Both the position numbers and the translations under genes were made by a program. Of a stretch of 64,000 bases of DNA, positions 1-64,000 are shown piece by piece. The DNA is from Squalus acanthias (Eukaryota). The notes below the pieces were generated by a model that did no database searches, was not told where the DNA came from, and saw only the letters and a program-made list of their open reading frames with translations. Numbering within the stretch: the stretch's first letter is position 1; every line of letters begins with the position of its first letter. The DNA is taken from the NCBI GenBank assembly GCA_030390025.1, contig JASTWF010000336.1, forward strand, positions 124,001-188,000, given 5' to 3'.

Positions 1-404
1 GCGGCCTGGAGGAGTCCGTCTTTCACGTTTATACAGAGTGTGAGAGGTTGCAGCCCCTCTTTCATTATTTGAAGGGGCTGCTCCTCGATTTTTTGTTGCA
101 CTTCAGCCCCACGCTCCTGATCTACGGTCACCCGGTGCGGAGGGGAGTGGGCAGGTCGGAGGACCTCCTCGTAGGACTGCTCCTGGGCCTGGCTAAAAAA
201 GCCATTAATTGGTCCAGGCAGCGGGCGGTCGAGGGGGTCGTTCGGCCCGATTGCCTGCCTCTTTTCCACGGTCATGTTCGCGCCTGGGTGGCCCTGGAGA
301 TGGAGCAAGCGGTGTCCGCCGGCACGCTTGAGTTTTTCCGCGACCAGTGGGCGCCGCGGGGACTGGAGTGCATCGTCACCCCGGGCTACCAAATTTTAAT
401 TTAA
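1..404 (+). mobile_element. 3' end of L1/Tx1-like non-LTR retrotransposon ORF2 (C-terminal zinc-knuckle region), cut by the window edge
   Basis: Frame 3 from base 3 reads GLEESVFHVYTECERLQPLF..., the E-S/T-x-x-H-x-x-x-x-C half of the CCHC motif after RT in L1/Tx1 ORF2. Open to the stop at 404, then a T-rich tail. Confidence 0.7.
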
Positions 405-546
405 TTTGTTAAGGTTTATTTAAAGTTTTATTGATTTACAGTTTATTTGGTTAACCACCCAAATTAAAAGAGTGCACGCTAATCTCTTATGCAGGACCTT
501 ATCGAAAGCCTTCTTTTTGTAACATTTAAATCAGCAAAAATGGGAT

Positions 547-1309
547 TGTTAGATTCGAATTTGGAGAAACTCTAGACGGAGACGGAATTGAGGACAAGTT
601 CAGAATTTATTAAAATAAACAAAAGACTTGTGCACAAGGGAGAGCCACTCAGCTTCCTCAAGCTAGGGGCGCACTCTCTGAGGAACAAGTAACGGTTCAT
701 TCAAGTTATACATTTCTATAAGCACCGCCCACTTACTACAGAATGGGGCGTACACGTACAAACAGTGTCACTACAGTTACTCTCTATTGGTTATATGGTT
801 AGTCACTCAACTGTCGGGCCCTCCCCTTGAACCCTGACCATGCCAGTCACAGATGTTGGTTGCCTCATCCTACTCCCCAAATTCTTGCTGTTATCTCTTC
901 CTTTGCAGGCATAGTTTATAGTTTGAGAAAACATATTTTATCCCTAGCTGTCGGACAAAGCGGGGTGGCTCAAGGCCGTAATGGCTTGGATGCTCAATGA
1001 CTGGAACCGTGTTGGTCATTAATTGCTCCCTTATCTCTTGGGCGACCAGGTTCGAATAGTAGATGTACCCCCCGTGCCTGGAACTGTGTTGGTTGTTAAT
1101 TGCTCCCTTATCTCTTGGGAGGCCAGGCTGTGCTTTGACACTGGCTCTACTGAGGTTGTGAATACATATATCCCAAGGTTTGATAAGGGGAGGGAGGCAC
1201 CTTCCAGTCTACAAATATGCCTTAATTAGCTAAACCTACTATCCGAAATAAGTAGAGGGTAATGTAGTCAAGTATCCCAGAGTTCTTTGGGAACAAGCTG
1301 GATCCTTCA
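547..1309 (-). mobile_element. Probable endogenous retrovirus solo LTR (763 bp)
   Basis: TG...CA ends (minus strand TGAAGG...CTAACA) with a 4-bp TSD GGAT at 543-546 and 1310-1313. In minus-strand order: ~22-bp direct repeats (1021-1042, 1098-1120), CCAAT (786-790), GC box (725-730), TATA-like (706-720), AATAAA (606-611). Confidence 0.7.
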
Positions 1310-1452
1310 GGATTGTTTCACAAATCGCTTTTATCATTCATTAAATGGGCCACAGTGAGAGGATGTTAATTATCATCCGAATTACTGATAAAACGAGTGT
1401 GTGACCCGAACCCTGGAATGGGAGTTCCTGAAGAGGTTTACACTTTCCATCC

Positions 1453-1652
1453 GTTGAGATTTTTTTTCACCCAGAGGGTGGTGGGGGTCTGGAACTTGTA
1501 GCTCAAAGGGTGACAGAGGCAGAAACCCTCATCGCATTTAAAAAAAGTACTTGGATATGCACTTGAAGTGCCGTAAACTGCAAGGCTTCTGACCAAGAGC
1601 TGGAAAGTGGGATTTGACTGGATAGATTTTATTTGGCCCACACAGACACGAT
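1453..1652 (+). mobile_element. CR1/HER1 LINE 3' fragment (continues at ~2249-2310)
   Basis: ttcacccagagggtggtgggggtctggaact matches the CR1 ORF2 C-terminus (FTQRVVGVWN). Paralogous to 37600-37840. Confidence 0.7.
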
Positions 1653-1724
1653 TTCTATGATCCGATACATCCCAGAAACAGACCGCTATAGAGGAAAACC
1701 CACACTCACATACTAGAGATACAA

Positions 1725-2129
1725 AGCACTGGTGCCTCACAGCGCCAGGGACCCGGGTTCGAATCTGACCTCGGGTGACTGTCTGTGTGGAGTTTGCACA
1801 TTCTCCCCGTGTCTGCGTGGGTTTCCTCCGGGTGCTCCGGTTTCCTCCCACAGTCCAAAAATGTGCGGGTTAGGTTGATTTGGCTATGATAAATTGACCC
1901 TTAGTGTTAGGGGGGATTAAATATGTGGGGTTATGGGGATAGGATGGGATATGTTAGGGGGAATTAAATACGTGGGGTTACGGGGGTAGGGTGGGATATG
2001 TGTACTGTGGGGATTAAAGCAGGGACAGGGTACTGGATTTGAATGATCAGCCATGATCGTATTGAATGGTGGAGCAGGCTCGACGGGCCGAATGGCCTAC
2101 TCCTGCTCCTAGATTCTATGTTTCTATGT
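1725..2129 (+). mobile_element. HE1-like V-SINE (tRNA-derived, HER1/CR1 tail)
   Basis: B-box gggttcgaatc; V-domain gtggagtttgcacattctccccgtgtctgcgtgggtttcctccgg; CR1-type tail gggccgaatggcctactcctgctcct ending in ttctatg repeats. Confidence 0.85.
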
Positions 2130-2420
2130 TTAACTCTCAGTCACATCCCAAACAGTAACAGATAGAGAGTAAAATCAACATCCTCAGAAATCCCAGATCA
2201 GAAACTGACAGGTACAGAAGTGCCGCAACCGACAAGACTAAGGCCGGTAGACACGATGGGTCGAATAACATTTTTCTGTACCGTAAATGTCTACAAGTCT
2301 ATGAAAAAAGGCCATTCGGCCTATTCTGATTTAAAAGAGAAAGATATAAATCATCGAATACAATGTAAATCAATGATCTATGCTCGCTCTAAGGTCACTG
2401 CTCTCTGTGAGGCGGTGGGT

Positions 2421-2436
2421 GGCTCTTAAAAGAGCC
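2421..2436 (-). terminator. Histone 3' stem-loop of H4 with downstream purine-rich element
   Basis: Minus strand GGCTCTTTTAAGAGCC-ACCCA followed by CACAGAGAG (U7-binding HDE-like). Confidence 0.95.
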
Positions 2437-2470
2437 TTTGTGTTGTGTTTGGTAGAAAGGGTCGAGTTGT

Positions 2471-2791
<321 letters not shown>

Positions 2792-3483
2792 TCACTCAAA
2801 TCGTCGCTAAATGAGAAGGTCTCGCCTTACAGCTTTATTTATACAGCCTGAGTGGACCTGGCTGAGAAAGGCAGACTGTGCGTGAGGCGGACGGGAGGGA
2901 GTTTGAATGAGAGACAGAGCAGAGAGCGGGAAGGGAGGAGACAGATCCAGAGTGAAAGAGAGAAAGGGCTCTGAGCTTCCAGCAACCTCTCCAAGTTGAA
3001 GTTACAATCCTCTAAAATCTTCACAAAAGCTAAATACATATTCAGATAAATCCTGATTTTCAAGGTTTTCCAGAAAGCAATAGACGGACAATAGAATTAA
3101 AATTCATTAAAGGAGACACGCTACACTTCAAATCTATTTCAGAATCATCAAATCCTTACAGCACATTAGAAGGCCATTCGGCCCGTCTGAAATCCGATTC
3201 TCATCCCTAAAACAAGCTTTTAATTCGTCGACAGGCGCTGGAAATGAACGGGTCTGCAAAGGGAAAGAGCGACCAGGGACCGTGTTTGGAGTTTACAGGG
3301 AGGCAAATTCAACAGCGACGCTGAGGTCGATCCGGACAATGAAACTACTTATCGGAGAATTCGAAACTAAACCTGCAGCTGGAACTTCAAACCATCTCAA
3401 ACACACTTGTGCAGGAAATAATGACAGTAAATTGAGTCTAAAGAGAGATGTGTTTGTGTAGCTCTTTCAAAGAGGTTGTGGGT

Positions 3484-3499
3484 GGCTCTTAAAAGAGCC
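3484..3499 (-). terminator. Histone 3' stem-loop of H2B
   Basis: Minus strand GGCTCTTTTAAGAGCC-ACCCA then TTTGAAAGAGCT (HDE). Confidence 0.95.
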
Positions 3500-3539
3500 A
3501 TTGTGTTCTGGGTTTGTTGGTTGAGGACAGCGTGGAGTT

Positions 3540-3917
3540 TTATTTGGAGCTGGTGTATTTGGTCACCGCCTTTGTCCCTTCAGACACGGCGTGCTTGGCC
3601 AGCTCCCCGGGCAGCAGCAGGCGCACGGCGGTCTGGATCTCCCGGGAGCTGATGGTGTGCCGCTTGTTGTAATGGGCCAGGCGGGAAGCCTCACCCGCGA
3701 TGCGCTCGAAAATATCGTTCACAAACGAGTTCATGATGCTCATGGCCTTGGAGGAGATGCCGGTGTCGGGGTGAACCTGCTTCATCACTTTGTAGATGTA
3801 GATGGAGTAACTCTCCTTCCTCGACTTTCTGCGCTTCTTGCCGCCCTTCGCTGCCGGTTTAGTGACGGTTTTCTTGGCGCCCTTCTTGGCAACTGGTTTC
3901 TTCTTTTCATCAACCAT
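3540..3917 (-). CDS. H2B: Histone H2B (125 aa, N-terminus MVDEKKKP)
   Basis: Full H2B fold ([10 protein letters not shown]...[21 protein letters not shown]). First ATG is at 3917; the ORF-track extension starts at a non-ATG codon. Confidence 0.96.
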
Positions 3918-3964
3918 TCTCAAACTCGATTTCAGACACAAAATGACGCGAATCCGCTCCGCGC

Positions 3965-4105
3965 TCGGATTAAATAGGCAGCCCCACAGTGCTATGCTAA
4001 TGAGGGATTGGTGAAGGCAATGATTTTTATTGGCTGGCTAGGAGTGATGTCAATTTCCATTGTTCTGCATCTCTCTGATTGGCTTCTTTATGTATCCAAT
4101 CAGAT
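3965..4105 (-). promoter_or_regulatory. H2B promoter: TATTTAA, octamer-like H2B box, CCAAT boxes, CRE-like site
   Basis: Minus strand CCTATTTAA and CTCATTAGCATA (one mismatch to ATTTGCAT), several ATTGG/CCAAT, and TGATGTCA. Conserved at 41435-41580. Confidence 0.75.
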
Positions 4106-5151
4106 TTAGTGTTTGCCACCAGAGTTCCCCCTGCAGTCAGAAAGGTCATTCCAAGAGCAGAGAGAGCATCATCGGCCCATTCCCCATTTCCCAGACCATT
4201 ATCCAGGGCCCCAAGCACTCCTTCGGACGAGACAGCAATTTAGATGTACTTCCTCCAACCTGTGCACTATATTCACGCCTTGAGGTGTGGTCTCCGCCAC
4301 TTTAGTTCAGTATCTGTCAGTCTCCAGTACTGTGTGTGTGGGAATAGTTCTGTATCACTCAGTCTCTGGTGATTTATGTAAATGTGGGGATCATTCTCAA
4401 TCTCAGTCTCTGTTACACTCGGAGTGTGGGATCCATTCGTTTCCTGTCCGTCACTGGTACCATGTGTCAGGGTGGGATTCCATCTGTATCCGACAGACTC
4501 TGGTACCGTGTGACAGTGTTGGGATTCATTCTGAATCTGTCATTCTCTGGTACTGTATGTGTGTGTGAAATTAATTCTTTATCTGTCTGTCACTGGGCCG
4601 TGCGAGTCTGAGATTCATTCTGTATCTGTCAGTCTCTGGTACTGTGTGTGAGTGTGTGATTCATTCTCTATCAGTCAGTCTCTGGTATTGTATGTTAGTG
4701 TCAGATTAGTTCTGAATCAGTCTGTCTCTGGTACTGTATTTCAGCAAAGGATTCCACATGAATCTGCTACTCACTCGGTTTATGAATGTGGGATTCGTAC
4801 TGTATCTATCAGTCTCTGGTACTTGATGTTAGTTTGAGATTCATTCCATTTCTGCTAGTATCTGGTACTTTGTCAGTGTGGCACTGAATCGATCTGTAAA
4901 TCAATCGTACTGCATATGATTGTGTACTCATTCTGTATCTGTCATGGGCTCTGATACTCTGTGTCAGCGTGAGAATAATTCTCTGTCTGTCAGTCTATGT
5001 TCTGTAGGTGTGTGTTAGAGTAATTATATATCTGTCAATCTCTGGTGCTGTACGTGAGAGTGAGATTCATTCTGTACCAATCAGTCTTTAATGTGTGGTT
5101 AATTTTTTCTATAATTTTCTGGTACTGTATACAAATGTGTATTAATTCTGT

Positions 5152-6025
5152 AATAGAAACAGAAAAAGTTGGAAATACTCAGCAGGTCAGGCAGCATCTG
5201 TGGAGAGAGAAACAGAGTTAACGTTTCAGGTCGATGACCCTTCGTCAGAACTGGAAAAAACTGGAGATGGAACAGGTTTTTAAGCAAGTGCAGGGGCAGG
5301 GAAAAGGGAGAGGGGAGGAAAGAACAAATGGGAAGGACTGTGATAGGATGGAAGGCAGGAGAGATTAAGAGACATTGAGAGAGATTAAGAGATGGTGCAA
5401 GGCAAAAGGAGATGGTAATGGGACAAGTTAAGAAACAAAAGATGGCTCTAGATGAAGTGTAAATGGCACTGGTAGAATGAAAGACAGCTGCCATGTGGGA
5501 GAGAGAGATAAAAAAATGGGAAAAAAAGGTTATGGTCTGAAATTGTTGAACTCGATGTTGAGTCCAGAAGGCTGTAAAGTGCCTTATCGAAAGATGAGGT
5601 GCTGTTCCTCGAGCTTACGTTGAGCTTCATTGGAACAGTGTAAGAGGCCGAGGACGGTGAGGTCTGAGTGGGAGCGGAGCGGAGCGGAGAATTAAAGTGA
5701 CAGGTCACCGGAAGCTCGGGGTCACCCTTACGGACTGAACGGAGGTGTTCCGCAAAGTGCTCACCCAATCTGCGTTTGGTCTCCCCAGTGTAGAGGAGAC
5801 CGCATCGTGAGCAGGGAATGCAGTATACTAAATTGCAAGAAGTACAAGTAAATCGCTGTTTCACCTGGAAGGAGTGTTTGGGGCCCCGGACAGTAGGAAG
5901 GGTGGAGGGAGAAGGGCAGGTGTTGCATCTCCTGCGCTTGCACGGGAAGGTGCCGGGCGAAGGGGAAGGGGTGTTAGGGGTGATAGAGGAGTGGACCAGG
6001 GTGTCGCGGAGGGAGCAGTGCTTTC
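5152..6025 (-). mobile_element. 5'-truncated Penelope-like element, family A (Cys linker + GIY-YIG fragment + hammerhead tail)
   Basis: Minus strand PCKRRRCNTC then NLVYCIPCSRCGLLYTGETKRRLGEHF. 14-bp TSD tgtattaattctgt at 5138-5151 and 6026-6039. The empty site is present near 42458. Confidence 0.88.
5216..5252 (-). ncRNA. Minimal type I hammerhead ribozyme motif
   Basis: Minus strand AGTT-CTGACGA-AGGGTCATCGACCT-GAAACGTT-AACT: stem I, CUGANGA core, stem II, GAAA, palindromic stem III (AACGTT). Confidence 0.8.
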
Positions 6026-6430
6026 TGTATTAATTCTGTGTCTGTCATCCTCTGATACTCTGTGTCAGTGTGAGATTCATTCTCTCTCTCTGCCAATCTG
6101 TGATACTGTATGTGAGATTGAGATTTATTCTATATCTGTCAATTCCTGGTATGGCATGCGAGTTTGGGATTTATTCTGTACCTGTCAGTCTATGATACTG
6201 TATGTGAGAGTTAGTTTAATTCTCTCTGTCACTATCTGGTACTGTATGTGACAGTGAGATACATTCTGTATCTGTTAGTCTCTGGTATTATGTGTGAGCG
6301 TGAGATTCATGCTGTATCAGTCAATCTTTAATACGCTGTATCAGAGTGGGATTCATTTTGTCTCTATCATTTTCTGGTCCTGTATAGAGTGTGGAATTCA
6401 TTCTGTACCTGTCTGTCTCTCATACTCTGT

Positions 6431-8035
6431 CATAGAGTCAGAGTTATACAGCACAGAAAGAGGCCCTTCGGCCCATCGTGTCCGCACCGGCCATCAAGCC
6501 CTATCTATTCTAATCCCATTGTCCAGCACTTGGTCCGTAGCCTTGTATGCTATGGCGTTTCAAGTGCTCATCTAAATGCTTCTTGAATGTTGTGAGGGTT
6601 CCTGCCTCTACCACCCTTTCAGGCAGTGAGTTCCAGATTCCAACCACTCCCTGGGTGAAAAAGTTTTTCCTCAAATCCCCTCTAAACCTCCTGCCCCTTA
6701 CCTTGAAACTCTGCCCCCTGGTTATTGACCCCTCTACTAAGGGAAAAAGTTCCTTTCTATCTACCCTATCCATGCCCCTCATAATTTTGTACACCTCAAT
6801 CAGGTCCCCCCTCAGCCTTCTCTGCTCTAAGGAAAACAACCCCAGCCTGTCCAGTCTCTCTTCTTAGCTGAAATGCTCCAGCCCAGGTAACATCCTGGTG
6901 AATCTCCTCTGCACCCTCTCCAATGCAATCACATCCTTCCTATAGTGTGGTGACCAGAACTGCACACGGTATTCCAGCTGTGGCCTAACTAGCGTTTTGT
7001 ACAGCTCCATCATAACCTCCCTGCTCTTACATTCTATGCCTCGGCTAATGAAGGCAAGTATCCCATATGCCTTCTTAACCACCTTATCTACCTGTCCTGC
7101 TGCCTTCAGGGATCTATGTACATGCACACCAAGGTCCCTCTGATCCTCTGTCCTTCCTAGGGTCCTACCATTCATTGTGTATTCCCTTGCCTTGTTAGTC
7201 CTCCCAAAATGCATCACCTCACACTTTTCAGGGTTAAATTCCATTTGCCACTATTCTGCCCATCTGACTAACCCGTCTATATCGTCCTGTAGCCTGAGGC
7301 TTCCCTCCTCGCTATTTACCACTCCACCAATTTTTGTGTCATCTGCGAACTTACTGATCATACCTCCTACATTCATATCTAAATCATTAATGTACACTAC
7401 AAACAGCAAGGTACCCAGCACCGATCCCTGCGGTACACCACTGGACACAGGCTTCCAGTCACAAAAACAACCTTCGACCATCACCCTCTGCCTAATGCCA
7501 CTAAACCAATTTTGGATCCAATGTGCCAATTGCCCTGGGCTCTTACCTTCTTGACCAGTCTCCCATGCGGAACTTTGTCAAAAGCCTTACTGAAGTCCAT
7601 GTAGACTACATCAACTGCACTACCCTCATCCACACACCTAGTCACCCCCTCGAAAAATTCAATCAAATTGGTTCGACATGATCTCCCCCTGACAAAGCCA
7701 TGCTGACTATCCTTGATTAATCCTTGCCTCTCCAAGTGGAGACTAATTCTGTCCCTCAGAATTTTTTCCAATAATTTCCCTACCACTGATGTTAGGCTCA
7801 CTGGCCTGTAATTCCCTGGTTTATCCCTACTACCCTTCTTGAATAATGGTAGTACGTTAGCAGTCCTCTGGTACCTCCCCTGTGGCCAGAGAGGTTCTGA
7901 AAATTTGTGTCAGAGCCCCTGCAATCTCCTCCCTTGCCTCACACAGCAGCCTGGGATACATCTCATTTGGGCCTGGGGATTTATCCACTTTTAAGCCCGC
8001 TAAAACCGTTAGTACCTCCTCCCTCTCAATGCTAA
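6431..8035 (-). mobile_element. CR1/HER1 LINE, 5'-truncated, degraded RT
   Basis: ORF fragments QHGFVRGRSC, DFSKAFDKVPH, GVPQGSVLG, KFADDTK, RPQLEY, and a 3' UTR tail. Confidence 0.92.
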
Positions 8036-9797
8036 ATGTGTTAATGTGAGATTCATTCTCTCTGTCAGTTTATGATTCTGTATGAGAGATTTAGATTAAT
8101 TCAGTATCTGTCATTCTCTGGTGCTGTATGTAAGTGTGGGATTCATTCTGTATCTGTCAGTCTCTGATACTGTATGAGAGAGGGAGATGTATTCTATATC
8201 AGTCAGTTTCTGGCACGGCATGAGAATTTGAGAATCATTCCATAACTATCAGTCTCTGATACCTTATTTGAGAGATAGATTAATTCTGGCTCGGTTAATC
8301 TCTGGTACTGTATGTGAGAGTTATATCCAATCTTTATCTCTCAGACTTAGATACTCTTTGTCACATACAGTACCAGAGACTGACAAATCCAGTATTCATC
8401 ACACACTGACAATGAGGTGTGTATCTGTCAGTCTCTGGTAATGTGTGTGACTGAGAATCATTCTGTATGTCAGTCTCTGATACTCTGTGTCGGTGTGTGA
8501 TTGATTCTGTATTGGTCAGTGTCTAGTACTGTATGTGACAAAGAGGTACTTTCTGTATCTGTCAGTCTCTGATACTGTATGTGAGAGATAGATTAATTCT
8601 GGGTCTGTCAGTCTCTGATACTGTATGTGAGAGATAGATTAATTCTGGGTCTGTCAGTCTCTGATACTGTATGTGAGAGATAGATTAATTCTGGGTCTGT
8701 CAGTCTCTGATACTGTATGTGAGAGATAGATTAATTCTGGGTCTGTCAGTCTCTGATACTGTATGTGACAGTTAGATTAATTCTGTAAATGACAGTCTCT
8801 GATACTGTATGTGAGAGTGAGGTTAATTCTGTTTCTGTCAGTCTCTGGAGCTCCATGTGAGATTTAGATTAATGCTGTGTCTCTCAGTCTCCGGTACTGT
8901 GTGTGAGAGTAAGAATCATTCTGTATGTCTGTCTCTGATACTCTTGTCATTGTGTGATTGATTCTGTTTTTGTCAGTTTCTGGTACTTTTTGTGACAGTG
9001 AGGTACATTCTCTGTCAGTCTCTGGATTATGTGTGAGAGTGAGATTCATTCTGTATCAGTCAGTCTTTCATAATCAGTGCCAGTATGGGATTCATTTTGT
9101 CTATCATTTTCTGGTACTGTATGTGAGTGTGGGATCCATTCTGTGTCTGTCACCCTCTGATACTCTGTGTCAGTGTGTGATTCAATCTGTACCTGTCAGT
9201 CTCTGGTACGTGAATGTGGATTTTACTCTGTATCTGTTAGTCTGTGGTGTGCGAGGGTGTTTTTTTTTCTATATCTGTCAGTTTCTGGTTTCCGAGGGTT
9301 GGTTTTAATCTTTACCCGTCAGTTTCTGGTATGGAAGAGTGGGTGGTCATTCTGTACCTGACAGTCTCTGGTGTGTGACTGTGGCTTTATTCTGTATCTG
9401 TGAGGCTCGAGGGGCCGTACGGTCTACTCCTGCTTCTAATTCTTATGTCTCTGGGATGTGAGTGTGGGTTTCCGTCTGTAGTTGTCAGTTTCTGCCACGT
9501 GTGTGTGTTTTACTCTGTACCTGTCTGTCTCTGGGATGTGAGTGTGGGTTTTTCTTTGTACCAGTCAGTGTCTGGTATGTGAGTGTGGGCTTTATTTTGT
9601 ACCTGTTGGTTTCTGGTATGTGTGAGTGGATTGTATGATGTATCTGTCAGTTTCTGTTATATGATTGAGGATTTTACTCTGTCCCTGACAGTCTCTGGTA
9701 TGTGAGTGTGGGTTTTCCTCTGTCCCTATTCAGAGGGATTTGAGTGTCCTTTTACATGAATTGCAGAAATTTAACATGCAGGTACAACAATCAATTA

Positions 9798-10030
9798 GAA
9801 CATAAGAACATAAGAAATAAGAGCAGGAGTCGGCCATTTGGCCCTTTGAGTCTGCTCCACCATTCAATAAGATCATGGCTGATCTTCTACCTCAACTCCA
9901 CTTTCCTGAACTATCCCCATATCCCTTGTTTCCCTTAATATTCAAAAATCGATCGATCTCTGTCTTGAATATACTCAACAACTGAGCTTCCAAAGCCCTC
10001 TGGGATAGAGAATTCCAAAGATTCACCACC
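9798..10030 (-). mobile_element. CR1 LINE 3' tail fragment
   Basis: (agaacata)n tail plus gcaggagtcggccatttggccc. The same junction recurs at 46865-47040. Confidence 0.8.
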
Positions 10031-11950
10031 CTTTAGAGTTCAGCAAAAAAGGAACAAGAGATTGACTAAGAGGGGAAAAATAGAGTATGAGAGTAAGCTT
10101 GCAAGGAACATAAAAGCAGATTGTAAAAGCTTCTACAAGTATGTAAAAAGAAAAAGATTAGTGAAGACAAATGTAGGTCCCTTACAGTCAGAAACGAGAT
10201 AATTTATAATGGGGAACAAGGAAATAGCAGAGCAATTAAACAAATACTTTGCTTCTGTCTTCATGGAAGAGAACACAAATAACTTCCCAGAAATGCTAAG
10301 GACCCAAGGGTCTAGTGAGAAGGAGGACTGAAAGGAAATTAGTATTCGTAAAAAAATAGTGCTGGAGAAATTAATGGGACAGAAAGCCGATAAATCCCCA
10401 GGGCCTGATAATCTGCATCCCAGAGTACTAAAAGAGGTAGCCATGGAAATAGTGGATGCATCGGTTGTCATCTTCCAAAATTCTATAGATTATGGAACAG
10501 TTCCTGCAGATTGGAGGGTGGCAAATGTAACCCTACTATTTAAAAAAGGTGCGAGAGAGAAAACAGGGAACTACAGACCGGTTAGCCTAACATCAGTAGT
10601 AGGGAAAATGCTAGAGTCTATTATACAGGATGTGATAACAGGACACTTAGAAAATATCAACGGGATTAGACAAATTCAACATAGATTTATGAAAGGGAAA
10701 TCGTATTTGACAAACCTACTGGAATTTTTTGAGGATGTAACTGGTAGAATAGATAAGGGAGAACCAGTGGATGTGGTGTATTTGGATTTTCAGAAGGCCT
10801 TTGATAAAGTCCCACATAAGAGGTTAATGTGCAAAATTAAAGCACATGGGATTGGGGGTAATATCCTGACATGGATTGAAAATTGGTTAATAGACAGGAA
10901 ACAGAGAGTAGGAATAAATGGGTCTTTTCCGGGGTGGCAGGCGGTGACTAGTGGGGTACCACAGGGATCAGTGCTTGGGCCCCAGCTATTCACAATATAT
11001 ATCAATGATTTGGATGAGGGAACCAAATGTAATATTTCCAAGTTTGCTGACGACAGGAAACTAGGTGGAATTGTGAGTTGTGAGGAGGATGCAAAGAGGC
11101 TTCAAGGCGATTTAGACAAGTTGAGTGAGTGGGCAAATACATGGCAGATGCAGTATAACGTGGATAAATGTGAAGTTATCCACTTAGGTAGGAAAAACAG
11201 AAAGGTAGAGTATTATTTAAATGGTGATAGATTGGGAAATTTTGATGTACAAAGGGAACTGGGTGTCCTGTACACCAGTCACTGAAAGCAAACATGCTGG
11301 TGCAGCAAGCAGTTAGGAAGGCAAATGGTATGTTGGCCTTCATTGCAAGATGATTTGAGTACAGGAGCAAGGATGTCTTACTGCAGTTATACAGGGCCTT
11401 GGTGAGACTACACCTGGAGCACTGTGTGCAGTTTTGGTCTCCTTACCTAAGAAAGGATATACTTGCCATAGAGGGAGTGCAGCGAAGGTTCACCAGACTG
11501 ATTCCTGGGATGGCAGGTCTGTTGTATGATTGGGTCAACTAGGCCTGTATTCACTCGAGTTTGGAAGAATGAGAGGGGATCTCATTGAAATGTATAAAAT
11601 TCTGACAGGGCTAGACAGACTGGATGCAGGGAGGATGTTTCCTCTGGCTGGGGGGTCGAGAACGAGGGGTCACAGTCTCAGGATATGGGGTAGGACATTT
11701 AGGACTGAGATGAGGAGAAATTTCTTTAGTCAGATGGTGGTGAACCTGTGGAATTCTCTACTGCACCTGTGGAGGCCAAGTCACTGAATATATTTAAGAA
11801 GTAGATAGATTTCTGGACGTAAAAGGCGTAAAGGGGTATGGGGAGAGAGCAGGAATATGGTATTGTAATAGAGGATCAGCCATGATCATATTGAATGGTG
11901 GAGCAGGCTCGAATGGCCTACTCCTGCTCCTATTTTTCTATGTTCTATGT
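10031..11950 (+). mobile_element. CR1/HER1 LINE, 5'-truncated
   Basis: 308-aa RT fragment (NYRPVSLTS, DFQKAFDKVPH, GVPQGSVLGP, KFADD) and an intact 3' tail. Confidence 0.93.
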
Positions 11951-12760
11951 TTGGACTTTGAAACAACATCTTATTCTACTGCTGCAAATGACTGTGGGAT
12001 TCCGAATGTAACTGTGGAAATTCGGATCACTGTGGGACTGACTGCTTCTGCTGCCTGTGATAATAGGATTGAGGCCAGTTCTGTGTCTCTGTGCACTGTG
12101 AGTGATAATGTACTTACTGTGTGTGAGAAGGAGCTGCCTGCACTGTTCCTTGTGACTGGGTGGAGGAAAGATCACATTTATTCTGGCACATTGAAGTATT
12201 TTCCTAGGGAATAATAAGAGAATAATATTAGTTATAAGATATGGACAGGTGCCGGGAGAATATAAAAATAAAGTTATAATGAATGTGTTTGTTTATAATA
12301 AAGTAAAGTATCTGGAGAGAGGAAACCGCGATATAAACAGTGTCATTGTCTGACCTCACTGCAGTACAGCGGCACTCAGATTCTCCACACCAGGTGTGTA
12401 GGACGGTTCTATAGTAAGTTATCAGCATCCAGACACAACCCAAACCCAGCACTGGACCATGAATGGGACCACCCGATTGGCACAGTCCAGATTTATATCT
12501 CCCATTCCCATGGGACTACATGTAAAATTCTGGATCGCTTCCTGGAATATAACCACAGGTACCTCGGCTGTACAACAATTGTTTTCAGTCTATTGAAACC
12601 GAGTTGAGGGCCTGTGCAGTTATCAGAATGTCACAGAGCCCGGATCCTGATGTATCTGAGGGAGCGACAATGTATCTCTCGATCACCAAAAACATGGTTC
12701 TGGAGAACTTAACGCACTGAAACAAAATAACTGATTTTTGAAATGTGTTCTTTCAAGAAC
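11951..12760. repeat. Spacer module X, copy 1 (partial)
   Basis: ttggactttgaaacaacatcttattctactgctgc... is near-identical to the copies at 18.0, 53.0, 54.5 and 59.6/62.2 kb. Confidence 0.85.
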
Positions 12761-14795
12761 ACATTTCAACAACAGGGAAGGGTAAGGGAACCAAAGCAAG
12801 AGCTCCTTGGATGACGAGGGAGATAGAGAAGATGATGAAACAAAAAAAGAGGCTGTATGATGCATGTCAGGTGAATTCTTCCAGGGAGAACCAGACCAAA
12901 TACAATAAGTTGAGAGGGGAAGTGAAGATGAAAATAAGATTGGTAAAGAGAGAATATGAGAGTAGAATGGCGGTTAACATAAAAGGGAACCCAAAAATCT
13001 TGTACCGTCATGTAAACAGTAAGGGGGTAGTAAGAGGCGGGGTGGGGCCAATAGCGACAAAGAAGGTGATATATGCTTAGAGGAGCAGGGCAAGGTTACA
13101 ATACTCAATGAGTACTTTGTATCGGTGTTTACTGAGGATGAGGATGCAGACAAAATATCAGTAGCAGTGGAAAAGGTAGAAGCAATGGAAGGGGTGAAAA
13201 TTGATAGACAGGTTGTACTAGAAAGGCTGGGTATGCTTAGATTGGATAAATCACCTGGTCCAGATGGCTTGCATCATAGATTGCTAAGGGAATTGGGGGA
13301 GGAGATAGCGGAAGGGCTTGCCATAATTTTCCAATCTTCCCTAGTTGCGGGGGAGGTGCCTGAGGATTGGAAAGTGGCAAGTGTGACACCATTGTTCAAG
13401 AAAGGGTGCAAGCACAATCCTAATAACTACAGGCCGGTCAGTTTAACATCAGTGATGGGTAAAGTTTTAGAAACAATAATCAAGGAAAAAATTAGCAGGC
13501 ACTTGGAGAGGTTTAAGCTAATTAAGGAGAGCCAACACGGATTTGTAAAAGGCAGATCATGTTTGACTAATCAAATAGAATTTTTTGATGAAGTAAAAAG
13601 GAGGATCGATGAAGGGAATGCAATGGATGTTGTCTACATGGATTTTCGGAAGGCATTTGACAAAGTACCACATAGAAGGCTGGTTAACAAAATTGAGGCT
13701 CATGGAATAGGTGGGTCAGTGGCAGCTTGAATAAGGAACTGGCTTAGGGACAGAAAACAGCGAGTTGTGCTAAATGGCTGTTTTTCACACTGGAGGATGG
13801 TAGACAGTGGTGTTCCCCAAGCGTCAGTGCTGGGGCCACTGCTTTTTTTGACATATATAAATGACCTGTATAATGGAATACAAAGTTCTAAATTTGCCGA
13901 TGACACCAAACTTGGGCGTGTGGCAAACAGTGAGGATGACACCAATCGACTGCAACAGGACATAGAAAGGCAGAATGGGCAGACAAGTGGCAGATGGAAT
14001 TTAATACAGAGAAGTGTGAGGTGATGCATTTTGGCAGAAGGAACAGGGAGAGGCAATATACACTTAATGGCACAGTTTTAAAGAGTGTGCAGGGACAGAG
14101 GGACCTGGGAGTTAAAGTGCATAGGTCCCTAAAGGTGGCAGGACATATTGAGAGAGTGGTTAGCAAAGCATATGGGACCTTGGGTTTCATAAATAGAGGT
14201 ATTGAGTAGAAAAGTAGAGAAGTTATGCTGAATCTTTATAAAGTGCTAGTTAGGCCACAACTGGAGTATTGCGTCCAGTTCTGGTCACCACACTTTAGGA
14301 AGGATGTGAAGGCGCTTGAGAGGGTGCAGAGGTGATTTACCAGAATGGTTCCGGGGATGGGGGATCTTAGCTACAAGGACAGGTTGGAGAAGCTGGATTG
14401 GTTTTCATTAGAGTAAAGGAGGTTGAGGGGTGATTTGATAGAGGTGTACAAGATTATGACGGGTTTGGATAGTCTAGATGGGGAAAGGCTGTTCTCACTA
14501 GTTGATGGTACAAGGACTAGGGGACACAGATTTAAGGTTTTGGGCAAGAGATACAGGGGGGACGTGAGGAAAAACTTTTTTACGCAGCGAGTGGTGAGGA
14601 CCTGGAACTCGCTGCCAACGGAAGTGGTGGAAGTGGACACACTCAATGTTTAAGGGGAGACTGGATAGGCACTTGAGGGAAATAAACTTGCAGGGCTACA
14701 GGGATAGAGCGGGGAATGGGACTGACTCGATTGCACTGCAGAGAGCCGGCACGGACTCGATGGGCCGAATGGCCTCCTTCTGTGCCGTTATGATT
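12761..14795 (+). mobile_element. CR1/HER1 LINE, 5'-truncated
   Basis: Consecutive RT fragments (KSPGPDG, QHGFVKGRSCLTN, KFADDTK) and a 3' tail. Confidence 0.92.
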
Positions 14796-15445
14796 CTATG
14801 ACTCTATCCCGACTCTCTGTTTTCTGGTAGTGAGCCAATCCTCTATCCATGCTAATATATTACCCCCAACACCATGAGCTCTTATCTTATGCAGTAACCT
14901 TTTATGTGGCACCTTGTCGAATGCCTTTTGGAAATCCAAATACACTGCATCTACTGGTTCCCCTTTATCCACTCTGCTCGTTACCTCCTCAAAGAACTCT
15001 AATAGATTTGTCAAACACGATTTCCTTTTCATAAAACCATGCTGATTCTGCTTGATTTTATTATGATTTTCTAAATGCCCTGCTATTTCTTCCTTAATAA
15101 TGGATTGGAGCATTTTGCCAATGACAGATGTTAGGCTAACTGGCCTATAGTTTCCTGCTTTCTGTCTCCCTCCTTTTTTGAATAAGGATGTTACATTTGC
15201 GGTTTTCCAATCTGCTGGGACTTTTCCAGAGTCATGGGAATTTTGGAAGATTACAACCAATGCATCCACTATCTCTGTAGCCACTTCTTTTAAGACCCTA
15301 GGATGCAGGCCATCAGGTCCAGGGGACTTGTCAGCCTTTAGACCCACTTTTTCTCTTGTGATAGTGATTGTTTTAAGTTCCTTCCTCCCTTTTGTAGTGA
15401 TTTTCTACTATTACTGGGATGGTTTTAGTGTCCTCTACTGTGAAT
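14796..15445 (-). mobile_element. CR1 LINE internal RT fragment
   Basis: 183-aa ORF MGLKADKSPGPDG...DFQKAFDKVPH. Confidence 0.9.
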
Positions 15446-18100
15446 AGTTCTCTATCACTCAGTCTCTGGTGATTTATGTAAGTGTGGGAATCATTCTCAA
15501 TCTAAGTCTCTGTTACACTATGAGAGTGTGGGATCCAGGAAAGAGTGTGGGATAGTGCAGGAAAGTGGAGATGAGGTAGAAGATCAGCAATCATCTATTG
15601 AATGGCGGAGCAGGCTCGAAGGGCTAAATGGCCGACTCCTGCTCCTATTTCTTATGTTCTTATTTGTTTCCTGTCCGTCACTGGTACCATGTGTCAGGGT
15701 GGGATTCTATCTGTATCCGACAGACTCTGGTACCGTGTGTCAGTGTTGGGATTCATTCTGAATCAGACATTCTCTGGTAGTGTACGTGTGTGTGACATTA
15801 ATTTTGTATCTGTCTGTCACTGGGCCGTGCGAGTCTGAGATTAATTCTGTATCTGTCAGTCTCTGGTACTGTGTGTGAGTCTGAGGTTCATTCTGTATCT
15901 GTCAGTCTCTGGTACTGTGTGTGAGTCTGAGGTTCATTCTGTATCTGTCTGTCTCTGGTACTGAGTGTGAGTGTCTGATTAGATCTGAATCTGTCTGTCT
16001 CTGGTACTGTATTTCAGCGAAGGATTCCGCATGAATCTGCTACTCACTCGGTTTATGAATGTGGGATTTGTACTGCATCTATCAGTCTCTGGTACTTGAT
16101 GTTAGTTTGAGATTAATTCTGTATCTGTCAGGCCCTCTGATACTCTGTATCAGTGTGAGATTCATTCTGTCTATCAGTCTGTGTTCTGTATGTGTATGTT
16201 AGAGTAATTATATATCTGTCAATCTCTGGTGCTGTATGTGAGAATGAGATTCATTCTGTACCAATCAGTCTTTAATGTGGGGTTAATCTTGTCTCTATAA
16301 TTTTCTGGTACTGTATTACGAGTGTGTATTAATTCTGTGTCTGTCACCCTATGATACTCTTTGTCAGTGTGAGATTCATTCTCTCTCTCTGCCAATCTGT
16401 GATACTGTATGTGAGATTGAAATTTATTCTACATCTGTCAGTTCTTGGTATGGCATGTGAGTTTCGGATTCATTCTGTATCTGTCAGTCTCTGATACTGT
16501 ATGTGAGCGTGAGATTTATTCTGTACCTGTCAGTCTCTGATAATCTGTGTCAGTGTGGGATTGATTCTGTATTAGTCAGTGTCTGATACTCTATGTGACA
16601 GTGAGATACATTCTGTATCTGCCAGTCTCTGGTGTTATGTGTGAGATTCAGTTTCATTCTGTATCAGTCAGTCTTTAATATTCTGCATCAGAGTGGGATT
16701 CATTTTGTCTCTCTCATTTTCTGGTACTGTATGTGAGTGTGGGATCATTCTGTGTCTGTCAGGCCCTGTCACTAAGTTAGTGTGAGCTTCATTCTCTCTC
16801 TGTCAGTCTAAGATTCTCTATGTGAGAGTTAGATTAATTCAGTATCTGTCAGTCTCTGGTGCTGTATGTGAGAGTGAGATGTATTCTATGTCAGTCAGTT
16901 TCTGGCATGGCATGAGAATTTGGGAATTATTTTACAACTGTCAGTCTCTGATACCTTATGTGAGAGAAAGATTAATTCTGGGTCTGTTAATCTGTGATAC
17001 TGTATGTGAGAGTTATATCCAATCTTTATCTCTCAGACTTTGATACTCTGTCAGTGTGTGATTAATTCTGGATTTGTCAGTCCCTGGTACTGTGTGTGAC
17101 AATGAGGTTCTTTCAGTATCTGTCAGTTTCTGGTATGCGAGTATGGATTTTATACTGTACCTGTCAGTTTGTGGTATGTGAGTTGGGTTTTGTCCTGTAC
17201 CTGTCAGTTTCTGGAATGTGTGTGTGTGTTTTATACTGTACCTGTCATTTTCTGGAATGTGTGTGTGGGTTTTATACTGTACCTGTCAGTTTCTGGTATG
17301 TGAGTGTGGGTTGTATACTGTACCTGTCAGTTTCTGGTATGTGAGTGTGGGTTGTATACTGTTCCTGTCAGTTTCTAGCATGTGAGTGTGGGTTTTATAC
17401 TGTACCTGTCAGTTTCTGGTATGAGAGTGTGAATTTTACCCAGTAGCTGTCAGTTTCTGGTATGTGAGTGTGGGTTGTATACTGTACCTGGCAGTTTCTG
17501 GTATGCGAATGTGGATTTTTTAATGTACCTGTCAGTTTCTGGTATGAGAGTGTGAATTTTACCCTGTAGCTGTCTGTCACTGGTATGTGAGTGTGAGTTT
17601 GTGTTCTGTATCAGTCAGTTTCTATTATGTGAATGTTGATTTTATTCCGTGCCTGTCAGTTTCTGGTATGTTAGAGTGAGTTTGACTCTGTGTCAGTCAC
17701 GTTCAGGTGAGAGTTGATTTTACTCTATAGCTTTTAGTCTCTGGTATGTGAGCGTGTGTTTTGCTCTGTATCTCAGTCTCTAAGATGTGAATATGGGCTT
17801 TACTCTGTATCTGTCTGTCTGCAGGATGCAAGCATGGGTTTTATTTGTACCTGTCAGTTTCTGGTGAGTGACTGTAGATTTCACTCACTACTGGTCTGTC
17901 TCTGGTATGTGAGTGAGTTTCTGTCAGTCAGTCAATCTCAATTACTGCAATTGATTGTGATTCATTCTCAATCTATCATTCACTGTGTCTGAGTGTATGA
18001 ATCGTTCTGTGTCTCTTAGTCTCTGATACTGTTTGTGAGTGTGGGATTGTTTCTGTATCTGTTGGACTGGTAATGTAGGTGAGTGTGAGAATCATTATGT
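15446..18100. repeat. Second satellite array (46-bp then 41-bp units), with a short CR1 tail at ~15535-15663
   Basis: Starts with the same sequence as 4343 (aatagttct...tatcactcagtctctggtgatttatg). A 41-bp period is visible at 17281/17322. Confidence 0.9.
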
Positions 18101-19003
18101 AATTTACAGTCTCTTGTACTGCACTATTCTTGCTCTGTGTGACTGTTGGATTCCATTCCTTCTCCACCTTGTGTAAGGCCAAAGCTAGTTTGAGATTATC
18201 TGTGACTGTCTCAGGGGGAGGTTTAGTTCAGTCCATTATCTCCGATTCTCTGGTCTTGTCTGTTAGTTGTTGGGTTTGAGAGTCTGTGTACAGCCAGCAG
18301 TGTGGATTGACACCGTATCAGTGTCTATCTTTTCGTGAGTGTGAGGGAGTGAAAATAAATCTGCCTGTCATTGCGATATGATTGGACTTTGAAACAACAT
18401 CTTATTCTACTGCTGCAAGTGACTGTGGGATTCATAATGTAACACTGGAAATTCAGATCACTGTGGGACTGACTGCTCCTGCTGCCTGTTATAATAGGAT
18501 TGAGGCCAGTTCTGTGTCTCTGTGCTCTGTGAGTGCTAATGTACTTACTGTGTGTGAGATGGAGCTGCCTGCACTGTTCCTTGTGTTCCAGGTGTAGGAA
18601 AGATCACATTTATTCTGGTTCGTTGAAGTATTTTGCTCTGAGAATAATAAGAGAACAATATTAGTTATAAGATATGGACAGGTGCCGGGAGAATATAAAA
18701 ATAAAGTTATAATGAATGTGTCTGTTTATAATAAGGTAAAGTATCTGGAGAGAGGAAACCGCGATACAAACAGTGTCATTGTCTGACCTCACTGCAGTAC
18801 AGTGGCACTCAGATTCTCCACACCAGGTGTGTAGGACGGTTCTATAGTAAGTTATCAGCATCCAGTCACAACCCAAACCCAGCACTGGACCATGAATGGG
18901 ACCACCCGATTGGCACAGTCCAGGTTTACATCTCCCATTCTCATGGGGCTACCTGTGAAATTCTGAATCACTTCTTGGAATATAACCACAGGTACCTGGG
19001 CTG

Positions 19004-19505
19004 TAAGAACAAAAGAACATAAGAAATAGGAGCAGGAGAAGGCCATTTGGCCCCTCGAGCCTGCTCCACCATTCAAAAGGATCATGGCTGATTTGACCTT
19101 GGCCTCAACTCCACTTTCCCGCCCGCTCCCCACATCCCTTGACTCCCCTGTAGCTCAAATATCAGTCTATCTCCGCCTTGAATATATTCAATGATTCTGC
19201 CTCCACAGCTCTCTGGGTAGAGAATTCGAAAGATTCACGACCCTCAGAGAAGAAATTCCTCCTCATCTCCGTTTTAAATGGGCGACCCTTTATTCTGAAA
19301 CTATGCCCCCTAGTTTTAGATTCCCCCACGAGGGGAAACATCCTCCCTGCAGCTTCCCTGTCAAGCCCCCTCAGAATCTTATATGTTTCAATAAGAACCC
19401 CTCTCATTCTTCTAAACTCCAATGAGTATAGGCCCAACCTTTCTTCAAAAGACAACCCCTTCATCTCAGGAATTAACCGAGTGAACCTTCTCTGAACTGC
19501 CTCCA
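19004..19505 (-). mobile_element. CR1 LINE 3' fragment
   Basis: QRRFTRLIP...RGHSFRIKG and an agaacata tail. Confidence 0.9.
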
Positions 19506-19962
19506 TTTCAGTCTATTGAAACCGAGTTGAGGGCCTGTGCAGTTAACAGAATGTCCCAGAGCCCGGATCCTGACTTATCTGAGGGAGCGAGATTGTATCT
19601 CTCGATCACCAGGAACACGGCTCTGGAGAACTCAACGCACCGAAACAAAATAACCCATTTTGGAAATGTTCATTCACATTTCTCACCTGGTGCCTGCAAT
19701 AGATGCACTTTGTGAAACTGCTCACAACCTCACTGTCAGGCTGTGTTTCCACTGTTCACTGTCCAAGAACAACAGACACGGTGAGATTGGAACTGAATCA
19801 GGAACATTCACTACTGATTTGGGGGAAGAAAGCAGCAATGATTTGAAAGAGCGAGGTGATTTACTTTCTCTGTTACCTTGCACTGCCACTCACTCCATGT
19901 CCCGGAACTAGTTCCTGCTCCACTCTGCCTCTGACACACAGCCCCGACTGCCGTTGAACTTA

Positions 19963-20400
19963 AACGATAGCAAAATACTGCGGATGCTGGAAATCCGAAA
20001 TAACAACAGAAAACGCTGGAAAAACTCAGCAGGCCAGGCAACATCCGTGGAGAGAGAAAGAGAGTTAACGTTTCAGGTCGAAACCCTTCGTCGGAACTGA
20101 GAAAGCAAGAAATAAGATAAAAATGCAAGGGCGAGGCTGGGGGGAGGAATAAAAGAACAAAAGGGATGGTCTTAAGTGAGTAGAGACATTGAGAGATGCT
20201 CAAGGCAAGACGAGATGGTAATGGAACAGGTTGAGAAACAAAAGGTAAGGTGTGAAATGCTGGCAGAATCAGAGACAGCTGCCGTGGGGGGAGAGAGAGA
20301 AAAAAAGGTAAAAGGCACGGACCAAAAGAGTGGATAAAATGTATACATATGTGGTAGGGGCCGGGGTTATGATCTGAAATTGTTGAACTCGATATTAAGT
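19963..20400 (-). mobile_element. Penelope-like family A 3' UTR fragment with a mutated hammerhead motif (20063-20098)
   Basis: Homologous to 5152-5565. 12-bp TSD ccgttgaactta at 19951-19962 and 20401-20412. Core reads CCGACGA instead of CTGACGA. Confidence 0.82.
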
Positions 20401-20833
20401 CCGTTGAACTTACCCCGACTCAAAGCCCATCTGCGGACACAGTCCCAGTGCGATGTGCTGCTGTTTGCTCCCTTACTCGGGCCCGTGATATCTCCGCTCC
20501 CTGATGTGTTCAACCATCATCAGCCGAGCACAGAGGAAACGGCCCCCGCTGGCAGAGCTGGGGGAGGGGAGTTCGCAGGGCCCTTCCCGTCGGTTCAAAC
20601 ACTGTGCGGGGAGAGGGGGCGGAGCAGGCAAGTGTTTCACTGCTGAAGCGTGAAACCTGGAGGCGGAGCTGAAGCTCAGATGACGCTGTCTCTGCTCTGT
20701 CTGTCACTCTGATTCTGTCTCCTCCCAGCCTCTCTCACACTCAGCCTTTCTCAACCACATCCGGGCTGGCTTCATAAATACATCAGGACGGCGAGAGTTT
20801 ATCATTCAGTTTATATTCCTGTGAAGAAACGTC

Positions 20834-20960
20834 ATAACTGGACGAGGTAAAGGAGGCAAAGGACTAGGAAAAGGCGGAGCCAAGCGGCACCGTAAAGTGC
20901 TCCGTGACAACATCCAGGGCATCAGCAAACCAGCCATCCGCCGCCTGGCTCGCAATGGGG
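20834..20960 (+). pseudogene. Truncated histone H4 pseudogene
   Basis: ATA-ACT-GGA-CGA-GGT...(start codon lost) covers about the first 40 codons. Upstream resembles the H4 promoter at 27215-27435, with TATA changed to CATAAATA. Confidence 0.9.
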
Positions 20961-21076
20961 CAGTTTCACTAATTCTCTGATAATTTCCTCACCAGATTGA
21001 TGGGACAATAGCCCGAATGAATAAACTGACTAAATCAGTGCATTAAACTGGCGGCTCCTTCAGAGAGGCTGTGGAT

Positions 21077-21280
21077 GGCTCTTTAAAAAGGCCGTTGTGT
21101 GTTCTGTATTTTTGTCAGTAAATTGTGGAGTTTTACATGGAGCTGGCCTACTTGGCCACCCCGTGCTTGGCCAGCTCCCCGGGCAGCACCAGACTCACTG
21201 CGGTCTGGATGTGTGGACACAATCCGCACACTCCAAACTATTAGAGGTTGGTGCCCTCTCCTGGCTGAAAGCGAGTGCTG
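21077..21280 (-). pseudogene. H2B 3'-end pseudogene fragment fused to non-histone sequence, degenerate stem-loop
   Basis: Minus strand [20 protein letters not shown] codons and a damaged GGCC...AGAGCC stem-loop at 21077-21093. Confidence 0.8.
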
Positions 21281-21585
21281 CAACAAGTGACAATCATTCA
21301 GCAGAAACCATTTTAAATTCGACAGAGTTACCTCAGCACCGTGTTTATCTTCAGCTGAAAACCGTTGCAATGTATTTTATTGGTCCAGCTGTAAACTCCA
21401 AACAACCATTAAAAGCAGATGGACGCGCTCACCCGATTCTAGTGTGAACAGTGTGGTTGATCATTGAGTGTGGGACAGAAACTGCCTCTGTCACTCTGGT
21501 ACTATGTGTCAGTGTGGGATTCACTGGGGAATGTCAGATAGATACTGAATCTGTCACTCTCTGGTACAGCGTGTCAGTGTGGGAT

Positions 21586-23822
21586 ATATCCGCGAGGCTG
21601 AGAACTTCGTGGATATCACGTTTGAGGAGGTGGTCACCCCGCAGCCTAGGAGTGTGCAGGCAGAGAGGGAATGGGTGACCGCCAGACAGAAGAGGAGGAC
21701 CAGGCAGGTAGGGCAGGAATCCCCTGAGTGCATCTCGCTCGCTAATCGGTTTTCAGCTCTGAATACTGGTGGGTGCGATGGTTCTTCTGGGGAGTGCAGC
21801 CAGAGCCAAGTCCATGGCACCATGGATGGCTCAGTTGCACAGGGGGGAGGAAGAAGAGTGGAAGATCAATAGTCATAGGGGATTTGATAGTTAGGGGAGC
21901 AGACAGGCGATTCAACGGCCGCTGACGTGTCTCCAGGATGGTATGCTGCCTCCTGGTGCCAGGGACAAGGATGTCACTGAGCGGCTGCAGGACATTCTGA
22001 GGGGGGAGGGTGAACAGCCAGAGGTCGTTGTCCATATCGGTACCAACAACAGAGGGATGGGGTCCTGCTGGCAGATATTAGGGAGCTAGGAAAGAGATTA
22101 AAAAGCAGGACCTCAAAGGTAGTAATCTCCAGATTACTCCCGGTGCCACGTTCTGGTGAGTACAGAAATAGGAGGATAGAGCAGATGAATGCATGGCTGG
22201 AGAGATGGTGCTGGAGGGAGGGCTTTAGATTCCTAAGGCATTGGGAACGTTTCTGGGGGAGGTGGGACCTGTACAAGCCGGATGGGTTGGACCTCAACAG
22301 GACCGGGACCAATATCCTCACAGGGGCAAGGGTTGCTAGTGTTGTTAGGGAGAGTTTGCGGGGGGAGGGGGGGGGTGGTGTTCACCTAGCTTGGCAGGGG
22401 GATGGGAACCTGAAAGTAGATTCAGAAGGGAGAGAAGCAAAGCTGGAAATGGAAGGCAGAAAATTTGTTTTTCGAGTTTGGATGGCAGAGGAAACAAAGG
22501 CTAGAAAATAGACAACAAGGGAGTTTGGCAGTGCTAAATGGAATATACTTCAACGCAAGGAGTCTAGAGAATAAAGCAGATGAGCTGAGGGCACAGATAG
22601 ACACGTGGGAGTATGATATTACAGCCATTACTGAGACATGGCTGAAAGAAGGGCAGGAATGGCAGCTCAACATTCATGGTTACAGGGTTTTCAGACGAGA
22701 TAGAGAGGGGGATAAAAAAGGAGGGGGGTCGCAATATTGACTTAAGAAACAATTACAGCTGTGAGGAGGGATGATATCTTAGAAGGATCATCCAACGAGG
22801 CCATATGGTTTTAACTGAAAAGCAAAAAAGGGGCAATCGCACTGCTGGTAGTGGACTATAGACCCCCAAACAGTCAGATGAGGATAGAAGAGCAAATATG
22901 TAAGCACATTTCTGAGACGTGCAAAGATAGTGCAGTAATACTTGGGGATTTCAACTTCTCTAATATTAACTGGGATAAAATTAGCGAGAAAGGTATAGAG
23001 GGAGCAGAATTCTGAAAATGTATTCAGGAGAACATTTTTAGTACGGAGCAAGCCCAACAAGAGAGGGGGTGGTTCTGGACCTAGTTTTATGGAATGAAGC
23101 TGGGTAGGCGGAAATGGTATCAGTAGGAGAGCATATTGGTGGTAGTGATCGTAATTCTGCTAGATTTAACGTAATTACTGGGTCCTTTGGTTTTTTGTGG
23201 TTCATATCAATGATTTGGACTTGAATGTGGGAAGTATGATTAAGAAGTTTGCAGATGATACAAAAATTGTCCGTGTGGTTGATAATGAAGAAGAAAGCTG
23301 TAGACTGTGGAAGATATCAATGGACTTGTCAGGTGGGCAGAACAGTGACAAATGGAATTCAATCTGGAGAAGTGTGAGGCAATGCATTTGGGGAGGGCTA
23401 ACACAATAAATGGTAGGACACTGAGAAGTGCAGAGGATCAGAGGGACCTTGGAGTGCATGTCCACAGATCCCTGGAGGTAGCAGGACAGGTAGATAAGGT
23501 GGTTAAGAAGGCATATGGGATACTTTCCTTTCTTAGCCGAGGTATAGAATATAACAGCAGGGAGGTTATGCTGGAACTCTATAAAACACTAGTTAGGCCA
23601 CAGCTAGAGTACTGTGTACAGTTCTGGTCACCAGATTACAGGAATGTTGTGATTGCACTAGTGAGGGTAGAGAGGAGATGAACACGTTTGTTGCCAGGAC
23701 TGGAGAATATTAGCTATGAGGAAAGATTGGATAGGCTGGAGTTGTTTTCTTTGGAACAGAGGAGGCTGAGGGGAGATTTAATTGAGGTGTATAAAATTTT
23801 AAAGGGCCTAGATAGAGTGGAA
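21586..23822 (+). mobile_element. Internally deleted CR1 LINE: ORF1 esterase remnant, APE remnant, RT C-terminus
   Basis: GD(L)IVRG / VHIGTN / DGLDLN (SGNH esterase); YFNARSL...ITETWL (APE); KFADDTK after a deletion near 23180. Confidence 0.85.
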
Positions 23823-24710
23823 AGAACATAAGAAATAGGAGCATGTGTAGGCCATTTGGCCCTTCGAGCCTGCTCCGTCATTCAATGAGATCATGGCTGA
23901 TCTTCTGCCTCAACTCCATTCACCGGCCCTATCGCCATATCCCTTGATGCCCTTACTAGTCAGAAATCTATCAACTTCTGTTTTGAATATACCCAATGAC
24001 TGAGCCTCCACAGCCCTCTGGGGTAGAGAATTCCAAAGATTCACCACCCTCTGTGTGAAGAGATTTCTTCTCATCTCAGTCCTGAATGGCCTACCCTTTA
24101 TCCCGAGGCTGTGGCCCCTGGTTCTAGACTCCCCAGCCAAGGGAAACATTCTCCCAGCATCCACTCTATCAAGCCCTGTAATAATTTTGTATGCTTCAAT
24201 GACATCCCGTCTCATTCTTCTGAATTCAAGAGAATACAGGCCTAGTTTACTCAATCTCTTCTCATACGACAGTCCCGCCATCCCAGGAATCAATCTCATG
24301 AACCTTTGTTGCACTCCCTCTATGGCAAGTATATCCTTCCTTAGGTAAGGAGAACAAAATTGTACACAGTACTCCAGGTGTGGTCTCATTAAGGCCCTAT
24401 ATAATTGGAGTAAGACTTCTTTACTCCTGTACTCAAATCCTCTTGTAATGAAGGCCAGCATACCATTTGCCTTCCTAATGGCTTGCTGCACCTGCACATT
24501 CACTTTCAGTGACTCATGTACAAGGACACCCAGGTCCCTTTGAGCATCTGCATTCCCAATCTTTCACCATTTAGGAAATACTCTGCCTTTCTGTTTTTTC
24601 TAACAAAGTGGATAACTTCTCATTTATCCACATTATATTCCATCTGCTACGTTCTCGCCCACTCACTGAGCCTGTCGAGACCCCCTTGACTTCACATCCT
24701 CTTCACAACT
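23823..24710 (-). mobile_element. CR1 LINE 3' fragment
   Basis: 197-aa C-terminal ORF2 fragment (RPHLEYCVQF) and tail. Confidence 0.9.
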
Positions 24711-25418
24711 GACGCTGTTATATCTGGATAGATGCTGAACCTCTCAGTTTTCGGTCTATTCAAACCGAGTTCAGGGCATGTGTGGTGAACACAATGTCTC
24801 ACTATTTCTGTGAATAATACTATAATCTAAAAGCAAGCTAGGGTCGACACAGCCAAACTGTGACACGTTCCTACCCCTAAATCTCGGTAACAGAGAGTGC
24901 GTGGACCGCCTGGCTCAGAGTACGAAGTTTAAGACTGATATTCTCTCTGTCTGTCTGTCTCTCTCTCTGGTTGCTGTCTCTGGGTGTTGAGAATGGAATG
25001 CACAGGACACCAGTTGCTCTGTTCTGTTCCTCAGTTTCGGAGGAGAGAGAGACAGAGAGAGGCTAGAGGGGCGGTGAGCTCATCATTTCTATTTTCATAG
25101 AAATCAAACCTATTTCTGCCTGCGAACAAGATAATCCCTTCAAAGCAGATATGGGTGAACACAGCCAGAGCTGTGATTGGTTCCTGTCCCTGAATCTGGG
25201 GATCAGACACTGTGAGGAGCGCCGACCTCAGAGTGTTTAACACTGACTGAGCTGAGAAACTCCAACTAACCCCGAGAATCGGCAGCACAGGCCGAGCGGA
25301 GAGGAAAACCTGTCCCGGGAACTGTAAATCTGGGAGCAGATTGTGTTGTGAATGAGCAGAGTGAATATTGTGTCAGCGAGAGTGTGTTAAAGGAGCGGGC
25401 GGGTTAGACTAATGTCAA

Positions 25419-25850
25419 TGTGTTTGTGTGTCCGCTCTCATCGCCGGATTTCAGAGACCCTCTTGTGTAAAATTCAAAGATTTCACTGTCATAGGATCGC
25501 CCTGCCCCCCTGCTCAGCCCCGAAGTGCGAATTAAACGTGAAGTTTTATTTGATTTCAAATTTGAGCCGAAATACAGCGACCGTTTCCGCGATCGGGTGA
25601 GAGAGCGCCATCAGTGCAGCATTGAAACGGCTTTAAATCGAAATTGCTGCCTTGAATTGTGATTAAACTTTCTCGACAGGCAAACATCCCGGTCTTCGAG
25701 ACAGAAAGAGGCCAGTCTGGGAATCTGGAGTGCCCGAGTTTAATTGGAATCGGAGAGTTAATGAGGAGAGAGAAACACAGAGAGGCTGGAGGGGCCGGGA
25801 GCTGACAGCAGGATGTCTCCGCCCCGTCCGCTCGCTGCCTTTAAGTTGCT
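25419..25850 (+). promoter_or_regulatory. H1 promoter: TG-box-like element, AC (H1) box, GC box, TATA-like CTTTAAG
   Basis: AAACACA at 25773-25779 and its exact reverse complement TGTGTTT at 25419-25425. TGTGTTA also occurs at 25383-25389. Confidence 0.65.
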
Positions 25851-25923
25851 CTGTGTCGCCGCCTCTCGTTTCATTTCTGACCCAACTCTGACTGTCAGAG
25901 AGATTTTCTGCACAGTCGCGGAC

Positions 25924-26535
25924 ATGACTGAGATTGCAGCCGCCGAAACGGCTCCTCCTGCCGCCGTCGCTCAAACCAAGTCTCCCATCAAGAAGAAGAA
26001 GGCGACTCCCCGCTCCAAGGCAACCGGTCCCACGTTGGGCGAGCAGATCCTCAAGGTTGTGGCGAGTGGCAGCGGTCGCAAGGGGATGTCCCTGGCCGCA
26101 ATAAAGAAGGTTCTGGCTGCCAACGGCGTCGATGTGCAGAAGTTACGGTCCCAGATCATTTTAAGTATCAAGAGGAAAGTGGAAAACGGCTCCCTGGAGC
26201 AGACCAAGGGCACGGGCGCCGCGGGCTCCTTCAGGCTCGCTAAGAAGGAATCCCAATCGAAAGAGGGAAAGAAGGTGAGGAAACCGGCAGCCAAGAAATC
26301 TCCAGCCAAGAAACCAGCAGCCAAGAAATCTCCAGCCAAGAAAACGATCGCCAAGAAGGCACCAACATCAAAAAAGCCAGCGAAAGTGGCGGCTGGGAAG
26401 AAGGTTGCGGCGAAGAAGCCCAAGAGCCCCAAGAAGGCCACAGGCGGACTGGTGAAGGTGGCCAAGAAGGTGGAAAAACCCAAGGCCAAGCCCAAATCAG
26501 CAAAGTCTCAGAAAGCAGCGACCAAAAGAAAGTAA
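25924..26535 (+). CDS. H1: Histone H1 (203 aa)
   Basis: [12 protein letters not shown]..., globular domain ([11 protein letters not shown]...[13 protein letters not shown]), K/A/P-rich tail with KSPAKK repeats, followed by a stem-loop. Confidence 0.95.
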
Positions 26536-26566
26536 AAAGGACAACTTGTAAACATCTGAACCCAAA

Positions 26567-26582
26567 GGCTCTTTTCAGAGCC
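26567..26582 (+). terminator. Histone 3' stem-loop of H1
   Basis: CCAAA-GGCTCTTTTCAGAGCC-ACCCA then AAAAGAGCTG. Confidence 0.95.
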
Positions 26583-27426
26583 ACCCAAGTCTTTCCAAAA
26601 AGAGCTGATCGCGGAATCAAATGATCCATGTCCCGGGGCCGGGCTCAGACTCCCGATTGAAATCATTTCAAATGAATCCCCGGCTCCCTGGTGACTCGCT
26701 GACATTCGCTGCACCCACCCCTCCCCCAGTGGCTGCAATAAATCAGATTGGGCTGTCCGGGCCGGGCCTCACTCTAACTGGGGCAGGGGGGTGTTCGGCT
26801 CCAGTCTCAGTTCATGGTCATTTTCAGTTCACAGGTTCAGGGTGAGAGTTTCTGTGAGACGGTGACACTGGCGGAGATACCCCGCGTCACAACTCAAACC
26901 CCAACACATGAGATTCTCCAAATCACCTGGAATAAGGTGATTGTAAACTGCTGAACCCGTCTGTGAGGGAAGTGTGGGGAGATGGAATAAGGGCAGAGAT
27001 TGACATGGAAGGAGACGGGTTGACTTGTGATAGAAGGGACAGTATATCGGCGGGAATATTACTGATTGTTAATTGTAACAGGACCTTACTTAAAAGATTC
27101 TGGTTTCAGGAAACCCTCGAATATGAAGTCCGAGTCTGTAAGGGTTTGTGCGGAGCGCTGGGTTTCGATTCTATTGTCGATAAACGGTTTGAAATTGGCG
27201 GTTGGAGAAAGCTGGAGGTGCAGCTGGAAGATCAGAGGCCGCTCTCTGCTCTGTCTGTCACTCTTGAAACTGTCTCCTCCCCTCCCGCTCTCTCTGTTTA
27301 ATCTCTCACTCTGTCTCCTCCCCTCCCCGCCTCTCTCACTCTGCGCTTTCTCAGTCAGGTCGGAGTCGGCTGTATATAACAGCAGCCAGAAGCAGTCCGT
27401 TTCTCATTCAGCAGAAGTTTGAGTGA

Positions 27427-27747
<321 letters not shown>

Positions 27748-27781
27748 ACAACTCGACTCTTTCCACCAAACACAACACAAA

Positions 27782-27797
27782 GGCTCTTTTAAGAGCC
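27782..27797 (+). terminator. Histone 3' stem-loop of H4
   Basis: GGCTCTTTTAAGAGCC-ACCCA and CAGAGAGAGC. Confidence 0.95.
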
Positions 27798-28948
27798 ACC
27801 CACCGCCTCACAGAGAGAGCAGTGACCTGGGAACGGGAGCTGGGGTAGATTGTGCTCAAAAGTAGATTGTGGTCAGAAATATTAGTAACGGATTTGCGCT
27901 GTGTTCTGAATTTTGGAATCTGAATTTCGCTTTCTGTTGCACCAGATTTATTGAAAGTTTTTCCCCAGACGGCAGATGCTCCCTCTCGGTGAAAAATCAC
28001 ATCACATCACATTTGTTCATTGTGTTATTCTATAATAATTATCTGGCTGGTCGGGCAGGAGCCGTTGAATGGGTCACTGAAAAGAGTCCAACTTGTGAAT
28101 TATTTCCCGCCAGACGGTGATGTCCGGCACTGATACTGACAGGGTTTGTGAAATTGAACAATTTCAGCTCAGATCTGAAATTACCGCAGTTTTTGAGCCC
28201 GCTCTAACCCGAGTTTACTTCTGATTGGCGGTCCGCGTCACAATCCCATTTCTTAACCAATCGCAGAGCCGCAGATTAGAAAATAAGCACATCATTGGTT
28301 GAAATTGTCGACCTGGCAAAATGTTTGATTTTTTTTGTATTTGAAAAAGCCCGCCAATTCCAGTGCCGGAAAGAAGCGAGTTAATCGAAAGTCTAATTTC
28401 CAGGGAACGATTTTAAAATCTCGGGCCTTTCGTTCTGTTATTCTCGGTTCACCGTCACACATTCCTGGCGCTGTTCCACGAACAGGTTTAATTTGTCAGC
28501 CTCTTATCTGTAACAGGCTGCAATAAGTCTCCACTCAGCAATCTAAAATGTGCCGAGTGTCAGATCGCTCACTGCACAGTTACCGAATGACAGATTATTG
28601 GCCAAGCCCTTCTCACAGGCTCCACGGGGACAGAGAGAAGCGACTGATTTCTGATCCTCTCCCCTGAAAGCGGCGCCTAACGTCACAATCGGACGGGCGG
28701 AGGGAAAGTCTGAATGGGCTGGAGAGGAGAGGGAGAGGATTAGAGTGGAAGAGCGGGAGATTGGCGCGGGACCCTATCCCCGCTCCTGTCAGCATCAACA
28801 GCCCAGAGTGCGGGCAATGGGAAGGGCCCTAAAGCACCAAGTCGAGGAAGTTACATTTAAAACGTTCAATGATTCTGGTAATGATCATTTCAATATGTGC
28901 AGAATAAAATCGATTCGTCTCAAAACGGTTATTTCCTGCACTAAAATT

Positions 28949-29571
<623 letters not shown>

Positions 29572-29615
29572 ACTCACCCTGCCCGGCTCCAGACTTTAGC
29601 ACCAAATACAACAAC

Positions 29616-29631
29616 GGCTCTTTTAAGAGCC
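29616..29631 (+). terminator. Histone 3' stem-loop of H3
   Basis: GGCTCTTTTAAGAGCC-ACCA then GGAAAGAGCT. Confidence 0.95.
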
Positions 29632-30035
29632 ACCAAATCAGCACAGGAAAGAGCTCTGATCGGCGCAAGGCATACTGATCTTTACATTCCGTGCACGTCC
29701 TGTAGTGTTACTGGAACTGGGCATTTATAACGTGGGCTGAGCACACACCTGAATAATGGGGGTGGGAAACTAGAAGTAGGAGCTCTGGTAGTTAATTGCT
29801 CCCACTCCACATACCGAGAATGAGGTAGCGGAGGTCTGAATCTCAACTATAAATCAGGTCTTGTTGCTGGGACAGGTGGGAACCTCAGTTAATATTTGGA
29901 ATATTTTAAATGAACCGGAGCTGTAATGCTGGCTCCATTTTGTCTAAATTAAAAGGGAAAATAATTGTATTCAGGATGTATATACTTCTCCCCGTGGCAT
30001 TATTTCCCCCTAACCGCCCATCAACAACTCCTTTA

Positions 30036-30157
30036 CGATAGCAAAATAGTGCGGATGCTGGAAATCCGAAATAACAGAAAACGCTGGAAAAACTCAGCGG
30101 GCCAGACAACATCCGTGGGGAAAGAGTTAACGTTTCAGGTCGATGACCTTTCGTCAG
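30036..30157 (-). mobile_element. 122-bp Penelope-like family A insertion: hammerhead motif plus tail
   Basis: 13-bp TSD aacaactccttta at 30023-30035 and 30158-30170. Minus strand GTT-CTGACGA-AAGGTCATCGACCT-GAAACGTT-AAC. Confidence 0.82.
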
Positions 30158-30482
30158 AACAACTCCTTTATACTCGGTTCTCCGACAGACTGTTCAATGC
30201 CGGCCGCGCTCAAATTTCCGTCGGTTGTTTTTCTCTGAAGCCGGTCCCCCTCTATATTAAATCACTGATCTGAATAGCCGGTAACAGCAAACCTGCGGCA
30301 GTGTGTGTGGATCTATATTTCAAGATATCCGACAGTGTGTCCTGTTTATAACCGAGAATGCCATTCATTTGTGATCAGGAAACTCCCAGCTTAATTGCAG
30401 AAATTCAATGTTTAATTAAATCCGGGATAAGTGTGATTCATATAACAGAACAAGGAGCAGCCCTTTCTCAGATACAGTGGGT

Positions 30483-30498
30483 GGCTCTGAAAAGAGCC
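30483..30498 (-). terminator. Histone 3' stem-loop of H2A
   Basis: Minus strand GGCTCTTTTCAGAGCC-ACCCA. Confidence 0.95.
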
Positions 30499-30528
30499 TT
30501 TGGGTTATTAGATTGAATCTTGTCCGCT

Positions 30529-30954
<426 letters not shown>

Positions 30955-31239
30955 CTACGCTCACATCTGCCCTTCTTATACCTTCCTGAGGAATTCAGGT
31001 ACTGAGCTTGTGATTGGTCGCTCTGTGGTGAATTTCATTGGTCCTTTCCGGTGGCCAATCACAGCCTGCTTCTCCCGCCAATGAAAAGAGGGCGGAAATA
31101 ACTGTCAACAGTCAGACCGCCAACGATTTCTAAATTTACAAAGCCCGCCAATATTTTCCTAAACTAGAGAATTAATTTAATAAATTCACCATTAGCCAAG
31201 AATTTCCGAACTTTTTAAAATTCCTTTTGCCTTATTCCA

Positions 31240-34059
31240 TTTTAACAGCACAAATAGATGTAAACGGATACAATATAATTACAATTACGGAGACATGGCT
31301 GCAGGATGACCAAGGCTGGGAGCTGAATATCCAAGGATATTCGATATTTAGGAAGGACAGGCGAAAAGGAAAAGGAGGTCGGGTGGCCTTGTTAGTAAAG
31401 GATGAAATCATAGCAATAGTGAGAAAGGATATTGGATAAGAAAATCAAGATGTAGAATCAGTCTGGGTGGGGCTAAGAAGCACCAAGGGGCAGAAAGCAT
31501 TGGTGGGAGTTGTCTATAGGCCTCCAAACAGTAGTGGTAATGTAGATGATGGCATCAAACAGGAAATTAGAGATGCATGTGACAAGGGTACTACAGTAAT
31601 CATGGGTGACTTTAATCTACATATAGACTGGTCAAACCAAATTAGCAATAATACTGTGAAGTGTGTACGAGATTTTTTTTAGACCAGTACGCTGAGGAGC
31701 CAACTAGGGAACAGGTTATCCTAGATTGGGTATTGTGCAATGAGAAGGTGTTAATTAATAATCTTGTTCTGCGGGATCCTATAGGGAAGAGTGACCATAA
31801 CATGATAGAATTCTTCATTAAAATAGAAAGTGAAGAAGTCTAATCTGAAACTAGGGTCCTAAATCTAAACAAAGGAAACTACGATGGTATGAGGAGTGAG
31901 TTGGCTATGATAGATTGGGGAGCTTCATTAAAAGACATGGGTAGGCAATGGCTAACATTTAAGGAACGAATGCACGAATTGCAACAGTTATACATTCCTT
32001 TCTGGCGCAAAAACACAAAGTAAAAGCGGCCCAACCATGGCCAGCAAAATAAATTAAGGATAGTATTCGATCCAAAGAGGAGTCATTTAAAGTTGCCAGA
32101 AAAAGTAGCAAGCCTGAGGAGTGGGAGCTGTTTAGAGTTCAGCAAAAAAGGACCAATAGATTGATTAAGTGGGGAAAAATAGAATATGAGAGTAAACTTA
32201 CAAGGAACATAAAAGCGGATTGTAAAAGCTTCTACAAGTATGTAAAAGGAAATGATTAGTGAAGACAAATGTAGGTCCCTTACAGTCAGAAACGAGATAT
32301 TTTTTAATGGGGAACAAGGTAATGGCTGAGCAATTAAACAAATACTTTGGTTCTGTCTTCACAGAAGAGGACACAAATAACTTCCCAGAAATGCTAGGGA
32401 ACCAAGGGTCTAGTGAGAAGGAGGAATTAAAGGAAATTAGTATTAGTAAAAAAACAGTGCTGGAGAAATTAATGGGACTGAAAGCTGATAAATCCCCAGG
32501 GACTGATAATCTGCATCCCAGAGTACTAAAAGAGCTAGCCATGGAAATAGTGGATGCATTGGTTGTCATGTATAAAATTCTATAGATTATTGAACAGTTC
32601 CTGCAGATTGGAGGGTGGCAAATGTAACCCCACTATTTAAAAAAGGAGGGAGAGAGAAAACAGGGAACTACAGATCGGTTTGCCTAACATCAGCAGCAGG
32701 GTAAATGCTAGAGTCTATTATAAAGGATGTGATAACAGGACACTTAGAAAATATCAACGGGATTAGACAAAGTCAACATGGATTTATGAAAGGGAAATCG
32801 TGTTTGACAAACCTACTGGAGTTTTTTGAGGATGTAACTGCTAGAATAGATAAGGGAGAACCAGTGGATGCTGTGTATTTGGATTTTCAGAAGGCCTTTG
32901 ATAAAGTTCCACATAAGATGTTAGTGTGCAAAATTAAAGCATATGGGATTGGGGGATTGAATGGAAAATTGGTTAACAGACAGGAAACAGAGAGTAGGAA
33001 TAAATGGCTCTTTTTTGGGTTGTCAGGTGTTGACTAGTGGGGTACCGCAGGGATCAGTGTTTGGGTCCCAGCTATTCACCATATATATCAATGATTTGGA
33101 TGAGGGAACCAAATGTAATATTTCCAAGTTTGCTGACGACACGCAACTAGGTGGGATTGTGAGTTGTGAGGAGGATGCAAAGAGGCTTCAAGGCGATTTA
33201 GACAAGTTGAGTGAGTGGGCAAATACATGGCAGATGCAGTATAACGTGGATGAATGTAAAGTTATCCAATTTGGTCGGTAAAACAGAAAGGTAGAGTATT
33301 ACTTAAATGGTGATAGATTGGGAAATGCTGATATACAGAGGGATCTGGGTGTCCTGTACAACAGTCACTGAAAGCAAACATGCAGGTGCAGGAAGCAGTT
33401 AGGAAGGCAAATGGTATGTTGGCCTTCATTGAAAGAGGATTTGAGTACAGGAGCAAGGATGTCTTACTACAGTTGTACAGGGCCTTGGTGAGACCACACC
33501 TGGAGTACTGTGTGCAGTTTTGGTCTCCTTACCTAAGAAAGGATATACTTGCTGTAGAGGGAGTGCAGCGAAGGTTCACCAGACTGATTCCTGGGATGGC
33601 AGGACTGTCGTATGAGGAGAGATTGGGTCGACTAGGCCTGTATTCACTGGAGTTTAGAAGAATGAGAGGGGATCTCATTGAAACGTATAAAAGTCTGACA
33701 GGGCTAGACAGACTGGATGCAGGGAGGATGTTTCCCCTGGCTGGGGGGCCTAGTACGAGGGGTCACAGTCTCAGGATATGGGGTAGGACATTTAGGACTG
33801 AGATGAGGAGAAATTTCTTCACTCAGAGGGTGGTGAACCTGTGGAATTCTCTACCACAGAAGGCTGTGGAGGCCAAGTCACTGAATATATTTAAGAAGGA
33901 GATAGATAGATTTCAAAACACAAAAGGCATCAAGGGTTATGGGGAGAGAGTGGGAATATGGTATTGAGATAGAGGATCAGCCATGATCATATTGAATGGC
34001 GGAGCAGGCTCGAAGGGCCGAATGGCCTACCCCTGCTCCTATTTTTCTATGTTTCTATG
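31240..34059 (+). mobile_element. CR1/HER1 LINE, near-complete but degraded ORF2 (APE + RT) with 3' tail
   Basis: ITETWL, GVVYRPP, MGDFNL, SDHNMI, RT motifs, ttctatgt tail. Absent from the paralogous site at ~40510-40570. Confidence 0.93.
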
Positions 34060-34634
34060 TAACAGGCGGTAATCGATCCCCATTGATTCTGTAACGGGAC
34101 ACATTCCAGCTCAATCTTTGTAAAAGTGAGGTTTCACAGATTATCGATCGATCCTTTGCACAGGCGCTGCTGCGGGAGTGAAGCCAGAACTGGGAGTCCT
34201 TCTGAGAAAAGAGAAGAGGGACAGAGTGTTCAAACTGTCCCGGTTCTGGTCTCTGTAAGAACTCCCATTCTGGGTAGTTACAATGCAGGAGAACGACCAA
34301 TAACAAAAGAGACCCTCACCTGTCCTTCTGCCCTGATGCTGCCTTTATCAGACCGTCTGATTTAACACGTTTCTTATTTGTAACTGCTGCTTTAAATACA
34401 GTAATTATTTTAGTATTACCTTCCCCTGGAGTATCCACAGCACTGTTTGTGACCTGAACTCTGCTCTTCTCCCTTTTTTGTGTATCTAACTACCATTTTT
34501 ACTACTGTTTCTGACTGAGAACAGATTTATTAGTTTAAAGTCCTTTTTCATTCTATGGGAGATGATGAAAGTTTTTTGTCAATTGTAATTTAGAAATGGC
34601 AGAGGCAATTATTTTGTTATACAATCCTGCTGCC

Positions 34635-35007
34635 GGACATCTCAAAGCACTTTACAGCCAATTAAGTATTATTTTGTTGAGTGGAGTCACTGTTGTAACG
34701 TGGGAGATGCGGCAGCCAATTTGCGCACAGCAAGCTCCCACAAACAGCAATGTGATAATGACCAGATCATCTGTTTTTGTTATATTGGTTGATGACTACC
34801 CTGCTCTTTATCTGAATAGTGCCATGGGATCTTTTACGTCCACCTGAGAGAGCAGACGGGGCCTCGGTCCGAAAGACAGCACCTCCGACAGTGCAGCACT
34901 CCCTCAGCACAGCTCTGGAGTGTCAGCCTAGCTTTGTGTTACGGTCCCTGGAGTGGGACTTGAACCCACAACCTTCTGACTCAGAGGCGAGTGAGCCACA
35001 GCCGACA
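34635..35007 (-). mobile_element. SacSINE1-like DeuSINE
   Basis: Minus strand tRNA-like head (gggttcaagtcccactcca), Deu-like core gagggagtgctgcactgtcggaggtgc, L2-like tail gtaaagtgctttgagatgt. Confidence 0.75.
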
Positions 35008-35060
35008 CAGGCACCATAAATCAGTTCTGACCAGTGAGGGGTATATAAAAGTACCTCGGT

Positions 35061-35132
35061 TGCGATGGCCGGGAATCGAACCCGGGTCAACTGCTTGGAA
35101 GGCAGCTATGCTCACCACTATACCACCATCGC
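35061..35132 (-). tRNA. tRNA-Gly(TCC)
   Basis: GCGATGGTGGTATAGTGGTGAGCATAGCTGCCTTCCAAGCAGTTGACCCGGGTTCGATTCCCGGCCATCGCA: 72 nt, complete cloverleaf, intact A and B boxes, TTTT terminator at 35047-35050. Confidence 0.96.
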
Positions 35133-35436
35133 TCAGATGTTAATGTTTTTATATTTACAGACTAACTACTTGTTTCGGATCCTAAGCGGGACAAATAAGA
35201 TACTCAGCAATCATTTTAATCAGTACGTAAGCACTATACTGAGGCACCTTCCCTCCAATTAAAAATGGCCACTGTGAATAGTTAACTTGCTTCGACTGAA
35301 CCGTCACCCCATTTAATATTTTAAAGCCGTTTATAGTTTAAAAACAGTTATACACAAAAAATAGTTGAAAATCAGGTTCATGGGAGGAGCAAATGGATGA
35401 TGATTGTGTTTTGTAAATTTTAGAGAAATGGCATTT

Positions 35437-36845
35437 AGAACATAAGAATATAAGAAATAGGAGCAGGAGTAGACCATTTGGCCCATCGAGCCTGCTCTGT
35501 CATGCAATAAGATCATGGCTGATCTTTTACCTCATCTCCACTTTCCTGAACTATCCCCATATCCCTTGATTCCCTTAATATTCAAACATCTATCAATCTT
35601 TGTCTTCAATATACTCATGACAGAGCCTCCACAGCCCTCTTGGGTAGAGAATTCCAAAGATTCACCACCCTCTGAGTGAAGAAATTTCTTCTCATCTCAA
35701 TCCTAAATGGCCGACCCCTTATCTGAGACTGTGACCCCTGGTTCTAGACTCCCCAGCCAGGGGAAGCATCCTCCCTGCATCTACCCTGTCAAGCCCTGTA
35801 AGAATGTTATACATTTCAATGAGATCACCCTTCATTCTTCTAAACTATAGAGAATATAGGCCTAGTCTACTAAATCTTTCTCCCAATCCCAGGAGCAGTC
35901 TGGTGAACCTTCGTTGCACTCCATCTATGGCAAGTATATCCTTCCTTAGGTAAGGAGACCAAAACTGTAAACAATACTCCAGTTTCTGTCTCACCAGGGC
36001 CCTATATAATTGCAGTAAGACGTCTTTACTCTTATACTAATAAAGGCCAACATCCCATTTGCTTTCCTAATTGCTTGATGTACCTGCATGTTAACTTTCA
36101 GTGATTCGTGTACAAGAACACCCAGGTCCCTCTGAGCACCAACATTTCCCAATCTCTCACCATTTAAAAAATACTCTGATTTTCTATTTTTCCTACCAAA
36201 GTGGATAACTTCACATTTCTCCACGCTATATTCCATTTGCCACGTTCTTGCCCGTTCACTTAACCTGTCTATATCCCCTTGAAGCCTCCTTGCATCCTCC
36301 TCACAACTTACATTCCCACCCAGATTTGTATCATCAGCAAACTTGGATATATTACGTTTGGTCCCCTCATCCAAATCATTGATGTAGATTGTGAATAGCT
36401 GAGGCCCAAGCACTGATCCTTGCAGTACCCCACTAGTTACAGCCTGCCAACCCGAAAATGACCAGTTTATTCCTACTCTGTTTTTTGTCTGTTAACCAAT
36501 CCTCAATCCATGCTAGTATATTACCTCCAATTCCATGAGCCCTAACTTTGTTTAATAACCTCTTGTGTCACACCTTATCGAATGGCTTCAGAAACTCCAA
36601 ATACACCACATCCACTGGTTCCCCCTTATCTATTCTGCTGTTACAAACTCAAAATCTCTAACAGATTTGTCAAACACGATTTCCCTTTCATAAATCCGTG
36701 TTGACTCTGACCAATGCTATTATTATTTTCTAAGTGCCCTGTTACCACGTCCTTAATTATAGATTCTAAAATTTTCCATACTACTGATGTCAAGCTAACT
36801 GGTCTGTAGTTCACCGTCTTCTCTCTCCCTCCTTTCTTAAACAGT
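35437..36845 (-). mobile_element. CR1/HER1 LINE, 5'-truncated
   Basis: LGPQLFTIYINDLD...KFADDT and an agaacata tail. Confidence 0.9.
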
Positions 36846-36914
36846 ACTGGAAAATTTACTGGAAGGCACTAAACTCCGATAGTGTGACCTAAACTGTATT
36901 AATATGAGCTTGGT

Positions 36915-36987
36915 TGCGAAGCCACGAATCGAACCCGAATCAAGTCGCTACGAAGGGCAGCTGTGTTCTCCAGTGTACCACCATCGC
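36915..36987 (-). pseudogene. Degenerate tRNA-Gly pseudogene
   Basis: Minus strand GCGATGGTGGTACACTGG...CGGGTTCGATTCGTGGCTTCGCA. The anticodon arm is disrupted; flanks resemble those of the intact tRNA. Confidence 0.75.
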
Positions 36988-37173
36988 TCTAATTTTAAAA
37001 TGTAAGCCTCTGTATTTACAGATCACACGCCATGGGTCTTTGGAGCGTCAGTCAGGACGAGTAAAACACTTTGCAATCATCTTAATTTGAACGTAAACAA
37101 GGTGTTCAGGTTATTTCTCTCCAATTTAAAATAGTTGCTGATGAAGGGTTATCTTGTTGCACTACTGACTGGC

Positions 37174-37372
37174 GGCCAGGAGATGGCACCAAAGTCCAAT
37201 AGTTTGGAGTGTGCGGATTGTGTTCCACACATTCAGACCGCAGTGAGTCTGGAGCTGCCCGGGGAGCTGGCCAAGCACGCCGTGTCGGAAGGGACAATGC
37301 CGGTGGCCATTGCAAATAAATTTCACAACGCACTGAAAAAGCATAAAACAAAGCAACGGCTCTTTTGAGAGG
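37174..37372 (+). pseudogene. H2B 3'-end pseudogene fragment fused to non-histone sequence
   Basis: [22 protein letters not shown] codons, then a broken stem-loop cggctcttttgagagg. Same 5' junction as the 21.1-kb copy. Confidence 0.8.
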
Positions 37373-37454
37373 AAAGCACAGCATTAATTTAATCGAATTA
37401 TTCATTCCGACCATCGTCCTTTTATAGAATCACAGAACGATTCAGTATTTCAGG

Positions 37455-37838
37455 GGTCCGAGGGGAGACTTGATTGAGGTGTATATGATGGGCCTAGATA
37501 GAGTGGATAGGAAGGACCCATTTCCCTTAGCAGAGAGGTCAATAACCAGGGGGCGGAGATTTAAAGTAATTGCCGGAAGGATTAGAGGAGAGTTGAGAAG
37601 AATTTTTTAATCCCAATGGGTGGTTGGGGGTCTGAAACTCACTGCCTGAAAGGCTGGTAGAGGCAGAAACCCTCATCGCATTCAAAAAAGTACTTGGATA
37701 TGCGGTTGAAGTGCCGTAAACTGCAAGGCTACGGAACAAGTGTTTGAAAGTGGGCTGAGGCTGGATAGATATTTTTTGGCTGACAGACACGATGGGCCGA
37801 ATGGCCTCCTTCTGTGCCGTAAATTTCTACGAGTCTAT
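37455..37838 (+). mobile_element. CR1 LINE 3' fragment
   Basis: gagggggagacttgattgaggtgtat (RGDLIEVY) through the gggccgaatggcctccttctgtgccgt tail. Confidence 0.85.
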
Positions 37839-37998
37839 GAATAAAGGCCATTCGGCCCATCGTACCTATGGTGATTTAAAACACCTCCACACTAAGATAT
37901 AAATCTTGAGAGTAAAATATAGATTTACATCGAATACAATGTAAATGAACTATCTACCCTCGTTCCCAGGTCACTGCTCCCTCTGTGAGGCGGTGGGT

Positions 37999-38014
37999 GG
38001 CTCTTAAAAGAGCC
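37999..38014 (-). terminator. Histone 3' stem-loop of H4
   Basis: Minus strand GGCTCTTTTAAGAGCC-ACCCA. Confidence 0.95.
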
Positions 38015-38048
38015 TTTGTGTTGTGTTTGGTAGAAAGAGTCGAGTTGT

Positions 38049-38369
<321 letters not shown>

Positions 38370-38732
38370 TCACTCAAATCGTCGCTAAATGAGAATCTCT
38401 CGCCTTGCAGCTTTATTTATACAGCCTGAGCGGACCTGGCTGAGAAAGGCAGACTGTGCGTGAGGCGGACGGGAGGGAATTTGAATGAGAGACAGAGCAG
38501 AGAGCGGGAAGGGAGGAGACAGATCCAGAGTGAAAGAGAGAAAGGGCTCTGAGCTTCCAGCAACCTCTCCAAGTTGAAGTTACAATCCTCTTTAAAATCT
38601 TCACCATACTTCACACAAATTCAGATAAATCCTGATAATCAAGGATTGATATTCCGGGATTTCTAGAAAAGCAATAGCCGGACAATATAATTAAAATTCA
38701 TTAAATGTGTCCCGCTGCACTTCAAATCTATT

Positions 38733-39100
38733 ATAGAATCATAGACTGGTGACAGCGCAGTAGGAGGCCATTCGGCCCGTCGAGCCCGTGCCGGCTCTCT
38801 GCGAGATCACTTCAGCTAGTCCCACTCCCCCGCCCTTTCTCCGCAGCCCTGCAATTATTTTCCTTCAGGTTCTTATCCAATTCCGTTTTGAAAGTTACGA
38901 TTGAGTCTGCCTCCACCTCGCCGGCAGGCAGTACATTCCAGATCCTAACCACTCGCTGTGTAAAACAGTTTTTCCTCATGTCGCCTTTGGATCTTCTGCC
39001 AATCGCCTTAAATCTGTGTCCTCTGGTTCTCCACCCTTACGCCAATGGGAACAGTTTCTCTCTATTACACTCTGTCTGGACCCCTCATGATTTTAAACAT
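38733..39100 (-). mobile_element. CR1 LINE 3' fragment
   Basis: atagaatc tail, ggaggccattcggccc, reverse FTQRVVRIWN. Confidence 0.85.
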
Positions 39101-39842
39101 TAAACACAATAATTACCATAGCATAATCAACCACAACCCCTACAGAACCATTCAAGGACACTTTTAGTTCCCTGAATCCAGCTGACAAGAGGCGCCCAAT
39201 AGTTCAATGAACTTACACCGGTGTTGAAGGCATCAGATGCCTTTCCCGGGTCTCAAATCTCCCCAAGTCTAACCCGGAGTGCGGCGTGGCGGCAGAGCCC
39301 GTGGAAATCGGCCAATAAACAGACAACTTTTGGTCCGGGAAAATGCGCCAAATGCCGATCTGAGCAGCACTCGACCGGGGACTAGTCCTACAATGGATGT
39401 AACTGGAACTGGGATTCAATGTGGGACTGGATAGATTCAGGGACCGGCTGGCCGGTGACAGGCCCAGTGTGGGTTCAATGAATTTAACTGGGATCAGTGT
39501 GGGACTGAATAGATTCGGGGATGGGATTGTGTTTGCAACAGTTACACAGAATATTGTGTTTAATTGTTTTCCGCCATCCTGTAGTTCACTTAGTTTGATC
39601 AGTAACGTGGTCGGACCAATTGGTGCTGGGATTCTGTCAATGCTGAATAGATTGGTGTCGCTTTACCTTCTCTTCCTCTACAGACTGGAACTTGTTTATA
39701 ACCGGCACACTGAGGGCCATTACAGATCAGGAAACTCGCACTTTATCAGCAGGGATCTAATATATTTAATCAGATGAGGTAATTGTGATCAATGGATCAT
39801 TTTCTTCAGACAGTGACCAGCCCTTTCTCAGATACAGTGGGT

Positions 39843-39858
39843 GGCTCTGAAAAGAGCC
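39843..39858 (-). terminator. Histone 3' stem-loop of H2A
   Basis: Minus strand GGCTCTTTTCAGAGCC-ACCCA. Confidence 0.95.
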
Positions 39859-39888
39859 TTTGGGTTATTAGATTGAATCTCGTCCGCT

Positions 39889-40278
39889 TTACTTGCTCTT
39901 GGAACTAGCAGTGCTGGTTTTCTTGGGCAGCAGCACGGCCTGGATATTAGGCAGCACCCCGCCCTGAGCGATGGTCACCTTTCCCAGCAGCTTGTTGAGC
40001 TCCTCGTCGTTGCGGATGGCCAGCTGCAGGTGTCTGGGGATGATGCGGGTCTTCTTGTTGTCGCGGGCCGCATTGCCAGCCAGCTCCAGGATTTCAGCGG
40101 TCAGATACTCGAGCACAGCAGCCATGTAGACCGGGTCTCCGGCACCCACACGGTCAGCGTAGTTGCCCTTTCGCAGGAGTCTGTGAACACGGCCCACAGG
40201 GAACTGCAGCCCGGCCCGGGATGAGCGGGACTTGGCCTTGGCCCGAACTTTACCGCCGGTTTTTCCTCTTCCAGACAT
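39889..40278 (-). CDS. H2A: Histone H2A (129 aa; A47D, TATA region deleted, possibly decaying)
   Basis: Intact ORF from the ATG at 40278, reading [12 protein letters not shown] where the paralog has [12 protein letters not shown]. Confidence 0.85.
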
Positions 40279-40968
40279 TTCCACAATGCACTCGGTCACA
40301 GTACCATCTGGAGGAATGCAAGAGTGAGCTTGTGATTGGTCGCGGTGGTGAATTTCATTGGTGTTTTCCGGTGACCAATCACAGCCTGCTTCTCCCGCCA
40401 ATGAAAAGAGGGCGGAAATAACTGTCCTTCAGTCAGACCGCCAACGTATTTTTAATTTCAAAAAGCCCGCCAAAGAATTCCGAACATTTTTTTTTATTCC
40501 TTTTCTTATTTCATCTCTCCCTTGCTAATTCAAGGCTGTTACAATAAGGATTAATTTCGGGTTCAATTTCAAACGGGCGGGAAGCGATCCCCATTGATTC
40601 TGTAACAGGACACATTCCAGCTCAATCTCTGTAAAAGTGAGGTTTCACAGATTATCGATCGATCCTTTGCACAGGCGCTGCTGCGGGAGTGAAACCAGAA
40701 CTGGGAGTCCTTCTGAGAAAAAAGAGGGACAGAGTGTTCAAACTGTCCACGTTCTGGTCTCTGTAAGAAGTCCCATTCTGGGTTGTTACACCGCAGGAGG
40801 TCTCGGGTTAATAAACGGATTGACTCAACAGGCACTAAAAAACATTGAAAAGGTCTTGAACTGCTGGAGCGTCAAACCTTCAAAAACACACTTGTCAAGA
40901 AAACAATAACAGTACAGCGATTCTAAACGGAGATGCATTTGTGTCACTCTTTCAAAGAGGTTGTGGGT

Positions 40969-40984
40969 GGCTCTTAAAAGAGCC
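40969..40984 (-). terminator. Histone 3' stem-loop of H2B
   Basis: Minus strand GGCTCTTTTAAGAGCC-ACCCA. Confidence 0.95.
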
Positions 40985-41011
40985 GTTGTGTTTTGAGGAC
41001 AGCGTGGAGTT

Positions 41012-41389
41012 TTACTTGGAGCTGGTGTATTTGGTCACCGCCTTTGTCCCTTCCGACACGGCGTGCTTGGCCAGCTCCCCGGGCAGCAGCAGGCGCACGG
41101 CGGTCTGGATCTCCCGGGAGCTGATGGTGTGCCGCTTGTTGTAATGGGCCAGGCGGGAAGCCTCACCCGCGATGCGCTCGAAAATATCGTTCACAAACGA
41201 GTTCATGATGCTCATGGCCTTGGAGGAGATGCCGGTGTCGGGGTGAACCTGCTTCATCACTTTGTAGATGTAGATGGAGTAACTCTCCTTCCTCGACTTT
41301 CTGCGCTTCTTGCCGCCCTTCGCTGCTGGTTTAGTGACGGTTTTCTTGGCGCCCTTCTTGGCAACTGGTTTCTTCTTTTCATCAACCAT
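41012..41389 (-). CDS. H2B: Histone H2B (125 aa)
   Basis: Protein identical to 3540-3917; ATG at 41389. Confidence 0.96.
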
Positions 41390-44300
41390 TCTCAAACTCG
41401 ATTTCAGACACAAAATGACGGGAAGCCGCTCCGCGCTCGGCTTAAATAGGCTGCCCCCACAGCCCTATGCTAATGAGGGATTGGTGAAGGCAATGATTTT
41501 GATTGGCTGGTTAGGAGTGATGTCAAATTTCCATTGTTCTGCATCTCTCCGATTGGCTTCTTTATGTATCCAATCAGACTTAGTGTTTGCCACCAGCGCG
41601 CCCCCTGCAGTCAGAAAAGTCATTCCAAGCGCAGAGAGAGCATCATCTCCCCATTTCCCAGACCATTATCCAGGGTCCCAAGCACTCCTTGCGGACGAGA
41701 CAGCAATTTAGATGTACTTCCTCCAACCAGTGCACTATCTTCACGCCTTGCGGTGTGGTCCCCGCCACATTAGTTCAGTATCTGTCAGTCTCCAGTACTG
41801 TGTGTGTGGGAATAGTTCTATATCACTCAGTCTCTGGTGATTTATGTCAGTGTGGGAATCATTCTCAATCTCAGTCTCTGTTACATTCTGAGAGTGTGGG
41901 ATCCATTCGTTTCCTGTCCGTCACTGGTACCACGTCTCAGGGTGGGATTCCATCTGTATCCGTCAGACTCTGGTACCGTGTGTCAAGTGTTGGGATTCAT
42001 CCTGAATCTGTCATTCTCTGGTACTATATGTCAGTGTCTGATTAGTTCTGAATCTGTCTGTCTCTGGTACTGTATTTCAGCGACAGATTCCGCATGAATC
42101 TGCTACTCACTCGGTTTATGAAGGTAGCATTCATACTGTATCTATCAGTCTCTGGTACTTGATAGTTTGAGATTCATTCCATCTCTGCTAGTGAGTGTGG
42201 GTCTGAATCTATCTGTAAATCAATTGAACTGCATGTAATTGTGTACTCATTCTGTATCTGTCAGGGACTCTGATACTCTGTGTCAGTGTGAGAAAGATTC
42301 TCTGTCTGTCAGTCTATGTTCTGTAGGTGTATGTTAGAGTAATTATATATCTGTCAATCTCTGGTGCTGTATGTGAAAGTGAGATTCATTCTGTACCAAT
42401 CAGTCTTTAATGTGGGGTTAATTTTGTCTCTTTCATTTTCTGGTACTGTATACGAGTGTGTATTAATTCTGTGCCTGTCACCCTCTGATACTCTGTCATT
42501 CTTTCTCTCTGCCAATCTGTGATAGTGTGTGTGAAATTGAGATTTATTCTATATCTATCAGTTCCTGGTATGGCATGTGAGTTTGGGATTTATTCTGTAC
42601 CTGTCAGTCTCTGATACTATATGTGAGAGTTAGTTTAATTCTGTCTCTGTCACTATCTGGAACTGTATGTGAGTGTGAGATTCATTCTGTGTATCTGTCA
42701 GTCTCTGAAACCATATGTGAGCGTGAGATTTATTCTGTATCTGTCAGTCTCTGATAATCTGTGTCAGTGTGGGATTGATTATGTATTAGTCGGTGTCTGA
42801 TACTCTATGTGACAGTGAGATACATTCTGTATCTGTCAGTCTCTGGTGTTATGTGTGAGATTCAGATTCATTCTGTATCAGTCAGTCTTTAATACTCTGT
42901 ATCAGAGTGGAATTCATTTTGTCTCTCTCATTTTCTGGTACTGTATGTGAGTGTGGGATTTATTCTATGTCTGTCAGGCCCTGTCACTAAGTTAGTGTGA
43001 GATTCATTCTCTGTCTGTCAGTCTATGATTCTGTATGTGAGATTTAGATTAATTCAGTATCTGTCATTCTCTGGTGTTGTATGTAAGTGCGGGGTTCATT
43101 CTGCATCTGTCAGTCTCTGATATTGTATGTGAGAATGAGATGTATTCTGTATCAGTCAGTTTCTGGCATGGCATGAGAATTTGGGAATCATTCTATATCT
43201 GTCAGCCTCTGATATCTTATGTGAGAGATAGATTAATTCTGGCTCTGTTAATCTCTGGTACTGTATGTGAGAGTTATATCCAATCTTTATCTCTCAGACT
43301 TTGATACTCTTTGTCAGCGTGTGATTTATTCTGTACCTGTCAGCCTATGATACTGTATGTGAGAGTTAGTTTAATTCAGTCTCTGTCACTATCTGGTACT
43401 GTATATGAGTGTGGGATTCATTCTGTACCTGTCTGTCTCTGATACTTTGTATTAGTGTGAGATTCATTCTCTCTCTGTCAGTCTCTGGAACGCTATGTGA
43501 GAGTTAGATCCAATCTTTATCTCTCAGACTTTGATACTCTTTGTCAGTGTGTGGTTAATTCTGGATTTGTCGGTCTCTGGTACTGTATGTGACAATGAGG
43601 TGCGTTCATGTGAGAGTTAGATTAATTCAGTATCTATCAGTCCCTGGTGTTGTATGTAAGTGTGGGATTAATTCTGTATCTGTCGGTCTCTGATACTGTA
43701 TGTGAGAGATAGATTAATTCTGGGTCTGTCAGTCTCTGATAATGTATGTGAGAGATAGATTAATTCTGGGTCTGTTAGTCTCTGATAATGTATGTGAGAG
43801 ATAGATTAATTCTGGGTCTGTCAGTCTCTGATATTGTATGTGAGAAATAGATTAATTCTGGGTCTGTCAGTCTCTGATACTGTATGTGAGAGATAGATTA
43901 ATTCTGGGTCTGTCAGTCTCTGATACTGTATGTGAGAGATAGATTAATTCTGTATCTGTCAGTCTCTGGTGCTCTATGTGAGATTTAGATTAATGCTGTG
44001 CCTCTCAGTCTCCGGTACTGTGTGCGAGAGTGAGAATCATTCTGTATGTCTGACTCTGATACTCTTGTCATTGTGTGATTGATTCTTTATTTGTGAGTGT
44101 CTAGTACTTTACATTCTCTGTCAGTCTCTGGATTATGTGTGAGAGTGAGATTCATTCTGTACCAGTCAGTCTTTAATTATCAGTGCCCGTGTGGGATTCA
44201 TTGTGTGTCTATCATTTTCTGGTACTGTATGGGAGTGTGGGATTCATTCTGTGTCTGTCACCCTCTGATACTCTGTGTCAGTGTGTGATTCAATCTGTAC

Positions 44301-45521
44301 CTGTTAGTCTCAGGTACATGAATGTGGGTTTTACCCTGTACCTGTCAGTCTCTGATGAGAGTGTGGGTTTTACTCTGTGACTGTCAGTTTCTGATATGTG
44401 AATTTGGGTTTTATTCTGCATCTTTCAATTTCTGTTCTGTGAGAGTGGGTTTTATTCTGTATCTGTCAGTTTGTGGTTTGTGAATGTGGGTTTTAGTCTG
44501 TGTCTGTCTGTGTATGGTATTTGAATGCATTTTTTATTCTCTATCTATCAGTGTCTGACATGTGAGTGTGGGTTTTATGCTATAACTGGCTGTTTGTGAT
44601 ATGTGATTGTGAGTTTTACTGTGCATCAATCAGTCTCTGGTTTGTGAATGTGGGTTCTATTCTGTACCCATCGGTCTTTGGTATGCTAGCATTGGTTTTA
44701 CTCAGTACCAGTCAGTTTCTGATACATGAGTGTGTGTTTTCCTTTCTACCTGTCAATTTCTGCTATGGAAGAGAGGGTTTACTCTGAATCTAAGTTCTGG
44801 TGCGTGAGTGTGGGTTTTAGTCTTTATCTGTCAGTCTCTGCTATGTGAGTGTCTTTTTCACTATCTTCTGTTTCTGGTATGCAAAGGTGGATTTTATTAT
44901 GTACCTGTCAGCTTCTGGTATGCGAGTGTGGGTTTCTTCTGTATCAGTCAGTCATTGGTGAGTGAGTGTGAGTTTATTCTGTATCTGTCAGTCTCTGATA
45001 TCTGAGTGTGCGTTTTTCTTTGTACCTGTCAGTGTCTGGTTTGTGAGGATGGGCTTTATTCTGCACCTTTTGGTTTCTTGTATGTGCGAGTGGGTTGTAT
45101 TATGTACATTTTAGTTACTGTTATATGTGTGAGGATTGGAATCAGTACCTGCTAGTTTCTGGGATGTGAGTGTGAATGTTACTCTGTATCTGTTAGTCTC
45201 CGGTGTGTGAGGGTGGGTTTTACTCTGTATCTGTCATACTCTGGGATGTGAGTGTTTGTTTTACTCTGTATCTGTCATACTCTGGGATGTGAGTGTTTGT
45301 TTTACTCTGTATCTGTCATACTCTGGGATGTGTGTGCGGGTTTTACACTATCTGTCATACTCTGGGATGTGAGTGTGTGTTTTACTCTGTATCTGTCATA
45401 CTCTTTGATGTGAATGTGGGTTTTACTCTATATCTGCTATACTCTGGAATATGTGTGTGGGTTTTACTCTGTATCTGTTAGTCTTTTGTGTGCAAGGGTG
45501 GGTTTTACTCTGTATCTCAGT

Positions 45522-46340
45522 CATAGATTTATACAGCACAGAAAGAGGCCCTTCGGCCCATCGTGTCCGCACCGGCCATCAAGCCCTGTCTATTCTAATC
45601 CCATTTTCCAGCACTTGGTCCGTAGCCTTGTAAGCTATGGCGTTTCAAGTGCTCATCTAAATGCTTCTTGAATGTTGTGAGGGTCCTGCCTCTACCACCC
45701 TTTCAGGCAGTGAGTTCCAGATTCCAACCACCCTCCGGGTGAAAAAGTTTTTCCTCAAATCCCCTCTAAACCTCCTGCCCCTTACCTTGAAACTATGCCC
45801 CCTTGTTATTGACCCCTCTACTAAGGAGAAAAGTTCCTTTCTATCTACCCTATCTATGCCCCTCATAATTTTGTACACCTCAAATCAGGTCCCCCCTCAG
45901 CCTTCTCTGCTCTAAGGAAAACAACCCCAGCCTACCCAGTCTCTCTTCATAGCTGAAGCGCTCCAGCCCAGGTAACATCCTGGTGAATCTCCTCTGCACC
46001 CTTTCCAATGCAATCACATCCTTCCTATAGTGTGGCGACCAGAACTGCACACAGTATTCCAGCTGTGGCCTAACTAGCGTTTTGTACAGCTCCATCATAA
46101 CCTCTCTGCTCTTATATTCTATGCCTCGGCTGATGAAGGCAAGTATCCCATATGCCTTCCTAACCACCTTATCTACAAGTCCTGCTGCCTTCAGGCATCT
46201 ATGTACATGCACACCAAGGTCCCTCTGATCCTCTGTCCTTCCTAGGGTCCTACCATTCATTGTGTATTCCCTTGCCTTCTTAGTCCTCCCAAAATGCATC
46301 ACCTCACACTTTTCAGGGTTAAATTCCATTTGCCACTGTT
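45522..46340 (-). mobile_element. CR1 LINE 3' fragment (same subfamily as 6431-8035)
   Basis: 149-aa MEFNPEKCEVMHFG...[11 protein letters not shown] fragment and tail. Confidence 0.9.
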
Positions 46341-46799
46341 CTGTTAGTCTTTGGTGTGCGAGGGTGGGTTTTAATCTTTACCTGTCAGTTTCTGGTATGG
46401 AAGAGTGGGTGGTCATTCTGTACCTGACAGTCCCTGGTGTGTGACTGTGGCTTTATTCTGTATCTGTGATGCTCGAGGGGCCGTACGGCCGACTCCTCCT
46501 TCTAATTCTTATGACTCTGGGATGTGAGTGTGGGTTTCTGTCTTTAGTTCTCAGTTTCTGCCACGTGTGTGTGTGTTTTACTCTGTACCTGTCTGTCTCT
46601 GGGATGTGAGTGTGGGTTTTTCTTTGTACCAGTCAGTGTCTGGTATGTGAGTGTGGGCTTTATGTTGTAACTGTTGGTTTCTGGTATGTGTGAGTGGATT
46701 GTATGATGTATCTGTCAGTTTCTGTTATATGATTGAGGATTTTACTCTGTCCCTGACAGTCTCTGGTATGTGAGAGTGGGTTTTCCTCTGTCCCTATTC

Positions 46800-47040
46800 A
46801 GAGGGATTTGAGTGTCCTTTTACATGAATTACAGAAAGTTAACATGCAGGTACAACAATCAATTAGAACATAAGAACATAAGAAGAAAAGAAATAAGAGC
46901 AGGAGTCGGCCACTTAGCCCTTCGAGCCTGCTCCGCCATTCAATAAGATCATGGCTGATCTTCTACCTCATCTCCACTTTCCTGAACTATCCCCATATCC
47001 CTTGATTGCCTTAATATTCAAAATTCTATCGATCTCTGTA
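46800..47040. mobile_element. Short CR1 (+) piece joined to a CR1 tail (-)
   Basis: Same composite as 9733-9960. Confidence 0.7.
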
Positions 47041-47362
47041 CATTGTATGTGAGAGATAGATTAATTCTGGATCTGTCAGTCTCTGATACTGTATGTGACA
47101 GTTAGATTAATTCTGTAAATGACAATCTCTGATACTGTATGTGGGAGTGAGGTTAATTCTATATCTGTCAGTCTCTGGAGCTCTATGTGAGATTTAGATT
47201 AATGCTGTGTCTCTCAGTCTCCGGTACTGTGTGTGAGAGTGAGAATCATTCTGTATGTCTGTCTCTAATACTCTTGATGCGGAGATGCCGGCGTTGGACT
47301 GGGGTGGACAAAAAAGAGAAGTCGCACAACACCAGGTTATAGTCCAACAGATTTATTTAAAA

Positions 47363-47404
47363 TTACAAGCTTTCGGAGCTATCGATCGCCCCTTCTTCAG
47401 GTAA
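47363..47404 (-). ncRNA. Minimal type I hammerhead ribozyme motif
   Basis: Minus strand TTAC-CTGAAGA-AGGGGCGATCGATAGCTCC-GAAAGCTT-GTAA. Confidence 0.82.
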
Positions 47405-47644
47405 AGTTACTGTGAGTGAATCTACATAAATTCACAGAATATAAACACAGAGAAAATGCAGAGATACAATCTTTCCTTACATCAAAGACACTAAGAGCAC
47501 AGCCAAGACAATGAGATGTGTCCCAGGGGGTCCAATGTGTCAAAACCTGCTGTCTGCATATCCTCTCCATTTGGGTTTGTTTTTTGTGTTTGTTTTTTGT
47601 GTTTGTTTTTTTTAAAAACTGGAAAGACAGCCAACGATGTCAAG

Positions 47645-49240
47645 TCACGTTCTGTAGCATGACATGAACCCGATATCCCTATTGAGGCCGTCCTCATGAG
47701 TGCGGAACTTGGCTATCAGTTTCTGCTCGATGATTTTGCGTTGTCGTGTATCTCGAAGGCCGCCTTGGAGAACGCTAACCCGCATATCCGAGGCTGAATG
47801 CCCTTGACTGCTGAAGTGTTCCCCGACTGGGAGGCAACCATCCTGCCTGGCGATTGTTGCACGGTGTCCGTTCATATGTTGTCTCAGTGTCTGCATGGTC
47901 TCGCCGATGTACCATGCTCTGGGGCATCCTTTACTGCAACGTATCAGGTAGACAACGTTGGCCGAGTCACATGTGTATGTACCATGTACCTGGTGGGTAG
48001 TGTCCTCACGTGTGATGACGGTATCTGTGTTCATGATCTGGCATGTCTTGCAGAGGTTGCCGTGGCAGGGTTGTGTGGTGTCGTGGTCGCTGTTCTCCTG
48101 ACAGCTGGGTAATTTGCTGCGAACGATGGTACTTTTGAGGTTAGGCGGCTGCTTGAAGGCGAGTAGTGGAGGCGTGGGGATGGCCTTTGCAAGGTGTTCG
48201 TCATCATCGATGACATGTTGAAGGCTGCGAAGAACATGGCGTAGTTTCTCCGCTCCGGGGAAGTACTGGACGACGTAGGGTACTCTGTTGGTTGTGTCCC
48301 GTGTTCGTCTTCTGAGGAGGTCTATGCGGTTTTTCGCTGTGGCCCGTCGGAACTGTCGATCGACGAGTCGAGCGTCATATCCCGTTCTTACGAGGGCGTC
48401 TTTCAGTGTCCGTAGGTGTCCATCGCGTTCCTCCTCGTCTGAGCAGATCCTGTGTATTCGCAGGGCTTGTCCATAGGGGATGGCTTCTTTAACGTGGTTA
48501 GGGTGGAAGCTGGAGAAGTGGAGCATCGTGAGGTTGTCCTTGGGCTTGCGGTAGAGTGAAGTGCTGAGGCGTCCGTCTTTGATGGAGATTCGTGTGTCCA
48601 AGAATGAAACTGATTCTGAGGAGTAGTCCATGGTGAGTTTGATGGTGGGATGGAACCTGTTGATGCTATCGTGTAGTCCTTTCAGTGATCCTTCGCCGTG
48701 GGTCCAAAGGAAGAAGATGTCGTCGATGTATCTGGTGTACAGCGTTGGTTGGAGGTCCTGTGCAGCGAAGAAGTCTTGCTCGAACTTGTGCATGAAGATG
48801 TTGGCGTATTGGGGTGCGAATTTGGTCCCCATGGCTGTTCCGTGTGTTTGGGTAAAAAACTGGTTGTTGAAGGTGAAGACATTGTGGTCAAGGATGAAGT
48901 GGATGAGTTGTAGGATGGCGTCTGGAGATTGGCTGTTGTTGGTGTTGAGTACTGAGGCTGTCGCAGCGATGCCGTCATCGTGGGGGATATTGGTGTAGAG
49001 TGCCGATACGTCCATCATGGCGAGGAGTGTTCCTGGTTCAACTGGTCCATGGGTGCTGAGTTTCTGCAAGAAGTCTGTAGTGTCGCGACAGAAGCTGGGG
49101 GTTCCCTGTACGATGGGTTTCAGGATGCCCTCGACGTACCCAGAGAGGTTCTCACACAGGGTTCCGTTGCCTGATACGATAGGGCGTCCGGGTGTGTTGG
49201 CTTTGTGTATATTTGGGAGTCAGTAAAAGTCTCCTACGCG
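47645..49240 (-). pseudogene. Truncated Penelope RT/GIY-YIG coding region
   Basis: MDVSALYTNI, GTAMG, RYIDDIF, CHGNLCKTC, NVVYLIRC...WYIGET. 5' truncated, with a TGC>TGA stop near 49220 relative to the 55-58 kb copy. Confidence 0.9.
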
Positions 49241-49661
49241 GAACAAGTCGGGGAACACTTCAGCAGTCAAGGGCATTCAGCCTCGGATCTGCGGGTTAGC
49301 GTTCTCCAAGGCGGCCTTCGAGATACACGACAACGCAAAATCATCGAGCAGAAACTGATAGCCAAGTTTACGCACTCATGAGGACGGCCTCAATAGGGAT
49401 ATCGGGTTCATGTCACGCTACAGAACGTGACTTGACATCGTTGTCTGTCTTTACAGTTTTTTAAAAAAGCAAACACAAAAACAAACACAAAAAACAAACC
49501 CAAATGGAGAGGATATGCAGACAGCAGGTTTTGACACGTTGGACACATCTCATTGTCTTGGCTGTGCTCTTAGTGTGTCTTTGATGTAAGGAAAGATTGT
49601 ATCTCTGCATTTTCTCTGTGTTTATATTCTGTGAATTTTTGTAGATTCACTCACAGTAACT

Positions 49662-49703
49662 TTACCTGAAGAAGGGGCGATCGATAGCTCCGAAAGCTTG
49701 TAA
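49662..49703 (+). ncRNA. Minimal type I hammerhead ribozyme motif (inverted copy)
   Basis: TTAC-CTGAAGA-AGGGGCGATCGATAGCTCC-GAAAGCTT-GTAA on the + strand. Confidence 0.82.
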
Positions 49704-51399
49704 TTTTAAATAAATCTGTTGGACTATAACCTGGTGTTGTGCGACTTCTCATTCTAATACTCTTGTCATTGTGTGATTGATTCTGTATTTGTCAGTTTCT
49801 GGTACTTTATGTGACAGTGAGGTACATTCTCTGTCAGTCTCTGGATTATGTGTGAGAGTGAGATTCATTCTGTACCAGTCAGTCTTTAATAATCTGTGAC
49901 AGTGTGGGATTCATTGTGTCTATCATTTCATGTTACTGTATGTGAGTTTGGGATTCATTCTGTGTCTGTCACCCTCTGATACTCTGTGTCAGTGTGTGAT
50001 TCAACCTGTACCTGTCAGTCTCTGGTACGTGAATGTGGGTTTTACCCTGTACTATCAGTTTCAGATATGTGAATTATGGGTTTTACTCTACCAGTCAGTC
50101 TCTGATATGTGAGTGTGTGTTTTATTCTGCATCTTTCAATTTCTCTTCTCTGAGAATGGGTTTTATTCTGTATCTGTCAGCCTTTGGTTTGTGAATGTGG
50201 GTTTTAGTCTGTGTCTGTCTGTCTATGGTATTTGAATGCATTTTTTATTCTCTATCTATCAGTGTCTGACATGTTAGTGTGGGTTTTATGCTATAACTGG
50301 CTGTTTGTGATATGTGATTGTGAGTTTTACTGTGCATCAATCAGTCTCTGGTTTGTGAATGTGGGTTCTACTCTGTACCCATCGGTCTCTGGTATGCTAT
50401 TACTGGTTTTACTCTGTACCAGTTAGTTTCTGATACATGAGTGTGGCTTTTCCTTTCTACCTGTCAATTTCTGCTGTGGAAGAAAGGGTTACGCTGAATC
50501 TGTAAGTTTCTGGTGCGGGAGTGTGGGTTTTAGTCTTTATCTGTCAGTCTCTGCTATGTGAGTGTCTTTTTCACTATCTTCTGTTTCTGGTATGCAAAGG
50601 TGGGTTTTACTATGTACCTGTCAGCTTCTGGTATGTGAGTGTGGGATTCTTCTGGATCAGTCAGTCACAGGTGAGTGAGAGTGAGTTTATTCTGTATCTG
50701 TCAGTCTCTGGTATCCGAGTGTGTGTTATTCTTTGTACCTGTCAGTGTCTGGTTTGTGAGGATGGGCTTTATTCTGCCCCTTTTGGTTTCTTGTATGTGC
50801 GAGTGGTTTGTATTATGTACCTTTTAGTTACTGTTATATGTGTGAGGATTGGAATCAGTACCTGCTAGTTTCTGGGATATGAGTGTCGGTTTTACACTGT
50901 ATATGCTATACTCTGGGATGTTTGTGTGGGTTTTAACCTGTAAATGTCATAATCTGGGATGTGTGTGGGTGTTTGACTCTGTATATGTCATACTCTGGGA
51001 TGTGAGTGTGTGTTTTACTCTGTATCTGTCATACTCTGGGATGTGACTGTGGGTTTTACTCTGTATCTGTTAATCTTTAGTGTGCAAGGGTGGGTTTTAC
51101 TCTATATCTGTCATACTCTGGGATGTGAGTGTGGGTTTTTGTCTGTAATTGTCAGTTTCTGCCATGTGTGTGTGTGTTTTACTCTGTATCTGTCTGTCTC
51201 TGGGATGTGAGTGTGGGTTTTTCTTTGTACCAGTCAGTGTCTGGTATGTCAGTATGTGCTTTATTTTGTTCCTGTGGTTTCTGGTATGTGTGAGTGGGTT
51301 GCATTATGTATCTGCCAGTATCTGTTGTATGATTGAGGATTTTACTCTGTCCCTGACAGTCTCTGGTATGTGAGTGTGGGTTTCCCTCTGTCCCTATTC

Positions 51400-52117
51400 A
51401 GAGGGATTTGAGTGTCCTTTTACAAGAATCGCAGGAAGTTAACATGCAGGTACAACAATCGATTGGGAAGGTAAATGGTACATTAGCCTTTATGGCAAAG
51501 GGGTTGCTGTAAACAAATAAGTTAGTGTTGCTGGAATTACATAGGCCTTTGGTTATACCATAACTTGAGTACTTTGTACATTTTGTTCTCCTTATATAAG
51601 GAAGGTTATACTAGGTTTAGAAGGTGCAACAAATGTTCACCAGATTGATTCCTGGGATGAGAGGGCTGTCCTATGAGGAGAGATTGAGCAAAATGTGCCT
51701 ATATTCTCTGGAGTTTAGAAGAATGAGAGGTGATCTCATTGAAACATTTCAAATTCTTATTAGTTTGACAGAGGTAGATGCTGCGAGGCTGTTTCCCCTG
51801 GCAGGAAAGTCTAGAACTAGGGGTCATCGTCTCACGATAAGGCGTCGGCCAATTAGGATTGAGATGATGAGAAATGTATTCACTCAGTGGGTTGTGAATC
51901 TTTGGAATTCTCTACCCCAGAGGGCTGTGGAAGCTCAGTCGATGAGTGTATTCAAGACTGAGATCGATAGAATTTTGGGCACTAAGGGAATCAAGGGATA
52001 TCGGGAGAGGGTGGGATATTGGAGTTGTGGTTGAAGTTCAGCCATGATCTTAGTGAATGGCGGAGCAGCTTGAGGGGCTGTGTGACCTATTCCTGCTCCT
52101 ATTTCTTATTTTCTTAT
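51400..52117 (+). mobile_element. Older CR1 LINE 3' fragment
   Basis: FTRLIPGMRGLSYEERL...VVNLWNSLP and tail. Confidence 0.88.
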
Positions 52118-53049
52118 AGCTGACAGTTTCAAGGATGTGAATGTGAGTTTCACTCTGTATCTGTCAGTCTCTGGTATGTGAGTGTGAGTTTCACTCTGTA
52201 TCTGACAGTCTCTGGAATGTGAGTGTGAGTTTCCCTCTGTATCTGACAGTCTCTGGTATGTGAGTGTGGATTTAATTCTGTATCTGTCAGTCTCTGGTAT
52301 GTGAGTGTGAGTTTCACTCTATCTGACAGTCTCTGGTATGTGAGTGTGAGCTTTATGCTGTAACTGTTAATTTTTTTTGTAAGAGTAAGGGTTTTATTCA
52401 GTACCTGACAGTTTCTGGGAGGGGAGTGTGGAATTTAGTCTGCATCTGTAAGTCACTTGTTTGTGAGTAATGGCATTAATCTGTATCTGTATCATTCAGA
52501 ATCTGGAATGTGAGTGCGGGCTTTACTCTGTACCTGTCAGTCTCTGGGATTTGATTCTGTATCTGTCAGCTTCTGGTGTGCGAGTGTGGATTTCACTCTG
52601 TAACTTTCTGTCTCTTGTATGTGAGTGTGGTACTATCTCTGTAAATGTCAGTTCCTAGTACGTGAGTGGGGTTTTATGTTGTACCTGTCAGTTTCTGTTA
52701 TATGAGTAAAGGTTTTAATCAGTCGCTGCCTGTTTCTGGTAGGGGAGTGTGGATTTCAGTCTGTATCTGCCAGTCTATGCTTGTGGGTGTGGGTTTCACC
52801 CTGTACCTGTCACTCTCTGGGATGTGAGTGCGAGTTTCACTCTGTATCTGTCAGTCTCTTTTAAGTGAGTGTTGATTTTATCTATAGCTGTCAACCTGGT
52901 ATGTCAGTGTGGGTTTTACTCTAGCTATCGGTCACTCGGATGTGTTGTGGATTTTACTCTAGCTCAGTTTCTAGTATATGGATGTAGAGTTTTGTCTGTA
53001 CCTGTCAGTTTCTGGTGTGTGTGTGGATTTTACTTTGTACCTGTCTGTC

Positions 53050-54534
53050 TCTGCTTTGTGAGTGTGGGATTGATTCTGTATCTGTTAGACTGGTAATGTA
53101 TGTGAGTGTGAAAATCATTATGTAATTGACAGTCTCTTGTGCTGCACTATTCTTACTCTGTGTGACTGTTGGATTCCATTCCTTCTCCACCTTGTGTAGG
53201 CCGATGCTAGTTTGAGATTATCTGTGACTGTCTCAGGAGGAGATTTGGTTCAGTCCATTACATCCGATTCTCTGGTCTTGTCTGTTAGTTGTTGGGTTTG
53301 ACAGTCCGTGTACAGCCAGCAGTGCGGATTCACACCGTATCAGTGTCTATCTGTTTGTGTGTGTGAGTAAGGGAGTGAAAATGGATCTGCCTGTCATTGC
53401 GAGATGCTTGGACTTTGAAACAACATCTTATTCTACTGCTGCAAGTGACTGTGGGATTCATAATGTAACTCTGTGAATTCGGATCACTGTGGGACTGACT
53501 GCTTCTGCTGCCTGTTATAATAGGATTGAGGCCAGTTCTGTGTCTCTGTGCTCTGTGAGTGATAATATACTTACTGTGTGTGAGAAGGAGCTGCCTGCAC
53601 TGTTCCTTGTGACTGGGTGTAGGGAAGATCACTTTTATTCTGGCTCGTTGAAGTATTTTGCTCTGAGAATAATAAGAGAACAATATTAGTTATAAGATAT
53701 GGACAGGTGCTGGGAGAATATAAAAATAAAGTTATAATGAATGTGTTTGTTTATAATAAAGTAAAGTATCTGGAGAGAGGAAACCGCGATACAAACAGTG
53801 CCATTGTCTGACCTCACTGCAGTACAGCGGCACTCAGATTCTCCACACCAGGTGTGTAGGACGGTTCTATAGTAAGTTATCAGCATCCAGACACAACCCA
53901 AACCCAGCACATGAATGGGACCACCCGATTGGCACAGTCCAGCTTTACATCTCCCATTCCCATGGGGCTACCTGTGAAATTCTGAATTGCTTCCTGGAAT
54001 AATTCCATAGGTAGCTGGGCTGTACAACAATTATTTTCAATCTATTGAAACCGAGTTGAGGGCCTGTGTAGTTAACAGAATGTCTGAGCTCGGATCCTGA
54101 CTAATCTGAGGGAGCGACAATGTATCTCTTGATCACCAGGAGCACGGCTCTGGAGAACTCAACACACCGAAACGAAATAACCCATTTTTGAAATGTGTTC
54201 TTTCGCATTTCTCACCTGGTGCCTGCAATAGATGCACTTTGTGAAACTCCTCACAACCTAACTGTCAGGCTGTGTTTCCACTGCTCACTGTCCAAGAACA
54301 ACAGACACGGTGAGATTGGAACTGAATCAGGAACATTCACTACTGATTCGGGGGAAGAAATCAGCAATGATTTGAAAGAGCGAGGTGCTTTACTTTCTAT
54401 GATACCTTACACTGTCCACACACAGCCCGAGAATGGCCACTCCCTTCCCCCACTCCCTCCATGTTCCGGAACTAGTTCCTGCTCCACTCTCCCTCTTAAA
54501 ATCTGCCCCGACGGCCACTGAACTTACCCCGACT
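53050..54534. repeat. Spacer module X, copy 3 (uninterrupted)
   Basis: Collinear with 18040-20420 minus the insertions. Immediately followed by copy 4, which restarts at ttatgtaatttacagtctcttgt. Confidence 0.88.
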
Positions 54535-55162
54535 GAATTATGTAATTTACAGTCTCTTGTAATGTACTATTCTTGCTCTGTGTGACTTTTGGATGCCATT
54601 CTTTCTCCACCTTGTGCAGGCGAATGCTATTTTGAGATTATCTGAGACTGAATCAGGAGGAGGTTTGGTTCAGTCCATTACCTTCGATTCTCTGGTCTTG
54701 TCTGTTAGTTGTTGGGTTTGAGAGTCTGTGTACAGCCAGCAGTGTGGATTGACACCGTATCAGTGTCTATCTGTTCGTGAGTGTGTGTGAGGGAGTGAAA
54801 ATAGATCTGCCTGTCATTGCGATATGAATCGACTTTGAAACAACATCTTATTCTACTGCTGCAAGTGACTGTGAGATTAGTAATGTAACTCTGGGAATTC
54901 GGATCACTGTGGGACTGACTGCTTCTGCTGCCTGTGATAATAGGATTGAGGCCAGTTCTGTGTCTCTGTGCTGTGTGAGTTATAATGTACTTACTGTGTG
55001 TGAGAAGGAGCTGCCTGCACTGTTCCTTGTGTTCCGGGTGTAGGAAAGATCACATTTATTCAGGTTCATTGAAGTATTTTGCTTAAGAGAACAATATTAG
55101 TTATAAGATAAAAATGAGAAGTCGCACAACACCAGGTTATAGTCCAACAGATTTATTTAATT

Positions 55163-55201
55163 TTACAAGCTTTCGAAGCAGTTCGCTCCTTCGTCAGGTA
55201 A
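55163..55201 (-). ncRNA. Minimal type I hammerhead ribozyme motif (3' repeat)
   Basis: Minus strand TTAC-CTGACGA-AGGAGCGAACTGCTTC-GAAAGCTT-GTAA. Confidence 0.85.
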
Positions 55202-55418
55202 GTTAGCAATGAGAGAATCTCCCAGAATTCACAATTTAAACCCAGACAAAATCTATTCACATTATTCCCTACAACAAAGAGCACAGCCAAGACAATGAGA
55301 TGTGTCCCAGGGGGTCCAACGTGTCAAACCACCTGCTGGCTGCATATCCTGTCAATTTGTGTTCTTGTGTTAGCCTTTTTAAAAAAAAACACCTGGGAAG
55401 ACCGGCCATGATGTCAAG

Positions 55419-58096
55419 TCACGTTCTGTATCGTGACATGAACCCGATATCGCGATTGAGGCCAGCCTCATGAGTGCGGAACTTGGCTATCAGTTTCTGC
55501 TCTATGATTTTGCGCTGTCGTGTATCTCGAAGGCCGCCTTGGAGAACGCTTACCCGCAGATCCGAGGCTGAATGCCCCTGGCTGCTGAAGTGTTCCCCGA
55601 CTGGGAGGCAACCCTCCTGCCTGGCGATTGTTGCGCGGTGTCCGTTCATACGTTGTCTCAGTGTCTGCATGGTCTCGCCGATGTACCATGCTCTGGAGCA
55701 TCCTTTACTGCAACGTATCAGGTAGACAACGTTGGCCGAGTCACATGAGTATGTACCGTGTACCTGGTGGGTAGTGTCCTCACGTGTAATGATGGTATCT
55801 GTGTCCATGATTTGGCATGTCTTGCAGAGGTTGCCGTGGCAGGGTTGTGTGGTGTCTTGGTTGCTGTTCTCCTGAAAGATGGGTAATCTGCTGCGAACGA
55901 TGGCACTTTTGAGGTTAGGCGGCTGCTTGAAGGCGAGTAGTGGAGGCGTGGGGATGGCCTTAGCAAGGTGTTCATCGTCATCGATGACATGTTGAAGGCT
56001 GCGAAGAACATGGTGTAGTTTTTCCGCTCCGGGGAAGTACTGGACGACGTAGGGTACTCTGTTGGTTGTGTCCCGTGTTCGTCTTCTGAGGACGTCTATG
56101 CGGTTTTTCGCTGTGGCCCGTCGGAACTGTCGATCGACGAGTCGAGCGTCATATCCCGTTCTTACGAGAGCGTCTTTCAGTGTCCGTAGGTGTCCATCGC
56201 GTTCCTCCTCGTCTGAGCAGATCCTGTGTATTCGCAGGGCTTGTCCATAGGGGATGGCTTCTTTAACGTGGTTAGGGTGGAAGCTGGAGAAGTGGAGCAT
56301 CGTGAGGTTGTCCGTGGGCTTGCGGTAGAGTGAAGTGCTGAGGCGTCCGTCTTTGATGGAGATTCGTGTGTCCAAGAATGAAACCGATTCTGAGGAGTAG
56401 TCCATGGTGAGTTTGATGGTGGGATGGAACCTGTTGATGCTATCGTGTAGTCCTTTCAGTGATCCTTCGCCGTGGGTCCAAAGGAAGAAGATGTCGTCGA
56501 TGTATCTGGTGTACAGCGTTGGTTGGAGGTCCTGTGCAGCGAAGAAGTCTTGCTCGAACTTGTGCATGAAGATGTTGGCGTATTGGGGTGCGAATTTGGT
56601 CCCCATGGCTGTTCCGTGTGTTTGGGTGAAAAAATGGTTGTCGAAGGTGAAGACATTGTGGTCAAGGATGAAGCGGATGAGTTGAAAGATGGCGTCCGGA
56701 GATTGGCTGTTGTTGGTGTTGAGTACTGAGGCTGTCGCAGCGATGCCGTCATTGTGGGGGATATTGGTGTAGAGTGCCGATACGTCCATTGTGACGAGGA
56801 GTGTTCCTGGTTCAACTGGTCCATGGGTGCTGAGTTTCTGCAAGAAGTCTGTAGTGTCGCGACAGAAGCTGGGGGTTCCCTGTACGATGGGTTTCAGGAT
56901 GCCCTCGACGTACCCAGAGAGGTTCTCACACAGGGTTCCGTTGCCTGATACGATAGGACGTCCGGGTGTGTTGGCTTTGTGTATCTTTGGGAGGCAGTAA
57001 AAGTCTCCTACGCGGGGAGTACGTGGGATGAGAGCGCGTAGGATGTTTTGAAGGTCTGGATCGAAGGTCTTGATCAGTCTATTGAGTTGGCGGGTGTGTT
57101 CTTTGGTCGGATCTGCGGGTAGATGTCTGTAGTGTTCCTGGTTGTCCAGTTGTCGGTATGCTTCTTTGCAATAGTCCGTTCTGTTCTGTATGACGATGGC
57201 TCCTCCTTTGTCCGCTGGTTTGATGACGATGTTGCGGTTGGTCTTGAGTGCGTGGATGGCGTTGCGTTGTGCTCGGGTGACATTCTGGACTGTCTTGTGA
57301 GTACGGCTGATGAATCTGGCGTTGATGCATTTCCTGACAGCTTGAGCATACATGTCAAGCTTAGGGTTGCGACCCTCCGGAGGGGTCCAATTTGACTCTT
57401 TCTTCCTCGGTTGCAGCACTGCGGTTCCCTCTGTCTGCTGTTCCGGATCATTGATTGTCCCATTAGAATGTTGCTGACATCTTGGGATTTGTGGTAGTAT
57501 TCCAGGATCCTCATTCTCCTGATGAATTCCTCTGTGTCCGCCGCGAGACCGATGGGGTCCATTTTGGTGGTGGGGCAGAACTTGAGCCCTAGGGCGAGAA
57601 CTTCGATTTCGTCTGGTTGAAGGGTGTGGTCCGACAGGTTGACGATGGACTTCCCTGTGGTTGCAACCGTGGTACCGGGGGAGGCTTGGTTGTAGCTGGT
57701 GGTTACGCCGAGTTTCTCAAGCTTCCTGTTCTTGATGCGCATGTAGGCAGCGTAGTTCCGTTGCCTCGTCTGTTTGGCGGTGTCTCGTAGCTGGTCTGCT
57801 GTGTCCTGAGCACAGGCTGAGAGCATGGACTCTATCTTGGTTTCGAGGTTGCGACGTCTGCTGTAGAGCTGGTGTACGAGATGGTTGAGGAGTGTGCGAG
57901 AGGTACGATGGCAAAGTCTCTCAGCGTAGTCTGTGTTGTATGTCGACTTGAGTGGGTTCGTGATCTGTAGTCCTTTCGGAATCTTGTCTGCTTTCTTGCA
58001 TCTCTGCAGGTACTTGATGTCTGTGTCAATATGCGCGATCTTCTTGGCGATTCTCTCCACTTTGAGCCGGCAGTTTGCGGTGTCAATAGAGGTCAT
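55419..58096 (-). CDS. Penelope-like RT + GIY-YIG endonuclease polyprotein (~892 aa) with one frameshift near 57465
   Basis: ATG at 58096 (MTSIDTANC...). The N-terminal ORF and the 666-aa ORF join by a 1-nt shift. Motifs: IKPADKGG, FYCLPKIHK, GRPIVS, GTAMG, YIDD, C-x4-C-x2-C linker, VVY...YIG. Confidence 0.9.
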
Positions 58097-58183
58097 GATG
58101 TAGAGATGCCGGCGTTGGACTGGGGTGGACAAAAATGAGAAGTCGCACAACACCAGGTTATAGTCCAACAGATTTATTTAATT

Positions 58184-58222
58184 TTACAAGCTTTCGAAGC
58201 AGTTCGCTCCTTCGTCAGGTAA
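58184..58222 (-). ncRNA. Minimal type I hammerhead ribozyme motif (5' repeat)
   Basis: Identical to 55163-55201; lies ~90 nt upstream of the ORF ATG. Confidence 0.85.
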
Positions 58223-58576
58223 GTTAGCAATGAGAGAATAAGATATATAAGAGTTATAAGATATGGACAGGTGCTGTAGAATATAAAAATAAAGTTATAA
58301 TGAATGTGCTTGTTTATAATAAAGTAAAGTATCTGGAGAGAGGAAACCGAGATACAAACAGTGTCATTGTCTGACCTCACTGCAGTACAGCGGCACTCAG
58401 ATTCTCCACACCAGGTGTGTAGGACGGTTCTATAGTAAGTTATCAGCATCCAGACACAACCCAAACCCAGCACTGGACCATGAATGGGACCACCCGATTG
58501 GCACAGTCCAGGTTTATATCTCCAATTCTCATGGGACTACCTGTAAAATTCTGCATCGCTTCCTGGAATATAACAT

Positions 58577-59563
58577 GGAAACATAGAAACATAGATGATA
58601 GGAGCAGGAGTAGGCCATTCGGCCCCTCGAGCCTGTTCCGCCATTTGATGAGATCATGGCTGATCATCCAAATTCAGTACCCTGTCCCAGCTTTCCCCCC
58701 ATATCCCTTGATCCCTTTAGCCTTAAGAAATAAATCTAACTCCTTCTTGAATAAAATTAATGAATTGGCCTCAACTGCCTTCTGTGGTAGAGAATTCCAC
58801 AGGTTCACCACTCTCTGGGTGAAGAAATTCCTCCTCATCTCAGTCCTAAATGGCTTACCCCTTATCCTTAGACTGCGATCCCTGGTTCTGGACTCCATCG
58901 CGAACATCCTTCCTGCATCTAGTCTGTCTAGTCCTGTTAGAATTTTATAAGTTTCAATGAGATCCCCTCTCATTCTTCTAAACTCTAGCGAATATAAGCC
59001 AAATGACCCAATCTCTCTTCATACATCATTCCTGCCATCCCAGGTATCAGTCTGATGAATCTTCGCTGCACTCCCTCCATGGCAAGAAGATCCTTCCTCA
59101 GATAAGGCGACCAAAACTGCACACAATACTCAAGGTGTGGTCTCACCAAGGCCCTGTACAACTGCAGCAAGACATTTTTGCTCCTGTACTCGAATCCTCT
59201 CGCTATGAAGGCCAACATACCATTTGCCTTCTTAACCGCCTGCTGCACCTGCATGCTTACCTTCAGCGACTGGTGCACAAGGACACCCAGGTCTCGATGC
59301 ACTTCCCCTTTTCCCAATCTATTGCCGTTCAGATAATAATCTGTCTTCCTGTTTTTGCCACTAAAGTGGATAACCTCGCATTTATCCACATTATACTGCA
59401 TCTGCCATGCATCTGCCATGCATCTGCCCAATCACCCAACCTGTCCAAATCATACTGGAATTACTCTGCATCCTCCTCACAGCACACACGCCCACCCAGC
59501 TTTGTGTCGTCTGTAAACTTGGAGATATTACATCTAGTTCCCTCGTCTAGATCATTAATATAT
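58577..59563 (-). mobile_element. CR1 LINE 3' fragment
   Basis: WQMQYNVDKCEVIHF...[11 protein letters not shown] and a (catagaaa)n tail. Confidence 0.9.
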
Positions 59564-59821
59564 TGTCTATCTGTCTATCTGTGGTCTGTGAGTGTGGGTT
59601 TTCCTCTCTATCTGCCAGTCTGTCAATCTCAGTTACAGTATGTGATTGTGATTCTTTCTCCATCTGTCATTCTGTGAGTGATAATATACTTACTGTGTGT
59701 GAGAAGGAGCTGCCTGCACTGTTCCTCGTGTTCCGCGTGGAGGAAAGAACACATTTATTTTGGCTCATTGAAGTACTTTGCTACGAGAATAACAATTTGA
59801 GAACAATATTAGTTATACGAT

Positions 59822-62178
59822 ATAGAAACATAGAAACAGAGAAGATAGGAGCAGGAGTAGGCCATTCGATGAGATCATGGCTGATCATCTCAACTCAGTA
59901 CCCTGTACCTGCCTTCTCCCCATATCCCTTGATACCTTTAGCTTTAAGAAATATATCTAACTCATCCTTGAATATATTTAATGACTTCGCCTCAACTACC
60001 TTCTGTGGTAGAGAATTCCACAGGTTCACCACTCTCTCGGTGAAGAAATTCTTCCTAATTTCTGTCCCAAATGGTTTACCCGTTATCCGTAGATTATGAC
60101 CCCTGGTTCTGGACTCTCCCACCATCGGGAACATTCTTCCTGCATCTAGTTTGTCCAGACCTGTCAGAATTTTATATGTTTCGATGAGATCCCCTCTCAA
60201 TCTTCTATGCTCCAGTGAGAAAAAGCCCAATCGACCCAATCTCTCCTCATATGTCATTCCTGCCATCCCAGGTATCAGCCTTGTGAATCTTCGCTGAACT
60301 CCTTCCATGGCAAGAACATCCTTCCTCAGATAAGGCGACCAAAACTGCACACAGTACTCAAGGTGTGGTCTCACCAAGGCCCTGTACAACTGCAGCAGGA
60401 CATCCCTGTTCCTATATTCAAACCCTTTCGCTATGAAGGCCAACATACCATTTGCCTTCTTCACCGCCTGCTGCACCTGCATGCTTACTTTCAGTGACTG
60501 GTGCACAAGGACACCCAGGTCTCGTTACACTTCCCCTTCTCCCAATCTATTGCCATTCAGATAATAGTCTGCCTCTCTGTTTTTGACACCAAAGTGGATA
60601 ACCTCGCACTTATCCACGTTATATTGCATCTGCCACGCTTCTGCCCACTCACCCAACCTGTTCAGATCATCCTGGAGTTTCTCGCTATCCTCCTCGCTGC
60701 ACACACTCTCACCCAGCTTTGTGTCATCTGCAAACTTGGAGATATTACATTTAATTCCCTTATCTAGATCATTAATGTATATTGTGAATAGCTGGGGTCC
60801 AAGGAACGATCCCTGCGGTACCCCACTAGTCACTGCTTGCCACTCGGAAAAAGACCCATTAATTCCTACTCTCTGCTTTCTGTCCGCCAACCAGTTCTCT
60901 ATCCAAGTCAATACCTTGCCCCCAATCCCATGTGCCTTAACTTTACCCGCTAATGTCTTATGCGGGACCTTATCGAAAGCCTTTTGAAAGTCCAAATACA
61001 CCACATCTACTGGTTCTCCCTTATCTATTTTCCCAGTTACATCCTCAAAAAATTCCAGTAGATTAGTCAAGCATGATTTACCTTTTGTAAATCCATGTTG
61101 ACTTTGTCCGATCCTGTCACTGTTTTTCAAATGCTCAGCTATTACATCCTTTATAATGGACTCTAGCATTTTCCCCACTACCGATGTCAGGCTTACCGGT
61201 CTGTAATTCCCCGCTTTCTCTCTACCACCCTTTTTGAATAGTGGGGTAACATTAGCTACCCTCCAATCCATGGGTACAGTTCCAGATTTCATCGAATGTT
61301 GGAAGATGATCAGCAATGCATCTACTATTTCTAGGGCCACTTCCTTAAGTACCCTAGGATGTAGATTATCAGACCCTGGGGATTTATCAGCCTTCAATAC
61401 CGTCAATTTCCCCAACACCATTTCCCTGCAAATACTGATTTCTTTCAGTTCCTCCCTTTCATCAGACTGTATGTTCTCCAACATATCTGGGAGGTTATTT
61501 GTGTCCTCCTTTGTGAAGACAGAACCAAAATATGCATTTAATTGGGCTGCAATTTCTTTGTTCCCCATTATAACTTCCCCCGCTTCTGACTGCAAGGGAC
61601 CTACACTTGATTTCACTAATCTTTTTCTCTTCACATATCTATAAAAGCTCTTACATTCAGTTTTTATGTTCCCAGCAAGCTTACTTTCATATTCTATTTT
61701 CCCCTTCTTAATTAATCCCTTTGTCCTCCTTTGTTGAATCCTAAACTGCTCCCAATCCTCAGGGCTACCGCTTTTTCTGGCCAATTTATATGCCCTCTCC
61801 TTGGATCTTATGCTATCCCTAATTTCCCTTGTTAGCCACGGTTGAGTCACCCTTTTTGTTTTATTCTTATGCCACACTGGCATGTACAAATTCTATAGTT
61901 CATCCATGCAGTCTTTGAATGTTTGCCATTGCGTATCCACCGTCAACCCCTTGAGTGACATTCCCCAATCAATCCTACCCAATTCGCGCCTCATACCATC
62001 GTAGTTTCCTTTATTTAAATTCAGGACCCTAGTCTCTGATTCAACTACTTCACTCTCCATCCTAATGAAGAATTCTATCATATTATGATCACTCTGACCC
62101 AAGGGGCCTCGTACAACAAGATTGCTAATTAATCCTTTCTCGTTGCATAATACCCAGTCTAAGATGGCCTGATCTCTG
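59822..62178 (-). mobile_element. CR1/HER1 LINE, 5'-truncated, long RT ORF
   Basis: 454-aa and 203-aa ORF2 pieces with all RT motifs, and SDHNMI at the APE end. Confidence 0.93.
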
Positions 62179-63845
62179 GACAGTTGTGTGTAGAATATAA
62201 AGATAAAGTTATAATTAACGTATTTGTTTTCAATAAAGTAAAGTATCTAGAGAGAGGAAACCGCGATACAAACAGGGTTATTGTCTGACCTCACTGCAGT
62301 ACAGCGGCACTCAGATTCTCCACACCAGGTGTGTAGGACGGTTCTATAGTAAGTTATCAGCTTCCAGACACAACCCAAATCCAGCACTGGACCATGAATG
62401 AGACCACCCAATTGGCACAGTCCAGATTTATATCTCCCATTCCCATTGGACTACCTATGAAGTTCTGGATGGCTTCCTGGAATATAACCACAGGTACCTG
62501 GGCTGCACAAGCAATTGTTTTCAGTCTAAGGACAGAAAACAGCAAGTTGTGGTAAATGGCTGTTTTTCACACTGGAGGATGGCAGACAGTAGTGTTCCCC
62601 AAGGGTCAGTGCTGGGGCCACTGCATTTTTAATAGATATAAATGACCTGGATATTGGACTACAAAGTAGAATTTCTAAATTTGCAGATGACACCAAACCT
62701 GGGGGTGTCGCAGACAGTGAGGTTGATACCAAGCGACTGCAACAGGACATAGAAGGGCTAGCAGAATGGGCAGTCAAGTGGCAGATGCAATTTAATACAG
62801 AGAAGTGTGAGGTGATGCATTTTGGATGAAGGAACAGGGAGAGGCAATATCCACTTAATGGCACAGTTTTAAACAGTGTGCAGGGACAGAGGGACCTGGG
62901 AGTTACTGTGCATAGGTCCCTGAGGATGGCATGACATATTGAGAGAGTGGTTAGCAAAGCATATGGGATCTTGGATTTCATAAATAGAGGTATTGAGTAC
63001 AAAAGTAGAGAAGTTATGCTGAATATTTATAAAGCGCTGGTTAGGCCACAACTGGAGTATTGCGTCCAGTTCTGCTCACCACACTTTAGGAAGGATGTGA
63101 AGACCCTTGAGAGAGTGCAGAGAAGATTTACCAGAATGGTTATGGGGATGGGGGATCTTCGCTACAAGGACAGGTTGGAGAAGCTGGATTTGTTTTCTGA
63201 TGTATCTGAGGGAGCGACAATGTATCTCCCGATCACCAGGAACACGGCTCTGGAGAACTCAACACACCGAAACAAAATAACCCATTTTTGAGTGTCTTCT
63301 TTCACATTTCTCACCTGGTGCCTGCAATAGATGCACTTTGTGAAACTCCTCACAACCTCAGTGTCAGGCTGTGTTTCCACTGTTCACTGTCCATGAACAA
63401 CAGACACGGTGAGATTGGAACTGAATCAGGAACATTCACTACTGATTCGGGGGAAGAAATCAGCAATGATTTGAAAGAGCGAGGTGATTTACTTTTTCTA
63501 TTACCTTACACTGTCCACACACAGCCCGAGAATGGCCTCTCCCTTCCCCCACTCACTCCATGTCCCGGAACTAGTTCCTGTTCCACTCTGCCTCTAACAA
63601 ACAGCCCCGACTCAAAGCCCATCTGCGGACACAGTCCCAGTGCGATGTGCTGCTGTGAGGACGCTGCTGTTTGCTCCCTTACTCGGGCCCGTGATATCTC
63701 CGCTCCCTGATGTGTTCAACCATCATCAGCCGAGCACAGAGGAAACGGCCCCCGCTGGCAGAGCTGGGGGAGGGGAGTTCGCAGGGGCCCTTCCCGTCGG
63801 TTCAAACACTGTGCGGGGAGAGGGGGAGGAGCAGGCAAGTGTTTA
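62178..63845. repeat. Spacer module X, copy 5 (left part at ~59670-59822)
   Basis: Collinear with 18670-20640. Confidence 0.85.
62527..63197 (+). mobile_element. CR1 LINE internal fragment
   Basis: Similar to 13745-14407; KFADDTK and [10 protein letters not shown]. Confidence 0.88.
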
Positions 63846-63887
63846 TCACGCATGCTCAGACCTCTTCCGGACACCAATTAAATAAAG

Positions 63888-64000
63888 CAACAACAACAAG
63901 AACTTGAATTTATATAGCGCCTTTAAGGGAATCAATCGTCCCAATGAGCTTGACAGGAGCGTTATCAAAGAAACATTGACACCGAGACAGATAAGGAGAT
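63888..64000 (-). mobile_element. Probable L2 LINE 3' end
   Basis: (caa)n-aacttgaatttatatagcgccttt, the reverse of an L2-type aggcgctatataaat tail. Confidence 0.55.

Follow-up and report, generated by a model that had tools for sequence, protein, structure and literature searches.

Minimal type I hammerhead motifs in the terminal repeats of Penelope-like elements from a shark histone cluster

In a 64,000-nt stretch of Squalus acanthias DNA (contig JASTWF010000336.1; here called the window), a hammerhead-like motif at 55163-55201 on the minus strand raises two questions: whether its differences from the motif of a sister subfamily reflect selection on a ribozyme fold, and whether copies at the two ends of an element cut free the RNA that is inserted. 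Our preferred reading, which we hold at a probability of roughly 80%, is that these are minimal type I hammerheads in terminal repeats belonging to Penelope-like elements (PLEs), and that they likely cleave slowly after GAAAGCUU when copies are paired through AGCU, probably with the aid of protein. The motifs have the hammerhead core and stems, an extra A and a palindrome, they lie in the pLTRs of an element with reverse transcriptase (RT) and GIY-YIG parts, and their pairing is kept across families. A hammerhead identity is supported.

Motifs and host elements

The motif at 55163-55201 (B55) belongs to the 3' pLTR of a family B element. Read from 55201 down to 55163, it consists of UUAC and the final GUAA, which form a 4-bp stem I (55201-55198/55166-55163); the core CUGACGA (55197-55191); an unpaired A (55190); a 5-bp stem II, GGAGC/GCUUC (55189-55185/55179-55175), around the 5-nt loop GAACU; GAAA (55174-55171); and then GC and UU. 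The palindrome AGCU (55171-55168) takes the place of stem III, and the predicted cut follows a CUU triplet, between 55167 and 55166. An identical hammerhead lies in the 5' partial pLTR (58184-58222, minus strand). The second family B type, B47 (47363-47404, minus strand), has the core CUGAAGA, stem II GGGGC/GCUCC and an 8-nt loop, and is present as an inverted duplicate in the same insertion (49662-49703, plus strand). Family A motifs read GAAACGUU and lie on the minus strand. One (5216-5252, with an ACGU palindrome and a GUU triplet) sits in a GIY-YIG-type fragment, at its 3' end, another (30125-30161) is a short remnant, and the third (20061-20098), which is likely dead, carries the core substitution U4>C. 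Their stem I is AGUU/AACU, or UGUU/AACU in the 30-kb copy, where the outermost helix I pair is unpaired.

The window therefore holds four family B motifs of two sequence types and three family A motifs. Pattern matching returned four family B motifs (including 47367-47400, 49666-49699 and 58188-58218) and two family A motifs (5220-5248 and 30129-30157), with a mean of 0.01 expected (100 shuffles). Rfam hammerhead models gave no match at the gathering score in the window and none at E ≤ 10 in 54800-58500. The core CUGANGA...GAAA...UH is intact in six of the seven motifs (the 20-kb copy being the exception), and every motif has the extra A between A9 and G10.1. An earlier note on this DNA had correctly described the core, stem II and loop of both family B types and the different palindrome and stem I of family A; its fold was incomplete in leaving out this unpaired A.

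Several short strings overlap the motifs. Antisense to the ribozyme core, CAG/GTAAGT (55195-55204, plus strand) equals a consensus 5' splice donor, probably arising incidentally from the letters of the core. Directly after the family A cut, a 3' splice-site-like string (UUAAC, a pyrimidine tract and CAG; 5195-5225, minus strand) has GG for its AG in the 20- and 30-kb copies. Loop 2 of B47 contains the palindrome AUCGAU (47381-47388, minus strand), predicted to permit an extended stem II duplex between copies, a competing dimer.

The surroundings are a vertebrate histone cluster, with six histone 3' stem-loops (3460-40989) and one tRNA-Gly(TCC) (35061-35132), interspersed with RT fragments and a satellite of roughly 45 bp. 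B55 and its partner sit in the 108-nt, 100% identical terminal repeats (pLTRs; 55111-55218 and 58132-58239) that flank the RT/EN ORF of a 3.1-kb family B PLE (55111-58239, minus strand). Its 12-bp target-site duplication (55099-55110 and 58252-58263) is confirmed by an empty-site paralogue of the target at about 53671-53700. The single 2.7-kb ORF (55419-58096, minus strand; frameshift near 57425-57440) encodes an RT domain (PF00078), a CX4CxxC linker (CHGNLCKTC) and a GIY-YIG/CCHH-type C-terminus seen by eye (YLIRCSKGC...WYIG...H...H). The Pfam GIY-YIG model missed this C-terminus and matched a relative (P0022), and NCBIfam gave only sub-threshold RT matches. The closest proteins are from sharks (91% Heptranchias, 84% Scyliorhinus). 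The 47- and 49-kb motifs belong to one insertion event (47277-49753, mixed orientation), which is 5' truncated and partly inverted (inversion near 49241-49246; duplicate 495/505 identical), carries a 34-nt tail (47277-47310) and is flanked by a target-site duplication of 13 bp (47264-47276 and 49753-49765). The partial tandem, inversion, tail and target-site duplications match the PLE hallmarks given in PMC8557442, namely a partial tandem pLTR, inverted truncated copies, an optional tail of 30 to 40 bp and target-site duplications. A CX2-5CxxC linker is there assigned to the Neptune/Nematis type and described as absent in Penelope/Poseidon; by these definitions and on its sequence, family B is an RT plus GIY-YIG PLE of the Neptune/Nematis type. 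Given the frameshift and the 5' truncation, both window copies have probably lost function, and selection would have acted on their source elements.

The closest described ribozymes are the min-HHRs of metazoan PLE pLTRs (PMC4209133). Shared features are the type I core, a helix I of 4 to 5 bp (4 bp here), the unpaired base between 9 and 10.1, a palindromic 15.2-16.2 (AGCU in family B, ACGU in family A, without a monomer helix III), one copy per flanking repeat, inverted pairs, and families with covariation. The G10.1-C11.1 pair is found in both family B types, whereas family A has G-U or A-U. The window motifs differ in a helix II of 5 bp, against 7 to 8 bp in Schistosoma, and in having U as H17. 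PLE small hammerheads studied by Lünse, Weinberg and Breaker, as described in the review PMC6765202, have a similarly short palindromic stem III and cleave as dimers. Animal non-LTR retrozymes (bioRxiv 10.64898/2026.07.22.740005), present in the one chondrichthyan sampled, also carry a type I hammerhead related to those of PLE pLTRs. Retrozymes are non-coding tandem repeats, each with a hammerhead, whereas the window motifs flank a 2.7-kb ORF or stand as solo remnants, and we rejected this identity. In sequence, the motifs show every feature of the PLE min-HHR class; they are a new example of a class described in 2014, ordinary members and not a new kind. They extend the known PLE ribozyme class to shark families and leave knowledge of the class itself unchanged. 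The text and searchable supplement of PMC4209133 (figures aside) report min-HHRs in fish Xena, Poseidon and Neptune elements and do not name shark families; the literature searched, subscription papers and Repbase aside, yielded no shark-specific description of PLE hammerheads.

Predicted cleavage and the inserted RNA

By analogy with published PLE ribozymes, two motifs in a tandem transcript would form a double hammerhead, with stem I cross-paired and a 4-bp stem III, and this structure would process the precursor RNA. PLE hammerhead pairs in tandem transcripts are described as joining via the palindrome and cleaving slowly (PMC4209133; review PMC6765202), and low dimeric activity is described for motifs with the same features (PMC4209133). 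The element protein probably assists slow self-cleavage; the Anolis PLE hammerhead is protein assisted and dispensable for insertion in vitro (PMC11167929). Cleavage is likely incomplete or reversible. The 3.1-kb element continues for 56 nt beyond the 3' cut and begins 52 nt ahead of the 5' cut; the ends of the 47/49-kb insertion lie 90 and about 54 nt beyond the predicted cuts. Since the insertions run past the predicted cuts, the template RNA was intact across the cut sites, either uncleaved or religated. Either a tandem transcript that had not been cleaved or a circle formed by religation would then have been copied, reverse transcription beginning 54 to 90 nt downstream of the cut.

This arrangement resembles that of PAc, an Anolis Poseidon element (Frangieh et al. 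2024, PMC11167929), in which the ribozyme also lies upstream of an internal RT start, the tail is optional and insertions are made from uncleaved RNA. In PAc, RT starts internally at two sites that bracket the tail. The insertion ends in the window are independently consistent with what was seen in vitro, where uncleaved RNA is the template. PAc differs in that its ribozyme overlaps the start codon, whereas the predicted cut of the 58-kb hammerhead precedes the ATG by 92 nt, and in belonging to the Poseidon clade, whereas the window protein has the Neptune/Nematis linker.

Insertions that span the predicted cut sites are also what would be seen if the fold were selected as a protein-binding or RT-positioning structure, or were a vestigial ribozyme, with negligible cleavage in vivo. 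We consider this unlikely, although several observations point its way. The window triplets are CUU and GUU and not GUC/GUA, the triplets of fast natural hammerheads (PMC3138052). The hammerhead fold of B55 is not the predicted minimum (-7.0 versus -9.5 kcal/mol; stem II pair probability of 0.10), and in the predicted monomer an alternative hairpin is favored and the core is sequestered. For all four motifs examined, the double hammerhead lies 9 to 24 kcal/mol above the cofold minimum, in energies that omit tertiary contacts. In Anolis, catalytic mutants of the ribozyme still insert in vitro, and no RNA-seq reads ending at the cut site were found (PMC11167929); PMC4209133 itself leaves such functions open. 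What argues for catalysis is that related PLE motifs cleave as dimers (PMC4209133, PMC6765202) and that the letters of the catalytic core have been retained, as would be expected of a catalytic RNA. This conservation includes a covariant U3-A8 core in hammerheads of three related loci from metagenome contigs (L003:562 and 3986, L007:2253, and L032:2922); the L003 motifs form a 3,424-nt tandem unit. B47 (predicted good fold) and B55 (predicted misfold), with their compatible dimer interfaces, offer a ready test pair for the role of PLE hammerheads.

The earlier note had suggested that the copies at the two ends could undergo dimeric cleavage, freeing a unit-length RNA; in the version weighed here, that RNA is linear and would serve as template. 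The 3.1-kb element does carry identical motifs at both ends, with compatible stem I and palindrome, but the proposal conflicts with the insertion ends: at both insertions the DNA extends 52 to 90 nt past the predicted cuts, leaving intact ribozyme halves on either side of the cut. These ends fit only a circularized version that was copied through more than a single round, and we regard a linear template as very improbable.

Selection on the fold

Next, we consider whether the differences between B55 and B47 reveal selection. Because the 47/49-kb motifs come from one insertion and the 55/58-kb motifs mark opposite ends of one element, the four copies provide just one pairwise comparison. The motifs are identical at 34/39 positions. 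Among the 34 non-loop positions there are three differences: N7 and two stem II changes. As the earlier note claimed, all non-loop changes fall at N7 or at pair-preserving sites; both stem II changes are one-sided, and none is compensatory. That three of three non-loop substitutions are tolerated has a P of about 0.02 under a transition-weighted model, applied post hoc, in which about 27% of substitutions are tolerated (0.005 unweighted). The probability of no disruptive change depends on the assumed rate: taking that of the upstream block gives 0.0004, that of the proximal UTR 0.04 and that of ORF fourfold sites 0.47. The subfamilies differ at 7 of 234 fourfold sites, and ORF identity is 96.8% (1531/1582; 93 to 100% along the ORF). 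Selection on the fold, which the earlier note had drawn from this comparison, is supported, mostly by the other evidence given below; as proof, the comparison was overstated.

Four of 23 listed sequencing runs were compared with the window; X12 and X19 may be RNA, and X21, the one raw RNA run among the four, gave 0 reads. The arms GGAGC and GCUCC both appear in the loose ends of runs X12 and X19; on the simplest account, either subfamily lies a single wobble change from a perfect stem. B55 and B47 likely each derive from a GGAGC/GCUCC stem by one such change. Within 55165-55200, no alternative letter reached 4% in X1, X12 or X19; as diverged subfamilies are lost from this count as loose ends, we did not weigh it as evidence.

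Pairing across families is more informative for the fold. In the five distinct window motifs, 44/45 cells are paired and 7/9 pairs have changes on both sides, these changes separating family A from family B or occurring inside family A; the cells are not independent events. Covariation was 0.93, compared with 0.47 for shuffled motifs and at most 0.29 for slid registers, which pair in at most 49%. A 20-motif alignment that included metagenome motifs was left out of the covariation count because those motifs had been picked by structure. Covariation and compensatory changes within genomes have already been argued for min-HHRs (Cervera & De la Peña 2014, PMC4209133).

We also scanned 77 related loci, fetched from metagenome contigs with a profile of the element's C-terminal region, for the structure. 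There were 23 sense matches (in 21 loci) and 1 antisense match, compared with 1 match in ten shuffle rounds, in a set that includes near duplicates and has at least 500 nt after the protein match in only 49/77 loci. L038 ends in the same GAAAGCUU. In loci L019, L025, L027, L033 to L045 and L050, a CCGG-loop hammerhead without the extra nucleotide lies about 0.5 to 2.4 kb past the protein match; L034 has two motifs 100 nt apart.

Run X19, from another organism, has depth over the ribozyme and the downstream segment and none over 55212-55419. In this run, 55164 is changed from T to C in 99.6% of the depth. A partner change at 55200 was read from the loose-end consensus, at its 19th letter (10 contigs; agreement of 0.71; median length of 17). 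The two changes are probably a compensatory swap in stem I, from U-A to C-G. Cross-family pairing, strand asymmetry and the X19 swap together support selection on the hammerhead fold. Least probable of all is that the conservation stems from recent shared ancestry or from overlapping signals (the antisense splice donor; AAUAAA plus a GU-rich tract) and not from a ribozyme. In its favor, such strings are present, and the fourfold rate of 7/234 would leave zero disruptive changes with the P of 0.47 given above. It is largely refuted by the 23:1 strand asymmetry and is opposed by loop 2 and the upstream UTR being fully rewritten between subfamilies and by family A and invertebrate relatives keeping the fold with unrelated stems and flanks. 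In addition, among the 18 related motif sites that we checked, AAUAAA follows none and ATTAAA one.

The diverged 3' UTR and the conserved downstream segment

Strong divergence of the adjacent 3' UTR, as described in the earlier note, holds upstream of the ribozyme, where a subfamily-specific block (55202-55296, minus strand) has 65/95 aligned positions in common, plus gaps; it does not hold downstream, where 40 of 42 nt are identical. Between subfamilies, 3' UTR identity is 62 to 69% with gaps counted and recovers right after the cut site. Divergence in the 3' UTR (55202-55418 versus 47405-47644) is about tenfold that at ORF fourfold sites. This excess suggests either that a pLTR cassette was swapped or that the UTR evolves very fast, between which one copy pair cannot distinguish. 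In a more specific version, which we find doubtful, shark Neptune-type elements would swap a cassette of 3' UTR plus ribozyme, with heterodimeric hammerhead cleavage and religation shuffling pLTR modules at the RNA level. Its basis is that ORF fourfold sites are 3% different and the 3' UTR and ribozyme loops about 30%, with near-identity returning a few bases from the cut. Heterodimeric hammerheads would be possible because neither the AGCU palindrome nor the UUAC/GUAA stem I differs between the subfamilies.

The segment just downstream of the cut (55111-55162 and 58097-58187, minus strand) is highly conserved, and is more conserved and more widely shared, among subfamilies and organisms, than the ribozyme. 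It contains AAUAAA (55157-55152) followed by a GU-rich tract. A predicted hairpin of 8 to 9 bp, GUUGGACU/AGUCCAAC, has one arm in this segment, closes in the tail and encloses the common insertion end. Depth in X1 over the segment was several-fold above that of the ORF bins and about 35-fold above that of the stem II bin; given this excess, the segment appears to be common to many subfamilies. As a DNA pattern it had 0 matches in viral contigs and 0 in metagenome contigs. The only two downstream differences between the subfamilies are at 55161-55162, where the prediction places an internal loop in an extended stem I. Their changing together with loop 2 may represent tertiary covariation between loop 1 and loop 2.
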